Under the pieces are notes generated by a model, which made no database searches, was not told where the DNA came from, and saw only the letters and a program-made list of their open reading frames with translations. From NCBI GenBank assembly GCA_049700215.1, contig JBNAVT010000043.1:1-11897 (forward strand): 11,897 nt of DNA, given 5' to 3'. This document shows, in pieces, positions 1 to 11,897 of this stretch. A program made the position numbers and the translations under genes. Each line of letters begins with the position of its first letter. The first letter of the stretch is position 1. This DNA is from Thermoproteota archaeon. GTDB lineage: Archaea > Thermoproteota > EX4484-205 > JAAOZP01.

Positions 1-28
1 GCCTCAAACTCCTCGCTTAAACAAGCGG

Positions 29-41
29 ATATAAGCTTTTG
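29..41 (-). promoter_or_regulatory. Putative archaeal BRE/TATA promoter for a gene beyond the left edge of the window
   Basis: The minus strand reads CAAAAG-CTTATAT, a purine-rich BRE followed by a TTATA box. GAGGAG follows about 15-20 nt downstream. The downstream gene is not in the window. Confidence 0.45.
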
Positions 42-166
42 AAAAACGATGCGGACCCTGCGGGTCGAACTATTATAGTGTCATGCTAATTCTCATATAG
101 CATTTAGATCGATGGTTATGCCCAACATTAATGGCTTGAGCCATGTTTTAGCATTTTATACAGGGG

Positions 167-1201
167 TTAAGAGCAAGTCGGATTCTTTTTCTCCCCCTTC
201 AGGATTGATGTTACTAGAGAAATGTCGAATTTTGGTGTCCCATCGACATAGCAGAGACCGAAACACGCGTGTACAGGGCTATTCTCACTCTTTATTTTCC
301 TGTGAAACGGGTTGTCCCGCCACTCGTATATGAATACGCCACGTATTCTACCCGAGTAATCCCTATTGACCCGGCTTATCACCTCGGATAATTGTAGATA
401 AACTCTCATAAAGTTATTCACATCCTGAATAGGAATTATCTTCTTTCCATCCAGCGTCTCGATGCTACCTGTTTTTCTCTTCGTCTTTACTATTTTAAAG
501 CCAACTCCAGCGTGAAGACCTGTTTCGCTGATTATAAGTGGCTTATCATACTTTTCAAGCTCGTTCAAAAGGCTGCGGAGCATAAACTCGAACCTAGCCA
601 GTCTCAAGTTAGCTTCCCTCGCGTCCGTAAGAAACCTCTTATTGTGTTCAAAAGCACCTAGCGTGAACCAGTCTTTTGCCTCCATAGGATAGCAGTTAAC
701 GGAACATATGTCTACAGCTTCAACAATCGGCAAAATCCATTCTTTCACTTTTCCATCTGCATCTAAACCAAATCCCTCCATAGCGTAGGTAACTGGAGTA
801 TCGAATCCGTGTTCTCGAATCAGTTTCCTAGTTGCAGCAATCAAGTTCGAAAGCGCGAATGCTAATCTTCCCGTAAACTTCCAGTTGGGCGGTTCACCCT
901 CCGTGTATTCTCTAAGTTCATTTCCCAAGCATATTGCGGTTAAGGGAACGTCCAATTCATGGGTCCTAAGAATATGTTCCTGCTTGATTTCGCTACACCA
1001 GCCTTTCAGAAGATTTTCAGAATCCACATGGATCCCCGCGTACAGGCTCATATTCAGCTTCTTAATAATTCCAGCGATTTTTTCAGAATGCTCGTAGTTG
1101 TAGGTTCTGACCGCGTTAATACCAGTCTTCGCAGCCTGGCTAAAACCTGAGTTCTCAATCCTTCTGACACCAGAAGGGTGAAACCATGCGCCGATAATCA
1201 T
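167..1201 (-). CDS. Clan GH-A (beta/alpha)8 glycoside hydrolase, GH17-like; no signal peptide (344 aa)
   Basis: Motifs occur in the expected order: GINAVRTY, ICLGNE (acid/base E95), PVTYA, VDICSVNCYP, KPLIISETG (nucleophile E226), GVFIYEWRD and C-terminal FGLCYVDGTPKF. These resemble the GH17 motifs VGNE, NxYP, ETGW and FGLF..DG.PKY. ATG at 1201, TAA at 167-169, GTGGTG RBS-like sequence about 8 nt upstream. Confidence 0.8.
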   Translation of the reverse strand: MIIGAWFHPSGVRRIENSGFSQAAKTGINAVRTYNYEHSEKIAGIIKKLNMSLYAGIHVDSENLLKGWCSEIKQEHILRTHELDVPLTAICLGNELREYTEGEPPNWKFTGRLAFALSNLIAATRKLIREHGFDTPVTYAMEGFGLDADGKVKEWILPIVEAVDICSVNCYPMEAKDWFTLGAFEHNKRFLTDAREANLRLARFEFMLRSLLNELEKYDKPLIISETGLHAGVGFKIVKTKRKTGSIETLDGKKIIPIQDVNNFMRVYLQLSEVISRVNRDYSGRIRGVFIYEWRDNPFHRKIKSENSPVHACFGLCYVDGTPKFDISLVTSILKGEKKNPTCS

Positions 1202-1238
1202 GGTTCTACACCACAGGCAAGTATGTTCGATAAACTAA

Positions 1239-1255
1239 CTTAAAAATATTTTCTG
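1239..1255 (-). promoter_or_regulatory. Putative BRE/TATA promoter of the glycoside hydrolase gene
   Basis: The minus strand reads CAGAAAA-TATTTTTAAG, about 40-55 nt upstream of the ATG at 1201, within an 86-nt AT-rich intergenic gap. Confidence 0.5.
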
Positions 1256-1287
1256 AACGTTTAGGCTAGAGAAAGACATCTTTCAAA

Positions 1288-3165
1288 CTAGTACGGAAGT
1301 ATCCACATGTTTTTCAAAATCAACCCAATAGCTACGCTGATCGTTATAATTAAACCAACCCCCAGGGAAATCCCGGCGACTATCGCATTCCTGTAGCGGG
1401 ACCAGAAGTCTCGCCCTATCCTTTCTTCAACAAGTTTTCCAATAATCATCCCTACCAGTAAGGAGACAGAGTATGGCAATGGTTGCGCTGCGCCTGCAGA
1501 CAGAGCTATGATAGGAATGCCTAGGCGGGTCGCCTCGGAGACAGCGAAAACAATAAGGCCAATCGTGAAGAAGCCGGCTACGAGAAGCGGGTTGAGCAGG
1601 CCAGCTGCACCCCCTGAGGCGAACAGGCGGAGCCATCGAGCCTGAATCGGCCAGTAAATATTCGTACCCGGGTAAACGTTAGACGGCATCGGCGCGATGT
1701 TCCAGAAGGCAGACACGTAGATGAAGCCAACCAGCCAGACGATTGGGAAAACCAGGAAGTACGTCTTATACATTGTCTTTGAAGGCGTGTCGCAAAGTTG
1801 GCCGATCTTCATGAAGTAGCAAAAATCAGCTCCGAAAGTCGTGATGATCAGTGGGCCGAACCAGATTCTGGTATCGTTAAAGCCTGTTGCACTCATGTAG
1901 GCGAGGAACACTCCCTCCTTAAGATATGGAACATCCTGCTTAAAGCCGACGACCCCATAGGACCTTGTGCCCACTAGAGTGTATATGAATGACCACCCGG
2001 AGGAAAGAGCGAGAAGCAGCAGAAGAAACGTTACTGGGAGACCAGGAATCAGGTAGGCAAAAAGAGCAACAGACCCAACGGTTGAGCCGAAGAACAGTGC
2101 TAGAAGGAACCATAATGGGTAATTGTCAACACCCTTGCCGACCCTTATTCTTAAAAGACTCTTTAGAGAGTTGATGAAAATTTGAGGATTCCTCAGTATG
2201 GGGAGAACGCCCGCAGCAATTGCTAAGCCTATTATTGGGCTTACCCAAAGCTCAAAAAGCGAATGCTGGTATATTGTTGAAAGAGAGGAGCCTGGAGACC
2301 AATAGCTGAACAGACCCTTAAGGGCTGGCAACGGTGATTCGGAGCTTGTGAGAAAACACCCGAAGAAGTAGAAAGCCATTCCGCTTGCAAACAAGGTTAG
2401 GACGACGTTTACTGGAAGTATGAAGCCTGTTACGATGCTTATGATATCAGTCGCTACCCCGAACGAAGCTCCAGGTAGAAACGGCTCTATTCTGCTAGTA
2501 AGGTCTATCCAGGGAATTGGAATCGTCGTATAACCCAGTACCAGCGCCGGGAAATAGACTAGAAGCCCGTAGATGAAGCCTAGCGCCGCAGACAGTGTGA
2601 AAACCCTGGTTCTCCTAGGATCCACTCTCTCTGAAAGCGTTAGAATAGCGTCAGCCCCGACTTGAGCAGTTGGAAACGGCAGGTCCTCAACCTCGATGAA
2701 CATGCTTTTCGCAATGAACGCCATCGACATGTCTGCAAGCTTCCAAAGGAGCCCTCCAACTAGAGATAGGAGAATAGGGGTGGCGAAGCTTGGCGAGAAA
2801 AACGTTCTATAGATGAACAGGTTTGTCTCTGGAGCTGGAGCCCACCAATCCGGTATGTTTAACCCGTAGGCGTAGGGACTGGTTCTAAACCAGGTGGCAT
2901 ATATCCACTGGATGCTTATAACCTCAAAGCAGATTTGATGCCCCATCATCCATATTAGGAATGCCTCTTGCCTGCTTAACGGGCATCCAGCCAGAAAACC
3001 GAGTTCAACGGCAAACAGTAGCAGAGTATACTGGATCCCGGAGCTAAGGTTACCGCCGCTGTAAAGCTGGTACCATATTGCCGCCGGCAAAAGAACCACT
3101 ACGCCGTAGAGTATCACTAGTAAGGATCTCCAGGTTAACCCTGAGACGCCTTTAACACTATTCAT
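1288..3165 (-). CDS. OPT (oligopeptide transporter)-superfamily polytopic membrane protein (~625 aa)
   Basis: Highly hydrophobic throughout. It has an OPT-like N-terminus (GLTWRSLLVIL), a 'PLSRQE' segment, an 'FIEVEDLPFPTAQ' motif and a C-terminal 'IVAGISLGVGL'. I moved the start from 3213 to the ATG at 3165 because AAGGAGG (3181-3175) lies 9 nt upstream and that ATG overlaps the upstream gene's stop (ATGAATAG). TAG at 1288-1290. Confidence 0.8.
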   Translation of the reverse strand: MNSVKGVSGLTWRSLLVILYGVVVLLPAAIWYQLYSGGNLSSGIQYTLLLFAVELGFLAGCPLSRQEAFLIWMMGHQICFEVISIQWIYATWFRTSPYAYGLNIPDWWAPAPETNLFIYRTFFSPSFATPILLSLVGGLLWKLADMSMAFIAKSMFIEVEDLPFPTAQVGADAILTLSERVDPRRTRVFTLSAALGFIYGLLVYFPALVLGYTTIPIPWIDLTSRIEPFLPGASFGVATDIISIVTGFILPVNVVLTLFASGMAFYFFGCFLTSSESPLPALKGLFSYWSPGSSLSTIYQHSLFELWVSPIIGLAIAAGVLPILRNPQIFINSLKSLLRIRVGKGVDNYPLWFLLALFFGSTVGSVALFAYLIPGLPVTFLLLLLALSSGWSFIYTLVGTRSYGVVGFKQDVPYLKEGVFLAYMSATGFNDTRIWFGPLIITTFGADFCYFMKIGQLCDTPSKTMYKTYFLVFPIVWLVGFIYVSAFWNIAPMPSNVYPGTNIYWPIQARWLRLFASGGAAGLLNPLLVAGFFTIGLIVFAVSEATRLGIPIIALSAGAAQPLPYSVSLLVGMIIGKLVEERIGRDFWSRYRNAIVAGISLGVGLIITISVAIGLILKNMWILPY

Positions 3166-6100
3166 GGTTCCCAGCCTCCTTAAATTTCCCACGCATATCG
3201 CGGGCTTTCTCAATTGCTTCCAGCTTGTCTTCTGCGGGAAGGGTCCTCCAAATAAGCAGTTGTTTGCGAAGACTGTCTACAAACCGGTATCCTGCTTTTT
3301 GCCACATGTACAGCGTGCCAGATTTTCTATTTAGACGGAGAGCGTATTTGAAATTATTTTCGCCAGCGTCTTTGCGAATCAGTATCTCAGCCCTCTGCGA
3401 GATCCCCATGTCGAAAGGAGGTAGAGTAGCGTCGACGATTATAATCTTCTCAACAGCCCCGTCTTCAACCCTTTTAGACAATGCTAGATTATCAGTTCTG
3501 AAGGCGCCGACTTCAGCTGTTGTGAAAGCATTGAAAAACTCGATTAAAAACATTATGATCCCATCGGTTTCCTCAGGCGAGGAGGTGAAGGGCAACGGTA
3601 TGTCCCAGACGTCACCCTTAGGCTTGGTTCTAAGCTTCCAAACTCTTTCAACTGAGGGCGTGACCAGCCTTGAAGCCTTCGTAACAGGGTACACGGAGGA
3701 TGCTATCGTGGTTAATATCGATATTGAGACTGTTAAAATTACGATCGTTGAGGAGAAGTTTGGGTAAAAGTCTTTCGGCATCAATTGAAACATGTAGAGG
3801 AGATTGGTTCCCACAAGCCCAACAACATACCCTAGGACCGCCGCCACAACGGAGTATACTAGCGTTTCCGATAGAAAGAGGCCGGCAACATGCAGGGGCG
3901 AGAGCCCCAGTGAGCTGAAAATACCGATTTCTCTAACACGCTCATACACGTTGGCCAGCATCGCATCCAAGATTGCCAGAGCGGCAATGATAATCGGGAA
4001 AGCAAGATGCTCAATTCCCCTGAGGGAGAACCATGCTTGCTGCTGGAAATTGGCCCTCTGACCCTCGGCGCTAGCATAAACGACAAACGGAAGCCTGTTC
4101 GACAGGCTTTGAGCGAACTCGAAAACCCTGCTTTGATTACGGAATTTAGCGACTATCTGCATCGGAGGATAGCCCAATCTTTCCGCCAGCGAGTATGGAA
4201 CTATAAGTATAGATTGAGCAGGAATATGCTGGATGCCGCCTGCCCACTGGACCCCCCAGTTGATTGGCGTCACCTCATGTAGGTTTAAATCCACCAGGCT
4301 GTTGAGAACGGAAGAGTCGAAGATTCCGACGATAGTCAGATTGGCATTGCCGACGTAAATTACGTCGCCTATTCTCCAGCCACACGCATCTGCAGCCTCT
4401 CTCGGTATTATAGCCGTGTATAAACCGAGTTTTCCGGAGCAATCCGGAAGAGTAATGCCCTGTTCGAAGATAGGGTCTTCCGGCACAACCGCCAGCAAAG
4501 CCGAGAACACGTATTGTGTTTCGGTCATGTTATCCATGACCCTGGAAACCTTTATCTTCGTTCCGGGAACCTGTCCTCCCAATACTGACACGTAGCCGCT
4601 GGAAGTATAGATCCAGCTTCTTGGACATATTTCAGCCTCATCCCCGATCTCCACTTTAAGAAGGCCACTCAGATAGGATGGCAGATACTTGAATTCACTT
4701 ATCAGGATTCCGTCATAGTAGGTTTTCCCAGGTTTCGGAATTGTTCTGACTATTGATATCAGGTATATGGATGTTAACGAAATAAGGGAGAACACTATCA
4801 ACGTGATTGTTACAAGTGTAAGAGTAGTCCGAAGCCTTCTCTTCCTCATGTTAGATATGCCCATTGAAAAAGCTATTAGAACCGCACCGAACCGGCTTAT
4901 CTCGGCGAAATGTTTTCCGATGACCTCCTCTCTAAACGCCCTGATAAAGCTCGATATCCTACCCCACAGTATTCCTATGATGGGGGTGACGAAAACTAGG
5001 ATTGCTATGCCAACCAGCATTATATAGATGTTTGTCGCTAAGTGGAAACCCGGGTGGAACCAGTAGAGCAAAAACGTAAAAAGCGCGAAGACTCCGCATG
5101 CATACAATATTTTCCGCAGACCGCTCCTAGGCGAGAACATGAGTTCAACCAAGAGTATTGAAAACGGAACCAAAAGTATGAAAAAGAACAGGGTTGATGA
5201 AATTATCTCGAAAATTAGACCCCTTGTGAACGTGTAAGCGTTTATCTCGCTCTGCCAGGCAGCGTAAGTAGCGTAGACTACTCGAGAATAGTTAAACCTG
5301 GCTTCTGCCGAGAAACATTTTGAAGCCTCGCTCAACAGATTGCCCGCATCGTTTGAAAACTCTAGAGCAGGAGCGCTCGTAGCTAGGTAGCTCGAAGCCA
5401 AGTCAAGCCTGTACTTGTTCAAGAGATGGAAATCCTTAACCAGTCTTAAAGGCGTGGCTAAGATCTTTAATGTCTCACCCTGTTTAACAGAGAATCCTCG
5501 GCCCTCAGGGATCTCCTCAGTAATGTTTTTCAAAACTCCCTGGGGGAAAGGTATACCTGGGCTGTAAACTATAACCTCGATAGGCACGTCTTCAGGGATA
5601 AATATCATCGTTATGTCCTCGCCCTCGATGAAGCTGTCGCGAACATAGCCATATGATGTAGGCGGAGTATGGCCCCGCAAATCTAGAACAGAAATGCTCC
5701 CGAGCAGGTTCACAGGCGGAATAAGGTTGAATAAGACTATTGAGCCGCATGGGAAGACTGGAAAATAGCGGGGTGCGTCCGGAGTACCGATGCGCCCACT
5801 ATCAACCTGGAAAGAAATAGGGTACACGTCGGATCTCTGCTGCCAAAGCTCCGGGGCATATGTAATGCTTCCATTCTCATTGAAGACGAATGCCTCAACC
5901 ACAACTTGGGGAACCGCGACCTCAGCGACACCCACACCCAGCTGCTGCGCACCCGTGTAGGTTGTCTCCGAAGGCAGCCCGTGGACAACAAAAACGCCGT
6001 TCTCATCCGCCCTACATAGCGAGTAGAAATGTGGGGAATACCCGCCTTCCATATAAGAGAGACGGATTGAAACCAGCGCGTGAGGCACCCCCTCAAACCA

Positions 6101-7744
6101 TCCCTTTGCATAATTGTACGTAACAATCCTCCCAGTCAAAGTAACGAATCCTCCCGCGTTTGGCTGTAAAGCATACCTCGTTGGCCCAATACCCTTGCTC
6201 CCGAAGCCAGGACCATTTATCAGGCTTGAAGCCAAGGCCGCAGCAAACCTAACCTGTTTCTTAATGTTCTCGAACCTTCTCGGAGAGCCGAGACTATTCT
6301 CGTAAGTGTCTGAAGGAGTGGAGCAGAGGGTTCTGAAAGAGTTTGCGGTAGCTATTGTTATGCCGACTCCTCCGGCTACAACATAAGGTTCATGGTCGAA
6401 GGCCAGGTTAGCCGGCAAGTATACTCTCCACTCTCTCACGCGTAAACCGTCTTCAACATTTATATTAAGCCCCAGGTCCTGGAGGATGCTCTTCACCTCG
6501 GACTGCGACCCGAATAGTCTGTCACGGAGCCACGTATACCTTGGGAGAGAGGCCTCGAAATAATAGTTGTACCCGCAGAAGAACACTCCTAGATCGCTCA
6601 CGTCGGATGCCAGATCGAAGTTTATCCAGATGCTGATCCTCTTGCTTGTTTCCTCGAAGTGCCGCTCCACAAACTCTCTAGAGCCCTTTAACCCTCCGTA
6701 GTGAGAGCCTATAGCAAGAAACCATATGGTTCTCTCCGGAGGATTATCCTTAAAGCAAGAAGCCAGCTCCATGATCATTGCGATGCCTATGGCCTCGTCT
6801 GCTCCAGGAGCCGCTCCAACTATATACGATTGAGAATCATAGTATGCGCTTAAAACCACAACCTCTTCTCTCCTGCCGGGTATTACGCCAAGAATATTCC
6901 GAGCCGGCTTTTCCTCCCAGGAAGCATTCAGCCTGATTCTTACCTTAACCTCACTGGTTGCCAGAAGGCTAATAAGATTCTCCGCATCCCTCTTTGAAAC
7001 CACGAGCCTGGGAATATTCAACGGGACGCCTAGCTGGTTAACTCCTCCCCTGAAAGCCAACCGGGGTGCGTCAGGAAGCCTAGTGTTTAAAGAACTTTGA
7101 ACATTATTATAGATTTCGGGTTCGACGAATATCACTGCTTTAGCACCAAACATCACCGTGTGAACCCAGTTCCCACTGTTTTCATAGTCCACCAGCACTA
7201 TCGTATCATTAAGGTTCTTTCCATCAAGCTCCGGCAGAGATGCCTTCCCCACGTAGACTAGTCTTCCCTCAACACCCTCCGGGGGAGTCCTGCCCGGGTT
7301 TAGGCCCATCGGGTACATTGTTGAAACATTGCCAAGGGTAAACTGGAGGGGGGATATGACTTGGACGCTTGCCTTGTGAATTACTGGAACGAGGACCGTG
7401 AAGTTTTCAAAGTAACCGTAAGGACCAGGTTTAAGACCATTTTTCACGAAGTTTTCATAAATATACTTCGCCGCAGCTTCATAGCCAGGGTAGCCGGGAG
7501 ACCTGCACCCTAGGCTAGATAGATACTTCACATGCTCGCGAATCGCATCGGTGTTTATGGTGTTCGCAATCTCGATGTTTTTGAAGGCCCGCAGCCCGTC
7601 TCCCCTAGCTTGAGGAGCAATGTTTAAAACAATCGTTGAGCACAGCAGGAGTATAATGAGCAGTGGAGTAAGCCTTCCTCCCAACACTGCTCGAAGCAGG
7701 GTCTTTCCCACGAGAGACTCCACCCTAATCATTCTCATGTCCAA
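3158..7744 (-). CDS. Large fusion protein: signal peptide + PA/M28-peptidase-fold domain (degenerate active site) + beta-rich domains + 3 TM + MacB/FtsX-family ABC permease + C-terminal soluble domain (up to 1528 aa)
   Basis: Signal-peptide-like LLIILLLCSTIVLNIAPQARG. M28 scaffold motifs: RSPGYPG, NILGVIPG, VVLSAYYDS, PGADEAIG, RTIWFL, GLKGS, INFD, DHEPY. PA insert: GRLVYVG...TIVLVD...GAKAVIF. MacB N-terminal motif: NMRKRRLRTTLTLVTI. FtsX coupling motif: VYERVREIGIFSSLGLSP. The start codon is uncertain (TTG 7744, ATG 7738 or 7732, GTG 7723 or 7711). TAG at 3158-3160. Confidence 0.88.
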   Translation of the reverse strand: MDMRMIRVESLVGKTLLRAVLGGRLTPLLIILLLCSTIVLNIAPQARGDGLRAFKNIEIANTINTDAIREHVKYLSSLGCRSPGYPGYEAAAKYIYENFVKNGLKPGPYGYFENFTVLVPVIHKASVQVISPLQFTLGNVSTMYPMGLNPGRTPPEGVEGRLVYVGKASLPELDGKNLNDTIVLVDYENSGNWVHTVMFGAKAVIFVEPEIYNNVQSSLNTRLPDAPRLAFRGGVNQLGVPLNIPRLVVSKRDAENLISLLATSEVKVRIRLNASWEEKPARNILGVIPGRREEVVVLSAYYDSQSYIVGAAPGADEAIGIAMIMELASCFKDNPPERTIWFLAIGSHYGGLKGSREFVERHFEETSKRISIWINFDLASDVSDLGVFFCGYNYYFEASLPRYTWLRDRLFGSQSEVKSILQDLGLNINVEDGLRVREWRVYLPANLAFDHEPYVVAGGVGITIATANSFRTLCSTPSDTYENSLGSPRRFENIKKQVRFAAALASSLINGPGFGSKGIGPTRYALQPNAGGFVTLTGRIVTYNYAKGWFEGVPHALVSIRLSYMEGGYSPHFYSLCRADENGVFVVHGLPSETTYTGAQQLGVGVAEVAVPQVVVEAFVFNENGSITYAPELWQQRSDVYPISFQVDSGRIGTPDAPRYFPVFPCGSIVLFNLIPPVNLLGSISVLDLRGHTPPTSYGYVRDSFIEGEDITMIFIPEDVPIEVIVYSPGIPFPQGVLKNITEEIPEGRGFSVKQGETLKILATPLRLVKDFHLLNKYRLDLASSYLATSAPALEFSNDAGNLLSEASKCFSAEARFNYSRVVYATYAAWQSEINAYTFTRGLIFEIISSTLFFFILLVPFSILLVELMFSPRSGLRKILYACGVFALFTFLLYWFHPGFHLATNIYIMLVGIAILVFVTPIIGILWGRISSFIRAFREEVIGKHFAEISRFGAVLIAFSMGISNMRKRRLRTTLTLVTITLIVFSLISLTSIYLISIVRTIPKPGKTYYDGILISEFKYLPSYLSGLLKVEIGDEAEICPRSWIYTSSGYVSVLGGQVPGTKIKVSRVMDNMTETQYVFSALLAVVPEDPIFEQGITLPDCSGKLGLYTAIIPREAADACGWRIGDVIYVGNANLTIVGIFDSSVLNSLVDLNLHEVTPINWGVQWAGGIQHIPAQSILIVPYSLAERLGYPPMQIVAKFRNQSRVFEFAQSLSNRLPFVVYASAEGQRANFQQQAWFSLRGIEHLAFPIIIAALAILDAMLANVYERVREIGIFSSLGLSPLHVAGLFLSETLVYSVVAAVLGYVVGLVGTNLLYMFQLMPKDFYPNFSSTIVILTVSISILTTIASSVYPVTKASRLVTPSVERVWKLRTKPKGDVWDIPLPFTSSPEETDGIIMFLIEFFNAFTTAEVGAFRTDNLALSKRVEDGAVEKIIIVDATLPPFDMGISQRAEILIRKDAGENNFKYALRLNRKSGTLYMWQKAGYRFVDSLRKQLLIWRTLPAEDKLEAIEKARDMRGKFKEAGNHE
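3175..3181 (-). promoter_or_regulatory. Shine-Dalgarno site (AAGGAGG) for the OPT gene, embedded in the 3' end of the FtsX fusion gene
   Basis: The minus strand reads AAGGAGG-ctgggaacc-ATG. Confidence 0.7.
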
Positions 7745-7760
7745 TCCCGTTTAAAAACGT

Positions 7761-7776
7761 AAATAGAAAAAAGAGG
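7761..7776 (-). terminator. Possible archaeal oligo-T terminator after the 694-aa gene
   Basis: The minus strand reads CCTCTTTTTTCTATTT, starting 6 nt after the TGA, and a second T-run (GTTTTTAAA) follows. Confidence 0.35.
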
Positions 7777-7782
7777 ATGGTG

Positions 7783-9867
7783 TCAACCTGGAACAGTAGG
7801 AGCCCATTCTATCCCTGCCTGTGCAACCGGCAGGAATATGTCGGTCACTATCGATACTATGAATGAGCCTAGGAATACCCCTATCGCCAACGGAACACCA
7901 TGCTCTTCATAGAGCTTTGAGCCACCTATCCTGAACGTTAGAAACTTCAAAACCCATGCGACTAGAAGATAACCCCAAAGCCAGTGTGCAGGCTGAGATA
8001 AGCCTATTACGAGACCTACTGGGTTCAACGGGAACCTTGCGAACGCAACCCTGGCCCAGAGAAGAACCCCGGCGAGGAAGAAGCCGGCAGCCCAGTTAGC
8101 CAGCTGAAGCCCAAGCAGGTCCTTGTTCCAGTTAAACCAGGAACAACCTTGAGCCTGGTTGAAAGCAGCGTTAAAGATCGCCTCTTGACCCCACCATGCT
8201 GGGCTGACCCACTGGCCGTACAGGGTGCCGCCATGCCCGAAGCCCCTGTCGAACCCAACCATGTAAGTGAAGACCAGCCACAGGGGGAGGCATATGAGGA
8301 CAGCGAGAACCATTGCGACAATGGTTGAAACCGCCATAGCCCTATTATGGGTTTTAGTTAAAGTTGCCAATTTGAAGGCTTCAAGCTGAGCGCTCTGAGG
8401 CGTGCCCGCACCACCCCAGTACCACGTGTAGTGCCCAGTCACCACGTAGCCCATGTTCCAAGCCGTGTAGGCACCTGCACCGTGTGCGGCTTGAGAAGCC
8501 GCTGAGGCCTGAGCCCCGACAAGCGAGTAGAGCCCTGCTTGAGACAGTAAAGTAGCCAAAACCTCCTGGGACTCCCATGGAGTATCGCCCTTCGCTATGC
8601 TTTCTCCACGGATCCTTGATGTTGCAACATACTGCAGACACGTGTATACTACGATTATCCCTGCAGCCCAGACTGGAACATAGACGGCGACCATGAGCAC
8701 TATGAGCAGCACTGTTGAAACTATGAAGGCCAGCCAGAGAGTTCGGTATGAGAACGGCTCGTTAGACTCGTCCAACACCTTTTTTCCAGACGCGTTCTTA
8801 AGTGTGGACACCAGGTATTTCCTCGCGTAGACGAGAAGCCACAGGCCTAGACCAATCATGGCACCCCATCCGATCATCCCGCCGGAAACAGGTGCGATAG
8901 CGCATGACGCCATGTTATGCCATGCCCCGCCGGAGCTTCCCCAGGGTGCTTGCAGCGCCGCGTATCCAGCCCAAGCAGATATAGCCGGAATAATGTCAGC
9001 GAATATAAACCAGGCGACTACGGCGGTGAAGAGGACATCAAGCGGAGCGAGGTACCATAGGCTTAGCTGAGACGGTGAAACGCTGAAGAACCAGCTTGAA
9101 TTGGGGAGCGCGACCTCTAAGGCTTCAATATGGTAGGTCTGCCACAGATTCCATCCTCGCCCAGGTGCCAAGGCGTCTATTAGGTTCCCAAGCATCAGTA
9201 GAAAGCCCAAGAGTATGCCTATCAGTATCTTTTTCACTCGGGGCTTTGCGGTTACGCCTAGGCCTAAATTGATCAGCTCATTAGTAATGTTCAAATATGG
9301 GAACGGGAGTTTCTCGACGTCTATCCATAGTTTCCGAAGTATCATCCCCATTGAAACCATGAAGACAACCAGGACTAGTGTGAAGACGATCCAGTAGCCT
9401 AACGCGGGTGCCCAAGCTGCCCACGGGACAGAGGTTCCCCCGGTGAAAGCAGCTAAAGCCGCCGTCGTGTCTTTTACTCCGAAGAGGGGGCTCATCTCCA
9501 GGGCTCCCGGTATTGTAGACACCCAGTATCCCATGTACCACCATTGTTTTTCCCACGCTGTGTTGAAAATCGATATTGAAAACGGTACTGCCACAGACCA
9601 GGCGAAGCCAAGGCTAACCGTTACCATGGCGAAGACGATAGCGTATTCGTCTGCCCTAAGCCTGAATGAACCGAGAAAGTAGCCAAGTATTGCCAGCACA
9701 AACAGGACTAGGAATGCTCCAGCGTTCATGCCCCAGAGGGTTAGATTCACGTTGGTCCAGTCTATTGAAAGCTGTATCAGCATCATCACTATGGAAACGA
9801 CTAGCCCAACTATGAAACCTCTAGACTTCAGAAATTTGCCGAGGAGGAATTCTTTCTCCTCACTCAT
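7783..9867 (-). CDS. OPT-superfamily-like polytopic membrane protein, DUF6785/DUF6784-like (694 aa)
   Basis: Many TM segments. Motifs VPWAAWAP, LRKLWIDVEKLPFP, SRIRGE, RFPLNPVG and AWVLKFLTFRIGGSKLY...PLAIGVFLG match my recollection of DUF6785/DUF6784 proteins (not search-verified). It shares the E-x-LPFP motif with the OPT gene. ATG at 9867, TGA at 7783-7785. Confidence 0.75.
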   Translation of the reverse strand: MSEEKEFLLGKFLKSRGFIVGLVVSIVMMLIQLSIDWTNVNLTLWGMNAGAFLVLFVLAILGYFLGSFRLRADEYAIVFAMVTVSLGFAWSVAVPFSISIFNTAWEKQWWYMGYWVSTIPGALEMSPLFGVKDTTAALAAFTGGTSVPWAAWAPALGYWIVFTLVLVVFMVSMGMILRKLWIDVEKLPFPYLNITNELINLGLGVTAKPRVKKILIGILLGFLLMLGNLIDALAPGRGWNLWQTYHIEALEVALPNSSWFFSVSPSQLSLWYLAPLDVLFTAVVAWFIFADIIPAISAWAGYAALQAPWGSSGGAWHNMASCAIAPVSGGMIGWGAMIGLGLWLLVYARKYLVSTLKNASGKKVLDESNEPFSYRTLWLAFIVSTVLLIVLMVAVYVPVWAAGIIVVYTCLQYVATSRIRGESIAKGDTPWESQEVLATLLSQAGLYSLVGAQASAASQAAHGAGAYTAWNMGYVVTGHYTWYWGGAGTPQSAQLEAFKLATLTKTHNRAMAVSTIVAMVLAVLICLPLWLVFTYMVGFDRGFGHGGTLYGQWVSPAWWGQEAIFNAAFNQAQGCSWFNWNKDLLGLQLANWAAGFFLAGVLLWARVAFARFPLNPVGLVIGLSQPAHWLWGYLLVAWVLKFLTFRIGGSKLYEEHGVPLAIGVFLGSFIVSIVTDIFLPVAQAGIEWAPTVPG

Positions 9868-9900
9868 AGCTTCTCACAATATTTGCATTCGAAAAACTTC

Positions 9901-9915
9901 TATTTAAACTTTATT
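9901..9915 (-). promoter_or_regulatory. Archaeal BRE/TATA promoter for the three-gene membrane module
   Basis: The minus strand reads AATAAAG-TTTAAATA, a consensus TATA box 34-41 nt upstream of the ATG at 9867. GTGAG lies 5 nt upstream of the ATG. Confidence 0.65.
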
Positions 9916-9968
9916 TATACAAATAAGTTAGCCTACTGACGCTGCAACATTTGTTCTCCCGCCTGCAA

Positions 9969-11615
9969 CTACTCCTTTCTAACGAGAAGCAGCACCGATA
10001 CTAAAAACTCTAGGATTGAAGTGGCCGTTAAACCGGCCACGCCTAAGGCAAAAGAAGCAGTTAGAAACAGAATTATGAAGTAAACCAGAGTCGGGATCAT
10101 CGCAATTAGGTAGCTGAGTATCCATGGGAGAATATAGTAGTAGAATTTTAGATACAGGTTTCCAGACGGGATGGTTCGCCCAAACATTCTTGAGAGGAGA
10201 ATGGTTTCAAATATTATTGAAGCCACGACAGAGAACGTGAAAACACCTCCGAAAAGCGTGAACACATGCACGATGCCCGGTGCCCTCAGCATAGTTATCG
10301 TCAACAGTACGAGGAGTGAAGCCAAATACACGGTTGACGATAGGATTGTCTTAGCTAGGATCAGTGTCCTCCTTACTAAAGGCAGGCTCCCAACGTAAGA
10401 ATAAGCCATGCTCTCAGTGTTTAAAAGCAATGGGGGGAGTATCAACACCATAAGTAGAGAAAACATGAACATGGGGAGAAGAATGGGAGGCATGGACTCA
10501 ACGGGAGCACTACCCATATCTGGGTATAGGGAGGTGAGGCTGATAATTACGATTTGTATAACCGGCATCATAAGTACGCTGAAATAGGAGGGGGATCTTG
10601 AAGCAATCCTGAGATCCTTCTTAAGAACCCCGAGCCACGGCGGCCCAGGATTTATAGAAACCTCCCTAACCTCAACCCTGCTGCCTGCGGCAACGCTTCC
10701 AAAGCCTATTCCGACAACCCTCTTGACAAGCCATTTGAAAGAGTATGCTGCCAGGGTGAGGTAGAGGATGGAGGAGCCTACTGATAAGGCAGCAACCATA
10801 GGGTCATCTGTCCTGAGGAAGGTGGCGAATGAGGCTAGGAAACCCAGTGAAAAAGGGTATATCAACGTAAGCAGGTATGAGAGGCTTTGAGTAAGGGTTT
10901 TCATCAGGTTAACCATCTGTATTGCGAAACCCGTAACCGCGTACATGAGAAACATTGGAATAATCCATACCAGCATGTAGAAAAGCCTCGTGAGTGTTTT
11001 CAACGATGATCCTCCACCCCCCTTAACCACTTTAGAATAGAAGGAGAGAGCAAGTAATACGGCTATTGCCAGTGCGAAAACCTCCGTTACTACAACACTC
11101 AGAAGGACGGTTAAGGCCCCTGTGACAGAGCCGTATGAGACACCGTATGCTACCGGGATTATTAGGACCGCCGCTATTAACGGAATGTCGAAGATCCTAA
11201 TGAAACACGTCAGGAGGATTTTTGAAACATCCCTGCTTGAAAGCGGGAGGGGGGTTAGGAACTCTGTAACCCTGGAGGAGACGAAGGATGTTGCAACCTG
11301 CAGCCCCATGAAGACAGTCATGAAAAGGACTATGCTGAGCATTGATGAGACACCGCACGCGGCAGCCAGCCCCTTATCCATTTGGAGCAGAACGCCTGAG
11401 AAGAAGGTGAAAACTCCGATGGCGCCGATGAAAACGGCAAAAATAACTTTGTTAAGCATAGAATTCCACTCTGCACTCCTGACGAGCTGCAGGATGCTTT
11501 TCTCAGCGCCGCCTGCTTGAGGCAGAGTCCCACCTAAGCGGAGTGAGAAGAACGATTGGAAAACTACCTCCCTGTAAACTTTTTTCGACAGCCGCCAGAG
11601 TTCAGAAGTATTCAT
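9969..11615 (-). CDS. ABC-2-type transporter permease with two TMD halves (548 aa)
   Basis: Hydrophobic throughout. 'VLKKDLRIASRSP' starts the second half, and the coupling-type motif is repeated (FLTPLPLSSRDV / YVGSLPLVRRTL). It starts 5 nt after the ATPase stop, with GGAGG (11630-11626) upstream. Confidence 0.8.
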   Translation of the reverse strand: MNTSELWRLSKKVYREVVFQSFFSLRLGGTLPQAGGAEKSILQLVRSAEWNSMLNKVIFAVFIGAIGVFTFFSGVLLQMDKGLAAACGVSSMLSIVLFMTVFMGLQVATSFVSSRVTEFLTPLPLSSRDVSKILLTCFIRIFDIPLIAAVLIIPVAYGVSYGSVTGALTVLLSVVVTEVFALAIAVLLALSFYSKVVKGGGGSSLKTLTRLFYMLVWIIPMFLMYAVTGFAIQMVNLMKTLTQSLSYLLTLIYPFSLGFLASFATFLRTDDPMVAALSVGSSILYLTLAAYSFKWLVKRVVGIGFGSVAAGSRVEVREVSINPGPPWLGVLKKDLRIASRSPSYFSVLMMPVIQIVIISLTSLYPDMGSAPVESMPPILLPMFMFSLLMVLILPPLLLNTESMAYSYVGSLPLVRRTLILAKTILSSTVYLASLLVLLTITMLRAPGIVHVFTLFGGVFTFSVVASIIFETILLSRMFGRTIPSGNLYLKFYYYILPWILSYLIAMIPTLVYFIILFLTASFALGVAGLTATSILEFLVSVLLLVRKE

Positions 11616-11620
11616 TAACC

Positions 11621-11897
11621 CTATGCCTCCAGGGCTTTAACTATCTCCTGCACCCCAGCCTCCTGCTCAGTCACCTTCAAGAATATTTCCTCCAAGGAGC
11701 CTTCCACGCTCTTAACCAGTTTTCGAAGACCGTCGACTGTGCCCTCGCCAACCATCCTCCCCCTGTTTATTATACCTACTCTCGTGCAGAGTCTTTCAGC
11801 AACCTCCATGATGTGTGTTGAAAAAATAACTGCACCACCCTTGCTCACGTGGAAGGTCAACAGTTCCTTGAGTATTTTAGACGAGAACGCGTCAAGC
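11621..11897 (-). CDS. ABC transporter ATP-binding protein, ABC-2/CcmA-like (5'-truncated by the window edge)
   Basis: The frame is open to the window edge and reads LDAFSSKILKELLTFHVSKGGAVIFSTHIMEVAERLCTRVGIINRGRMVGEGT...SLEEIFLKVT. This covers the end of the D-loop, the H-switch (STH) and the LEEIFL tail typical of ABC-2 ATPases. Confidence 0.92.
   Translation of the reverse strand, partial: LDAFSSKILKELLTFHVSKGGAVIFSTHIMEVAERLCTRVGIINRGRMVGEGTVDGLRKLVKSVEGSLEEIFLKVTEQEAGVQEIVKALEA

Follow-up and report, generated by a model that had tools for sequence, protein, structure and literature searches.

Proteins of the OPT/YSL family drive transport with the proton gradient, and those known to us act alone, on peptides or metal chelates. 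MacB-type proteins are, to our knowledge, known only as ATP-driven machines, and in MacB relatives a cytoplasmic loop docks the ATPase. Catalytically inactive relatives of M28 peptidases, such as nicastrin and the transferrin receptor, serve as receptors, and in TRAP, TTT and Sus-like loci, which we cite as an analogy only, a protein that captures substrate outside the cell hands it to a secondary transporter. The window analyzed here, a stretch of 11,897 nucleotides from a Thermoproteota archaeon, carries three co-oriented genes, all on the minus strand and encoding 694 + 1526 + 625 = 2,845 amino acids in total (Table 1), which form a conserved, previously undescribed membrane module. In the literature searched, we found no description of a module pairing the second gene product (the "giant") with an OPT-like protein, in line with a sequence-only reading of this DNA, which knew of no characterized complex combining these families.

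Table 1. Features of the three-gene locus, numbered from the first nucleotide of the window.
Feature	Position	Strand	Remarks
TATA-like box TTTAAATA	9908-9901	(-)	33 nt upstream of gene-1 ATG 9867; candidate archaeal promoter
Gene 1	7783-9867	(-)	ORF, 694 aa; stop TGA 7785-7783
Gene 1-giant spacer, 38 nt	7745-7782	(-)	T6 run 7772-7767, T5 run, TTTTTAAA 7757-7750
Gene 2 (giant) ORF	3158-7744	(-)	TTG start 7744; first ATG 7738 gives 1,526 aa (3158-7738)
Giant residues ~60-485, PA-bearing M28-like ectodomain without catalytic residues	6284-7561	(-)	Pfam M28, PDB 2ek8 match
Giant residues ~486-815, second ectodomain part	5294-6283	(-)	Ends in long helix entering membrane
Giant residues ~816-948, three long TM helices, conserved HPGF motif	4895-5293	(-)	AF2 model, conservation
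Giant residues ~949-1359, MacB-type unit	3662-4894	(-)	Pfam FtsX, Foldseek, VIA
Giant residues 1360-1526, cytoplasmic tail	3161-3661	(-)	Small alpha+beta domain, then two long helices
Gene 3	1288-3165	(-)	625 aa from likely ATG 3165; ORF extends 1288-3213

Reading of the ORFs bears out the gene coordinates, the 38-nt gap, the 8-nt overlap and the total of about 2850 amino acids reported previously. The overlap joins the giant stop codon to the gene-3 ATG (ATGAATAG, 3158-3165), a GGAGG sits 8-9 nt upstream of that ATG, and the giant and gene 3 are probably a translationally coupled pair. The distance from the gene-1 stop codon to the giant is 38 nt if translation begins at TTG 7744, 44 nt for ATG 7738 and 50 nt for ATG 7732, which is where the ESM Atlas record of the giant begins; the T runs and TTTTTAAA in this spacer are candidates for a terminator or an internal promoter. 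Among the sequencing runs listed, none from RNA contains this DNA. The TATA-like box had been described as strong. It is present at the stated position and TTTAAATA is a single copy in the whole window, but the motif is not significant (0.46 copies expected; at least one copy in 69 of 200 shuffles), and it is a candidate promoter by virtue only of its position.

Folds of the three proteins

Gene 3 scores below the Pfam cut-off for OPT (22.3 against 25.8 bits, E 6.3e-5) even though the match spans its whole length. Its AF2 model (pLDDT 92.4, pTM 0.92), when searched with Foldseek, has HvYS1 (7wst, 7wsr) as sole significant matches (E 2.1e-10, TM 0.66-0.68), and VIA aligns the model with HvYS1 at Z 25.8 and an rmsd of 3.6 A over 536 of 600 residues, the next chain reaching Z 4.9. 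Gene 3 has neighbours in ESM Atlas (score 0.96) in which 31% and 15% of members carry PF03169 (OPT). On the evidence of this model, gene 3 is an OPT-fold permease. Gene 1, a polytopic membrane protein of 694 residues, matches DUF6785 (118.7 bits, cut-off 25) and DUF6784 (56.3 bits, cut-off 26.4) in the Pfam scan, with no match to Pfam OPT. The gene-3 and DUF6785 families nevertheless align in hhalign over 594 columns (probability 99.9, E 1.6e-36) and have an E-x-LPFP motif in common; because gene 1 is thus a full-length homologue of gene 3, it would be expected to adopt an OPT fold. The earlier description of both flanking genes as OPT-like therefore holds for the gene-3 fold and for the homology of gene 1, but by family gene 1 is a DUF6785/DUF6784 protein and gene 3 is sub-threshold in Pfam OPT.

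The giant, in which Pfam detects Peptidase_M28 (54.3 bits, residues 283-483) and FtsX (50.7 bits, residues 1251-1359), begins with a signal or anchor helix followed by an outward-facing region of about 770 residues. The aminopeptidase 2ek8 matches this ectodomain (E 4.3e-11), its Glu-Glu pair aligning with His346-Tyr347 of the giant and its His with Tyr299. None of 77 giants has Glu at either position of the M28 catalytic pair, and the His ligand and bridging Asp at other M28 positions occur in only 30 and 24 of the 77, respectively. Asp301 (77/77), His346 (67/77) and Asp375 (60/77) are retained, which suggests a remodelled binding pocket. The ectodomain is a catalytically dead pseudo-peptidase. 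Its second part has no Pfam family match and an uninformative best ESM Atlas score of 0.79. One paralogue of the giant shows a weak, sub-cut-off match to Pfam Nicastrin (E 0.0021), and a sister FtsX protein of 1,792 residues in the same genome has a GH2-like ectodomain.

In the AF2 model of the C-terminal half, the three long helices that precede the MacB-type unit lie at model residues 3-53, 59-80 and 90-126; as a second FtsX repeat they were rejected on sequence, since hhalign sees no resemblance between them and the FtsX unit (probability 0.2). The MacB-type unit itself consists, in order, of an amphipathic helix, a TM helix, a MacB-like extracytoplasmic core of about 240 residues and three FtsX TM helices. 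Foldseek matches it to MacB, LolC/E, HrtB, YtrF, YbbP and BceB (E down to 1.7e-13), and VIA gives Z 10-14 across model residues 131-549. The fusion of an M28 pseudo-peptidase to FtsX proposed from sequence is thus supported by the dead PA/M28 ectodomain and by the structural matches of the MacB/FtsX unit. In a family alignment of 13 members, the cytoplasmic loop between the FtsX TM helices is invariant at E1266, R1267, G1278, L1279 and P1281, and invariant columns mark the cytoplasmic tail as the most conserved part of the giant. The tail profile finds 1,270 representative proteins at E <= 0.001 and 783 at E <= 1e-10, the domain being C-terminal in 150 of the 150 matches listed. LysM (PF01476) occurs in 24 of the 120 relatives listed, those being 2,335-2,428 residues long; the three with a source name are all from Poribacteria.

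Fold searches place KA1 domains closest to the tail (5iri at Z 9.1, with an rmsd of 2.7 A across 99 residues), with a middling score, and its assignment as a nucleotide-binding domain was rejected since the fold is KA1-like and not ATP-binding. KA1 domains are regulatory membrane binders. A conserved, family-specific tail of this fold, together with BceB-type proteins among the fold matches, would fit a sensor in which the ectodomain detects a ligand and the FtsX unit and tail signal inward to the permeases or to gene expression, the same logic as the sensing by flux in BceAB-type systems. We regard this as very improbable: besides the middling KA1 score, neither the trios of this genome nor the archaeal neighbour scan described below shows a conserved kinase, response regulator or transcription factor next to the module, HTH proteins occur there only sporadically, and for a sensor, five to a dozen paralogues would be an unusually large number in a 2-Mb genome.

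Pairing, distribution and gene neighbourhoods

The trio in the window is one of five paralogous copies in this 2.1-Mb genome (contigs C43, C3, C4, C6 and C38). We surveyed 66 loci from other genomes with a full-length giant, 57 archaeal and 9 bacterial, of which 46 archaeal and 5 bacterial (Armatimonadota) loci are flanked on either side by 2.5 kb or more. An OPT-like gene lies within 1.5 kb of the giant in 43 of the 46 archaeal and all 5 bacterial well-flanked loci; it is downstream on the same strand in 51 loci, with a gap of at most 30 nt in 46 of these. DUF6785 is present in the flank of the giant in 45/46 archaeal but 0/5 bacterial well-flanked loci. Among 61 related genomes, which are non-independent samples, 27 carry the giant, 24 the OPT-like protein and 28 DUF6785, and all 24 with the OPT-like protein also carry giants. 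A profile of the C-terminal half of the giant gives up to 12 matches per genome, the weaker ones being other long FtsX proteins. Moreover, neither partner is found in 11 of 20 DUF6785-centred regions. The core unit is therefore a near-obligate pair of giant and gene 3, with DUF6785 as a frequent but movable companion. The co-occurrence of the genes across genomes is far beyond chance, although DUF6785 is often solo and is absent from the bacterial versions. The similar clusters mentioned earlier from uncultured archaea and bacteria do exist, under generic names only.

The trios of this genome neighbour genes for AXE1, DUF2961, GH38, Asparaginase_2, BNR_2, a CBM_4_9 protein and GFO/IDH/MocA. 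Across 37 non-redundant archaeal loci, 67 of 126 neighbours within 2.2 kb match a family at E <= 1e-12 and 59 do not. Twelve of the 67, spread over 12 loci, are glycoside hydrolases or lyases (GH10 x2, GH57, GH51-C, GH30, GH130, GH4, GH127 x2, GH1, heparinase II/III and GH129), an enrichment to be read as qualitative; others are 8 URO-D-like, 3 GFO/IDH/MocA and 3 xylose-isomerase-like proteins, PfkB, UxuA and MR_MLE. Solo DUF6785 genes have as neighbours GH38, GH4, GH39, GH20, GH35/42, apiosidase-like and galactokinase/GalT genes, as well as fucose isomerase, GFO/IDH/MocA and xylose-isomerase-like genes. These neighbourhoods of glycoside hydrolases and sugar-metabolism genes fit the glycan or glycopeptide ligand suggested previously, and the LysM-bearing relatives and the GH2-like ectodomain of the sister FtsX protein point the same way.

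Our preferred reading, a tentative one, is that hot-spring archaea use the module to import oligosaccharides or glycoconjugates, with protons driving transport and a receptor assisting it. The dead-peptidase ectodomain would be a membrane-tethered receptor capturing an extracellular oligosaccharide or glycoconjugate freed by nearby glycoside hydrolases, and the OPT-fold proteins, presumably in physical contact with it, would move the substrate across the membrane on the proton gradient. The FtsX unit would serve as an anchor for the receptor, whose movement it may transmit to the permease, and each paralogue might serve a different substrate, as in polysaccharide-utilization-system loci. Counting against sugar import, the OPT-family substrates of which we are aware are peptides and metal chelates, not sugars.

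The M28/PA scaffold might instead keep a pocket that binds peptides without cleaving them, passing oligopeptides, muropeptides or N-glycopeptides to the OPT-fold importers. Peptides are among known OPT-family substrates, the receptor domain derives from a peptidase, and one of the trios in this genome has Asparaginase_2 and GH38 as neighbours. In addition, the gene for the anhydro-MurNAc kinase AnmK is found immediately upstream in one Armatimonadota locus, a pair of M16 peptidase genes precedes another, some relatives bear LysM, and the GH20, GH130, GH129 and fucosidase neighbours are kinds used on N-glycans. Peptide scavenging nevertheless seems unlikely, given that the 126 archaeal neighbours include no match at E <= 1e-12 to families of peptidases or of amino-acid catabolism, that many act on plant-type glycans (GH10, GH127, GH51, GH30), and that the zinc ligands of the M28 pocket are themselves variable across giants.

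The search for an ATPase

None of the 57 archaeal or 9 bacterial loci has an ABC ATPase gene within 1 kb of the giant, and no nucleotide-binding domain is fused to it. This counts against the importer reading, MacB-type proteins being known only as ATP-driven machines, and the earlier proposal that the FtsX unit drives or gates a conformational change finds no support, there being no visible motor. The invariant cytoplasmic loop, given ATPase docking in MacB relatives, also fits an ATPase acting in trans. The giant could be imagined as a MacB-type mechanotransducer, powered by an unlinked, shared LolD/FtsE-like ATPase and acting on something outside the cell, for instance an enzyme at the surface, part of the envelope or a substrate being extracted, with the OPT genes functionally linked but no hybrid machine formed. 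Apart from the MacB fold and the loop, this would agree with the presence in the same genome of nine long FtsX proteins without a nearby ATPase, as against three short ones with an ATPase 0-16 bp away. An orphan ATPase of 247 residues (G000:C1:21833-22576; best NCBIfam LolD, E 2.3e-66), encoded among housekeeping genes, is the only LolD/DevA/YbbA/FtsE-type ATPase of the genome without an adjacent permease, and an ABC ATPase is found 4-6 kb downstream of the giant on the same strand in 5/9 Armatimonadota loci.

We nonetheless consider such a mechanotransducer quite unlikely. The orphan ATPase also has orthologues, sharing at least 68% identity, in G029, G040 and G054, genomes where no giant was found, and it resembles the Armatimonadota ATPase (60% identity) no more than it does a paralogue from its own genome (62%). 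The Armatimonadota ATPase is directly preceded by a short FtsX gene in three of the five loci and has a PqqD-like neighbour in one, so it probably belongs to a separate exporter. Nor would a mechanotransducer account for the OPT-fold gene being near-obligately paired with the giant and overlapping it. The hybrid importer or sensor originally envisaged survives in its folds, its dead ectodomain and the co-occurrence of its genes, but without an obligate trio or a visible motor.

Comparison with known systems

Gene 3 resembles OPT/YSL proteins (PF03169; barley Yellow Stripe 1, 7wsr, 7wst) in fold over its whole length, at 13-15% identity; in contrast to them, the OPT subfamily of the module is near-obligately paired with an FtsX giant and found in a sugar-catabolism context. 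With the type VII ABC systems (MacB, LolCDE, FtsEX, HrtBA, YtrEF, YbbAP, BceAB) the giant shares FtsX helices and a MacB-like core, and, as with YbbP and BceB, its chain is long and includes additional TM helices and a sizeable domain on the outside. It differs from them in having no fused or adjacent nucleotide-binding domain, a pseudo-peptidase ectodomain of about 770 residues in front, a family-specific KA1-like tail, three additional helices whose sequence does not make them a second FtsX repeat, and an OPT-fold protein, rather than an adaptor or hydrolase, as partner. The M28 scaffold with a PA domain, lost catalytic residues and a position outside the membrane recall nicastrin and the transferrin receptor, but the giant is prokaryotic and fused to a multi-pass FtsX membrane unit. 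By analogy, the proposed logic of the module, with many paralogues beside different glycoside hydrolase genes, would be that of TRAP, TTT and Sus-like loci, although there is no homology to DctP/DctQM, TctC or SusC/SusD and the receptor of the module is membrane-integral rather than soluble or lipid-anchored.

Layout and junctions of the three-gene module

All large ORFs of the window (contig C43) lie on its minus strand; this 11,897-bp contig belongs to a 2.09-Mb, 85-contig assembly (G000) with a completeness of 94.6%. The module under study consists of gene 1 (a DUF6785/DUF6784 protein), gene 2 (hereafter the giant, a PA/M28-like ectodomain joined to a MacB/FtsX unit and a C-terminal tail), and gene 3 (an OPT-like permease). 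Reading of the sequence upholds the junctions described in the sequence-only reading, with a 38-nt spacer between gene 1 and the giant and an 8-nt overlap, ATGAATAG, between the giant and gene 3; GGAGG is located just 5' of this overlap.

Features of the window, and of other contigs of the same assembly, discussed in the text (L, locus; C, contig of G000)
Feature	Position	Strand	Remarks
ABC ATPase, DrrA/NodI-like	11621-11896	minus	C-terminal fragment at contig end
12TM_1 (PF09847) membrane protein/permease	9969-11615	minus	548 aa
Gene 1	7783-9867	minus	694 aa
Giant (gene 2)	3158-7744 from TTG	minus	1,526 aa counted from ATG 7738
Gene 3	ATG 3165 to stop 1288-1290	minus	625 aa
Unannotated gene	167-1201	minus	344 aa; directly 3' of gene 3
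LolD/DevA/YbbA/FtsE-type ABC ATPase, orphan	L136:6833-7576 = G000:C1:21833-22576	plus	247 aa; without adjoining permease
Seventh DUF6785/6784 gene	L140:11256-13394 = G000:C15:35256-37394	plus	712 aa; standing alone
Sister FtsX protein, GH2-like	L037:5338-10716 = G000:C16:31338-36716	minus	1,792 aa
Ornithine cyclodeaminase/mu-crystallin homologue	L033:3777-5801 (G000:C3)	minus	674 aa; two-stretch Pfam match plus LAGLIDADG_3

The TATA-like element TTTAAATA sits 33 nt 5' of the gene-1 ATG, and is not significant when taken alone because 69 of 200 shuffled sequences contain one by chance. Moreover, given the T-runs and the TTTTTAAA element within the spacer, gene 1 may be transcribed separately from the giant/gene 3 pair. 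Among the sequencing runs listed, the DNA runs containing the window sequence are hot-spring metagenomes, and no RNA run contains it. We also considered the upstream ABC-2 ATPase and 12TM_1 genes as part of the module, and rejected them on finding that none of the other four module copies in G000 has this pair, which is conserved only in records ~90% identical to the window. The 344-aa protein encoded downstream has no match in Pfam, NCBIfam or the PDB; visual inspection shows NEL and SETG motifs that we take to be reminiscent of clan GH-A glycosidases.

Ectodomain, membrane unit and tail of the giant

Residues 283-483 of the giant score 54.3 bits against the Pfam Peptidase_M28 profile (cut-off 21.3), and residues ~60-485 align with the PA-domain-bearing M28 aminopeptidase 2ek8 (E 4.3e-11). 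M28 peptidases employ a catalytic Glu, an adjoining zinc-ligand Glu, and His and Asp zinc ligands, and we mapped these positions in the giants through the 2ek8 alignment. In the window giant, His346-Tyr347 replace the Glu-Glu pair and Tyr299 replaces the first zinc-binding His. Glu is present at neither Glu position in any of 77 distinct giants, the M28 His ligand is retained in 30 of them, and the bridging Asp in 24; conservation is instead seen for Asp301 (77/77), His346 (67/77) and Asp375 (60/77). Judged from these alignments, the ectodomain is a genuine pseudo-peptidase that keeps a conserved remnant of the pocket, in line with the M28-pseudopeptidase assignment made earlier, given that the M28 profile is matched and the catalytic Glu is missing throughout. 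Residues 486-815 have no Pfam match, and the best ESM Atlas score for ectodomain residues 485-815 is only 0.79, an uninformative value.

A model of the membrane part (residues 815-1526, 70 sequences, pLDDT 82.2) runs from three long helices through an amphipathic helix plus one TM helix to a mixed alpha/beta outer domain, which is followed by three TM helices; it ends in a compact alpha+beta domain that carries two long terminal helices. Residues 131-549 of the model resemble MacB, LolC/E, HrtB, YtrF, YbbP, BceB and FtsX (Foldseek to E 1.7e-13), with VIA Z scores of 10-14 against MacB-type proteins. Together with a Pfam FtsX score of 50.7 bits (cut-off 25.5), these fold matches bear out the earlier FtsX assignment. 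The outer domain matches the periplasmic domains of MacB, LolE and YknZ (VIA Z 11-12, rmsd 3.0-5.2 Å), and the model predicts a MacB-like extracytoplasmic core domain between the TM helices of the giant. The Pfam MacB-like core profile scores 13.7 bits in the window giant, below its cut-off of 27, and 37.9 and 33.1 bits, above the cut-off, in the C6 and C38 paralogues. The idea that the giant is a duplicated FtsX protein was rejected at the sequence level only: the hhalign probability for residues 815-949 versus 1239-1364 is 0.2, and the first three helices show no recognisable FtsX repeat.

The tail (residues 1360-1526) is the best-conserved stretch of the giant, and it is not a P-loop domain. 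Its closest VIA folds are KA1 domains, with middling Z scores of 9.1, 8.8 and 8.4 (rmsd 2.5-3.1 Å over 91-99 residues), and START/Aha1/TBP-like folds also reach Z 8 for the tail as modelled within residues 815-1526. At E <= 0.001 the tail profile has matches in 1,270 representative proteins, and in all 150 of the listed matches it is located at the C-terminal end, which makes it a signature of the giant family; grouped at 50% identity, the proteins with this domain form at least 783 clusters.

OPT-fold proteins and their pairing with the giant

Gene 1 matches two Pfam profiles in N-to-C order, DUF6785 (PF20581; residues 18-538, 118.7 bits, cut-off 25) and DUF6784 (PF20580; residues 593-677, 56.3 bits, cut-off 26.4). 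Gene 3 scores 22.3 bits against Pfam OPT (PF03169; E 6.3e-5), below the gathering cut-off of 25.8, in a match spanning protein residues 26-626 and profile positions 2-619 of 623; none of its four G000 paralogues matches Pfam OPT at E <= 0.01. Comparison of 14 gene-3 relatives with 29 DUF6785 proteins in hhalign gives a match over 594 columns (probability 99.9, E 1.6e-36). This full-length match, and an E-x-LPFP motif common to both alignments, show that gene 1 and gene 3 belong to paralogous families. Searching the PDB sequences with either alignment profile returned nothing below E 0.5. The AlphaFold2 model of gene 3 (64 sequences, pLDDT 92.4, pTM 0.92) has only two PDB matches in Foldseek at E <= 0.001, both of them structures of the OPT-family transporter barley Yellow Stripe 1 (HvYS1; E 2.1e-10, TM 0.66-0.68). 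VIA gives Z scores of 25.8 and 25.5 for HvYS1 (rmsd 3.6 Å over 536 residues) and 4.9 for the next chain, and ESM Atlas neighbours likewise point to OPT. Gene 3 is therefore modelled with the OPT/YSL three-dimensional fold. The HvYS1 and ESM Atlas matches, combined with the hhalign homology, mean that "OPT-like", as both genes had been called from sequence, is right at the fold and superfamily level, although neither qualifies for membership of Pfam OPT. The seventh, solitary DUF6785/6784 gene of G000 lies 5.5 kb from a bona fide M28 peptidase (423 aa, Pfam E 6.5e-34).

The five copies of the module in G000 differ in arrangement. On C43, C3 and C4, gene 1 is followed by the giant and then by gene 3; the C6 copy has an extra DUF6785 gene and a dehydrogenase gene, and the OPT-like gene of the C38 copy diverges from the giant and DUF6785 genes. 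When 20 DUF6785-centred regions of relatives are compared, all three genes are present, in varied orders, in nine, and the other 11 have neither giant nor OPT-like gene. Scanning one genome per species for the giant gave 529 matching stretches, the best 80 of which represent 78 loci. By record title these belong to Bathyarchaeia, 'Brockarchaeota', Thermoproteales/Thermofilaceae, other Thermoproteota and bacteria, the latter contributing 11 loci (nine Armatimonadota/Chthonomonadia, one 'bacterium' and one 'uncultured bacterium', with HR16 presumed to be Armatimonadota). Outside archaea, the module reaches into at least two phyla of bacteria. A full-length giant is present in 66 loci, and neighbours were counted where at least 2.5 kb of flank was available on both sides. 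An OPT-like gene lies within 1.5 kb of the giant in 43 of 46 archaeal and all five bacterial loci meeting this requirement, and DUF6785 is found in the flank of 45 of the archaeal loci. In 51 loci the OPT-like gene is 3' of the giant on the same strand, with a gap of <= 30 nt in 46 of them; the DUF6785 gene can be upstream, downstream or divergent relative to the pair. Among 61 related genomes, which as kin do not provide independent counts, 27 have the giant, 24 the OPT-like subfamily and 28 DUF6785. Each of the 24 genomes with the OPT-like subfamily also has giants, and the giant matches in the remaining three genomes (70-95% complete) are only open frames of 677-896 aa.

The giant and the OPT-like permease are thus an obligate pair, and the DUF6785 protein is a frequent archaeal companion that is also able to work alone. 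Co-occurrence of all three families, proposed as a check in the sequence-only reading, holds for the giant/OPT-like pair across archaea and bacteria but for DUF6785 only in archaea; the latter gene is movable, often solo, and found in none of the five bacterial loci. Physical contact between the module proteins is something we infer only from this gene pairing; a complex prediction for gene 3 with part of the giant (residues 1239-1526) scored 0.00, which makes no call either way.

Energy source, substrate and place among transporters

Pfam detects no ABC_tran domain in the giant, and no ABC ATPase is encoded within 1 kb of it in any of 57 archaeal or nine bacterial loci. For each of the five G000 giants, the closest ATPase is 3.9-46 kb away or absent from the contig, and none lies within 1.5 kb of these giants or of four other long FtsX proteins; the three short FtsX genes of G000 each lie 0-16 bp from an ABC ATPase gene. 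The orphan ATPase on C1 is a candidate trans partner. It has a housekeeping neighbourhood, being flanked by phosphoribosyltransferase and RLI/ABCE1 genes with thermosome and triose-phosphate isomerase genes near, and it was rejected as a specific partner since orthologues are also present in three genomes in which no giant is detected. We consider it rather improbable that the giant is an ATP-driven mechanotransducer using such an ATPase in trans. In Armatimonadota, an ATPase is encoded 4-6 kb 3' of the pair in five of nine loci, directly preceded by a short FtsX gene in three. The gene order in L108, L114, L120 and L124 is giant, OPT-like, a ~300-aa protein with no family match, short FtsX, and a 246-257-aa ABC ATPase, with an additional PqqD-like ORF in L108; this downstream ATPase probably belongs to a separate exporter. 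In another locus, L084, AnmK is found immediately 5' of the giant in place of this shared arrangement.

The five G000 copies are surrounded by genes for acetyl-xylan esterase, DUF2961, GH38, Asparaginase_2, a xylose-isomerase-like protein, BNR_2, a CBM_4_9 protein, GFO/IDH/MocA and isomerase-like proteins, and solo DUF6785 genes by GH38, GH4, GH39, GH20, GH35/42, apiosidase-like, galactokinase/GalT and fucose isomerase genes. Glycoside hydrolases or lyases constitute 12 of 67 family-matched neighbours of 37 non-redundant archaeal modules as a raw count, and sugar dehydrogenases, isomerases and kinases are also found there. LysM (PF01476) is added to M28 and FtsX in 24 of 120 listed relatives (P0073-P0126; 2,335-2,428 aa), three of which carry source names, all Candidatus Poribacteria. 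These neighbourhoods and the LysM and GH2-like relatives point to uptake of glycans or glycoconjugates, with one substrate per paralogue. Our preferred reading, held tentatively, is that the module may import oligosaccharides or glycoconjugates through OPT-fold proteins assisted by a receptor. Import of peptides or glycopeptides seems less likely, with glycopeptides as a serious alternative; none of the 67 family-matched neighbours of the 37 archaeal modules belongs to a peptidase family. That the module serves as a sensor is very improbable.

Several other genes were observed in G000 and its relatives. The GH2-like sister FtsX protein combines its N-terminal ectodomain with a MacB-like core, FtsX and most of the giant's C-terminal tail, with neither ATPase nor OPT-like gene nearby; another sister is surrounded by fucosidase, deacetylase and GHL10 genes. 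FtsX proteins of ~1,000 aa that have no adjacent cognate ATPase are encoded on C4, C50 and C8, three in all. URO-D-like genes recur beside DUF6785 genes or trios (8 of 126 immediate neighbours of archaeal modules, plus further cases), as MTTB-like and B12-binding radical-SAM genes do occasionally. The ornithine cyclodeaminase/mu-crystallin gene on C3 looks intein-bearing from its domain matches.

In public records the giant goes by generic names ('FtsX-like permease family protein', 'M28 family peptidase', 'ABC transporter permease', 'hypothetical'), which agrees with the mention in the sequence-only reading of similarly annotated clusters with no assigned function. The description given there of the system as undescribed also stands, in that full-text searches, supplements aside, turned up no account of the module or of DUF6785/DUF6784. 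Searches for FtsX with M28 in archaea gave only one irrelevant paper; PMC10477458 contains none of the four terms looked up, and the transport passages of PMC12542729 are confined to ABC transporters and porters. The parts of the module belong to known superfamilies; within the reach of these searches, nobody has described their combination, the lack of an ATPase or the family-specific tail.

The five copies of ~8.6 kb account for ~2% of the G000 genome. Bathyarchaeia-type archaea are abundant carbon recyclers of sediments and hot springs, and to our knowledge their uptake of polymers is poorly known. Should the module prove to be an OPT-fold importer assisted by a receptor, the OPT superfamily would gain a wider range of substrates, and uncultured archaea a PUL-like marker of glycan use. 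FtsX/MacB units could then also prove functional without their own ATPase, with a bearing on how mechanotransmission is powered. A bolder and, in our estimate, doubtful extension is that the module represents a new class of hybrid transporter, in which an ATPase-less MacB/FtsX mechanotransmission unit is physically coupled to an OPT-fold secondary transporter. Coupling would occur via the family-specific KA1-like tail and extra helices of the giant, the permease's proton-driven cycle would either drive motion of the dead-peptidase ectodomain or be gated by it, and glycans captured by this ectodomain would be fed into the permease. If true, this would be the first FtsX-family machine powered by a proton gradient and not by ATP. 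Compared with Sus-like and TRAP uptake, such a hybrid would be an archaeal counterpart, but one made of unrelated parts.
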